39,175 bases of DNA, taken from the IMG/VR virus record IMGVR_UViG_2627853910_000005. One strand, 5' to 3'. The position numbers and the translations under genes are program-made. Source of the DNA: a virus (Duplodnaviria > Heunggongvirae > Uroviricota > Caudoviricetes). Under the pieces are notes generated by a model. That model had not been told where the DNA came from. It searched no databases and saw nothing but the letters and a program-made list of their open reading frames with translations. Positions 1-39,175 of the stretch are shown here, piece after piece; positions within the stretch are counted from its first letter, which is position 1; the number at the start of each line of letters is the position of its first letter.

Positions 1-234
1 ATGAAATCAAAAGACACCCTAAAGTGGTTCCCTGCGCAGCTTCCTGAAGTCAGAATTATCCTGGGAGATGCTGTCGTGGAAGTAGCAAAACAGGGAAGAC
101 CTATCAATACCAGAACATTGCTTGATTACATTGAAGGAAACATAAAGAAAAAGTCATGGCTGGATAACAAAGAATTATTACAAACAGCGATATCAGTTCT
201 TAAAGACAACCAAAATTTAAATGGTAAAATGTAA
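1..234 (+). CDS. Small prophage protein, YdfK/YnaE-like (77 aa)
   Basis: Complete ORF from ATG at 1 to TAA at 232-234. Resembles, from memory, the small cold-shock-induced proteins that sit next to pin in Qin/Rac-type prophages. Not verified by search. Confidence 0.45.
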   Translation: MKSKDTLKWFPAQLPEVRIILGDAVVEVAKQGRPINTRTLLDYIEGNIKKKSWLDNKELLQTAISVLKDNQNLNGKM

Positions 235-550
235 TATAATAAACTTACTTTTTTATCATTTTTCCACTTTAACAACATTTTGCTCCACTTTTCCACGACC
301 AAACAACTTGAAATCTGGTTAAAATAACACGCAACACTATTCTTCTTCCTTGAGTCCGCCCGGAACTCGAAAAACAAACCGAGTTAAAGCCATTTTTCAC
401 AAAATCGATTTTGGGTCTCACCAAAGTTACGGGGTTGCATACGCATTCGTTTATTTTCGAACGTGTACATACAAATATGCACAAAAATAATCAAAATTAT
501 TTTCTGAGATGCATTATGATATGAACACCAATTTCGTATAGAGTCTCACT

Positions 551-1141
551 ATGTCTCGAATTTTTGCTTACTGTCGGATATCAACGCTGGATCAGACCAC
601 CGAAAATCAACGCCGGGAAATCGAAAGTGCAGGTTTTAAAATCAAACCTCAGCAAATAATCGAAGAACACATTAGCGGCTCAGCAGCAACCAGTGAGCGT
701 CCTGGTTTTAACCGGTTGCTTGCTCGCCTGAAATGTGGTGATCAATTGATTGTGACAAAACTGGATCGCCTTGGTTGTAATGCAATGGATATCAGGAAAA
801 CAGTGGAACAACTGACCGAAACAGGTATCAGAGTGCATTGCTTAGCATTGGGGGGCATTGACCTGACCAGTCCAACAGGAAAAATGATGATGCACGTAAT
901 TTCAGCAGTCGCTGAATTTGAACGAGACCTTTTACTTGAACGCACTCATTCCGGGATAGTAAGAGCCCGCGGCGCAGGGAAACGTTTTGGTCGACCACCT
1001 GTGTTAAATGAAGAACAGAAACAGGTGGTATTCGAACGAATTAAGTCAGGTGTAAGTATAAGTGCCATTGCCCGGGAATTCAAAACCTCGCGGCAAACCA
1101 TTTTAAGAGCCAAAGCAAAACTTCAGACACCTGACATATAA
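551..1141 (+). CDS. pin: Serine recombinase, Pin/Gin/Hin-family DNA invertase
   Basis: 196 aa. N-terminal catalytic region [15 protein letters not shown] with the serine nucleophile and resolvase-type core; C-terminal HTH ([18 protein letters not shown]). Essentially matches my recollection of E. coli Pin. Confidence 0.92.
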
Positions 1142-1368
1142 AAAATAATCTCGGTGTGAGATGCTTTACGTCTTCCAAGCCCCCTTCCTTGCCGTAAATG
1201 GAAAGATACATCTAATTATAGAATTTATATGTTTTACCCTACGGCAGTGCTGGCCATTCAATATCCTGTGCAGTTGACGTATCAACACGGTTCAGCAACA
1301 CCCGATACTTCTTCCAGGCTTCCAGCAACGAGGTTTCTTCCTCCGTTGCATATACAGCTCACCTTTTT

Positions 1369-1662
1369 TCACCCACGATTAACCAACAGCCAGACCAGCA
1401 GACACGCCACCACCGGCACAGCAAAATCCATCAGGCTTGCCACATCCCACGCGCGCGGATCAAAACCGCCCCACCACGGCATATTCATTCGCTTGCCATG
1501 CCCGAACATTTCAATCCAGCGATATTCTGCCTGGGTGTGTTCACGCGCAATGAAGAACGTACAACCAGCTATCGCCCCGTAAGCCCAGTTCCCGGTAAAA
1601 AGACCAATCAGTAGCTGCGCAGCCACAGCACAAAGCGCATGAAGGAAAGGTGTTATATCCAT
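1369..1662 (-). CDS. Small predicted membrane protein (97 aa), function unknown
   Basis: ATG at 1660-1662 preceded by a strong SD (AAAGGAGGAGTA) that overlaps the stop of the upstream ORF. Two hydrophobic segments (ALCAVAAQLLIGLF and AVPVVACLLVWLLV). Last gene of the tail-fibre operon. Confidence 0.5.
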   Translation of the reverse strand: MDITPFLHALCAVAAQLLIGLFTGNWAYGAIAGCTFFIAREHTQAEYRWIEMFGHGKRMNMPWWGGFDPRAWDVASLMDFAVPVVACLLVWLLVNRG

Positions 1663-1672
1663 TACTCCTCCT

Positions 1673-2377
1673 TTATCCGATATCGCTTCGGGAAACGGAT
1701 AACAACTTTAATTCTGACTCAAGTTCATCAACTCTTTCAGTCAGCTTCTGGATATGGTGAATCAGTGGAACAACCAGACGTTCGTACATTACACCTTCGG
1801 CAACAAGGCCATTGCTGGAAATAGCTTCCGGTGCATCATCTTCGTTAGCTGGTCGCCAGTGTACAAACTGAGGGGCAATTTCTCCTACTTCCTCGGCAAT
1901 CAATCCGTAGAATCCCCAGTCACGCCTGTCATTTTCGCATTGTGACCTGTACCACACAGGGCGCATCCTGAAAATGAGATCGGCGTGCTCTGAATCTATT
2001 GTCTCTACTGAATGTTTATAGCGGATAGACGATGTTGACCGCAGCACAGACGAAATTGCGGGGTCAGGATTAAGATAAAGGTTTGCCGCCGCTGTAGTCG
2101 TGCCCAATCCCCACAAATAAAACGCTTCACGGCCAGTCAACGGGTAAAAATCTCCACCATAACGACCGCTTTCCAGAGCGTTCACTTCCAGTTTGTTTTT
2201 CAGCTTATTATCAACTTCAGTTTTTGTGTATCTGGTGCTGATATCCTGCTTTGCACTGGTCATATCAGCCTGAAGCGTTGATACTTTTCCGTTAATTGAG
2301 GAAATATCTTCCTTGGCTTTACTGACATCTCCCTTTAACGTGGTGATGTCTCCTGGAATTACTGTCGATGTAGCCAT
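1673..2377 (-). CDS. Tail-fibre-like protein with C-terminal intramolecular chaperone (peptidase S74-type) domain
   Basis: 234 aa. N-terminal coiled-coil-like segment, then a C-terminal region (DWGFYGLIAEEVGEIAPQFVHW ... VMYERLVVPLIHHIQKLTERVDELESEL) typical of auto-cleaving tail fibre/tailspike chaperone domains. SD GAGGGAG 5 nt upstream of the ATG. Confidence 0.55.
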   Translation of the reverse strand: MATSTVIPGDITTLKGDVSKAKEDISSINGKVSTLQADMTSAKQDISTRYTKTEVDNKLKNKLEVNALESGRYGGDFYPLTGREAFYLWGLGTTTAAANLYLNPDPAISSVLRSTSSIRYKHSVETIDSEHADLIFRMRPVWYRSQCENDRRDWGFYGLIAEEVGEIAPQFVHWRPANEDDAPEAISSNGLVAEGVMYERLVVPLIHHIQKLTERVDELESELKLLSVSRSDIG

Positions 2378-2386
2378 TTGTCTCCC

Positions 2387-2668
2387 TCACATCCAGCCAC
2401 GAAGTTGATGTTCAACTACAACCGCGTATTCATCGAATATTAACGATTTTTTTGCATCATTAATGATGCGCACGTTTACAAAATATCCATCTTCCTTAAC
2501 ACATACCGGTTCGCCATCTTCAGTCAGTTCTCCGGTTTCTTTGTACACGTTACCTATCACGTCAATAAGAATATCATCCTGCATCGACTCGTCATCATAA
2601 TAGCCAATGCTATCCATAAAGGCCGAAAAGTCGGCCCTGTCTGCAAATTTGAGTGTTAAATCTTTCAT
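2387..2668 (-). CDS. Hypothetical acidic protein (93 aa), translationally coupled to the side tail fibre gene
   Basis: Its ATG overlaps the stf stop codon (TAATG). Acidic composition. No recognisable domain. Confidence 0.4.
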   Translation of the reverse strand: MKDLTLKFADRADFSAFMDSIGYYDDESMQDDILIDVIGNVYKETGELTEDGEPVCVKEDGYFVNVRIINDAKKSLIFDEYAVVVEHQLRGWM

Positions 2669-5045
2669 TAGATTGACTCCCCCATCTGAGCATCAGTCAA
2701 TGCCTTGTGCCATATTCTGAAATTCCTGACATGACCAAATAAATGACGCAACCCGGCTGTAGTCTGGCCTCCAATACGGATAATTGCGGAGTTCTGAATA
2801 TAGGACCATGTGGCTTTCTTTTCGCTAGATATACGCCCGTTACTTACTGAGCACGTAGACTGATCTGACTTTACACGCATCCCCATAACCATTTTTTCAA
2901 GCGATGCGTTTTCGTTTACCCGTCTGTTAGCCAAACCTATATCACAATAAGGAAATCCGTCGTAATCTGTTGAACGACCGAAGCCAAGAATAATAGCCGC
3001 TCCGGTTTGATGACCGCCGGTATCAAAAACACGCGGTGCTGCATTTGGCGTTTTATACCAGTTCTTATGTACCTCACAAAGAACCGTAAAAGGAAGATTA
3101 TAAAGGTTATTCTTGATTGGGACTGTCACCATATCGCTTGCGCGAGTGCTTGCAGTTATATCAGTTACAATAAATGACGAAGCACTTGATCCACCTTCCA
3201 CTTGTGGAGTTGCGATATCCAGATAGTCTCCAGATGCTGTACCTGAACCTTTTACAGGAGCGTATTGAACCATCGCACCAATCATGCTCTCTGTATCTAG
3301 TGCATTAATTGTAGCCTGATAGAAAATCCAACCAGTAACCTCATCTTTTACAGCCTTTGCAATAATACGGTCTGCAGCAGTACCAGTTTTATCAATTACA
3401 AGTGTTGATAAATTGAGGTAAGCATCTCCCAAAAAAGTGTAAGTATAACCATCATGGTGTTCAAATCTTAAACGACACCTTATATTTTCAACATCACTTC
3501 TTACACGGCATGAAATGGTCACATATTTTTCATCACCTGTGACATCAAACCCTTTACTGCCAGAAATCGTTACGATATTAATAGCACTTGTCTGACCAAT
3601 AAGAGTATCTTTTACAGTAAATCTCCCATAAGTAAAATTAAAAGAATCCGTGGATATTTCTGTGAGTTCCAGATTGCCTGACTTATTCCATTTAGATGGA
3701 TTTGTTGAATTAAGCAGAAGATTAGTTCTTTGCCCCTCAATAAGCAGGCCATCACGTTCAAATCGTGGCTCATCAATGGCAGCCTCTGTCAGCACACCAG
3801 ATTTGTTAATATAGGTTGCTTTCGATGCACGTTTAAACTTAACAATCTTGTCGCCAGGCATCGTTATTTCGTCGTCACCAATAACAATCTTTTTATATGA
3901 TGGCAAAAAGCCCGTAATCATATCCAGTGAATCGTTAAACGGTATCCACACATCAGGCAGCGGCTGTAAGACATATTTATACGGATCTGCTGCCTGGCTT
4001 GCATACTCTCTGGCTGCGTCTTCACTTGCTTTTGCAGCGGTCTGGCTTGCAGCGGATGCTTTCGCCGAGTTCGCCGCTGCAGTCTCGCTTGTCTTTGCAT
4101 TGGTTTCACTGGTTTTTGCTGCTTTTTGACTGTTGGCTGATGCAGTGGCAGAAGCAGCCGCCGCGCTTGCAGAACCAGCTGCAGCACTCTCGCTTTGGGC
4201 TGCTGCATCCTGACTGTTTTTCGCCGCAGTTTCGCTGGCTTTGGCATTCGTTTCGCTGGTCTTCGCTGCCGTCTGGCTGGACTTTGCGTTAGTTTCACTC
4301 GTCTTCGCAGCTTTCTGGCTGTTAGCCGCAGCAGTTGCTGATCCAGCTGCTGAAGTCGCAGAACCGGCTGCCGCGCTCTCGCTTTGGGCTGCTGCAACCT
4401 GGCTGTTTTTTGCCGCAGTTTCACTGGCTTTGGCATTCGTTTCGCTTGTTTTCGCTGCCGTCTGGCTGGACTTTGCGTTGGTTTCGCTCGTCTTTGCGGC
4501 TGTCTCGCTATTTTTCGCGTTGGTTTCTGATTTTTGGCTGCTGTCGCGGAGTTTGCCGATGCAGTCTGCGAGGACGCTGCCGCCTGTGCGCTGTTAGCTG
4601 CATTTGTTTCTGAGGTTTTCGCCGCGTTCTTCGATGATGCCGCTGCAGTTTCGGATTTCTTTGCCGCTGCTGCGCTCTGAGAGGCGGCTTCGGCGTTGCG
4701 TGCCGCTTCTTCCACCATTGCCTCAAAACGACGCAATGCCTCCGGCATGACATCATCTTCCGTCATGGCACCGAGAAAATCATTCAGCGTACCTGGTCTG
4801 GAACCTTCATAGACGGTAATGGTCCCGGCATGTGAAGGCGGAAAACCTTCAACCAGCAGGGTGACGCTGTACTGACCATACTCAACATCCATGCTGTAAC
4901 GCCCGGCTTCATCCGGATTTTCAGAGGCCACCGTGTTCACCAGTACCGTGGTGCTGTTACGCTTTGCCTTCAGTTGAATAGTGCAGTTCTGTATTGGTTT
5001 TCCCGCACCATCTTTCAGCACACCTGAGATTTTTACTGCTGCCAT
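2668..5045 (-). pseudogene. stf: Side tail fibre (Stf) gene interrupted by a single-base frameshift
   Basis: The first ~160 aa match the lambda Stf N-terminus (MAAVKISGVLKDGAGKPIQNCTIQLKA...), followed by Ala/Ser/Thr-rich AAKTSETNA-type repeats. The frame breaks at an A5 run (plus-strand T5 at 4531-4535) and the sensible translation continues in another frame to a concanavalin/LamG-like C-terminal tip (RHLFGHVRNFRIWHKALTDAQM). One extra A would restore a continuous protein of about 792 aa. Confidence 0.7.
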
Positions 5046-5054
5046 ATCCACTCC

Positions 5055-5083
5055 ACAAAAAAGCCCGCCTGAACCGGCGGGCT
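5055..5083 (-). terminator. Rho-independent terminator after lom
   Basis: On the minus strand: AGCCCGCC-loop-GGCGGGCT stem followed by TTTTTTG. Lies between the lom stop (5110) and the stf start (5045). Confidence 0.5.
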
Positions 5084-5109
5084 GTCATAACACTGTGTTA
5101 CCTGGCTAA

Positions 5110-5709
5110 TCAGAACTTATAACCGACACCCACGATGAAACCGTCAGTGCGCCAGTCGCCACTGCCGGAGCCTTCATAAGCAATATCAATGGCCACGGAT
5201 TCGGTCGGGTTAAACTGCACGCCAGCCCCCCACGCCAGAGACGTGTTGCTGTGGCGACCGTCATCACTTCCGGTCAGCACATCGTGCTTTTTCCCCTTGT
5301 TGTCAGTTACGCGAAGATAATCCCCGGAGAAAGTCGACACACGGCTGTAAGCTACACCCGCCATCGCATACGCGCTGAACCATTCATTCACGCGCACAGA
5401 CGGCCCCGCCATTACGCTGAACCAGCGGTTACGAACGGAATCTTCATGCCAGCGGGTATCGCTGTAACGGGTCAGCTGGCGATTCTTGTCTCCTGCATAG
5501 CTGAATGACGTCACCAGCCCCAGTGTGTCCGTAAACTCATAACGGTATTTCACGTTAATCCCGTTCAGATCATCACTGCCGGGGACGTTCGTCGAGGCAT
5601 GAAGATACCCCGCGCTCAGCGTGGACTGATGTTCAGACGCCCATGCAGGCGCACCGGATACGGCCAGACAAATGGCTGCGGACAAAATGGCTGCACAAAC
5701 TTTACGCAT
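5110..5709 (-). CDS. lom: Outer membrane protein Lom (Ail/Lom family)
   Basis: 199 aa with signal peptide. Near-identical to my recollection of lambda Lom (MRK.CAAILSAAICLAVSGAPAWASEHQSTLSAGYLH...GFIVGVGYKF). Confidence 0.93.
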   Translation of the reverse strand: MRKVCAAILSAAICLAVSGAPAWASEHQSTLSAGYLHASTNVPGSDDLNGINVKYRYEFTDTLGLVTSFSYAGDKNRQLTRYSDTRWHEDSVRNRWFSVMAGPSVRVNEWFSAYAMAGVAYSRVSTFSGDYLRVTDNKGKKHDVLTGSDDGRHSNTSLAWGAGVQFNPTESVAIDIAYEGSGSGDWRTDGFIVGVGYKF

Positions 5710-5776
5710 AATTACCTCTCGCTTTTCTGCAATAAAAAAGGCGCCATTTCTGGCGCCCGTATATGGGTTATAAAAT

Positions 5777-8700
5777 TCAGCTGATACTGATGCCTGCGGT
5801 GGCTTTCTTCATCACCACAACCAGCAAATCGCTGATACTTGCTGTGGGATACCAGTCATTTACCAGCCATGCTGACACCGAAAACTCCAGCGTCATGTGA
5901 CCGTGACCGGCAGGCATATCAATAACGCCACTGTAAATCAGCGTATTATCCAGCGCGGTACGGTTATAAATTTCAGCACCGTTTTTCCGCACTATCAGAC
6001 GGCATGAGGAGTAAATATCAGTATGCTCTCTCTCATGTTTAGCGCCGCTGAATGCCACCGCAGGAATAACAATCTGCCGGTCAAACGGCTGATCGTCATA
6101 AACCCTGACGGTAATGGTCCCTGATGGCCACCGTTCCGGTGCACGGGAGTCCCGGGGGAAAGCTTTGCCCACTGTTTTAACGAGATCGCCTTCAATCTGG
6201 TTCGCGGACAGTTTTCCCAGAACCCGACAGTTCTCGTTAATCGTGACGTTGTTGAGCGTCCCGGAGTTCGCATTCACGTTACCGCTGATATCGGCATTTT
6301 TCGCCGTCAGCCGCCCATCCGGTGTCAGGGAAAATGCCGGAGGATTACCGCCGCTGGTAATGGTCGGAGCCGTCAGGCGTTTCAGGAACACGTCGTTCAT
6401 GAATATCTGATCGCCCTGACCAACAAACATTGGTCTTGTGTTGCCATTAGACGGATCAATAAACGCGATACGGTTAGCGGCAACCAGGAACTGGCTCAGT
6501 TTGCCTTCCTCCGTGTCCTCCATGCTGAGGCCAATACCCGCGACATAATGTTTGCCGTCTTTGGTCTGCTCAATTTTGACGCCCCACATGGCATTCCACT
6601 TATCACTGGCGTCCTTCCACTCTTTCGAAAACTCCTCCAGTTTGCTGGCGTTATCCTCCGTCAGCTCGACTTTTTCCAGCAGCTCCTTGCCAAGATGGGA
6701 TTCGGTTATCTGGCCTTTGAAAAAATCCAGGTAACCTTCCGCATCATCGCTCGCCCGACCAACAGCCTCCACGAATGCCGATTTGCCAACGGTGTTCACA
6801 CTGCGAACGTAAAAATAATAATCATGGCCCGGCCTGATATTGATACTGGCAGCTATCCAGTACAGCGCCGTGCCAAGATAGCGGGCTGTGGTTTCAACCT
6901 GCCTGATATCCGCAATCCGTTTTTCCGAGAACCAGAACTCAAACTGTACCGTCGGGTCATAAACCGCAAGATGTGGCGTGGCGGTTATCTGAAAATAGCC
7001 CGGTGTCAGCTCAATCCGAGACGGCGCTGCCGGTGCGGCAATCCGGAACGATACCGATGCCGGATCGCCCTGCAGCCCCCACGCATTTACCGCCCGGACC
7101 GTCAGCATGTAACGCCCCAGCGCCAGTTGCGTGAAGCGGTATGTGGTTTCCGTCGTCCGGGCCGTGCTGACCAGCCGCTCACTGCCGTCATCCGCTGCCA
7201 CGGTCAGGCGAAGCAGGAAGCTCACGCCCTTCACCACTTTCGGCGTGTCCCAGCGGGCCAGCACCTGATATTCCCCGCTGTCTGCGGTGACTTCGGCAGT
7301 CAGGTGCTGCACCGCTGGCGGCGTGACACCATTCACCGTGCCGCTCTGGTCGCCGTCAAAGTGCGCCCCGTTATCCACGATGGCCTCTTTCTCCGGTACA
7401 TGCTGCACGGCAGTGATGGCATACGTGCCGTCGTCGTTCTCACGGATACTCACGCAGCGGAACAGGCGCTGGCGCAACGTCGGCAACTTCAGCCCCCACA
7501 CGCTGTATTCAGCAACGCCGTCAGGAACACGGCTCACTTTCACCTTCACGCCGTCGGTGACGGACTGGACCTCCACGCTGACCGGATTACCCTCACCGTC
7601 AACCAGGCTTATCAGCGTGGTGCCGGAGGATGGCAGCGTGATTTCACGGTCGAGCGTCAGCGTCCGGGTCTGGCTGTTCACCGCCAGCACGCGACCACCG
7701 ATGCTGATACCGGCATAGTCATCATCGCAGATTTCAATAACATCGCCCGGCACATGGCGAAGCCCTTCTGCGCCCACGCTGAAATCCACGGTCTGCGTTT
7801 CCAGCAGTTCCGTTTTAATCAGCCACAGCCCGGCTCGGTGTGCCTGCCCCCGACTGGTACAACCAAAGGCATCCATCTTCGTGACATTACGACCGTAACG
7901 GGCAATGGCCTGCGTATCTTCAACAAGCTCTGTCGCCGTCTCCCAGCCGTTGTTCGGGTCAATCCAGTTCACCTCAACGGCATTATGGCGGTCCTTCAGG
8001 GCGCTGAAGCTGTAGCGGAACGGCGCGCCATCATCCGGCATCACCACATTACTGCGGTTATAGGTCCACACCTTATCCGACTGTCGGTCCTGCACGAACG
8101 TCAGCGTCTGCCCGTTCCATACCGGCATACAGCGCATCGCCGAGCAGAAATCACTGAGCACATCCCACGCCTTGCGCTGTGTGGTCAGGTAAGCGTTACA
8201 GGTGATGCGCGGCTCCGTGCCGCCAAAGCCGTCCGGCACCGACTGGTCGCAATTCTGGCCGATGACATACAGCGCCCATTTATCCACATCCGCCGCACCA
8301 AGACGTTTCCCCATGCCGTAGCGCGGATGGGTCAGCATATCCCACAGACACCAGGCCATGTTGTTGCTGTATGCCGGTTTTAACGTTCCGTCCCAGATAC
8401 CGCTGTATTGCCGCGTCTGCGGGTTATAGTTCGACGGCACCTGCAGAATGCGCCCGCGAAGATGATAATTACGGCTCACCTGCTGGCTGCCGAACTGCTC
8501 CGAGTCCACCTGCACGCCAACCAGTGCCGTGTTCGGGTAGCACTGTTTCACATCGATGATTTCGGTGTATGACGACCAGAGCGTTTTGTTCTGCAGCTGG
8601 TCTGTGGTGCTGTCCGGCGTCATCCTGCGCATCCGGATATTAAACGGGCGCGGCGGCAGGTTATCCACCACCACCGAGGCCAGATACTGCGAGGTGGTTT

Positions 8701-9172
8701 TGCCCTTAATGGTGATGTCTTTTTCCGTCACCCAGCCACCGTTACGCTGTATCTGAACCAGCAGGCGGACTTCCGATGGATTCCTGTCCCCCTTTGAGGT
8801 GGTTTCCACCAGTGCCTGCACACCGAAGGTAAAGCGCAGACGGTCGATGTTTGCCGACGTGATGGTGCGGGTGATCGGCGTGTCATATTTCACTTCCGTA
8901 CCCAGCACCGTCTCGGAGCCGGAGGATTCAAATCCCTCCGGCGGTGTCTGCTCCTGTTCACCTGCCCGGAACACCACCGTGACGCCGGAGATGTTGGTAT
9001 TCCCCTCAGTGTCCAGCACTGGCGTACTGTTCAGCAGCACGCTTTTTAATCCATCCACCGGACCTTCAATCGGCCCTTCGCTGATGGCATCGATCACACT
9101 CAGCAACTGCGTGGACTTCAGGTTGTCCTTCGCTTCGCGCGGAGTATGCCCCTTACTGCTGCCTTTACCCAT
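5777..9172 (-). CDS. J: Tail tip / host specificity protein J
   Basis: Collinear with lambda J along its full length, from [18 protein letters not shown] at the internal ATG at 9170-9172 to the C-terminal receptor-binding region. The track ORF starts earlier at a GTG (9217) that has no SD. Confidence 0.93.
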
Positions 9173-9232
9173 TCCTAACGCTCCATAAACGACAAAACCG
9201 CCCGGAGGCGGTTTCACATAAAACGTTTTTCA

Positions 9233-9880
9233 TCAGCGACCAATCACTACAACCTGACCACCATCCCCTTCGTCTGCCGTGCTGATCTCCTGAGAGACCA
9301 CCCGCGACCCCACGCGCATTTCACCGTACAGAACGGGCAGAACATTGCCCTGGGCAACCATGTTATCCAGTGAGGAGAAATAGGTGTTCTGTTTGCCGTT
9401 ATCTGTACTTGCTGCCGTGGGCGTCCTGGCTTTCGGTGCCAGCATCTGCGCCACTCCGCCCAGGATCATACTGGCCCCTGCCGCATACATGCCCGATACA
9501 GCCGCGGCACCCAGCCAGCCCACAGGGTTCCACCATGCCACCGCAATCAGCGCCGCCCCCAGCACCACCTGAAACACACCGCCACTTTTAGCTCCCGCCA
9601 GACGCGGCACGATGTGGATCACGGCACCATTTGCCAGCGGCTCATTAAGACGGGCAGACAATTCGGTTTCACCTGCATCACGCCCGGCAATGCGTACCTG
9701 GTACCAGCCGTCGCTCAGTTTCTGACGAAACGCCGGGATCTGCATGGCCAGCGCCCGGATGGCTTCAGACCCCGTTTTCACTCGAAGGTCGATGCGGCGG
9801 CCAAATCGTTGTAAATCCCCGTAAAGGCAGATGCGTGCCATGCCCGGTGACGCCAGAGGGAGTGTGTGCGTCGCTGCCAT
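9233..9880 (-). CDS. I: Tail assembly protein I
   Basis: 215 aa. N-terminus MAATHTLPLASPGMARICLYGDLQRFGRRIDLRVKTG and C-terminus match lambda gpI. Confidence 0.9.
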   Translation of the reverse strand: MAATHTLPLASPGMARICLYGDLQRFGRRIDLRVKTGSEAIRALAMQIPAFRQKLSDGWYQVRIAGRDAGETELSARLNEPLANGAVIHIVPRLAGAKSGGVFQVVLGAALIAVAWWNPVGWLGAAAVSGMYAAGASMILGGVAQMLAPKARTPTAASTDNGKQNTYFSSLDNMVAQGNVLPVLYGEMRVGSRVVSQEISTADEGDGGQVVVIGR

Positions 9881-10521
9881 TTGTCGGTATACCTCTCTCG
9901 TTTACTCAGTTGTTCAGGAATATGGTGCAGCAGCTCACCGTCGCCGCAGTAAATGGCGGCATGATTCGGCACCGATGAACCAAAACAGCACAGCAGCACA
10001 TCGCCCGGTTGTGCTGATGACAACGCCACCTGATACAGCCCTGTGGCCTCCAGATTATCCAGATAGAGATTCTGACCGTTACGCCACCAGTCATCCCCGC
10101 GATGAAAATCCGGCATCTCAATCCCCGCCAGATGATAAGCATCCCGGAACAGCGTGTAACAGTCCGTCACCCCGTGCTCAAAGCGCCGCCCGGTGAGATG
10201 CGGCACACAGCGGAACTTGTGAATCGCCCCCCGGCAGACCAGCCACCACGGCAAATCACTCTGCACCTGCAGCCGCCGGTCAGCCTCACTCAGCCAGGGC
10301 AGACCACCGGGATGACTGTGGACCAGTGCCACAATCTCACCCTGCATCTCTGCCTGCAGCCAGTCCTCCGGAGCCATCCGGAAATAATCCTCCGGCTCAC
10401 CGGAAATATTCACGCAGGGAAAATATCTTTCCCCCTCCGGCGCTCTCACCACGAAGCCGCACGACTCCGCTGGCGCACATCGCCGGGCGTGCGCCAGAAT
10501 CGCTGATTCTGTCTCTGTCAT
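9778..10521 (-). CDS. K: Tail assembly protein K (NlpC/P60-type and JAB/MPN-type domains)
   Basis: From the internal ATG (MTETESAILAHARRCAPAESCGF...) the product matches lambda gpK. Its 3' end overlaps the start of I, as in lambda. Confidence 0.88.
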   Translation of the reverse strand: MTETESAILAHARRCAPAESCGFVVRAPEGERYFPCVNISGEPEDYFRMAPEDWLQAEMQGEIVALVHSHPGGLPWLSEADRRLQVQSDLPWWLVCRGAIHKFRCVPHLTGRRFEHGVTDCYTLFRDAYHLAGIEMPDFHRGDDWWRNGQNLYLDNLEATGLYQVALSSAQPGDVLLCCFGSSVPNHAAIYCGDGELLHHIPEQLSKRERYTDKWQRRTHSLWRHRAWHASAFTGIYNDLAAASTFE

Positions 10522-10525
10522 GGGA

Positions 10526-20197: not shown

Positions 20198-20240
20198 AAT
20201 GTTACCGTAATATGTGAGTATCCATCGACTAGACACTAAG

Positions 20241-20262
20241 CAAAAAAGCTCCCGAAGGAGCC
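20241..20262 (-). terminator. Rho-independent terminator of cspI
   Basis: On the minus strand: GGCTCC-TTCG-GGAGC followed by TTTTTTG. Confidence 0.5.
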
Positions 20263-20468
20263 TTCATTTTCACTTTCTTAAATCTAACGACAGATGGCTA
20301 ACATTTAAGTATTGTGAAATATTATCAAATGTAATCATCATTGATTTACAAAAGATACATTTTGCCCCGAAAGGATTTCTGTCAGAAACATCAAAAGATG
20401 ATGTTCTATACTGAGAACCATGGCAACACGGGCATCTAAAGTGAATATGGTTTGTAATATTTTCTACC

Positions 20469-20684
20469 TCAAAGTGCCACTACATGAACAGCTGCAGGGC
20501 CTTTAGGTCCGTTCTCAATACCAAATTCGACTTCCTGATTCTCAGTTAACGTTTTGAAATCGTTGCTCTGAATAGCTGAGAAATGCACAAACACATCTTT
20601 GCTACCATCTTTCGGCGTGATGAAACCAAAACCTTTTTCAGGGTTAAACCATTTCACTAAACCAGTCATTTTGTTAAACATCAT
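20469..20684 (-). CDS. cspI: Cold shock protein (CspA family)
   Basis: [34 protein letters not shown] contains the RNP1/RNP2 cold-shock-domain motifs. About 70 aa. Long upstream leader, typical of csp genes. Confidence 0.85.
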
Positions 20685-21044
20685 TATTACCTTTTGAAGA
20701 AGTTAGCCCTTGGGCAGAATGGTCCGAAAAAAAATATCAGAGAGAAAAACCAACAAGGAAATCTCAAGAGGTACAAATAATAAAATTATAACAATGACTG
20801 CTTCAGATAATTTTGTAACAAACCAGAACACCATTAACGCATGATTAACCAACCATAGCAAGGATTACTTTTGTAAAGAAAAACACACGAATGAAACAAT
20901 AGCTTTATTTATTAATAAAACGTGTCATTCTGTCTAATGACCTTTTATCTTACCCTTAAGATTTCAAGGATTTTGACTCATGGAAGAGTCCTTTTTATTT
21001 AAATTTCACATTCAGCGCTAAAAATAATCCGATTTAATATTAAT

Positions 21045-22072
<1,028 letters not shown>

Positions 22073-22185
22073 GGATATTTATCAGGATTTATCGGCTTCA
22101 AATCCCCGGATATGTTAAATCTTACCTCACCAGTGATGGGCACTGGCGGGAGGAGGATGTCAATCTGATAAACACAGAGGTGACT

Positions 22186-22446
22186 ATGGATTACACAAAT
22201 CTACCAAAACAAACTTTTGCTGATTTAATCGCACTCAGGCAAGCAGTCGTAGCTCTAATCAACTTGTTGCCGGAGAAGGAAAAGGAATTAGTTAAAGCGC
22301 TTCTTAACAGAACTGCCGCCGATTTTTCATCATATCCACTGACAGATGACCTTGCGGACCTTCCTGAATTAATTGCAGCGTCCGCCATTAAGCTTACTGA
22401 AGAGATTTACCCTCCTCAAAAATCTTCACAAAATTCCTGCGAGTAA
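22186..22446 (+). CDS. Hypothetical protein (86 aa) antisense within the lysis cassette
   Basis: ATG at 22186 with GAGG 5 nt upstream. Convergent with, and overlapping the 3' end of, the DUF1327-like gene. No domain recognised. Confidence 0.3.
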   Translation: MDYTNLPKQTFADLIALRQAVVALINLLPEKEKELVKALLNRTAADFSSYPLTDDLADLPELIAASAIKLTEEIYPPQKSSQNSCE

Positions 22447-22945
22447 CTTCAATGCAATAATCGTAAAACGCCGCAAACTGCTCATCGCGGCGTTTTTTTT
22501 CATCTTCAGAAGGGATCAGCACCGACAATTTTTTATTCAGATCAGCGACGCTGCCCTCCAGTTTTTCAATGGGCGATTCAATATCATCTTTTTCTGACCG
22601 CAATGCCGTCGGTGGCGTCTTCAGAGAACCAGTAATTCTTCCCGGTAGCTTTCCTTTGTAGGTTATCCACACATTCTGCGCCTCTAAAATTATGGGGCGC
22701 TTTTCCGGCGACTGCTCATCCCCTACACATAACCCGGCAGCAACATCCAGGAATACCTGTCTGATTCTCATTCTGGCTGCTGCCTCATAAAACTCCAGCG
22801 CGGCACCTTCAACACGGTCCAGCGAGATGTCCAGGTCAAAAATTTCACCGTCAAAGCGTTTTTTGTCCCGTAAGGCTACAGTTACCGCCACTTTATTCTC
22901 AAAATTGCGGACTCCTTTCACAACCAGTTCATAGTCTTGTGTCAT
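22394..22945 (-). CDS. DUF1327 (YdfR-like) family protein with extended C-terminus
   Basis: The N-terminal ~80 aa (MTQDYELVVKGVRNFENKVAVTVALRDKKRFDGEIFDLD...) resemble my recollection of Qin YdfR; the C-terminal ~100 aa are extra. Sits between holin and endolysin. Confidence 0.5.
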   Translation of the reverse strand: MTQDYELVVKGVRNFENKVAVTVALRDKKRFDGEIFDLDISLDRVEGAALEFYEAAARMRIRQVFLDVAAGLCVGDEQSPEKRPIILEAQNVWITYKGKLPGRITGSLKTPPTALRSEKDDIESPIEKLEGSVADLNKKLSVLIPSEDEKKRRDEQFAAFYDYCIEVTRRNFVKIFEEGKSLQ

Positions 22946-22949
22946 TGGA

Positions 22950-23165
22950 TTACTCTCTTCTCGCAACCTTACGCCTGTCTTCTTTAATCTTGAAATAAAG
23001 GTTTGTCAGATACGTCAGCAGGCCAAAAACCAGACTACCCAGCACACCGATTGCAGCCCACTGTGACGGAGTTACTTTATCGAGTAACTGCAATGCCCAG
23101 AAACCAGCATTACCAGCCGATGTGCCATAGGCGATACCTGTTGTTAACTTATCCATTGATTTCAT
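22950..23165 (-). CDS. Class II holin (phage 21 S-type pinholin)
   Basis: 71 aa; [66 protein letters not shown] closely resembles S21. Two TM helices and a charged C-terminus. Confidence 0.85.
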
Positions 23166-23383
23166 ATCCTCACCCCGATGTACACAGATGGTGCAATATG
23201 TTTGAAAAGATCGGAGTCTATGGGTTAGTTTTTATAGCAAACGTTGTTCTCAACGGCGCTAAAAAACAGACACATTAAAAATGTGGGTAATTATTTTAAA
23301 AGAAAATCATATATTAAATAATAATACGAGATATGTTTTCATATTTAGTGTACTGTATACGGCCATTTATACAGGAAAAGCCT

Positions 23384-23554
23384 ATGTCAGAACGTAAAGA
23401 CTCAAAATCACGCCGTAATTATCTCGTTAAATGTTCCTGCCCAAACTGCACCCAAGAGTCAGAACACAGTTTTTCAAGAGTACAAAAAGGTGCCCTTTTG
23501 ATCTGCCCTCATTGCAACAAAGTATTCCAGACAAATCTTAAAGCTGTAGCTTGA
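23384..23554 (+). CDS. Small zinc-ribbon protein (56 aa)
   Basis: ATG with SD AGGAAAAG. Two Cys pairs (CSCPNC ... CPHC). Followed by a terminator. Confidence 0.45.
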   Translation: MSERKDSKSRRNYLVKCSCPNCTQESEHSFSRVQKGALLICPHCNKVFQTNLKAVA

Positions 23555-23613
23555 TTGATTTTATTCGTAACAAGTATTTTTTATATTTTAATAACATATT
23601 TAAAGCAGATAAT

Positions 23614-23637
23614 AAAAAACCCGCCTGAGCGGGTTTA
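23614..23637. terminator. Bidirectional rho-independent terminator
   Basis: AACCCGC-CTGA-GCGGGTT stem flanked by an A-run upstream and T-rich sequence downstream. Confidence 0.5.
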
Positions 23638-23917
23638 ATATTGTGGTACTTTTTGTGGGAGTCATCCACTTACGCACTTTGTTTTGCTATGCCAGCAGTT
23701 AGCTTCTGCTGTAAAACTATTCATGCAGCAAACCTGCACTTCACCACAATGGTTAGCATACTTTTCCTGATTAAGTTATTGCCAAATATGCTGGCCATTG
23801 TTTCATGTATTGGACCTCCTTACTATTTATTAAAGAGATCCAATATTCACCACTCTGTCTGTATCTCCACTCAGGCATCAGCCTTCTTCGTTATCGTATA
23901 CAGACAAACTATGAATT

Positions 23918-24133
23918 TTAATCAGTAATTATGACATTTGCTGCTGCAGGACCTTTAGCACCACTCTCTACAGAGAAGGTAACCTTTTGACCTTCAAACA
24001 AGGTTCGAAAATTATCATTCTGAATCGCAGAAAAATGCACAAACACATCTTTACTACCATCAACAGGAGAAATAAAGCCAAAACCTTTATCAGCGTTAAA
24101 CCATTTTACTAAACCAGTCATTTTATTTGACAT
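23918..24133 (-). CDS. cspB: Cold shock protein (CspA family)
   Basis: [38 protein letters not shown]... is a canonical cold-shock domain. Divergent from cspF, as in Qin. Confidence 0.85.
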
Positions 24134-24433
24134 TCTACATTCCTTAACTTGAGCCTTTCGGCATAAATGGCTTGTATAACAGAAACGACTTCGTACTTAA
24201 TTGGAGAGACTCAAAGAAGGAATAAGTGAATAACACCTGAAATGAGAACTGCTTTAGTAAACTACTTCGTATATCGTCTGTTCTTCAAACCGACGCAATC
24301 ATTAACGCATAGTTGAACATATGAAGCAATGTTTATTTTAGACATCCAGCCATCTTCAACCCCATCAAAAAACTATAGCTTTCTTCAGGAACGTGTGTAT
24401 AGTGCGCCCAGTTATCAGTATTAAGGAATTTTT

Positions 24434-24646
24434 TTGTCCCGTAAAATGACAGGAATTGTCAAAACCTTTGACGGCAAAAGCGGCAAGGGTCTTATCACCC
24501 CATCCGATGGTCGTATCGATGTCCAGCTTCATGTTTCAGCGCTCAATCTCCGCGATGCAGAAGAAATTACCACCGGATTACGCGTGGAATTTTGCCGGAT
24601 AAATGGTCTGCGTGGCCCTTCAGCTGCCAATGTTTACCTTTCATGA
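24434..24646 (+). CDS. cspF: Cold shock protein paralogue (CspF/CspH-like)
   Basis: [38 protein letters not shown]... is a divergent cold-shock domain. Apparent TTG start with SD TAAGGAA 5 nt upstream. Confidence 0.8.
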
Positions 24647-24700
24647 GCTATATTAAAGCTTTAATTTCAGGCCCCATCGAATCAAACATGGAGAGTTTTC

Positions 24701-24790
24701 ATGAATAACCCCGTCTGTCTTGATGACTGGTTGATTGGCTTTAAAAGCTTATGCTGTACTTTGACCGTAATAGCTCTGCTAATAATGTAA
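24701..24790 (+). CDS. Candidate small hydrophobic peptide (29 aa)
   Basis: ATG preceded by GGAGAG at 6 nt spacing. Product [29 protein letters not shown] has a single hydrophobic helix. Lies 55 nt downstream of cspF. Confidence 0.25.
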
Positions 24791-24931
24791 TATGCAGACT
24801 CATTGTATCTAGGGACATAGTACTGGAAGAAAACATTTTAAACATCAGGCAAAGTCACCCGATAAATAATAAGTAAATAAACATGAATCCCGGAATGAGA
24901 TTCAACATCTCTATTACCCTATCTAAAGCAC

Positions 24932-24957
24932 AAAAACCCGCTCATCAGCGGGTTTTC
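24932..24957. terminator. Bidirectional terminator (cspF 3' end / candidate tR')
   Basis: AACCCGC-TCATCA-GCGGGTT stem with T-rich runs on both strands. On the minus strand it lies about 40-60 nt downstream of the candidate late promoter. Confidence 0.5.
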
Positions 24958-25001
24958 TACTTTTTCTTAACGTCGGGTATATAAAGCCCATCGTTGAAAA
25001 A

Positions 25002-25030
25002 ATTTTATCCATATTTTTTGAAAAATGCAA
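25002..25030 (-). promoter_or_regulatory. Candidate Q-dependent late promoter (pR'-like)
   Basis: On the minus strand: TTGCAT (25030-25025), 17-bp spacer, TAAAAT (25007-25002), immediately downstream of the Q gene stop. Confidence 0.5.
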
Positions 25031-25061
25031 GCATTACGTCGCCATCTTCGGCGAAAATCAT

Positions 25062-25814
25062 TTATCTCGTCACTTTTCTTAATTGCACCTCAGCATATGC
25101 TTCTTCCTGCCAGCACTTTGTAACCAGTTTATCAATGACATCTGCATATCCTTTGTACCACTGATAATCAGTCAGGTCTGGTACCAGCTTCTGGACATGA
25201 CACCGCGCCAGTGTCGTTGGTAAACGACTAAACCGGTTTCCATTGCAACGCCCACAAATCTTATAAACAGGCGCGCCATGAAGCCGGGTCCTTTTTTCAT
25301 CCAGGACAATACCTTTACCCTTACACCCTCTGCACGCTGTGCTGACTTCTCCCTTACCATGACAATGCTGACATAGTTCCTTCACCCACTCTTCCTTGAT
25401 AACAGACTCCCCGCTTCTGGAGTATTTCACCACTTCGCGCAATACATTATGAAATCCAGTACCAGCACAAGGCTCACAGCGAGCCTTACTTGCCGCAGAC
25501 CTGGAATAATCAGCAAAGGCAAAACTCACAAGGTAAGGGATGATCTGTAACCGGATTTCTTCACTCAATTTGTTCAATGTCGGGTTATCCAGTGCCATCG
25601 CGTAATTGAGCAGACCTTCAATCGCAAACTGAGGATCCTGAACGCCAGCTTTTGCCAGGAATAAGGCAAACCCAAGCGGTGCTTTCGACTGCACCATCCC
25701 CTGCGCAGCCATCACATCCGTAATCGTTAAACCACCTGAGCCTGTCGCCGGTGCGGCATCACTCAATTTTGGAGATTTTGGGGAGTAATATTTTGGTAAG
25801 GCTTCAAGGTTCAT
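25062..25814 (-). CDS. Q: Late gene antiterminator Q (phage 82 / Qin type)
   Basis: 250 aa from the internal ATG. Cys-rich zinc-binding region (CEPCAGTG...CQHCHGKG...CRGCKGKG). Sits upstream of the late promoter and lysis genes. Confidence 0.8.
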   Translation of the reverse strand: MNLEALPKYYSPKSPKLSDAAPATGSGGLTITDVMAAQGMVQSKAPLGFALFLAKAGVQDPQFAIEGLLNYAMALDNPTLNKLSEEIRLQIIPYLVSFAFADYSRSAASKARCEPCAGTGFHNVLREVVKYSRSGESVIKEEWVKELCQHCHGKGEVSTACRGCKGKGIVLDEKRTRLHGAPVYKICGRCNGNRFSRLPTTLARCHVQKLVPDLTDYQWYKGYADVIDKLVTKCWQEEAYAEVQLRKVTR

Positions 25815-25827
25815 GCTCGTTCTCCAC

Positions 25828-26823
25828 TTACGCCAGTACGCCAATTGCCAGCGCACGATCGATAAAACGAAATATCAGCTCCAGTTGGGAGCCATACTTC
25901 TCTTCAAATGTCACGGTATCCGCATGCAGCTCGTCGTGATGCTTTCTGCACAAAGGCAACACAAAGAGATCATGCGCTTTTGTACCCATTCCACCCTGAC
26001 CGTGGCCTATCAGGTGGTGGGAATCATCAGCTGGCTTTCCACAACATGCGCACGGCTGCGTCTTAACCCAGCGCGTGTACTTTTCATTAACCCAGCGGCG
26101 ACGTTTGGGGCGTAACATAAAAGACTCCGGCGACTCCGGATCCACTTTCAGCGCCAGCACCTTTTTCGCTTTATCCTGGATGATGCTGGTGGCAGGAACC
26201 GAAGGCACAAGGTCACTTTCCCGGGTGACAGATGGCACAACAGGCTTCGGTAATCTCAGTGCCTTACGGGCTGCACTTTCCGGTAAGGCATCCGCCAAAT
26301 CATTACGAACCAGCCACCAGCACAGTTCCGGCATTGTCACAACGTGACTGTCATCAAAACCGAGATCCCGACGCACGACAGACAACACCCAGCGGGCACA
26401 GTTATCCGTTGCCATTGATTCCAGCCGTTCCGTGAACTGGTCACGCAGCTGGTTATCGCAGTGCCAGCACAGACGAATTGCTCCCGGAGCGTGCCGCATT
26501 GTGGTCATGTTCTCGCTGTGCCAGTCGGAATGAGGCCACTGACAGCCCTTTTCACGAAGTAACCAGCTTTCAAGACATTCCACGCCACCAGCACGACGGA
26601 TCACTGCCTCATTGCGGAACACGGCCCGAACGGCAGGATCATCCGCCAGCGGTTGTGATGCCGCCGGAACGGCACCACTGGCGAAAGATGAATAACGTTC
26701 CGGCTCAGGCTCCAGCAGGACACGCCCCTGCATAAACAGGGGCATCAGCTCTGAACCTGGCCTGAACAATACAATCCCCATACGCGGGGCAATTTCAGGG
26801 GTCAGTAGTGCTCTCACGGTCAC
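25828..26823 (-). CDS. DUF968-family protein with C-terminal HNH nuclease motif (YdfU-like)
   Basis: C-terminal CACCGKPADDSHHLIGHGQGG...HDLFVLPLCRKHHDELH is an HNH-type zinc finger. Sits between Q and the nin-like genes. Confidence 0.7.
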   Translation of the reverse strand: MTVRALLTPEIAPRMGIVLFRPGSELMPLFMQGRVLLEPEPERYSSFASGAVPAASQPLADDPAVRAVFRNEAVIRRAGGVECLESWLLREKGCQWPHSDWHSENMTTMRHAPGAIRLCWHCDNQLRDQFTERLESMATDNCARWVLSVVRRDLGFDDSHVVTMPELCWWLVRNDLADALPESAARKALRLPKPVVPSVTRESDLVPSVPATSIIQDKAKKVLALKVDPESPESFMLRPKRRRWVNEKYTRWVKTQPCACCGKPADDSHHLIGHGQGGMGTKAHDLFVLPLCRKHHDELHADTVTFEEKYGSQLELIFRFIDRALAIGVLA

Positions 26824-26824
26824 C

Positions 26825-27634
26825 TCAATGAACGGTATCGAGCAGCTTTAACAGCTCAGGGAATCGGGATTCGAAGAAATGCGGCTGCGTCTCGCGCGGA
26901 TTTGCAGGACTGGTGATGTTCTTGCCGAACATGCAGCCTTTCGCCGTCAGCGACCAGAATTTTTTGATGTTGTTAATCGCGGTACGGCTGTATCGTTCGC
27001 GTTGTTCAACGATCCCCAGCGTCACCATCTGGTGATATGCCTGATTAGCCGTCAGGCGGATACCATACTGCCTCAGCAGTGCACTCAGCGACAGCGTGGG
27101 GCGACTTGAGCCATCGTGTGCATCAGCAGGAGCATCAATGGCATAGCGCGGTGCCAGATTCGGTAAGCCAACAGCCTCCTGGAGTTTCTGGCAGGCACCA
27201 AGCACTGAAGAGTTAGACAGGTTTAATTCCCGGCGCATAAAGTCCAGCAGAATCACACCAGCCTGCATCTTGTCAGCAGCCTGTCCGGATAATTTTTCCG
27301 GTGCGCTGGTTACCATGTCGAAAGTACGGATCACCTTCAGATGGAATGACGGGCTGATCCACATTGCATAGGCATACACCAGTTCTTTGCAGACATACGT
27401 TCCCCGTTCATTTCCCCCATGAATCACACTCACCGGGTCAACACCCAAATTCTGGGTGTTGGTCAATTCATGAACAAGTTCAACAGTTTGTTGGCTGGAA
27501 AGAAACTTTCCTGGCTCCTTGGTTCTGGCATTTGCACCAGATGCTACTGCTGCGCGATGCAGATCGTTCAGGCTGTAACGCCCATAAGCATCACGACGAA
27601 CTTCAATACCATCAATGACCATCAGATTATTCAT
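26825..27634 (-). CDS. KilA-N domain protein (antirepressor-like)
   Basis: N-terminal MVIDGIEVRRDAYGRYSLNDLHRAA...GTYVCKELVYAYAMWISPSFHLKV matches the KilA-N signature. ATG with SD AGGAG. Confidence 0.7.
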   Translation of the reverse strand: MNNLMVIDGIEVRRDAYGRYSLNDLHRAAVASGANARTKEPGKFLSSQQTVELVHELTNTQNLGVDPVSVIHGGNERGTYVCKELVYAYAMWISPSFHLKVIRTFDMVTSAPEKLSGQAADKMQAGVILLDFMRRELNLSNSSVLGACQKLQEAVGLPNLAPRYAIDAPADAHDGSSRPTLSLSALLRQYGIRLTANQAYHQMVTLGIVEQRERYSRTAINNIKKFWSLTAKGCMFGKNITSPANPRETQPHFFESRFPELLKLLDTVH

Positions 27635-27653
27635 ACTTCGTTTCTCCTCTTGA

Positions 27654-28043
27654 TCAGGCGGCTGCACCCGCCGTTTTCTCGTACTTACTGATAGTGATCT
27701 CGACCTTCCCTTCCGGGATAACCGGTCCCCACTCCACCAGCATTCTTTTCACCTGACTGTCGTCTTCCCACACACCCGCGTGGGTCAGGGCGTCAAACAG
27801 CGCCTTGTTATAGTTGTCCAGATCGCGGATCCGGTTATCCGGAGGAAACAACACAATCTCCACTGAAGCAGGTGCCGACGTTGGTTTTGGCAGACGACGT
27901 AACTGCTCAACTATTGCTGCACACGCCGCGCTCTGGAATTTGCGCCCCGCCGCGCTTATCAGGCTCTTACCAGCAAACGCCCCTTTGTTGGGGTGTCGCC
28001 AGTACGTGTTCACGCTGGGCGGAAAAGGCAGGATCAGCTTCAT
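27654..28043 (-). CDS. rusA: Holliday junction resolvase RusA
   Basis: 129 aa; MKLILPFPPSVNTYW...RIRDLDNYNKALFDALTHAGVWEDDSQV is a RusA signature. Confidence 0.85.
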   Translation of the reverse strand: MKLILPFPPSVNTYWRHPNKGAFAGKSLISAAGRKFQSAACAAIVEQLRRLPKPTSAPASVEIVLFPPDNRIRDLDNYNKALFDALTHAGVWEDDSQVKRMLVEWGPVIPEGKVEITISKYEKTAGAAA

Positions 28044-28693
28044 GCCACCATCTCCCTGACCAGTTTTTCTGCCTGCTGGCGAACCTGCGCCAGAAAGGCC
28101 TCACCACATGCCTCAAGTTCATCGCGCCCGATGTAGCTGATTGCCGGTCCCTTCCAGGTCTTGTCAAAAACAGCAATAGCACCAGCGAAGAAAGCGCCTG
28201 TCGGCACCTGCTTCTCATCTTTCGGGATAAACCAGGCAGGCAGTTCAAAACCAATACGCCCGCGAATAAAAGCAATATGGTCCGCATCTTCCGGCCACCA
28301 CACTTCGCTGGTGGCAGCTTTGATCAGGAAAACATAGCGCCCGCCCTTATCACGCATGGCACTGGCATGTTTCATGATGTAACGCATGCCGGTGATGTAT
28401 TGCCCCTCATGCTGACTGGCGCGACTGTATGGGGGATTGCCAAAGGCAGCACCTTTAAGCTCCGCAAGGCGTTCTGACCAGTCATGCGCCAGCGCGTTGT
28501 CTTCCGCCGTGTAATACGCGGCACATTTGGCGTTATCACCGTCAGTGAACAGATCCAGAACAAACGGGCCAAACAAGGTGTTAATTCCCCAGAAAATGCT
28601 GTCCGGCGTGCGCCACTGATCGCCCACCTCCTTCAGTTCATGGGATGGTTTGTTCCGCAGCTCCACCAGCGCCTGACAATATTTATTACTCAT
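28040..28693 (-). CDS. Phage N6-adenine DNA methyltransferase (Dam-like)
   Basis: 217 aa with an FGNPPYS catalytic motif (NPPY). Stop overlaps the rusA start. Confidence 0.8.
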   Translation of the reverse strand: MSNKYCQALVELRNKPSHELKEVGDQWRTPDSIFWGINTLFGPFVLDLFTDGDNAKCAAYYTAEDNALAHDWSERLAELKGAAFGNPPYSRASQHEGQYITGMRYIMKHASAMRDKGGRYVFLIKAATSEVWWPEDADHIAFIRGRIGFELPAWFIPKDEKQVPTGAFFAGAIAVFDKTWKGPAISYIGRDELEACGEAFLAQVRQQAEKLVREMVA

Positions 28694-28787
28694 TAAGCCC
28701 CCACGTAAAAAGCATCCGCAATGTCTCCGGAAGTACACCCCGGATGGGCTTCAATGAATTTCTGAACTTCATTCAAAAGACTCATGA

Positions 28788-29780
28788 TCACCCCCTGAAT
28801 CCTGCCGGGATCTGGCTGTAGTCCACGTTGTCGTAACTGGCTTTGAAGTACGGATCTTCGCGTTTTTCTGTGTACGTGCTGACGGACGGCGATAAGCGCA
28901 GGGAAAGCTCATCCCATTTTTCCCGCAGCTTCGACGGGCTGAGCACGTTACGGCACCAGAACGGATCGCGGCTGACGCGGCTGTACATCTCGCAGATTTG
29001 TTTGTGAGTACGCCCATCCTGTACACACATCAGGCGAATTTCGTTTGCCCAGGCTGTCCAGTTCGGTTCTTTAGGACGTACCACTTCGCCGTCACATTCG
29101 GCGGCCTGCTCGTACAGAGCGATGATTTTTTTCCAGAGCCACTGTGCGCAGGTCAAATCATCCTGCGTTCCCCACTGGCGCTTTTTAGGGCTGAATACAA
29201 CCGCATCAGGATGGCGAGTTAAAAAATCCTGTTCAGCCATCTGCGTGTCCGGTTGCGAAGCGTCCGGACGAGAAGAGGTTTTATTCTCTGTAGTAATCTC
29301 TGTTGTATTCTCTGTAAGATCATTGGGCCATTTTGACCCGATGACAGCGTGTCGTTTTGAACCAATGGATCGTGTCATTTTGCGCTCATCCATCAGGTCA
29401 CTTTGACCCGATGGAGAAGTGCATTTTGACCTGATGGATTCGTTCACTTTGACCTCTTCTAAAAGCTCACTTTCATAGTTGATCGTGTAGAAGTTGGTCA
29501 TGTCACGCTTCGATTTATTGAGTTGCTCGCGACGCAAAACCCCAAGTGATTTCAGGCTTGCAAATGTGCGTTTCAGAGTGGACTCTGACCAGAACGGAAA
29601 CTGCTCCAGCCACTGTTCTGTCGTGTTATAAACCCAGCGAATTCCGCCATGCTCAGTGCCTGAATTCGTTTCATTCAGCCAGTAATGAAGCTGCTGCAAC
29701 ACAATTGCCTCATTCAGACCAATACGGCATGCAAGATCACGATTTATCACAATGGGCTGGGATGTCATTAACAGGCTCAT
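28788..29780 (-). CDS. Replication initiator (lambda O-like N-terminal domain) carrying the origin
   Basis: N-terminal winged-helix region (IVINRDLACRIGLNEAIVLQQLHYWLNE...). A Thr/Glu-rich linker is encoded by the iteron block; C-terminal domain of unknown type. SD AGAGGT upstream. Confidence 0.7.
   Translation of the reverse strand: MSLLMTSQPIVINRDLACRIGLNEAIVLQQLHYWLNETNSGTEHGGIRWVYNTTEQWLEQFPFWSESTLKRTFASLKSLGVLRREQLNKSKRDMTNFYTINYESELLEEVKVNESIRSKCTSPSGQSDLMDERKMTRSIGSKRHAVIGSKWPNDLTENTTEITTENKTSSRPDASQPDTQMAEQDFLTRHPDAVVFSPKKRQWGTQDDLTCAQWLWKKIIALYEQAAECDGEVVRPKEPNWTAWANEIRLMCVQDGRTHKQICEMYSRVSRDPFWCRNVLSPSKLREKWDELSLRLSPSVSTYTEKREDPYFKASYDNVDYSQIPAGFRG
29285..29459. repeat. Candidate origin of replication: iterons plus short periodic repeats inside the initiator gene
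   Basis: Six direct repeats of consensus yCAyTTTGACCyGATGG at about 23-bp spacing (starts near 29329, 29353, 29377, 29399, 29422, 29445), adjacent to three 12-bp TCTCTG-containing repeats (29285, 29297, 29309). Confidence 0.6.
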
Positions 29781-29789
29781 GACCGACCT

Positions 29790-30128
29790 CTATTTCCCTG
29801 AATTTACGACGAAACTGTTCGAGCGGACTGAAGCATTCATGTTCATAGCCTTCACGGAGGTAGATAACCCGTTGTGTTTCCGGCTCCCAACGAATGACTC
29901 TGACGGGCACTCCGTAGTGATCTTTGAACCAGCGGTTAACTTGTCGCAAAGGACTGTCTCCTTCTGCCGGTTGAAATCACCCACAGCCCACTCTGCAAAG
30001 CTGTGGGTTACAATTTCCCTATCACCTGGTACATTCACTGCATAGCAATACTCCACCTTCGCTTTTCCACCCGGTACAGGAAGCGCAATCAGTTGCGAAC
30101 GACGGTAGTGTGTTGTTAAACTGTTCAT
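29790..30128 (-). CDS. Hypothetical protein (112 aa)
   Basis: ATG overlaps the stop of the upstream 183-aa gene (ATGA). The C-terminal half overlaps a protein-like ORF in another frame (29737-29949), so the true product is uncertain. Confidence 0.4.
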
Positions 30129-30676
30129 GCGTTAGTTTCTCCACAGACACAAAACGCCACGACGCCCGGAGCTGCACACTCGCGGGCGTCACTCTTTTCT
30201 GGAACGCAGAAAATTTTGTAGACCAGTGCCGCATGTTCCTGGAGCTTCGAAATCGACAGATACAACTCATCATTAATTGCTGTCTGCTCATGTGGCTCCA
30301 CTACCCCGTCTTCGATTGCCGAACGAATCTGCTTTGAGTAACTCCCGATCTGTTCAATAACTTCCAGTAGACGTTGGTTGATATCAGCGTTCTCTACTTC
30401 CTCAATTTCTGGAAGTGATACAAACACCCCACCAGCAGACTGTGCGACAGCATCCGCAATGTAGTGAGTGCCAGCAGCACGCTGTAAAATCATTGCCCAT
30501 CCCAGCGGGAAAATCTGATCGCCATCTGCACGAAGGCGGTTGAATAAAGCGTTCTCTGTTACATCCAGCCACTCAGCAGCTTCAGCGTACCCCCCCGGCA
30601 ACGCCGCGATAGTTTTTCTGACAGCTTTCACGTACCACTCAGGCTGTTTTTCCACTTTCCAGTGATGATTACCCAC
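30125..30676 (-). CDS. Hypothetical protein in the cII position (possibly YdaT-like)
   Basis: 183 aa. GTG start with a strong SD (AGGAGGT). Immediately follows the Cro-like gene. The family assignment is a guess from position. Confidence 0.45.

Positions 30677-39175: not shown

Follow-up and report, generated by a model that had tools for sequence, protein, structure and literature searches.

Small serine recombinases of the Hin/Gin/Cin/Pin group share roughly 60-70% identity with one another. Their hallmark is a pair of 26-bp crossover sites (consensus TTATCNNAAACC-NN-GGTTTNNGATAA) placed in inverted orientation around a segment that adjoins the recombinase gene, and transcription of gin and cin is directed away from a crossover site. 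Invertases of this group also have a recombinational enhancer, bound by Fis, in the 5' part of their gene, and Fis sites are too degenerate to be recognized by scanning sequence. Resolvases use directly repeated res sites rather than inverted crossover sites, and a 5-bp target duplication is a hallmark of transposition by the Tn3 family. The 'DNA invertase' label carried by pinQ/pinR-type genes prompts a hunt for segments that were probably never present.

Kirigo et al. (Nucleic Acids Res 2025, PMC12529663) reported that overproduction of PinQ in Escherichia coli K-12 raises inversion of the 1.8-kb P segment of e14 from ~30% to 88%, and that deletion of pinQ lowers it. Inversion creates a chimeric StfE2 that blocks adsorption of phage T2, an effect that requires stfP, stfE and e14, and T2 induces pinQ/pinR. 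A BLAST analysis in the same study found no inversions within the prophages Qin or Rac, and a delta-pinE strain was locked in one orientation despite the presence of pinQ and pinR. The study reports neither an in vitro assay nor a trial of PinQ in a delta-pinE background.

Here we analyze a gene of this type in a stretch of 39,175 nucleotides, referred to as the window. Our preferred reading, to which we assign a probability of roughly 0.78, is that window positions ~434-1184 are the right-hand remains of a replicative transposon of the Tn3 family, and that pinQ/pinR is its resolvase. Such a res-tnpR-IR remnant would explain the missing invertible segment and would correct the annotation. It would also offer a natural landmark for delimiting the mosaic joints that lambdoid prophages have at their tail-fibre end.

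The pin module and its setting

A complete lambdoid E. coli prophage makes up the window, and positions 1-2700 are 100% identical to sequences of S88, APEC O1 and 13TMH22. The neighbours of the prophage in S88 and 13TMH22 are prfC and a dinI-like gene. The features relevant to the analysis are as follows.

1..234, plus strand: ydfK (cold-shock protein), flanking the pin module toward the prophage end; the identical sequence in 13TMH22 and S88 has this annotation in RefSeq
Between ydfK and the recombinase ORF: AT-rich spacer of 316 bp
438..463, plus strand: relic of res site I (crossover site), CATACGCATTCG-TT-TATTTTCGAACG, aligned against intact TGACCGAAACCG-GT-CGGTTTCGTACA
478..509, plus strand: relic of res site II (accessory), TGCACAAAAATA-ATCAAAAT-TATTTTCTGAGA
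510..540, plus strand: -10 element TATGAT (515-520) overlapping the relic of res site III (519-540, ATATGAACACCAATTTCGTATA)
551..1141, plus strand: pinQ/pinR-type small serine recombinase of 196 aa, probably tnpR-derived (Pfam Resolvase 3.6e-36, HTH_7 3.8e-11)
581-583, plus strand: codon of the nucleophile Ser11, intact
776..778, plus strand: Cys76 codon TGT at the position of catalytic Arg71 in Tn3/gamma-delta resolvase; DRLGCN replaces DRLGR
1150..1184, plus strand: decayed Tn3-family terminal inverted repeat (IR), collinear with the intact 38-bp IR of plasmid pRM10386-2; outer end CCCC at 1181-1184
1239..1349, minus strand: 3'-terminal 36 codons of tfaQ, left over from a tail-fibre assembly gene (Pfam Caudo_TAP)
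1369..5051, minus strand: tail-fibre module on one strand, comprising a 97-aa ORF, an S74-chaperone tail-fibre domain protein, a 93-aa ORF and a side tail fibre (tail-fibre-related ORFs 1369-1662, 1673-2377, 2387-2668 and 2668-3951/3918-5051)
5110-5709, minus strand: lom
5777-9217, minus strand: J
37937..39175, minus strand: tyrosine integrase at the far prophage end (Pfam Phage_integrase, Arm-DNA-bind_3, Phage_int_M)

The presence of the tyrosine integrase at the far end indicates that pin is not the prophage integrase. The pin gene lies on the plus strand and is convergent with the minus-strand tail genes. The tfa remnant matches profile positions 95-130 of Caudo_TAP (E=1.2e-16), is identical to the C-terminus of TfaQ at 35 of 36 positions, and is annotated as a pseudogene in RefSeq. 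A preliminary description of positions 235-1368 made no mention of this 36-codon remnant at 1239-1349, of the decayed res at ~438-540, or of the decayed Tn3-type IR at 1150-1184.

The protein encoded by 551..1141 is identical to K-12 PinQ at 193 of 196 residues, and all three differences are non-synonymous. Window positions 1-1350 are 98.96% identical to the ydfK-pinQ-3' tfaQ region of K-12 Qin, and the homology ends inside tfa, suggesting that the tail-fibre module to its right was swapped in. The pin module is therefore the already known and very common pinQ/pinR module, joined here to a different tail-fibre set. The gene itself (window 400-1190 as query) is carried by 2869 of the 5426 complete E. 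coli genomes, with at least two copies in several of them, and by 11 records of a phage collection, where it is mostly annotated as 'DNA invertase'. A wider query that included ydfK and tail-fibre sequence matched 5244 of the 5426 genomes, a figure that is not specific to pin. Truncated copies also occur, as represented by clusters P0004 (181 aa) and P0088 (153 aa).

Transposon relatives and the decayed res and IR

The window protein is only 39% identical to PinE and 37% identical to Gin, and thus does not group closely with the Hin/Gin/Cin/Pin recombinases; its identity to gamma-delta resolvase is 32%. When sequences of solved structures were searched, Gin was the best match (2e-30), and by sequence the family stands a little closer to Gin than to gamma-delta resolvase. 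Far closer is a large clade from other bacteria and from plasmids, whose members are 60-84% identical to the window protein. The closest non-prophage relative is TnpR of the E. coli plasmid pRM10386-2 (WP_000086536, 84.5%), and TnpR of Shewanella glacialipiscicola is 77% identical. The recognition helix of PinQ (SRQTILRAK) is as in these TnpR relatives and unlike that of PinE and Gin (VSTLYK). The gene product is thus a small serine recombinase with Resolvase and HTH_7 domains that is orthologous to resolvases inside Tn3-family transposons. The earlier premise, that an invertase of the Pin/Gin/Cin/Hin type should flank a tail-fibre switch, does not hold for a protein with 37-39% identity to PinE and Gin and 60-84% identity to TnpR.

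Where the surroundings of the relatives are preserved, these surroundings are Tn3-family transposons: all examined non-prophage relatives that retain flanking features have res, tnpA or Tn3-type IRs. Plasmid pRM10386-2 carries a compact and complete 3.8-kb element in the order IR-L, tnpA, res, tnpR, IR-R, bordered by a 5-bp TTTTA target duplication. Its tnpA is annotated in RefSeq as 'Tn3 family transposase, frameshifted' and shares 85.6% identity with TnpA of Shewanella. The S. glacialipiscicola element is 9.4 kb long and ends in 48-bp terminal IRs that read GGGGTCCGCTTGGAAAACGGAAAATATCCTACGCTAAG. Its tnpR is divergent from a gene for a 995-aa TnpA (DDE_Tnp_Tn3 1.4e-148, DUF4158), and the intergenic region between them holds three recombinase-binding subsites that constitute res. 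Site I of Shewanella and other intact relatives is a palindrome of 12+2+12 nucleotides (TGACCGAAACCG-GT-CGGTTTCGTACA), and in the Shewanella element the half-sites of site II are 8 bp apart and site III overlaps the -10 element.

Further relatives carry the same kind of termini. Homologues from Budvicia and Photorhabdus are flanked by IRs of the type found in the Shewanella element. The 39-bp inverted repeats around the Budvicia homologue were considered as the borders of an invertible segment containing pin, and proved to be such Tn3-type terminal IRs. In a sister plasmid of pRM10386-2, IS4321 is inserted in the IR that corresponds to window 1150-1184; work by Partridge and Hall from 2003 is said to have found that IS4321 targets Tn21-family IRs.

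Comparison of the window with the pRM10386-2 locus by blastn yields a single alignment (window 455-1186, 81.5% over 737 nt), whose left limit falls within the right half of res site I and whose right limit coincides with the outer end of the IR. An nhmmer model of res, built solely from loci outside E. coli prophages, matches window 455-543 with E=1.2e-8, and this is the only significant match in the window (78 kb searched). The homologous region is collinear with sites I-III, with the half-sites of I and II decayed and one good half-site left.

The three subsites have fared differently. The half-sites of the site I relic are identical to those of pRM10386-2 at 5/12 and 7/12 positions, and none is intact as judged by a matrix of the family half-site, which we derived from 28 intact half-sites (consensus TGTCCGAAACCG, training range 10.3-19.4 bits). 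Site II has lost the CG dinucleotide from each of its two half-site cores (CCGAAA/TTTCGG). Together, sites I and II are identical to the pRM10386-2 locus at 33 of 58 positions, compared with ~58% expected for neutral sites at the dS of 0.61 between the two genes, and by this alignment they are shown to have drifted at an approximately neutral rate in the prophage lineage. The stretch with the promoter and site III (510-540) is identical at 27 of 31 positions and is the best-kept part of the res relic. It includes the remaining good half-site (529-540, minus strand, 13.4 bits), and no other window position exceeds the shuffle maximum of 12.0 bits. This stretch is likely to serve as an autoregulatory operator.

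At the other end, the window sequence CTCGGTGTGAGATGCTTTACGTCTTCCAAGC---CCCC aligns with CTTAGCGTGGGATATTTTCCGTTTTCCAAGCGGACCCC of pRM10386-2. By our count, made by eye, the decayed IR retains 26 matches of 37 to the family IR, with a 3-nt deletion and ~11 mismatches. An IR model finds its best match in the entire window at 1180-1160 on the minus strand, which is the expected place and orientation, with an E value of 0.59 that is weak by itself. The collinear alignment and the stop of homology at the outer end are those of a Tn3-family terminal IR, which is ~38 bp long, starts with GGGG and lies at the end of the element. On this alignment, 1150-1184 marks the predicted right end of the transposon relic, ~50 bp past the stop codon of the tail-fibre assembly gene.

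To the left of ~434, similarity to the pRM10386-2 locus is random (13/58). No tblastn match of full-length TnpA is present anywhere in the window, and an nhmmer search for a remnant of the tnpA 5' end was not significant. Because no tnpA adjoins the gene, the element is a remnant rather than a transposon, and because no remnant of tnpA is demonstrable in the window, its left boundary is approximate. Taken together, the alignments place the relic at ~434-1184. One candidate for a tnpA 5' remnant in 235-400 was considered, since MAFFT placed CGCAACACTATTCTTCTTCC opposite the coding sequence for the TnpA N-terminus, with a CAT located 44 nt from site I as in the relatives. It is unproven, as nhmmer with three tnpA 5' ends and tblastn with TnpA gave no match. 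When the spacer (235-460) was searched against plasmids for a donor of the left junction, only prophage copies were recovered.

We propose that a Tn3-family transposon inserted ~50 bp downstream of the tail-fibre assembly gene in an ancestral lambdoid phage. It would then have lost its transposase gene and its left end, so that a decayed res, tnpR and a decayed IR remain. This ancestry and the boundaries of the relic are well supported.

The prophage copies also differ from their relatives in the active site. An arginine occupies the Cys76 position in all aligned transposon and plasmid relatives, in PinE, in Gin and in gamma-delta resolvase. Of the 120 closest database clusters, 112 carry Arg at this position. 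Cys is present in 5, every one of which is prophage-type, and in the remaining 3 the motif itself is mutated and the residue is unreadable by pattern search. Apart from R71, PinQ keeps all residues demonstrated to be critical in Tn3 resolvase; in Tn3 numbering, Y6, R8, S10 and R68 are among those conserved, and the D36 position is Glu across the whole clade. The full set of six catalytic residues (Y6, R8, S10, D36, R68, R71) is thus incomplete in PinQ, with Cys76 as the R71 equivalent. Tn3 resolvase variants R71A and R71K gave no detectable recombination and cleaved ~1000-fold more slowly, yet were described as 'not inert' (PMC2794168).

A second prophage lineage, with 84.7% protein identity and the same ydfK-pin-tfa context, has an intact 196-aa ORF and also carries Cys76. 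Between these two Cys76 lineages dN/dS is 0.38 (34 non-synonymous to 25 synonymous differences, compared with a neutral expectation of ~45:14), which is indicative of purifying selection on the pin ORF. Alignments of the prophage lineage show two trends. The pin ORF is conserved, as are its DNA-binding helix and the region of the promoter and site III, and a functional res and one catalytic arginine have been lost.

Crossover-site searches and competing readings

The preliminary description had noted that every tail-fibre ORF beside pin is on one strand, and that no convincing pair of inverted crossover sites could be found by eye. Both observations stand. All of these ORFs are on the minus strand, the tfa remnant included, and no alternative tail-fibre C-termini or tfa genes in opposite orientations occur in the window. 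We scanned the whole 39-kb window for inverted repeats and for hix/gix/pix-type sites, and nothing rose above chance. The inverted-repeat search gave no credible pair near pin; the best pair touching the gene (751-779 / 7858-7886, 76% complementary) lies within coding sequence. Our crossover matrix, a position weight matrix, was built from pix half-sites of K-12 e14 and from hix and gix half-sites. Its top full site in the window scores 11.6 bits, well short of the 27-32 bits of genuine sites and below the 12.9 bits that the best site in shuffled sequence reaches on average. An inverted 26-bp crossover pair beside pin is thus absent from the window by both methods. The half-site-like sequences pointed out at 301-330 and 366-390 resemble hix/gix by eye with a 1-nt deletion, and score at chance level in the matrix scan.

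Other candidate sites were also set aside. One candidate for a crossover site or an operator was a perfect 14-bp palindrome at 400-413 (CAAAATCGATTTTG); chance alone would give ~2.4 palindromes of this kind in 39 kb, and its position falls outside the res-homologous region. The pix sites were considered as predicted binding sites of the PinQ family and score 7.7 bits in the family half-site matrix, below the shuffle maximum of 12.0. When compared by eye with a shift of 1 nt, pix half-sites and the family half-site have a loose likeness (TCTCCCAAACC versus TGTCCGAAACC). To look for an e14-type target in S88, which carries the prophage, we used prfC plus a 651-nt pixR/pinE query, and found one extra match, of unstated length, besides the prfC flank. 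A first chimeric query (flank, P segment and pinE) had been confounded by generic tfa and tail-fibre matches.

If the gene descends from a resolvase, then an invertible tail-fibre segment was never needed, and none was found. The position of pin beside tail-fibre genes and next to a tfa remnant is what a classical cis-acting inversion system would also produce, had its segment been lost or locked as the preliminary description allowed. However, the tfa remnant shares its strand with the other tail genes, the relic of a transposon IR lies between tfa and pin, and pin is convergent on the tail genes in a window that has no crossover sites. Moreover, transposon DNA homology runs from res to the terminal IR, and the non-prophage relatives examined have res, tnpA or Tn3-type IRs wherever flanking features are retained. 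We consider this reading largely refuted, and the least probable of all, because the lineage probably never had an invertible segment in cis. The suggestion that pin is an orphan holds up, and the proposal that it may act on a distant site agrees with the published claim for the nearly identical K-12 PinQ (PMC12529663). A working resolvase that acts on its own res relic, either to resolve multimers of the phage or prophage or to recombine the relics of two pin modules in a single chromosome, is very improbable. Homology to res is kept upstream of the gene, some genomes have at least two copies, K-12 pinR and pinQ are oppositely oriented and flank the terminus, and transposase-less plasmid relatives may serve multimer resolution. 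Yet neither site I nor site II is an intact dimer-binding site, the protein has Cys76, and the published BLAST analysis found no inversions in Qin or Rac (PMC12529663). We infer that PinQ would be a weak recombinase at best on its own res.

What PinQ does at present is a distinct matter from its origin. The proposal that it is an active invertase in trans, acting on inverted pix sites of an e14-type P segment and yielding a chimeric tail fibre that blocks T2, is compatible with transposon ancestry, and the dispute concerns present function. The rise to 88% inversion on overproduction, the requirement for stfP, stfE and e14, and the induction of pinQ/pinR by T2 all speak for it (PMC12529663). 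The rise on overproduction and the drop on deletion of pinQ argue for real recombinase activity despite Cys76, and R71 mutants of Tn3 resolvase are 'not inert' (PMC2794168). The extra pixR/pinE match in S88, of unstated length, the purifying selection and the loose, 1-nt-shifted pix likeness add to this side. However, Cys76 takes the place of the catalytic Arg71 equivalent, the recognition helix is that of TnpR rather than of PinE or Gin, and the pix half-sites reach 7.7 bits when the shuffle maximum is 12.0. In addition, the delta-pinE strain stayed locked despite pinQ and pinR, and PMC12529663 contains no trial of PinQ in that background and no in vitro assay. We consider trans inversion by PinQ less likely than not. 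The lineage-specific loss of a catalytic arginine offers a concrete, testable caveat to the recent proposal that direct inversion of the e14 P segment by PinQ serves to defend against phages, and the published rise in inversion could reflect residual catalysis or an indirect effect through PinE.

It is improbable that pin is a functionless and decaying passenger that persists as a short gene in successful and often exchanged prophage modules. Such a gene could well have lost its catalytic arginine, its tnpA and its left end while res sites I and II decayed neutrally, and all three of the differences from K-12 PinQ are indeed non-synonymous and truncated copies exist (P0004, P0088). Against this, dN/dS is 0.38 between lineages that are 15% apart in protein and that both keep an intact 196-aa ORF with Cys76, the promoter and site III are conserved, about half of the complete E. 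coli genomes have intact copies, as do 11 phage records, and deletion phenotypes have been published (PMC12529663). Under the transposon-remnant reading, PinQ has probably been kept for its DNA binding, by which it would repress its own promoter, and it may bind other sites as well. A tentative and rather doubtful extension, which we rank below trans inversion and above the passenger reading, is that PinQ/PinR is an exapted resolvase, which lambdoid phages would have kept for sequence-specific DNA binding once its transposon, its crossover site and a catalytic arginine were gone. It would be an autorepressor that also loads onto invertase-like sites such as pix and biases or gates inversion by PinE with no catalysis of its own. 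If this were true, then the published 'recombinase-activated' anti-T2 phenotype would be regulatory rather than catalytic.

Comparison with described recombinase systems

The likeness to Hin, Gin, Cin and PinE consists of the small serine recombinase fold, the C-terminal HTH and a gene that adjoins phage tail-fibre genes. Also, site I in its intact form within the family (…GAAACCG-NN-CGGTTTC…) is similar to the invertase core AAACC-NN-GGTTT. However, the window protein is 37-39% identical to these invertases and has another recognition helix, there are no inverted crossover sites or stf'/tfa' copies, the gene is convergent with the tail genes, and its relatives have an upstream res-type array of three sites. 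Gamma-delta/Tn3 resolvase, the biochemical reference for the family, has the same domain architecture, with res upstream of the gene and overlapping its promoter. The window protein differs from it in having 32% identity and a Cys as the R71 equivalent.

The Tn3-family TnpR/res elements of pRM10386-2 and Shewanella share with the window the order of res I-II-III, -10 element, gene and IR, and the same recognition helix. Compared with these elements, the window copy is without tnpA and the left IR, its res sites I and II are decayed, its IR has a deletion, and Cys replaces the catalytic Arg. The closest counterparts are PinQ and PinR of the cryptic K-12 prophages Qin and Rac, which represent essentially the same gene and module in the same convergent position beside tfa. 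Here, in contrast, the module resides in a complete lambdoid prophage at prfC, where it is joined to another tail-fibre set and retains 36 codons of tfaQ.

Divergence of pin and its flanks

The region to the left of pin carries a short symmetrical element next to the relic of a transposon resolution (res) site.

400-413, perfect 14-bp palindrome CAAAATCGATTTTG, just left of the res-homologous region

This palindrome is kept in every E. coli pinQ/pinR locus examined. Chance alone predicts about 2.4 such palindromes in the window, so this one may carry no meaning.

The two prophage lineages were compared over positions 1-1349 of the window and 4449-5799 of locus L034, which represents the second lineage. 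The pin gene is 90.0% identical between them at the DNA level (dS 0.21), whereas identity reaches 97.3% in the spacer and 97.9% in ydfK. Thus, the non-coding flanks and ydfK are less diverged than pin, which suggests that the gene and its flanks have had different recombination histories. Rare mosaic proteins (clusters P0003 and P0005-P0008) join an N-terminal part of the plasmid TnpR type, with Arg at the R71 position, to a C-terminal part of the prophage PinQ type. These proteins may be recombinants of plasmid transposon and prophage copies, or they may be assembly chimeras, because most of them are each known from one or two short contigs.

Resolvase relatives in other bacteria and on plasmids

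In Erwinia oleae (locus L017, 1299-2633), two copies of a resolvase gene that are 75% identical point apart from a shared res-like region, and together with that region they form a quasi-palindrome of 1.3 kb. Resolvases of the PinQ clade are also found on plasmids of Raoultella and Citrobacter.

L030, 2709-3275 and 6001-6585, PinQ-clade resolvases
L031, 6001-6597, PinQ-clade resolvase

The res sites of these plasmid genes are intact, and a full adjacent transposase is lacking. One lies near a gene for a TIR-domain protein, and the other has the pco cluster for copper resistance and a gene for an Rpn nuclease in its vicinity. The encoded proteins may serve as plasmid multimer resolvases or may be further transposon remnants. 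PinQ proteins with 98-99% identity are present on short contigs binned as metagenome-assembled genomes of Alistipes, Draconibacterium and Caldithrix (L005, L009 and L010), and these contigs are most likely mis-binned E. coli prophage DNA.

Side tail-fibre and deaminase genes

The side tail-fibre gene of the window (2668-5051) is read as two overlapping ORFs.

2668-3951 (-), side tail-fibre ORF
3918-5051 (-), side tail-fibre ORF

Strain 13TMH22 has this gene intact, at 2379 nt, and against it the window shows just one gap, of 1 nt, which causes the split; the S88 counterpart is annotated as one CDS of this same length. The upper ORF reads repeats rich in Ala, Ser and Thr out of frame in its downstream portion. 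The split could reflect a pseudogene created by a frameshift, an error in sequencing or slippage within the repeats.

A further gene adjoins the integrase.

36189-37784 (+), 531-aa protein with a cytidine/dCMP deaminase domain

Its equivalent in the 13TMH22 prophage is annotated as an 'anti-phage dCTP deaminase'. The gene of the window looks like a defence gene that the prophage carries on its integrase side.

A different prophage at the prfC site

In some E. coli genomes (H96, H97, H217 and H218; strains JNU and C41), the same prfC/dinI-like site holds a different prophage, which carries a true pinE gene and two tail-fibre assembly genes. Judged from these genes, it appears to have a classical invertible switch of tail fibres, in the very place that the prophage of the window occupies.

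Follow-up and report, generated by a model that had tools for sequence, protein, structure and literature searches.

The window analysed here, 39,175 nucleotides read on one strand, carries a lambdoid prophage of E. coli. The side tail fibre gene stf is followed by three closely packed minus-strand ORFs of 93, 234 and 97 amino acids (p93, p234 and p97; Table 1), and over these ORFs the prophage is 100% identical to S88/APEC O1. The initial annotation had placed these three ORFs exactly and had correctly described them as a compact run after stf. When the junctions were read from the sequence, the stf stop and the p93 start were found to share TAATG, the p93 stop is separated from the p234 ATG by 9 nt (GGGAGACAA), and the p234 stop is separated from the p97 ATG by 10 nt (AGGAGGAGTA). 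All three products matched PHROG profiles (p93, Table 1; p234, E=1.5e-140; p97, E=5.8e-59), and their exact sequences sit in clusters of 703 (p93), 2928 (p234) and 1313 (p97) members. The p234 gene occurs in 746 of 5426 complete E. coli genomes (~14%) and the p97 gene in 1906 of the same genomes (about a third), making p97 ~2.5 times commoner. The profile matches, the cluster sizes and the prevalence in E. coli indicate that the three ORFs are genuine genes and not chance reading frames.

Table 1. Coordinates of the features at the locus, numbered from the first letter of the window.
Feature	Position	Strand	Basis
Orphan Pin/Hin-type DNA invertase, outside the cassette	551..1141	+	Pfam Resolvase E=3.6e-36 plus HTH_7
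tfa remnant, last 36 codons	1239..1349	-	RefSeq annotation of identical S88 sequence; translation
p97 ("Ybl63", PHROG 1443), putative three-helix inner-membrane protein	1369..1662	-	Hydropathy, AF2, homologues
p234, minimal distal fibre subunit (proposed)	1673..2377	-	N-terminal docking motif, helical stalk, short pre-cleavage segment, S74 chaperone
p234 residues 116-234, Peptidase_S74 intramolecular chaperone	1676..2032	-	Pfam, invariant residues, fold
p234 predicted self-cleavage, before Ser116	2030-2032	-	Sequence
p234 Lys121	2015-2017	-	Sequence
p234 residues 1-25, conserved motif MATSTVIPGDITTLK, proposed anchor to proximal fibre	2303..2377	-	Conservation
p93, acidic, 93 aa	2387..2668	-	pI 4.17; PHROG 1361 E=3.6e-46
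stf, proximal side tail fibre	2668..5045	-	Pfam phage_tail_N E=2.4e-67 on N-terminal ORF
Stf globular tip, last ~427 aa	2668..3951	-	GTA head-spike-fibre-like domain, then ConA/LamG/galectin-like end
Terminator-like hairpin between lom and stf	5062..5083	-	Site scan of sequence

The intact stf product in E. coli S88 has 792 aa. In the window, one nucleotide is missing from a homopolymer at 4531-4535, which shifts the reading frame of the gene; PHROG 1419 spans both ORF halves, and the alignment to S88 contains 1 gap and 1 mismatch over 2600 nt. Because of this frameshift, the strain may have no working cassette. The hairpin upstream of stf is the sole terminator-like site on the minus strand between positions 1100 and 5200, and phage 21 has an annotated terminator at the matching position.

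Beyond p97, the tfa remnant shows where a displaced stf/tfa module once ended. The invertase gene lies 230 nt from the three-gene module, beside the tfa stub, a location that would suit a host-range switch of the Mu G, P1 C or e14 P kind, in which the module would be one of the two orientations of a segment inverted by the Pin-like enzyme. We rejected this idea because the searches for crossover sites, their core and inverted repeats gave no support. No gix/hix-like site was detected near the module with up to 3 mismatches allowed, the core AAACCnnGGTTT was not found there, positions 1-6000 contained no inverted repeat longer than 30 nt at 70% complementarity, and there was no second fibre end in the opposite orientation. 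We regard the probability of such a switch as close to negligible.

The Stf tip and the acidic protein p93

The tip of Stf matched NCBIfam GTA_spike_fiber above the cut-off (E=3.1e-16) and the head spike fibre in PDB entry 6tb9 (E=2.4e-4), and its Laminin_G_3 matches all fell below threshold. It is 65% identical over 429 aa to Gp22 of IrisVonRoten and 45% identical to the lateral fibre of KarlJaspers. A virulent Salmonella T5-like phage has a tip 92% identical to that of the prophage, clear evidence that virulent and temperate phages exchange the cassette. The tip was present in 220 phage records, p93 in 181, and a protein of the p234 type in ~45.

Homologues of p93, whose pI bears out its earlier description as acidic, lie directly 3' of the same tip in phage 21, KarlJaspers, SECphi27, JenP2, VSe12, IrisVonRoten and EmilHeitz. 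In every locus that we read, the start of the middle gene overlaps the stop of the fibre gene. The similarity extends to Gp23 of IrisVonRoten (38% identity, E=2e-24). The occurrence of p93 tracks the tip and not the distal fibre: phage 21 has the tip, a p92 and p97 without an S74 gene. Searches of Pfam, NCBIfam, PADLOC and PDB sequences with p93 returned either no match or sub-threshold noise. An exhaustive representative search gave 48 matches, all of them short stand-alone proteins; three long matches were judged spurious since they align only through repeated stretches of 26-30 residues. Thus, the matches contain no informative fusions.

Neither p93 nor p234 matched the Tfa family in Pfam, PHROGs or NCBIfam, and no Pfam match to Tfa was found among 16 relatives of p93. 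With no Tfa-family match for any of the three proteins, the early suggestion of an alternative tip or assembly system that replaces Tfa was upheld. Co-occurrence, which is the basis of this assignment, suggests that p93 is probably a tip-linked accessory protein and an assembly partner of the tip.

An intramolecular chaperone domain in p234

Pfam PF13884 matched residues 116-172 of p234 with 27.3 bits (cut-off 22, E=4.4e-6). Ser116 and Lys121, five residues apart, are invariant across 28 aligned homologues and align with the TSGIEYK motif of DT57C LtfA, and the C-terminus of that protein was also the best PDB sequence match (E=5.5e-7). Residues 125-234 were modelled by AF2 with pLDDT values of 83-94. 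The top 11 Foldseek matches to this domain were all MyRF ICA, GA-1 and endoNF chaperone structures, the best being 7dc3 (E=7.4e-6, probability 1.00), with 3gud and 3gw6 among the others. At the level of profile and predicted fold, these results confirm the initial assignment of a Peptidase_S74 intramolecular chaperone domain to the C-terminus of p234, for which self-cleavage is predicted.

The 115 residues that precede the predicted cleavage site are about half helical. The AF2 monomer contains helices at residues 11-47 and 52-62, giving a helical or coiled-coil part of ~50-60 residues, and is unreliable for residues 62-115 (pLDDT <50). The coiled coil is therefore shorter than the ~100 residues first estimated, with the ~50 residues after it left unplaced by the monomer model. 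No variable receptor-binding domain is obvious in p234.

The initial annotation had raised the possibility that p234 is a fibre fragment acquired from another phage by recombination. Taken furthest, the idea would make p234 a relic without function, left by recombination from the C-terminal end of a long S74 fibre. The alignments are compatible with such an origin, as p234 aligns with the final ~240 of the 1385 positions in a PHROG profile and with the C-termini of fibre proteins of 355-409 aa, and other relics, namely the tfa stub and the orphan invertase, lie nearby. However, the p234 ORF is intact, has its own SD sequence and a conserved, specific N-terminus, and retains the invariant catalytic residues. 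Moreover, p234 is 55-61% identical over its full length to homologues in virulent T1-like phages, and virulent phages do not retain junk genes. The gene is also nearly always full length in the E. coli genomes that carry it. We therefore consider a relic highly improbable, and the fragment proposal was not supported.

The third-gene slot and its alleles

The motif M(A/V)TxTxIPxDIxxLK combined with a C-terminal S74 domain, which typifies the third gene, is present in p234, and the N-terminal motif recurs in JenP2 gp25 and IrisVonRoten Gp24. When IMG/VR was searched with a back-translation of this motif, 120 of 120 matches were starts of third-slot genes. Wherever the flank of an IMG/VR match was long enough for a test, p93 lay upstream (118 of 118 cases), and so did the tip (109 of 109). 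A free-standing small protein of this kind had been thought odd; S74 proteins of 220-350 aa with the same N-terminus proved to be the regular third gene. Other alleles at the slot include those of HannyBb (343 aa), JenP2 (348 aa) and IrisVonRoten (574 aa). Between the 234-aa and the 346-aa allele, of which there are 24 and 31 unique variants, similarity is confined to the N-terminal 27 residues, which are 63% identical, and to a weak match in the IMC. Alleles from 346 aa up to 574 aa hold receptor-binding domains between the common N-terminus and S74, and this placement of extra domains between the same ends suggests that p234 is the minimal allele.

The same order of three genes, with the same overlaps and spacers, is found in KarlJaspers and SECphi27 (T1-like), JenP2 (Nonagvirus) and IrisVonRoten (T5-like). 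In each, a fibre with a ~430-aa head-spike/galectin-like tip is followed by an overlapping acidic protein of 92-93 aa and then by a fibre that runs from the N-terminal motif to S74. The first two small genes thus belong to a two-part tail-fibre cassette that is widespread and has been described before, made of a helper and a short outer fibre piece predicted to cleave itself. The module had been called unusual; it is common, being conserved across at least four phage groups and occurring in ~14% of complete E. coli genomes.

The closest described system is Gp22/Gp23/Gp24 of IrisVonRoten (Bas32, BASEL). Its gene order and spacing, tip and 92-aa protein resemble those of the prophage; its third gene begins MVTKTVIPTDITKLK and ends in S74, the N-terminal motif and the IMC each being matched separately. 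AlphaFold-Multimer models place the IMC-bearing Gp24 on the proximal fibre Gp22, from which a galectin-like domain protrudes (PMC11990801). Gp24 differs in having two receptor-binding domains in a "T-shaped" arrangement, where p234 has none recognisable, and the phage is virulent, lacks p97 and has a proximal fibre with an N-terminal shaft of the T5 type instead of the lambda Stf type. The small middle protein is left undiscussed in that paper (PMC11990801). The cassette synteny, together with these published models, indicates that p234 is most likely a minimal distal fibre subunit and not a stray fragment.

In the T1-like phages KarlJaspers (bas06_0037-0035) and SECphi27 (gp81-79), the 92-aa protein is 53% identical to p93 and the 225-235-aa S74 protein is about 59-61% identical to p234, with the same minimal architecture. 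These phages differ in the attachment end of the fibre and have no membrane protein downstream, and their third gene is annotated merely as a putative chaperone. LtfA and LtfB of DT57C and DT571/2 (PMC4728585; PDB 8hqz) likewise build a branched, L-shaped fibre from two polypeptides, of which the second is held on the first by a short conserved N-terminal segment, and S74 self-cleavage is predicted there too. In contrast to the prophage proteins, both are large and have receptor-binding regions; their docking sequences are different, a galectin-like tip is lacking, and a p93-like gene has not been reported. p234 shares the S74 family, the Ser-Lys dyad and the predicted fold with K1F endosialidase, the GA-1 neck appendage, T5 pb1 and MyRF, although in those proteins the domain terminates a large fibre or spike, whereas only 115 residues lie ahead of it in p234. 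Lambda Stf/Tfa and the stf-tfa pairs of Rac and Qin resemble the prophage genes in their position after J and lom and in the N-terminal Stf domain. They differ in that the prophage tip is of another kind and is followed by no Tfa-family protein, only by the tfa stub.

The GenBank names of p234 homologues, "putative lateral tail fiber chaperone" in T1-like phages and "chaperone of endosialidase", point to a different function, in which p234 would be a trans-acting assembly chaperone for Stf that is not part of the virion. The short, partly helical region before the cleavage site, without an obvious receptor-binding domain, would agree with this. On the other hand, the tip and p93 occur without an S74 gene in phage 21 and in numerous other phages, which indicates that the tip does not need one, and the slot with the identical N-terminus holds alleles with large receptor-binding-like domains. 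The S74 domains of K1F endosialidase, T5 pb1 and DT57C work in cis on the segment directly upstream (PMC4728585), a mode of action that also speaks against a role in trans. We consider a trans-acting chaperone unlikely. Our literature search on PhiR49_1, the ECOR13 prophages and virion proteomics of S74 proteins yielded nothing usable.

The membrane protein p97

Hydropathy identifies p97 as a membrane protein, and its SD sequence is strong, both as first described. The AF2 model has three helices (residues 4-23, 26-53 and 74-96; pLDDT 93.6) in place of the two initially proposed. The predicted topology has the N-terminus inside, the loop of residues 40-73 in the cytoplasm and the C-terminus outside. 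A polar loop, AREHTQAEYRW...MPWWGGFD, is near-invariant, and 575 homologues were found. Pfam contained no match to p97, and searches of NCBIfam, PADLOC and PDB sequences gave only sub-threshold noise. In fold searches the best match in the PDB was PsaL (E=2.9, not significant) and the best in BFVD was an uncharacterised protein (E=0.55).

Homologues of p97 lie directly 3' of receptor-binding genes in many temperate phages, and p97 adjoins unrelated types of receptor-binding protein in P22-like, P2/HP1-like and other phages. In the P22-like phage Gally, for example, the homologue occupies the slot beside int, with 240 nt between it and the preceding tailspike. We rejected the notion that p97 always follows S74-type fibres, as Pfam scans show several upstream receptor-binding proteins without S74. 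p97 is missing from the cassettes of the virulent T1-like, T5-like and Nonagvirus phages, and it has one clearly non-phage chromosomal homologue, in Aeromonas. A crude consensus scan of the window detected no promoter- or terminator-like site flanking p97 on its strand. Of the initial proposal of a moron, the idea of a separate accessory gene is supported by the absence of p97 from the virulent cassettes and by its presence in phage 21 without the S74 gene; for a classical moron, the crude scan gave no support in the form of a promoter-like site of its own.

The tight coupling to p234, with a strong SD and no separate promoter-like site, could also mean that all three genes form one unit in which p97 is needed for fibre maturation or function. 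It might, for instance, deal with the chaperone once released, or cooperate at the membrane with fibres that bind glycans. In Cobetia phage Carin-5 and a P2/HP1-like Leclercia prophage, p97 homologues come after fibres that carry S74, and of 76 IMG/VR loci that allowed a test, 73 had p97 downstream of the distal-fibre gene. However, the T1-like, T5-like and Nonagvirus cassettes do without p97. It also follows receptor-binding proteins that have no S74, including phage 21 Stf, a P22-like tailspike, pectate-lyase and GDSL tailspikes, and Tfa, and it occurs outside prophages too. In addition, phage fibres assemble in the cytoplasm, which does not favour a need for a membrane protein. A single three-gene unit is thus quite improbable.

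Discussion

The gene structure, domain identity, synteny and modularity computed here depict a region that we interpret, with moderate confidence, as the end of the late tail operon, comprising a mobile two-part side-tail-fibre cassette and an unrelated accessory gene. The initial annotation is borne out in its chaperone, membrane and Tfa-replacement assignments; its picture of an unusual module with a fibre fragment and, on the crude site scan, a classical moron is not supported.

How p234 docks and is cleaved, and what p93 and p97 do, we infer as follows. Stf would form the proximal fibre, its last ~430 residues folding into globular domains that are probably glycan-binding. The TAATG overlap would couple translation of p93 to that of Stf, and p93 would act as the dedicated assembly partner of the tip, in Tfa's stead. 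p234 would trimerise through its helical stalk, and its S74 domain would fold the short preceding segment and then cut itself off before Ser116. The ~12.4-kDa stalk left by cleavage would attach to the distal end of Stf, using the ~25 conserved residues at its own N-terminus. p97 would stand outside the fibre, as a conserved membrane protein that travels with the receptor-binding genes of temperate phages.

The most likely role for p97, which we propose with low confidence, is that it guards against superinfection or interferes with an envelope function. Neither the coupling of p97 to the late operon nor its Aeromonas homologue fits a simple exclusion-gene picture. A broader and more tentative possibility, which we consider rather unlikely, is that p97 belongs to an undescribed family linked to receptor-binding proteins and acting on a conserved host envelope function, and that p93 represents a class of fibre-tip chaperone distinct from Tfa. 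The p97 family would then span lambdoid, P22-like, P2/HP1-like and larger phages, moving with glycan-targeting receptor-binding genes. Its members might block DNA entry or alter the export of surface glycans, and so shield the lysogen, the infected cell or the progeny phage from the class of receptor-binding protein that they accompany. Both p93 and p97 are abundant, yet they fall in no described family. Given that p97 is present in about a third of complete E. coli genomes and is consistently linked to receptor-binding proteins, its function merits a direct test.

In many E. coli prophages, and in phages of the T1, T5 and Nonagvirus types that are used in therapy collections, the specificity of first contact is set by this cassette. 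Seen as a plug-in distal fibre whose docking peptide has ~25 residues, the third gene would offer a simple handle for engineering the host range of lambda-like vectors.

Gene order and state of the fibre locus

The window represents a lambdoid prophage of E. coli; positions 1142-2700 match prophages of S88 (an E. coli strain in which stf is intact), APEC O1 and many other strains with 100% identity, and these prophages are inserted beside prfC. Three minus-strand ORFs, whose products of 93, 234 and 97 aa we call p93, p234 and p97, follow stf. Direct reading of the sequence bore out the junctions claimed in the initial annotation: the stf stop overlaps the p93 start in TAATG, and spacers of 9 nt (GGGAGACAA) and 10 nt (AGGAGGAGTA) separate p93 from p234 and p234 from p97. 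All three ORFs are genuine genes; the module was confirmed by PHROG profile matches with E-values from 1e-46 to 1e-140 and by the large clusters of identical or near-identical database sequences that contain each of them.

Features of the fibre locus and its surroundings
Feature	Position	Strand	Remark
J	5777-9217	minus	
lom	5110-5709	minus	
Terminator-like hairpin	5062-5083	minus	between lom and stf
stf	2668-5045	minus	
p93	2387-2668	minus	
p234	1673-2377	minus	
p97	1369-1662	minus	
tfa stub	1239-1349	minus	last 36 codons
Orphan invertase	551-1141	plus	Pin/Hin type
ydfK		plus	

The stub of tfa, the gene for the tail fibre assembly protein of lambda-type stf/tfa pairs, and the orphan invertase probably date from an earlier, invertible stf/tfa module whose place the present cassette has taken. 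An invertase-driven switch was excluded, with no crossover sites, long inverted repeats or second fibre end found.

In this genome, loss of 1 nt from a homopolymer (plus-strand T5 at 4531-4535 versus T6 in the S88 prophage, which is otherwise 99.9% identical in this comparison) shifts the stf reading frame and splits the gene into ORFs of 377 and 427 aa. At three of four other E. coli loci sampled stf is broken as well (IS66 insertion, split ORFs), and p93 and p97 are intact. Judged from the assemblies alone, these breaks may be either real decay or homopolymer sequencing errors. The Ala/Ser/Lys-rich stf shaft (window ~4075-4509) carries direct repeats offset by 189 nt, and secondary BLAST matches against S88 revealed two 246-nt stretches that are 83% identical.

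p234 carries an intramolecular chaperone domain

The proposal that the 234-aa product ends in a chaperone domain was upheld by sequence and structural evidence. Pfam places Peptidase_S74 (S74), the intramolecular chaperone domain, at residues 116-172, over the curated threshold. Across 28 aligned homologues Ser116 and Lys121 never vary; they lie at the domain start, where the catalytic dyad of the S74 family sits. AF2 models residues ~125-234 with confidence (pLDDT 83-94), and the top 11 Foldseek matches of this model in the PDB are all intramolecular chaperones of MyRF, GA-1 and endosialidase; the top PDB match by sequence is the C-terminus of DT57C LtfA. By homology, p234 would cleave itself before Ser116 into an N-terminal fragment of 12.4 kDa and a chaperone of 13.8 kDa. 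Model confidence is moderate for a long N-terminal helix (residues 11-47) and too low to be relied on for residues 62-115, as would be the case for a segment that needs trimerisation to fold. The helical part bears only a weak resemblance to trimeric coiled coils, among them the P22 tail needle and Lpp, and no variable binding domain is recognisable in p234.

The module is the lambdoid version of a known cassette

The closest p234 relatives outside lambdoid prophages are T1-like phage proteins of 220-235 aa (57-61% identity). In KarlJaspers and SECphi27, the p234 homologue is the third gene of the lateral-fibre locus; the last ~430 residues of the lateral fibre are 45% identical to the head-spike/galectin-like tip of the window's Stf, and the overlapping 92-aa protein is 53% identical to p93. 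Gene order, overlaps and ~9-nt spacers are the same in Nonagvirus JenP2 (gp23-25) and in T5-like IrisVonRoten (Gp22-24), where the tip is 65% and the middle protein 38% identical. Published AlphaFold-Multimer models of IrisVonRoten place Gp24, a receptor-binding fibre that ends in an intramolecular chaperone, on the proximal fibre Gp22 and show the galectin-like end domain of Gp22 sticking out (PMC11990801, BASEL). An older precedent is LtfA/LtfB of DT57C, in which the second fibre protein is held on the first via a short conserved N-terminus (PMC4728585). Since the IrisVonRoten cassette has been described and the gene order is shared, the window holds its lambdoid version. Contrary to what had been supposed, the module is not unusual: the same three-gene order recurs in T1-like, Nonagvirus and T5-like phages. 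The earlier interpretation stands in part; the fibre part of the module belongs to a known type, and p93 and p97 are orphan small proteins.

The Stf tip (window 2668-3951) shares 92% protein identity with the lateral-fibre tip of the virulent T5-like Salmonella phage vB_Si_CECAV_FGS017 (PP429239.1, 82641-83921). This similarity indicates that virulent and temperate phages have recently exchanged the tip cassette.

The third gene as a probable plug-in slot

The motif M(A/V)TxTxIPxDIxxLK begins the third-gene product in the window, PhiR49_1, HannyBb, KarlJaspers, SECphi27, JenP2 and IrisVonRoten. What lies between motif and S74 differs: about 90 residues in p234, about 200 residues of a receptor-binding-like domain, with a weak T4 gp34 match, in the 343-348-aa alleles, and two receptor-binding-like domains in the 574-aa Gp24. 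Similarity between the 234-aa and 346-aa alleles is confined to the N-terminal 27 residues (63% identity) and a faint match in the chaperone. Scanning IMG/VR with the back-translated motif returned at least 120 matches, and all 120 listed were starts of such third genes, with none elsewhere among them. Among these matches, which are mostly from E. coli prophages and hence not independent events, a p93 homologue was present upstream in all 118 cases that could be tested, and the tip in all 109 that could be tested. Tip, p93 and N-terminal motif are constant across lambdoid, T1-, T5- and Nonagvirus contexts, and the fibre shafts differ. On these comparisons the third gene appears to be a plug-in slot. 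p234 as a chaperone acting in trans is disfavoured because the tip occurs without p234 and the same slot carries true binding fibres, and the conservation of p234 speaks against its being a relic.

In the T5-like Salmonella phage VSe12 (comparison locus L011, 4898-6518), the N-terminal motif is absent from the gene that comes behind the p93 homologue, and next to this gene follows a separate 80-aa ORF resembling the tail end of an S74 domain; the distal-fibre gene of VSe12 may be split or degraded.

p93 follows the tip

The acidic p93 (pI 4.17) has no relative in Pfam, NCBIfam, PADLOC or the PDB, and a search of 1.8 billion representative proteins showed no fusions of it. Of the phage records, 181 contain p93, invariably where a fibre gene ends, whereas 220 contain the tip and about 45 the p234 type. 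Because of these counts, and because the distal-fibre gene is lacking in phage 21, PhiR49_2 and rV5-like phages, which all carry tip and p93, p93 tracks the tip and not the distal fibre. Judged solely by co-occurrence and translational coupling, p93 is most simply read as a tip-specific assembly partner that replaces Tfa.

p97 and its neighbourhoods

p97, a small membrane protein, does not belong to the fibre cassette. The T1-, T5- and Nonagvirus versions lack it, in phage 21 it directly follows p92 (the p93 counterpart there), and its gene is present in 1906 of 5426 complete E. coli genomes versus 746 for that of p234. Its family (575 members detected) has no annotation anywhere; p97 matches no Pfam family, and fold searches of the PDB and BFVD gave nothing significant. 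AF2 predicts three helices (4-23, 26-53 and 74-96) with very high confidence (pLDDT 93.6). The 34-residue segment between the hydrophobic stretches holds all five Lys/Arg of the protein body, so by the positive-inside rule the N-terminus is predicted to be inside, the loop cytoplasmic and the C-terminus outside. Many polar residues never vary within the family (D2, H8, Q16, R40, E41, Q44, E46-W49, R58, M61-D68, D79).

We examined 14 distinct kinds of context of p97 homologues. In 12, including the present cassette, p97 directly follows some receptor-binding-protein gene: S74 and Phage_tail_fib fibres (P2/HP1-like prophages of Leclercia and Aeromonas), an S74 tailspike (Cobetia phage Carin-5), pectate-lyase and GDSL tailspikes, a P22-like tailspike next to int, Tfa in phiHAP-1 and gpJ in Comamonas. 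One of the other two is an ordinary stand-alone chromosomal gene in Aeromonas rivipollensis, and the last has an unclear neighbourhood. Homologues lie directly behind the genes of unrelated fibres, tailspikes and gpJ in phages from several genera, of lambdoid, P22-like, P2/HP1-like and large types (comparison loci L008, L009, L015, L018-L021, L142-L146). In phage 21-type prophages (L004 536-3985; L148, L149), cargo begins directly after p97, with the sitABCD iron/manganese transporter operon on the opposite strand; the same slot in the window holds the tfa stub and invertase.

In the window, p97 seems to close the late operon and does not resemble the self-contained moron that had been considered. 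Its recurrent linkage with unrelated receptor-binding proteins, together with its high conservation, suggests that p97 may act on a conserved host envelope function, most likely in a putative role in superinfection exclusion or receptor masking.

Follow-up and report, generated by a model that had tools for sequence, protein, structure and literature searches.

The window, the whole 39,175-nucleotide stretch of DNA analysed here, carries an E. coli prophage with a side tail fibre gene, stf, on its minus strand. Upstream of stf lie gpJ, the tail tip attachment protein gene (5777–9172, minus strand), and, directly adjoining stf, lom, which encodes an Ail/Lom outer-membrane protein (5110–5709, minus strand). 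Since J, lom and then stf follow one another on the same strand, stf occupies a lambda-like late-operon position. The upstream signals, read from the sequence (5051–5083, minus strand), consist of the lom terminator, a G+C-rich hairpin and T-run after lom (about 5057–5083), and a GGAG at 5051–5054. The GGAG is located five bases 5' of an ATG at 5045, and the same ATG is used as the stf start in the annotation of Escherichia coli S88.

Downstream of stf, the genes between 1369 and 2668 (all minus strand) are arranged identically to those of S88: a 93-aa ORF (2387–2668), a 234-aa S74-peptidase tail-fibre C-terminal fragment (1673–2377) and a 97-aa ORF (1369–1662). The 234-aa ORF is the counterpart of just the last ~230 residues of fibres that are 1,385 aa long (phrog_3299 positions 1147–1384) and gives a weak match to the S74 intramolecular-chaperone peptidase. 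Flanked by the conserved small 93-aa and 97-aa ORFs, it has the appearance of an alternative fibre tip left behind. Further along, a Pin/Hin-type serine invertase (551–1141, plus strand) adjoins a truncated tfa remnant (1239–1349, minus strand), which is also annotated in S88 at the equivalent position; the invertase and the remnant are probably the relic of an invertible fibre-tip segment.

The N-terminal part of Stf is that of a lambda-type side tail fibre, as the first-pass annotation had proposed for both the gene and its N-terminus. Residues 3–132 (4650–5039, minus strand) match the Prophage tail fibre N-terminal domain PF08400 with an E-value of 1e-66 (223 bits against a cut-off of 26.6), and residues 3–95 match the N-terminal chain of Ur-lambda Stf (9e7m_Ta, E 7.7e-49). 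In the Ur-lambda virion, the gpStf N-terminal domain is present as a 12-copy collar at the tail tip (PMC12617516). Behind this domain, an Ala/Ser/Lys/Thr-rich shaft spans residues about 110–365, counted in the protein with its reading frame repaired as described below. Repeat analysis resolves the shaft into a 189-bp (63-aa) unit present in 2.3 copies (4075–4509, minus strand), with 21-bp (7-aa) AKTSETN-type sub-repeats that reach up to 4527. The shaft region (3848–4760) also holds several stop-free frames on both strands, including ORFs of 82–118 aa and a 203-codon out-of-frame run after the frameshift site. These are a compositional effect of the GCN/AAR/ACN/AGY/GAA repeats and not evidence for overlapping genes.

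The distal part of Stf contains a central beta-sandwich domain at residues 435–636 of the repaired protein (3139–3744, minus strand), which matches the NCBIfam model NF048003, 'phage head spike fiber domain' (GTA_spike_fiber), with 58.6 bits against a cut-off of 36. An AlphaFold2 model of the distal ORF, built on an alignment of 30 sequences that are all at least 67% identical to the query, is confident only for this part, residues 82–258 of that ORF, which are predicted to form a beta-sandwich. In a Foldseek search against the PDB, the best matches were Pseudomonas phage Pa193/E217 baseplate/tail-fibre chains, and generic (carbohydrate-binding) beta-sandwiches were found as well. The last ~50 residues (...IRIGGQTTAGLRHLFGHVRNFRIWHKALTDAQMGESI; 2671–2820, minus strand) give a weak, sub-threshold Laminin_G_3-like match (E 0.03–0.05). 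At a relaxed threshold, PF13385 scored 14–15 bits against a cut-off of 27.6 and aligned over profile positions 100–149 only. The model has a pLDDT below 35 over the last 170 residues and is unreliable at the tip. The LamG/concanavalin-like tip suggested earlier is thus best read as a hint: a Laminin_G_3 match is there, but it falls short of the gathering score.

The stf reading frame is split within a short run of A residues that covers codons 171–173. The minus strand at this site reads ...GCG ACA GCA GCC AAA AAT CAG AAA CCA ACG..., with five A residues (A5; TTTTT on the plus strand, 4531–4535) where orthologues have six (A6). As encoded, the 5' ORF runs from the ATG at 5045 to a stop at 3918 (3918–5045, minus strand) and specifies 375 aa. 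Residues 1–172 of this product are authentic Stf, ending ...SATAAK(172). From residue 173 the product continues with N and then 202 residues out of frame (QKPTRKIARQ...), a tail that is rich in Arg, Lys and Gln with a pI of about 12. The PF08400 domain lies upstream of the frameshift and so is still encoded. The authentic rest of stf, residues 174–792 and the stop codon, lies in the −1 frame (2668–4530, minus strand), which after the A-run reads (K)SETNAKNSETAAKTSETNAK... and is open through to the stop at 2668. The earliest start codon in this frame is a GTG at 3951, which leaves no independent initiation close to the break. No continuous ORF in the window unites the attachment domain, the shaft and the receptor-binding tip, the frame being split at A5, and the window's stf as sequenced is a pseudogene of the lambda-type side tail fibre family.

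Adding one A to the run in silico gives a 792-codon ORF from 5045 to 2668 with zero internal stops. Its translation is, residue for residue, WP_000741761.1, the intact stf product of E. coli S88 and APEC O1, so the continuation of the frame is not due to chance. S88 reads AAAAAA at the equivalent site, and stf in S88, APEC O1 and 13TMH22 is intact, 2,379 bp long and A6. The frames and the S88 sequence therefore confirm two earlier proposals, that a one-base frameshift in an A-run splits stf and that a single extra A restores the 792-aa ORF. We also looked for orthologues in which two genuinely separate genes occupy this position, and found none among the close orthologues examined, which are single 2,379-bp genes.

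WP_000741761.1 (S88, APEC O1, 13TMH22 and others) is annotated as a 'prophage tail fiber N-terminal domain-containing protein' and belongs to PHROG 1419, which spans the whole Stf protein from end to end. Its locus has the same order as the window: J, lom, stf, the 93-aa ORF, the S74 fragment and pin. Against it, the window has A5 and not A6, an ORF in 375-aa and distal pieces, and a prophage that lacks 5.5 kb of head and tail genes.

S88 and APEC O1 carry a prophage at the yjjG/prfC site, and the late region of the window matches it at 99.97% identity. Over 27.4 kb, the window and S88 differ by 20 substitutions and by exactly one indel, which is the A5/A6 difference. Homopolymers of at least 5 nt number 151 in this comparison and only the A5 site differs; the other 140 runs of 5–6 nt and all ten runs of 7–8 nt are the same as in S88. 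With a single differing homopolymer among 151, the assembly is not riddled with homopolymer errors. Genomes of the same lineage are closer still. Over 8,380 bp, the prfC–osmY flank among them, 13TMH22 (NZ_CP019256.1) aligns to the window with a single gap and no mismatch, and the branch between the window's source and 13TMH22 carries 0 substitutions in 14.4 kb. CPww7 (NZ_CP075716.1) aligns over 11,239 bp without a gap and mismatches at 2 positions. Compared with these two genomes there is no gap other than the A-run in about 20 kb, and about 45 kb of comparison with the closest genomes shows no second indel. The flanking core genes have normal lengths. This near-identity to same-lineage genomes implies that the A5 change is either very recent or not real.

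The early/immunity region (27427–39175) is mosaic: it is 94–98% identical or unrelated to S88, and 99.98% identical to CPww7. The prophage is thus a composite in which the late region is S88-like and the early region is not. The window's integrase is present in six other genomes, CPww7 included. Adjoining it is a gene for a 531-aa cytidine/dCMP-deaminase-domain protein (36189–37784, plus strand). This gene is also conserved in other carriers of the integrase, CPww7 among them. The protein matches the PADLOC 'dCTPase' model with an E-value of 1e-164, and on this match to a dCTP deaminase anti-phage defence the prophage carries a defence gene.

Comparison with the S88 and APEC O1 genomes also reveals a 5,520-bp deletion, private to the window, with its junction at 15574/15575. 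One end falls within the portal gene and the other within the major tail protein gene, and only 2 bp of microhomology are found where they join. The deletion takes out most of the portal gene, the head-tail connector genes, the protease/capsid fusion and the gpU-family tail terminator gene, and it extends into the major tail (tube) gene. A search for this junction returned no match in any complete E. coli genome. With the portal, capsid and tail-tube genes gone, the prophage is defective regardless of stf: it cannot form virions, whether or not the fibre is made, and a fibre would have no particle to sit on. Because the deletion removes essential virion genes, selection on stf is relaxed.

13TMH22 carries a different and much larger deletion (locus 5742–6003), which joins the window equivalents of 27373 and 5046 and brings a truncated KilA-N gene directly up against the base that precedes the ATG of stf. 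The lysis, head and tail genes are all gone from that prophage, while an intact A6 stf and the genes downstream of it are kept. From their matching feature lists, CPww7 and EC02 apparently share this larger deletion.

To determine how often the A-run varies in length, we took a census with queries of 41–43 nt in which every 28-nt megablast seed was forced to span the run, so that each match reports a tract length. Among 5,426 complete E. coli genomes, A6 was found in 2,882 copies in 1,816 genomes and A5 in 4 copies in 4 genomes, while a search for A7 returned zero copies. Among 50,697 phage records, A6 was found in 17, each annotated as one continuous fibre gene, and A5 was absent. Taken together, these counts indicate that the tract is stable in nature. 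The four A5 cases each lie on a different stf allele. Three of them come from assemblies that also carry a 'frameshifted' flag on nearby genes (J, lom or other tail genes), one of these with further obvious miscalls within 40 nt; Ec-050-T5-MAC is the only case that looks otherwise clean. An exact 75-nt match to the window's A5 site was found in 0 of the 5,426 complete genomes. In an index of 153 billion gene positions, a single contig encodes the 375-aa product, CP009578.1 (GCA_000765435.1), and this contig matches the window at 100%. The A5 change is private to this one assembly. Such confinement is what would be expected of an ordinary pseudogene or a sequencing error and not of an on/off switch.

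Our preferred reading, to which we assign a probability of roughly one half, is that one A was truly lost from the A6 tract of an ordinary lambda-type stf as a private and recent mutation. We infer that the base is absent from the DNA itself and not just from the assembly. In its favour, the A-run is a lone indel among close relatives, the longer homopolymers agree, the flanking core genes are intact and the prophage is decaying; moreover, a one-base homopolymer contraction is the commonest type of spontaneous frameshift. Laboratory lambda, whose own stf is frameshifted, provides a direct precedent (PMC12617516). On this account, the 5.5-kb deletion would predate the frameshift and stf would then have been under no selection. 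Replication slippage probably removed one A at codons 171–173. The product would consist of the N-terminal attachment domain, about 40 shaft residues and 203 out-of-frame residues, and the shaft repeats and receptor-binding distal domains would no longer be joined to the N-terminal domain. The frameshift would have had no further phenotypic effect in a prophage that was already dead. Against a real mutation stands the absence of substitutions from the 14.4 kb compared with 13TMH22, since few real mutations are expected on so extremely short a branch.

The same short branch lends weight to a sequencing or assembly artefact, in which the strain has A6 and an intact 792-aa stf and the deposited sequence is one base short. 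We regard this as a serious contender with a chance somewhat under even. A one-base homopolymer undercall is a classic error of 454, PacBio and Nanopore assemblies. The A5 allele and its product occur in a single assembly, the 75-nt site has no exact counterpart in the complete genomes, and 13TMH22 is otherwise identical through the chromosomal flank. Three of the four other A5 alleles sit in visibly error-laden assemblies. RefSeq does not list the source assembly among its complete genomes, perhaps because of doubts about its quality. However, an artefact would have to be the only indel in about 45 kb against relatives, and the agreement of all other runs with S88, the ten of 7–8 nt among them, is not what an assembly prone to homopolymer noise would show. 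Over this length of sequence, the expected counts of real indels and of residual errors are comparable, at a few tenths for either.

The first-pass annotation had also raised the possibility of a slippage-prone tract, in which A5/A6 slippage would act as a phase-variable contingency switch turning the side fibre off and on. A mononucleotide run does lie within the coding region, and the five A5 alleles, counting the window's, lie on different stf backgrounds, so that a contraction has been recorded more than once. However, the census runs overwhelmingly to A6 in both the genomes and the phages, and most of the few A5 cases seem to stem from assembly error. The tract-length polymorphism among related strains or copies that marks a contingency locus was not found. 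The mononucleotide tracts of known contingency loci are typically 7–8 nt or more, and a run of 5–6 nt is shorter than these. Finally, a prophage without portal, capsid and tail-tube genes cannot build a virion, and there is nothing to switch. We therefore rejected phase variation on the tract-length census of genomes and phages, and regard such a switch as very unlikely.

A related proposal is that slippage recurs at the A6 tract of the first shaft repeat in this widespread stf family, so that this hot spot would act as a low-frequency contingency site and time and again deprive lambdoid prophages of their side fibres. If true, slippage there would remove a surface-recognition function or free the lysogen from fibre-dependent costs; we give this proposal scant credence.

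Recoding, in which full-length Stf would be made from the A5 sequence via −1 ribosomal frameshifting or transcriptional slippage, was rejected as extremely unlikely. The needed shift is indeed −1, the site offers AAA AAU, and lambda-type tail operons use −1 frameshifting elsewhere, in G/GT, but the frame-0 heptamer C_AAA_AAU is not of the canonical X_XXY_YYZ form (the P-site codon after a −1 slip being CAA). The 100 nt downstream hold no notable structure: their MFE is −15.6 kcal/mol, which 18 of 200 shuffles equal or better (z = −1.48). Transcriptional slippage needs a run of about 8–9 or more, far longer than A5, and the out-of-frame layout occurs in none of the orthologues examined, nearly all being in frame with A6.

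A lesion of this kind is already known, and what the window holds is a known gene that has either become a pseudogene or been miscalled. The stf gene is intact in Ur-lambda and frameshifted in laboratory lambda (lambda PaPa), which as a result has no side fibres (PMC12617516). The window resembles lambda in its homologous N-terminal collar domain, in a locus downstream of J and lom, and in the frameshift lesion. In contrast, the shaft repeats are different, and the frameshift lies elsewhere, in another stf allele. We found in the window neither a lambda/T4 gp37-like tip nor a downstream Tfa chaperone: the distal part is instead the NF048003-matching, GTA-spike-fibre-type beta-sandwich with a possible LamG-like end, whereas lambda has an unrelated T4 gp37-like tip, and no intact Tfa chaperone gene follows stf, unlike in lambda. 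Laboratory lambda is also a viable phage, which the window's prophage is not.

The distal ~420-residue domain is common to lateral fibres of Dhillonvirus and T5-like phages (among them vB_EcoS_swan01, KurtStettler and Salmonella phage vB_Si_CECAV_FGS017), with 72–92% DNA identity and 75–95% protein identity. These fibres differ in their N-terminal attachment domains and phage backbones, and their genes are intact. Hundreds of database entries of 416–433 aa (among them P0097, P0101, P0077 and P0007) consist of the distal domain alone and start at an internal Met (MITGF...). Given this start, they look like calls downstream of disruptions and not like true separate genes. A lookup of the 416-aa C-terminal-only homologue P0097, for separate distal genes elsewhere, returned no record. 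Several window matches in complete E. coli genomes fall under no annotated CDS.

For annotation, the locus should be labelled a frameshifted stf pseudogene, or amended should reads show A6, and the prophage defective, with a 5.5-kb head/tail deletion; beyond annotation, the significance is little. The approach may be of use elsewhere, as a tract-length census over thousands of genomes with seeds that span the run provides a read-free test of homopolymer frameshifts and can tell a variable tract from a private change. For the family, the distal-only entries suggest that upstream disruption or truncation of stf is frequent in other genomes of E. coli and Salmonella. If the loss of the base is real, the cell could produce no more of Stf than the N-terminal collar domain with a basic nonsense tail attached, and the receptor-binding part of the fibre would be left with neither a start codon near the break nor an attachment domain.

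Follow-up and report, generated by a model that had tools for sequence, protein, structure and literature searches.

A probable lambda-type late regulatory cassette directly downstream of the Q antiterminator gene in a Qin-like prophage

The window, by which we mean the whole 39,175-nt stretch of viral DNA that was analysed, carries on its minus strand a gene for a Q antiterminator, and the intergenic region that follows this gene contains promoter-like hexamers and a hairpin. The putative -35 hexamer starts 31 nt past the Q stop codon (TAA, 25064-25062, minus strand) and is succeeded by a 17-nt spacer, a -10 hexamer and, after the six nucleotides TTTTTC, the sequence AACGATGGG. Further along the same strand lies the hairpin, which has the form AAAACCCGCT-GATG-AGCGGGTTTT and runs into TGTGCTTT. 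On its far side are two plus-strand genes, a ynfS homologue and cspF, followed by cspB on the minus strand and then by the late genes of that strand, which include those for the holin, the lysozyme, the terminase and the tail (Table 1). An Rfam match to RF01766 (23855-24294, 160 bits) covers the whole of the cspB feature and extends 63 nt past the cspB stop codon, and the transcription start site (TSS) reported for cspB in K-12 gives a 161-nt 5'UTR (Kim 2012).

Table 1. Features from the Q gene to the lysis genes, in the order in which minus-strand transcription would meet them; the roles of the intergenic elements are predicted.
Feature	Position	Strand	Basis
Q antiterminator gene, 250 aa from ATG	25062..25814	minus	Pfam, PDB, RefSeq ydfT
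Putative -35 of PR', TTGCAT	25030-25025	minus	sequence; same place as lambda TTGACT
17-nt spacer TTTTCAAAAAATATGGA, candidate Q binding element (QBE)	25024-25008	minus	conservation, likeness to lambda
Putative -10 of PR', TAAAAT	25007-25002	minus	5/6 to TATAAT
Predicted +1 (A24995) and sigma-dependent pause element AACGAT, then GGG (+1 to +9)	24995-24987	minus	identity with lambda 9-mer
Predicted terminated leader RNA, about 68 nt, counterpart of lambda 6S RNA	24995-24928	minus	K-12 Term-seq homologue
tR' intrinsic terminator, 10-bp stem, GATG loop; U-rich tail to about 24928-24925	24956-24933	minus	folding, relatives
ynfS homologue, 29 aa, between cspF and the hairpin	24701..24790	plus	translations, K-12/CFT073 annotation
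cspF	24434..24646	plus	Pfam CSD, annotation
cspB with its own cspA-type 5'UTR	23918..24294	minus	Rfam RF01766, Pfam CSD
Second terminator-like hairpin, in the cspB/holin gap	23636-23617	minus	terminator scan
Lysis genes: holin essQ (22950-23165), DUF1327 ORF, lysozyme rrrQ (21539-22072)	21539..23165	minus	Pfam, annotation

The 753-nt ydfT gene is annotated by RefSeq in CFT073 and K-12. An alternative GTG start at 25856 would lengthen the Q protein of the window by 14 residues; the alignment with the Q-lambda structure begins at M15 of this longer reading frame, which is the ATG at 25814 and gives the 250-residue protein. Three families of Q proteins are distinguished, Q21 (PF06530), Q-lambda (PF03589) and Q82 (PF06323), and there is no sequence similarity among them (PMC9388147, PMC7171158). 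The Q protein encoded in the window matches the PF03589 (Antiterm) model with an E value of 1.6e-52, and the sole solved structures that it matches are the Q-lambda entries 7UBM, 4MO1 and 7UBJ (best E = 2e-36), whereas the Q82 and Q21 models were not among its Pfam matches at E <= 0.01. Conservation extends to the N-terminal segment, which in Q-lambda makes up the exit-channel nozzle. Given the PF03589 match and the restriction of the structural matches to Q-lambda, the protein is of the lambda type. An earlier note on this DNA had called it an 82-type Q, which is wrong on the strength of these matches and of a pause element that is lambda's own. A phage 21-type cassette was also considered and rejected, PF06530 being absent from the matches at that threshold and the PDB matches being Q-lambda entries only.

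The promoter coordinates and spacing in the earlier note (TTGCAT, 17 nt and TAAAAT on the minus strand) are indeed what the sequence reads, but its description of the promoter as near-consensus for sigma70 was overstated. The site is absent from the output of a promoter scan run on the window, an omission explained by a -35 hexamer that agrees with TTGACA at only three of six positions. Sites of the form TTGnnn, 17 nt and at least five of six matches to TATAAT occur six times in the window, where 5.2 +/- 2.4 would be expected, and so the PR' hexamers alone are not above chance. As far as can be judged from the DNA, it is the sequence context and not the hexamers that decides for a late promoter. 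The composite of TTGCAT, the conserved spacer, TAnnnT, six nucleotides and AACGATGGG occurs once in the window, with 0.00 occurrences expected. Lambda PR' reads TTGACT, 17 nt, TAAATT, TGACTC and AACGATGGG, and the geometry in the window (-35, 17 nt, -10, 6 nt, +1) is identical. Under this geometry the transcript would start at A24995, and its predicted 5' end would be identical at +1 to +9 to the region of the lambda PR' sigma-dependent pause element, which is equally far from its -10. The start site that had been placed near 24995 thus falls exactly on the predicted equivalent of the lambda PR' +1. In lambda, the sigma-dependent pause element brings about a pause at +16/+17 (PMC9191641).

Conservation among relatives singles out the same elements. 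Eighty viral contigs encode a Q protein at least 96% identical to that of the window, and these contigs, together with phage records and K-12, yielded 46 distinct 175-nt versions of the post-Q region, of which 42 were compared after a lambda hybrid and three degenerate versions had been left out. Mean pairwise identity among the 42 versions was 0.91 from the Q stop codon to the -35, 0.96 in the -35, 0.96 in the 17-nt spacer, 0.89 in the -10, 0.74 in the discriminator, 0.97 in AACGAT, 0.97 in GGGCTTT, 0.73 from +14 to +39, 0.76 in the hairpin and 0.41 beyond the T-run. The -35, the spacer and AACGATGGGCTTT, with 96-97% mean pairwise identity, are therefore the most conserved intergenic stretches. 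The -10 occurs as TAAAAT, TAAGAT, TAGGAT or TAAAGT, with A2 and T6 kept in the intact versions that were read. In the spacer, 13 of the 17 columns are invariant among the 42 relatives, and the lambda spacer, TATTGAATAAAATTGGG, is identical to that of the window at 11 of 17 positions by manual count. The Q binding site is known to sit between the -35 and the -10 (PMC6266700), and we infer that the 17-nt spacer is the site bound by Q in the cassette of the window.

In a natural hybrid (L039), the sequence is of the window type as far as AACGATGGG and thereafter that of the lambda 6S/tR'/S region at 97.5% identity; the position of this junction implies that the window and lambda promoters are equivalent at that point. 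The homology of the Q module to phage mEp460 stops at 24932, given as the last T of the T-run. Nine related loci have a degenerate promoter and a weak hairpin, which indicates that the PR'/tR' element can decay. Of 5,426 complete E. coli genomes, 1,553 have matches covering 80% or more of the 1.6-kb stretch from Q to cspF.

An intrinsic terminator, comprising the hairpin and its U-tract, is present between the promoter and the late genes. The hairpin had been placed about 40-60 nt past the promoter, and its position at +40 to +63 bears this out. Its stem includes four A-U pairs, and the 76-nt leader that begins at 24995 folds with -27.8 kcal/mol (z = -5.8), a value equalled by none of 200 shuffled sequences. 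The SfV and Ayreon records label the hairpin as a terminator. Rfam returned no family for the leader, just sub-threshold matches to attenuator leaders that are caused by the hairpin. The hairpin varies in sequence among the relatives, with stems such as CCCGC/GCGGG, CTCGC/GCGAG, CCTCGC/GCGAGG and, with a UUCG loop, CCTCGC/GCGGGG, and a hairpin followed by a T-run was formed by all 17 distinct versions that were folded individually. Covariation in the alignment was modest, with double changes in three of five core pairs and a low covariation term, since indels put the columns out of register; the individual folds were used in its place.

The hairpin is flanked by an A-tract and a T-tract, and the plus-strand copy of the region also folds (z = -6.0). 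A terminator scan of the window lists the hairpin on the plus strand only; in our reading, the scan misses the minus strand because the extension of the stem there uses up the T-run. In the same scan the hairpin is the first plus-strand terminator-like site after cspF, the gene whose transcript it had been said to terminate. Between the cspF stop codon and the hairpin, however, there are 287 nt that include the ynfS homologue, the plus-strand U-tract of the hairpin is interrupted (UUUUCUACUUUUUC), and the hairpin is kept in relatives and phages that have no cspF. Its retention in relatives lacking cspF argues that the hairpin serves first of all as tR', the late terminator. The earlier note thus overstated the link to cspF, and any use of the hairpin by cspF is secondary and putative.

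The Qin prophage of K-12 has a nearly identical copy of the element, whose predicted +1 is minus-strand position 1,642,422, and published RNA data for K-12 bear on the function of this copy. Supplementary file 1 of Adams et al. 2021 contains a dominant minus-strand 3' end at 1,642,356, classed as orphan, which is entered at least twice (scores of 103,591 and 55,367.6) with the flanking sequence ...AAAACCCGCTGATGAGCGGGTTTTGTGC (PMC7815308). This end is 8 nt past the stem and, with the predicted +1, implies a 67-nt RNA. The Term-seq coordinates returned around the K-12 hairpin were all on the minus strand, with no plus-strand 3' end among them, and a Rho-termination region antisense to ydfT shows plus-strand transcription beyond the hairpin in K-12. 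These data show that the K-12 copy of the hairpin stops minus-strand transcription in vivo; a Term-seq end is silent on where the RNA started. The predicted +1 is absent from the K-12 TSS table of Kim et al. 2012, which covers the locus and has entries for cspB, cspF and ydfU; as this table assigns starts to annotated genes, it may miss a 67-nt RNA. With a start recorded ahead of ydfU but not at the +1, the 3' end could belong instead to a ydfU-ydfT transcript that ends at the same hairpin. In the copies searched, the supplements of the Cappable-seq and SMRT-Cappable-seq studies contained no coordinates matching the locus, and the RNET-seq data set of sigma70 pauses has no entry for it.

We consider it highly probable that the region serves a Q-lambda-family antiterminator of a Qin-like prophage as its late regulatory cassette (PR', QBE, sigma-dependent pause element and tR'). 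The earlier proposal of a Q-dependent late promoter and early terminator directly after Q is in this respect supported by the Q family, the promoter geometry, the pause element and the hairpin, all of them features of the sequence. In the mechanism that we propose, sigma70 RNA polymerase would initiate at about A24995 on the minus strand, and sigma region 2 would re-bind the -10-like AACGAT at +1 to +6 and cause a promoter-proximal pause, near +16/+17 by analogy with lambda. Without Q, the polymerase would leave the pause and terminate at the hairpin with its U-tract (24956-24928), setting free a transcript of about 68 nt. Once the adjacent upstream gene supplies Q, the protein would bind the conserved spacer between the -35 and the -10 and load onto the paused complex, and the Q-loaded polymerase would then ignore tR' and later terminators. 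Transcription would proceed antisense through the ynfS homologue and cspF and then into cspB, the holin and lysozyme genes and the remaining late genes. By the layout of the window, such read-through would also cross the second terminator-like hairpin, in the gap from cspB to the holin gene. Late transcription running antisense through cspF before it reaches cspB and the lysis genes had been suggested earlier, and the layout is as suggested; the same layout is found in the complete phage genome 2H10.

It is possible, though on balance unlikely, that the cassette is intact in sequence and yet idle in a defective prophage, which would qualify the above explanation rather than compete with it. 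Positions 15574/15575 of the window join mEp460 positions 3020 and 8540, and the 5.5 kb lost between them extends from the portal to the major tail gene. A prophage with this deletion cannot make particles, and with head and tail genes lost the cassette may have ceased to play a part in phage production in its host. In the same direction point the annotation of the ydfR-like gene as a pseudogene in CFT073, the annotation of K-12 Qin as a cryptic prophage, and the nine related loci with decayed promoters and weak hairpins. An idle cassette is harder to reconcile with a Q protein that is 100% identical to that of phage 2H10 and promoter-to-terminator DNA that is 99.5% identical to this complete phage genome, or with holin and lysozyme ORFs that are intact. 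The lambda-qin111 hybrids of Espion et al. (1983) also count against it, as they are said to have implied that the Q-to-lysis region of K-12 Qin can replace that of lambda. An idle cassette would still give the short leader RNA, with cspB and the lysis genes added if Q were ever expressed.

We give a lower probability still to the idea that Q of the window belongs to a distinct branch of the Q-lambda family with a long arm, whose members load in a manner unlike lambda Q. In lambda, a TTGACT situated near the pause element is the site for sigma region 4. This TTGACT is one base upstream of the lambda pause element, whereas the window has TTTTTT at -7 to -2. Likewise, the T-N-Y-G that lambda has at +14 to +17 is missing from the window, which has A-T-A-T there; most relatives have T-A-T-G one base past this register. 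Both departures from lambda count against the late-cassette explanation proposed above. The T-N-Y-G motif stabilises the lambda pause (PMC9191641), and the zinc arm of Q-lambda contacts the QBE and the repositioned sigma region 4 (PMC9388147). In the window Q this arm is enlarged by about 40 residues with two additional CxxCxGxG motifs, and an insertion of this kind (40-70 extra residues and two more such motifs) is shared by the Q proteins of ES18, Klebsiella GZ7, Erwinia 59 and YeP1. With TTGACT and T-N-Y-G lacking from the promoter and the arm enlarged, the arm could have a different means of holding sigma region 4 or of taking its place.

A very different account is that the hairpin is merely a convergent terminator shared by ydfU-Q on one strand and cspF-ynfS on the other, that the hexamers are a chance match, and that there is no late promoter. 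Its merits are that the hexamers occur at chance level and go unlisted by the promoter scan, that the hairpin carries tracts of both kinds (A and T) and forms on either strand, and that in K-12 a TSS lies upstream of ydfU with none listed at the predicted +1, the Term-seq 3' end being silent on the origin of the RNA. A simple convergent terminator would not be expected, however, to be preceded by a -35, a spacer and AACGATGGGCTTT that are more conserved than the sequence just past the Q stop codon, nor by a 9-mer that equals the lambda pause element in sequence and in its spacing from the -10. The junction of the lambda recombinant falls at that pause element, and the hairpin persists in phages without cspF. 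We therefore regard this account as very unlikely. A phage 82-type Q with an 82-type PR'/qut/tR' has next to no probability: the layout of Q gene, promoter, early terminator and late genes, which would suit it, is common to all three Q families, and the strong PF03589 match without PF06323 or PF06530, the structural matches to Q-lambda only among families that share no sequence similarity, and a pause element with the lambda AACGAT at +1 to +6 all speak against it.

As a late regulatory cassette of the lambda type, the region is a textbook late-gene switch and an ordinary feature, and the general understanding of Q antitermination is unchanged by it. What the analysis does is to annotate correctly the late-gene switch that Qin-like prophages carry. 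The placement of Q in the lambda rather than the 82 family alters what is predicted for the binding site, for the dependence on NusA and for the loading mechanism, and the cassette offers an explanation for the orphan RNA 3' end in the published K-12 Term-seq data. It also casts cspB and cspF as cargo inserted within the leader of the late operon, where cspF would be transcribed antisense during lytic growth.

Comparison with known systems places the cassette in a familiar setting. Phage 82 follows the same logic, with a Q gene, a late promoter with a sigma-dependent pause, an early terminator and NusA-stimulated antitermination (PMC9388147), but Q82 (PF06323) is unrelated in sequence to Q-lambda and its mechanism may differ (PMC9388147, PMC7171158). 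The PR' promoters of lambda, 21, phi80, 82, P22 and Stx phages are always active in lysogens and give rise to short terminated RNAs, and StxS and lambda 6S RNA are both produced in lysogens by a constitutive late promoter whose transcription is stopped at tR' (PMC7547250). A regulatory role like that of StxS is conceivable for the leader of about 68 nt, whose orphan 3' end is abundant in K-12. StxS is a 258-nt leader that is processed to a 74-nt Hfq-binding sRNA, whereas the unpaired part of the window leader (+14 to +39) is poorly conserved, at 0.73, which argues against such a role.

The closest counterparts are in SfV, mEp460, Ayreon, 2H10 and Stx2c-converting phages, whose Q proteins are 94-100% identical to that of the window and whose promoter-to-terminator DNA is 82-99.5% identical up to the T-run, the upper value being that of 2H10. 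Within this group the -10 varies (TAAGAT or TAGGAT) and the hairpin differs in sequence. Four of these phages, 2H10, mEp460, SfV and Ayreon, are deposited as complete genomes. The cargo downstream of the module also varies, with a methylase, tRNAs or stx2c in some and cspF and cspB in others. In the Stx2c-converting phages, stx2A and stx2B lie about 2.7 kb downstream, and the position of the homologous module upstream of stx2c implies that it gates toxin expression there.

More distant members of the family, P22 (gene 23), ES18 (gene 73), Klebsiella GZ7, Erwinia 59 and Yersinia YeP1, all combine a promoter with a -10-like element where the transcript begins and, shortly downstream, a hairpin terminator, and the ES18 record annotates its terminator. 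Their pause elements differ (AACGAA, TAACAGT, TAACGCT, TAACACT and TAAGGAT), and the promoter, spacer and hairpin sequences of P22, ES18 and other phages of the Q-lambda family are unlike those of the window, as would be expected if each Q recognises its own site. Lambda itself has a Q of the same family (PF03589), about 34-42% identical, with the cassette in the same place immediately after the Q gene and an intrinsic terminator before the lysis genes, as in the window. It differs in its -35, which is TTGACT where the window has TTGCAT, and in its downstream genes, cspF and cspB being situated between tR' and the holin gene in the window. Lambda tR' is about 194 nt downstream of the start, and the lambda hairpin in the sequence is consistent with that distance. 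The terminator in the window, by comparison, occupies +40 to +68 and would yield the much shorter RNA described above. Since the five distant members also have short leaders, a short leader appears to be the norm in this family and the long 6S RNA of lambda the exception.

The module comprising Q, its promoter and the hairpin terminator tR' is shared with Stx2c-converting phages (L005:2501-5141 and L094:227-1608), in which stx2A and stx2B lie ~2.7 kb downstream of it. The order 3' of the module in these phages is a 141-aa ORF, a 75-aa ORF, a DNA methylase gene, genes for tRNA-Met and tRNA-Arg, and then stx2A and stx2B. The N-terminus of the 141-aa ORF resembles a lipoprotein signal.

A natural recombinant of the module is found at the related locus L039 (3251-4333), which carries the window-type Q and promoter as far as AACGATGGG and, beyond that point, is 97.5% identical to lambda across the 6S leader, tR' and S, with the junction located at the pause element common to both promoters. 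A degenerate form is present in nine loci altogether, including L015, L017 and L023 (positions 3251-3425), in which Q is at least 96% identical to that of the window and its 3' end is nearly identical. The promoter region of these loci has TTGTAT, an altered spacer, AATGATGAG and nothing usable as a -10, and their hairpin folds weakly (-8.5 kcal/mol). The degenerate form may reflect decay in cryptic copies or a change in specificity.

RNA ends mapped in K-12, whose Qin prophage has the same promoter-terminator element, bear on both sides of the Q operon. A second "orphan" Term-seq 3' end on the minus strand, at NC_000913.3 1,642,188 (about window 24767), lies 168 nt past tR', antisense to ynfS, and is preceded by a small hairpin without a U-tract; this end implies either that some transcription passes tR' in K-12 or that RNA is processed there. 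On the upstream side, a TSS was reported 326 nt upstream of ydfU at old coordinate 1,642,654 (Kim 2012), which by our own conversion is 1,644,630 (-). Term-seq shows an orphan 3' end ~58 nt downstream of this TSS, and together the two suggest that a short attenuated leader precedes the ydfU-Q operon.

Features of the Q region and the predicted late transcription path
Feature	Location	Strand	Description
Small inverted repeat, TCGCC-GAAGAT-GGCGA	window 25039-25054	-	after the Q stop codon
Second hairpin, with A-tract and T-tract	window 23617-23636		between convergent ynfU (+) and cspB (-)
ydfU-upstream TSS to orphan 3' end	L086 (related locus) about 6573-6631; K-12 1,644,572-1,644,630	-	Kim 2012 TSS and Term-seq

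The cspB gene has a full cspA-type thermoregulator 5'UTR (Rfam RF01766 match at window 23855-24294, minus strand, 160 bits); the start of the match coincides with the K-12 cspB TSS that yields a 161-nt 5'UTR (Kim 2012). Since cspB has its own cspA-type 5'UTR, it is a separately controlled cold-shock gene inside the late operon leader. Q-modified polymerase would also need to pass the second hairpin to reach the holin gene. At its end, the holin gene overlaps a DUF1327 (YdfR-like) ORF of 190 aa (window 22394-22966, minus strand), which is annotated in CFT073 as an incomplete YdfR-family pseudogene; the YdfR of K-12 has 103 aa.

Compared with phage mEp460, the prophage has a clean 5.5-kb deletion at window 15574/15575 (mEp460 3020 to 8540) that took out the genes for the portal, protease/scaffold and connector and most of those for the tail shaft, and it is therefore defective for particle formation.

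The inverted repeat that follows Q is not known to have a function, and its variants display no clear covariation. Lambda and P22 have a comparable inverted repeat, TTGCCA-CGGA-TGGCAA, in the same place. Q itself (25062-25814, minus strand) contains, at about residues 117-167, four CxxCxGxG motifs, whereas the lambda and P22 Q proteins contain two, and the extra ~40-70 residues are within the zinc arm. Q also has a sub-threshold match to Pfam DnaJ_CXXCXGXG (32.5 bits versus a cut-off of 32.7) that is compatible with a DnaJ-like double zinc centre. The enlarged zinc arm is common to ES18, Klebsiella GZ7, Erwinia 59 and YeP1.

Follow-up and report, generated by a model that had tools for sequence, protein, structure and literature searches.

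The replication origin of lambdoid phages lies midway along gene O and comprises iterons plus an AT-rich tract (PMC7466680). Other lambdoid phages of Shigella and Escherichia coli, namely SfIV, SfII, SfV, mEp460 and HannyBb, carry counterparts of the initiator considered here that are annotated as "replication protein", "primosomal protein" or "O-like", and they share with our locus the gene neighbourhood, the end of the initiator protein and the lack of a P gene. We found no origin annotation in the records of these five phages, and nothing in the literature on SfV orf39 or on the iterons of these phages that describes this origin.

We analysed a DNA stretch of 39,175 nucleotides (the window, hereafter). 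Its initiator gene resembles the lambda and Stx phage arrangement in having the putative origin in mid-gene, with 4-6 iterons about 20-24 bp apart showing partial dyad symmetry, in having an AT-rich, purine-skewed tract on the transcription-downstream side in the same orientation, in using the iterons to encode the linker between two protein domains, and in lying after cro and cII. It differs from lambda in the iteron sequence, in an AT-rich part consisting of three conserved 12-mers, in the family of the N-terminal domain, in the absence of P and in a C-terminus reading IPxGFRG, as in DnaT, where lambda O has NTDWIYGVDL. Judged from sequence, the locus thus appears to be a new variant of the lambda-type layout in which the origin is embedded in its initiator gene. 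The overall explanation that we favour as likely, a judgement in which the origin itself weighs most, is that of a lambdoid (SfV/SfIV/mEp460-like) Escherichia coli prophage with its origin in the linker-coding part of the initiator gene and with helicase recruitment based on the tail of the initiator.

The initiator gene and its neighbourhood

The genes and protein domains around the repeats are the following:

28040 to 28738, minus strand: Dam-type N6-adenine methyltransferase gene (PF05869, E 4.8e-46; TIGR01712, E 5.6e-76), occupying the place of lambda P
28788 to 29780, minus strand: lambda-O-like initiator gene, 330 aa, holding the probable origin (from the list of open reading frames)
28791 to 28865, minus strand: the ~25 residues of the C-terminal tail, with ...DNVDYSQIPAGFRG at the end, matching the DnaT C-terminal tail
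28881 to 29255, minus strand: C-terminal domain, residues 176-300, a homologue of that of lambda O
29256 to 29450, minus strand: linker between the two domains, disordered, residues 111-175, its coding DNA comprising the iterons and 12-mers
29451 to 29780, minus strand: N-terminal winged-helix domain, residues 1-110, presumed iteron-binding module
30125 to 30676, minus strand: cII/CP76-like gene, upstream of the initiator gene on the same strand
30669 to 30929, minus strand: cro-like gene (HTH_3 and PF06892 matches cover this gene and the cII/CP76-like gene)
31027 to 31719, plus strand: cI gene (S24 peptidase and HTH), divergent

A sequence-only reading of the window had placed the repeats inside an O-like gene, and this is borne out by the match to PHROG 391, "replication initiation O-like" (E 8e-102; residues 1-330 align with positions 1-298 of a 298-position profile), and by a C-domain 39% identical to that of lambda O (E 1e-19), in which the O-type blocks PNW..WAN.IRLM and LSP.KLR.KW are conserved; the strand of the gene had to be corrected to minus. 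The initiator gave no match in Pfam or NCBIfam and none at E <= 10 in a sequence search of the PDB, and it is 99% identical to the product of the "Primosomal protein I" gene of mEp460_4F5.

The N-domain was modelled confidently by AlphaFold2 as a winged helix. It is of another family than that of lambda O, with a possible likeness to RepA_N/DnaD-N, and the isolated domain did not match PF04492 (Phage_rep_O) at E <= 10, whereas the lambda O and Mulock O controls both did; the details of DNA binding in lambda are therefore not transferable. With the RepA_N plasmid initiators of staphylococci (RepA of pSK41/pTZ2162) it has no match at the level of sequence, Pfam RepA_N being unmatched, and both the C-terminal parts and the hosts differ. 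The linker that follows is predicted to be disordered, with AlphaFold2 pLDDT values of 44-54 over residues 111-170 and below 50 for residues 114-156.

Rightward early transcription from the cro/cII region (30125 to 30929) passes through the initiator gene, and a scan for promoters and terminators between 28600 and 31100 gave nothing beyond shuffled expectation. The claim that no P/DnaC-like loader gene follows the initiator, its place being taken by Dam, stands: lambda P, Mulock P and E. coli DnaC, searched with phmmer against all window ORFs of at least 60 aa, had no match at E <= 10, and the ORFs downstream of the initiator have the Pfam domains Dam, RusA, KilA-N and DUF968. A phage DnaB-type helicase gene was not found in the window either. 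The head genes of the prophage appear to be missing, and for this reason it may be defective.

The iteron array and the adjoining 12-mers

Three repeat features were located within the gene:

29280 to 29316, minus strand: three 12-bp repeats, ACAGAGAnTAC, presumed DNA-unwinding element (TRF and GC content)
29328 to 29473, no strand assigned: iteron array, six units of 23-bp period plus a weak seventh (repeat searches)
29390 to 29414, no strand assigned: central palindromic iteron CCATCAGGTCA-CTT-TGACCCGATGG, half-sites head to head (inverted repeat, 13 nt, 100% complementary)

Repeat finding (TRF in the case of the 12-mers, reported at 29285-29316) thus recovered both the six units with a period of about 23 bp and the three 12-bp repeats that had been noticed in the sequence-only reading; they do occupy the proposed span of 29285 to 29459, but the array runs on for about 15 bp past its end. 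On the plus strand the units start at 29328, 29351, 29374, 29397, 29420 and 29443, with the weak seventh at 29466, and the consensus is yCAyTTTGACCyGATGG, or CCATCrGGTCAAArTGAC in the coding sense. The cores are TTTGACCCGATGA, TTTGAACCAATGG, TTTGCGCTCATCC (degenerate), TTTGACCCGATGG, TTTGACCTGATGG and TTTGACCTCTTC (a half core); degeneracy affects two of the six units, and the first core-to-core spacing is 24 bp. An inverted copy on the opposite strand at 29390-29402 creates the 11-bp/3-bp/11-bp palindrome of the central unit. Over the array, identity at lag 23 rises to 0.58-0.62, the mean for the window being 0.255 (z about 7.4); this is the maximum for all lags from 8 to 40 across the 39 kb. 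When up to two mismatches are allowed, TTTGACCYGATGG has nine matches in the window, five of them clustered at 29332-29437, and both window occurrences of ACAGAGANTAC (0.05 expected) are at this locus.

The iterons start where the N-domain reaches its C-terminal edge, near residue 109, and then span the disordered linker. The sequence-only reading had the repeats encode a Thr/Glu-rich linker, which is right for the 12-mers (TENTTEITTENK) and wrong for the iterons, whose product is a Ser/Lys/Gly/Arg-rich stretch. That the region encodes a disordered linker is one point in favour of seeing the repeats as a by-product of a repetitive, low-complexity protein linker or of slippage during replication, the DNA itself having no role; the variation of the 12-mers from 2 to 5 copies among relatives and the loss of exactly one 23-bp unit in one relative point the same way. 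We regard this explanation as highly improbable. The core GGTCAAA is translated in all three frames across the array and, as 23 is not divisible by 3, the constraint bears on the DNA: an amino-acid repeat can neither create nor maintain such a period, the core read in three frames gives different peptides, and the DNA core is kept where the peptide differs. By contrast, the tail-fibre gene has repeats whose periods, 21, 42 and 189 nt, are each a multiple of 3. Moreover, repeat unit and DNA-binding domain vary together (see below), and in the relative that lost a unit (L061) the protein is frameshifted and truncated, so that such events are not neutral.

The 12-mers, ACAGAGAATACA, ACAGAGATTACT and ACAGAGAATAAA in the coding sense, form a purine-skewed stretch immediately downstream, in the direction of transcription, of the last iteron. 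The GC content at 29280-29319 (0.30) is the lowest of the initiator gene, and the ACAGAGAnTAC pattern is unique to 29280-29316 within the window; given codon usage, the choice of the ACA-GAG codon pair three times has a probability of about 7e-4. The layout claimed earlier, that of the lambda ori in O, is therefore found again here, with iterons and then the AT-rich stretch, both within the linker modelled as disordered, and the same repeat search, run on lambda as a positive control, recovered its four iterons at the equivalent place. Taken together, the array and 12-mers very likely constitute a putative origin lying in the gene of its cognate initiator.

Conservation among O-like genes

The locus was compared with 81 O-like genes, drawn from about 80 species, with 2.5-4 kb of flank covered per locus; a word-index search for homologues of the C-domain gave mainly fragments below 283 aa in length. 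The repeat position proved to be conserved in homologous initiator genes, the check proposed in the sequence-only reading, with a tandem array at the equivalent place in 77 of the 81, a count of related loci and hence not of independent events. The array starts at gene nt 62-547 in these 77 genes, or at about 230-550 when the gene is full-length.

Binding of the initiator to the repeats might instead serve autoregulation, copy control or incompatibility (by handcuffing or titration), strand opening and replication start then taking place elsewhere in the phage. Plasmid iterons have such control roles, and a lone exact core is present at 16194-16206 in the terminase gene, with no neighbouring copies. 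We nevertheless judge this improbable: the array is adjoined by a conserved AT-rich 12-mer block whose location and strand asymmetry are those of the unwinding region in lambda, no further cluster of the iteron motif was found elsewhere in the window, and the equivalent place is occupied by an array in the homologous initiators, including lambda, where the origin is proven.

Across the 81 genes the repeat unit and its period track the N-domain cluster, and not the C-domain or the tail class, which supports the proposal that the iteron sequence determines replication specificity. The 23-bp core is kept, with the same period, in relatives with N-domains 44-79% identical, and is shared by Escherichia, Trabulsiella, Rahnella, Edwardsiella, Scandinavium and Proteus. 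The initiators of HannyBb and mEp460_ev081 are 71% identical to ours and have the same type of iterons and 12-mers. By contrast, SfIV and SfII have a near-identical C-domain (identical in SfIV) with a different N-domain, of the HTH_36 type, and 15-bp repeats, and SfV has the tail alone in common. In two further relatives, L097 and L099, the units show full dyad symmetry (GGACAATCTGTCC and GGTCAATTTGACC respectively). The 12-mers are found at the same offset, in 2-5 copies, in 14 of the 16 relatives checked with an N-domain of the window type, the other two keeping one exact ACAGAGA, and they are retained in L097 despite its changed iteron core; neither the more distant N-domain types checked nor the other types checked had them.

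The N-domain, iterons and 12-mers are thus inherited as one unit, whose exchange does not depend on that of the C-domain or of the tail. L091 and L096 combine an N-domain, iterons and 12-mers of the window type with a WNxEAW tail and a P gene, and in the group with N-domains of 81-83% identity all complete C-termini end in xPxGFR[GS], with the sequence after the 12-mers diverging from that of the window. The tail itself is movable, as SfV orf39 resembles the initiator only in its last 33 residues (82% identity there). O-like initiators are accordingly mosaics of three parts: N-domain with iterons and unwinding element, C-domain core, and terminal tail.

The DnaT-like tail and the loader genes

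By BLASTP, the end of the initiator, SQIPAGFRG, has 8 of 9 identities with SQIPPGFRG of E. coli DnaT, and hhalign of initiator C-domains against DnaT orthologues, in which EPDxxIPxGFRG is conserved at the C-terminus, aligned only the last 25 columns (probability 94.8%, E 4.8e-8). The pattern common to both is ...RD(V/I)N..S.PD..IPxGFRG over the last ~25 residues. The initiator thus ends in the DnaT tail motif, a likeness that is new here; a literature search for the string "PGFRG" returned collagen papers only. As hhalign aligned the tail only and PF17948, the DnaT three-helix domain, had no Pfam match in the initiator C-domain (control E. coli DnaT, 3.7e-21), the initiator lacks this three-helix domain. 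Other differences from DnaT are the absence of the DnaT N-domain and of the acidic PriB-binding linker, and the targeting, which would be through sequence-specific DNA binding for the phage protein and is through PriA and PriB for DnaT.

The tail type predicts perfectly, among the loci compared, which are related and so give no independent counts, whether a P gene follows the O-like initiator. A P-like gene is downstream of initiators with a lambda-like tail at 41 of 41 loci (TDW 16/16, WNxEAW 25/25), and downstream of those with a GFR (DnaT-like) tail at none of 19, nor at any of 85 further loci. Directly after three of the GFR-tail initiators (L109, L116 and L119) there is a DnaC homologue, which in L116 has 48% identity with the E. 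coli protein, so that in these three prophages a tail-bearing initiator precedes a DnaC homologue, as in the dnaT-dnaC operon of E. coli. The WNSIW and GWKG classes are also without P and DnaC, and the loader-free state therefore does not require a DnaT tail. The 440-aa ORFs that follow some GFR- and GWKG-tail initiators were considered as DnaB-type helicases and rejected, having a ParB-type IIDGHHR motif and HTH_ParB.

Recruitment of the helicase through the C-terminal domain had been suggested for this phage, and the DnaT-like tail with its covariation with loader genes would make the suggestion more concrete, the helicase being recruited through the tail. We see recruitment of DnaB/DnaC, and not of another partner, as a quite possible action of the tail, if short of an even chance. 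A wider proposal, which we make tentatively and with some doubt, is that the DnaT tail EPDxxIPxGFRG is a preprimosome docking peptide for DnaB6-DnaC6 that many lambdoid phages have grafted onto origin binders, giving loading of the host helicase without a P-type loader. The last 10-25 residues would then be an exchangeable "address label" for the loader system: P for the lambda-type tail, host or phage DnaC for the DnaT-type tail and other partners for WNSIW/GWKG.

We found no role defined for the extreme C-terminal tail in the DnaT literature. Deletion of DnaT residues 154-179 lowers the affinity for ssDNA only ~2.7-fold and reduces co-operativity (PMC4132743), and cryo-EM work of 2026 suggests the N-domain of DnaT, not the tail, as a possible recruiter of DnaB/DnaC (PMC13377028). 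The iterons could accordingly be initiator sites while the tail avoids DnaB/DnaC, the initiator being an origin-bound mimic of DnaT whose tail either docks PriA/PriB, for a PriA-type primosome at the opened origin, or aids co-operative ssDNA binding or filaments on the unwound 12-mers. The deletion phenotype agrees with this, as do the docking of the DnaT C-domain on PriA via a hydrophobic surface and its formation of ssDNA filaments (PMC13377028), the hydrophobic and aromatic character of the tail (IPxGF) and the fact that a direct DnaT-DnaC contact has not been demonstrated to date (PMC11087952). We think it rather unlikely, however, since the initiator is without the three-helix DNA-binding domain and the acidic PriB-binding linker, and since a GFR tail, never beside P and sometimes beside a phage DnaC, fits a contact with the helicase or loader better.

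Proposed mechanism and significance

In the mechanism that we favour, with recruitment of DnaB/DnaC by the tail, early rightward transcription would supply the initiator, the N-domains of which would occupy the palindromic central iteron as dimers and the half-symmetric iterons by co-operative binding, wrapping the DNA into an O-some-like complex. The resulting strain would open the neighbouring purine-skewed 12-mer region and, the phage having no P, we propose that the host DnaB-DnaC complex would be recruited by the C-domain and the DnaT-like tail, the latter by the contact that DnaT makes in replication restart, after which the host replisome would take over.

The origin itself is ordinary lambdoid biology, and the comparative outcome (the three-part mosaic and the relation of tail to P gene) is the more useful. 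The origin would nonetheless define a replication-specificity (incompatibility) type common to many prophages of E. coli, Shigella, the Klebsiella group and Proteus, and exact sites are now given for origin cloning. The DnaT-like tail on initiators without P offers a testable handle on DnaB loading in SfV, SfIV and mEp460, and bears on what it is in the preprimosome of PriA, PriB and DnaT that makes contact with DnaB/DnaC, stated to be unknown in PMC13377028 and PMC11087952. A related idea is found in DopC/DopE, where a domesticated O-like protein with a DnaT C-terminal domain stands beside a P-like loader (PMC5509034).

The repeat array within the initiator gene

Two repeat searches, one of them TRF, both detected two families of repeats, with periods of 23 and 12 bp, which confirms the repeats described in the sequence-only reading.

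29328, 29351, 29374, 29397, 29420 and 29443: starts of the six iteron units, with a weak seventh at 29466
29280-29316: three ACAGAGAnTAC units (12-mers), immediately downstream of the final iteron

At lag 23 the identity rises to 0.58-0.62, compared with 0.255 on average for the window (z ~7.4), the highest value of all lags from 8 to 40 across the whole 39 kb, and the only comparable periodic signal is a lag-21 repeat in the tail-fibre gene. That gene (3918-5051, minus strand; prophage tail-fibre N-terminal domain) carries 189-, 42- and 21-nt repeats at 4075-4527, periods that are multiples of three and therefore mark a protein-level repeat, in contrast to the 23-nt repeats of the origin. In the latter, the core GGTCAAA is read in three frames (e.g. 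as V-K, S-K and G-Q), and no protein repeat could have a period of 23 nt. One unit forms, with an inverted copy, an 11/3/11 palindrome at 29390-29414; lambda iterons are dyad-symmetric, and fully dyad-symmetric units also occur in some relatives of the window. A lone exact iteron core, TTTGACCTGATGG, lies at 16194-16206 (minus strand) within the gpA-type large terminase gene, where no neighbouring copies were found; the chance expectation for exact copies across the window is about 0.002.

No part of the gene is richer in AT than the 12-mers (GC 0.30), which have a purine skew on the coding strand and a fixed ACA-GAG codon choice (P ~7e-4 from codon usage alone). The AT-rich unwinding tract of ori-lambda likewise lies directly downstream of the iterons (PMC7466680). 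Of 16 window-type relatives examined, 14 have two to five copies at an unchanged offset and the other two (L111 and L131) a single exact ACAGAGA, and the locus L097 keeps the full set despite a changed iteron core; 12-mers are absent in the more distant relatives and other N-domain types checked. We infer that within the origin they act either as the unwinding element or as an ssDNA-binding element. A GATC just before the first 12-mer (AATGATCTTACAGAG, 29316-29322) is retained in many, not all, relatives and, as a phage-encoded Dam lies beside the initiator, control of the origin by methylation or SeqA is conceivable.

The initiator protein

The initiator has no match in Pfam or NCBIfam; its match to PHROG 391 ("replication initiation O-like") spans the full length (E 8e-102). 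An AlphaFold2 model built with 46 homologues has a confident N-domain (residues ~10-110), a low-confidence linker (111-175; pLDDT 44-54 over 111-170), a confident helical C-domain (180-300) and an ill-defined tail. What the iterons and 12-mers encode is precisely this linker. The C-domain is homologous to that of lambda O (39% identity, E 1e-19); the N-domain does not belong to the lambda O N-domain family (PF04492).

Distribution of the arrays among relatives

One genome per species was scanned, giving 80 loci. Applied to lambda O, the repeat search used on the window recovered the four known iterons at the corresponding position. Lack of positional conservation had been named as a possible refutation; the repeats are conserved in position: of 81 O-like genes, 77 have a tandem array by TRF, the start of which falls at gene nt 62-547 (~230-550 in full-length genes). 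When N-domains were clustered, repeat period and unit sequence followed the N-domain type, and tail class had no effect.

Repeat period by N-domain cluster
Cluster 1: 22-23 bp units
Cluster 2: mostly 15 or 24 bp; some 22-bp and 30/45-bp double units
Cluster 3: 12 bp units
Lambda cluster: mostly 21-24 bp units

The replication protein of SfIV combines a C-domain nearly identical to that of the window with an unrelated N-domain (HTH_36), and the repeats in this position are 15-bp CAGATTTTGACGGGT units. HannyBb (71% identical) retains the 23-bp units and three 12-mers. Most relatives with an N-domain 44-79% identical to that of the window (from Trabulsiella, Rahnella, Edwardsiella, Scandinavium and Proteus) carry GGTCAAAATGAC-type units with a 23-bp period; the period is 24 bp in L102, the cores of L097 and L099 have diverged and are dyad-symmetric, and TRF reported the 12-mers alone in four Proteus loci. 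Among IMG/VR relatives the DNA core is kept where the encoded peptide differs. The array is also a hot spot for inactivating rearrangements: one IMG/VR contig (L061) has lost exactly one 23-bp unit, the frameshift leaving a 119-aa product, and another (L060) has a 1-nt deletion within the array.

As far as sequence analysis goes, the sequence-only reading of an origin inside the O-like initiator gene is supported. Its layout would be a variant of the well-known lambda arrangement with a new iteron, another DNA-binding domain family and a structured 12-mer unwinding region, and with no P.

Enterobacterial-type O-like genes were also found in four Firmicutes-binned contigs, from records titled Bacillota, Veillonella or Lysinibacillus MAGs (identity to that of the window 68-69% over the full length for L089 and L114, 28-41% for L131 and L149), most likely by binning contamination.

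Tail class and helicase loader

Among window ORFs of at least 60 aa there is no hit to lambda P, Mulock P or E. coli DnaC (threshold E <= 10), so that the absence of a P/DnaC-like loader, already noted from the sequence, is upheld. The tail class of the initiator predicts the loader gene in the 80 loci, which are related to each other and were counted with mechanically chosen ORF starts and limited flanks.

Tail class and loader gene (loci; loci with a P-like gene, and with a DnaC-like gene, directly downstream)
...NTDWI.G (lambda-like): 16; 16; 0
...WN..EAWE..L: 25; 25; 0
...GFR(G/S) (DnaT-like): 19; 0; 3
WNSIW: 11; 0; 0
GWKG: 2; 0; 0

WNSIW (L098, L100-L104, L126, L128, L130, L154, L158) and GWKG (L097, L124) are thus two further classes with no P or DnaC gene downstream. 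In L109, L116 and L119, prophages of an Enterobacteriaceae bacterium, Enterobacter vonholyi and Enterobacter mori, a DnaC homologue (~48% identity to E. coli DnaC, measured for L116) immediately follows the DnaT-tail initiator, mirroring the gene order of the host dnaT-dnaC operon. Apart from these, Pfam searches covering the next three ORFs after the initiator at every GFR, WNSIW or GWKG locus found no DnaB, P or other loader, and none lies within 2.5-3 kb in a further 85 loci with DnaT-type tails (IMG/VR relatives and SfIV, SfV, HannyBb and mEp460 variants). L091 and L096 have a window-type N-domain, iterons, 12-mers and an alignable C-domain, yet a WN..EAW tail and a P gene, and are natural swaps.

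The initiator ends in ...DYSQIPAGFRG, against ...PDSQIPPGFRG in E. coli DnaT; EPDxxIPxGFRG is conserved in DnaT orthologues with the x before G variable, as it is in the phage proteins. Some prophage tails are very close to that of DnaT (L116 RDINQISRPDNTVPPGFRG, DnaT RDVNTVSEPDSQIPPGFRG). In a profile-profile comparison with DnaT the last 25 columns alone align (prob 94.8%, E 4.8e-8), so the tail is common to both and the DnaT fold is not. The tail is a movable module: SfV orf39 and the initiator have just their last 33 residues in common (82% identity there).

The DnaT literature that we found assigns no function to the extreme tail. DnaT lacking residues 154-179 binds ssDNA ~2.7-fold more weakly and less co-operatively (PMC4132743), and 2026 preprimosome structures place the DnaT C-domain on PriA, with filaments on ssDNA (PMC13377028); a contact with PriA or an ssDNA role is thus a possible alternative for the phage tail. 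The same structural study states that the DnaB/DnaC recruitment route is unknown and speculates on a role for the DnaT N-domain (PMC13377028), and a 2024 study notes that direct contact of DnaC with PriA, PriB or DnaT has yet to be demonstrated (PMC11087952). O-like proteins with DnaT-type C-terminal parts beside a loader have a precedent in DopC/DopE (PMC5509034). Given the covariation of tail and loader, contact with DnaB-DnaC would be the most economical reading. What deserves bench follow-up is the DnaT-like tail, together with the rule linking tail and loader.

Gene neighbourhood and state of the prophage

The neighbourhood is a typical lambdoid early-right operon, with the minus-strand order cro, cII/CP76-like gene, small ORF, initiator, Dam, RusA, KilA-N, DUF968 and Q.

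31027-31719, plus strand: cI
30669-30929, minus strand: cro
30125-30676, minus strand: cII/CP76-like gene
29790-30128, minus strand: small ORF between the cII/CP76-like gene and the initiator
28788-29780, minus strand: initiator gene (330 codons, from the ORF list)
28040-28738, minus strand: Dam, after the initiator
37937-39175: integrase, at the window end

The small ORF (112 aa) matches phrog_1170 (E 1e-69). A 70-aa TTG-start ORF (29737-29949, minus strand), matching DUF4222 (PF13973, E 1.5e-18) and phrog_1343, overlaps it by 160 nt in a different frame and extends 44 nt into the start of the initiator gene. The two are hard to reconcile as ordinary genes; they may be overlapping genes, reflect a frameshift or involve a family founded on a mis-called ORF.

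The closest annotated relative is Escherichia phage mEp460_4F5 (99.3% identity over the region), and the terminal integrase indicates that the DNA is a prophage. Small ORFs follow the gpA-type large terminase gene (15973-18075) within ~600 bp, and after them comes a 1031-aa ORF (11563-14658), with no portal- or capsid-sized ORFs between terminase and the 1031-aa ORF (window ~14900-18600). Head genes thus seem to be missing, and the prophage may be defective. Adjoining the integrase, a 531-aa protein (36189-37784, plus strand) with a cytidine/dCMP deaminase domain (PF00383), and MafB19- and Bd3614-type deaminase matches as well, may be a cargo or defence gene.
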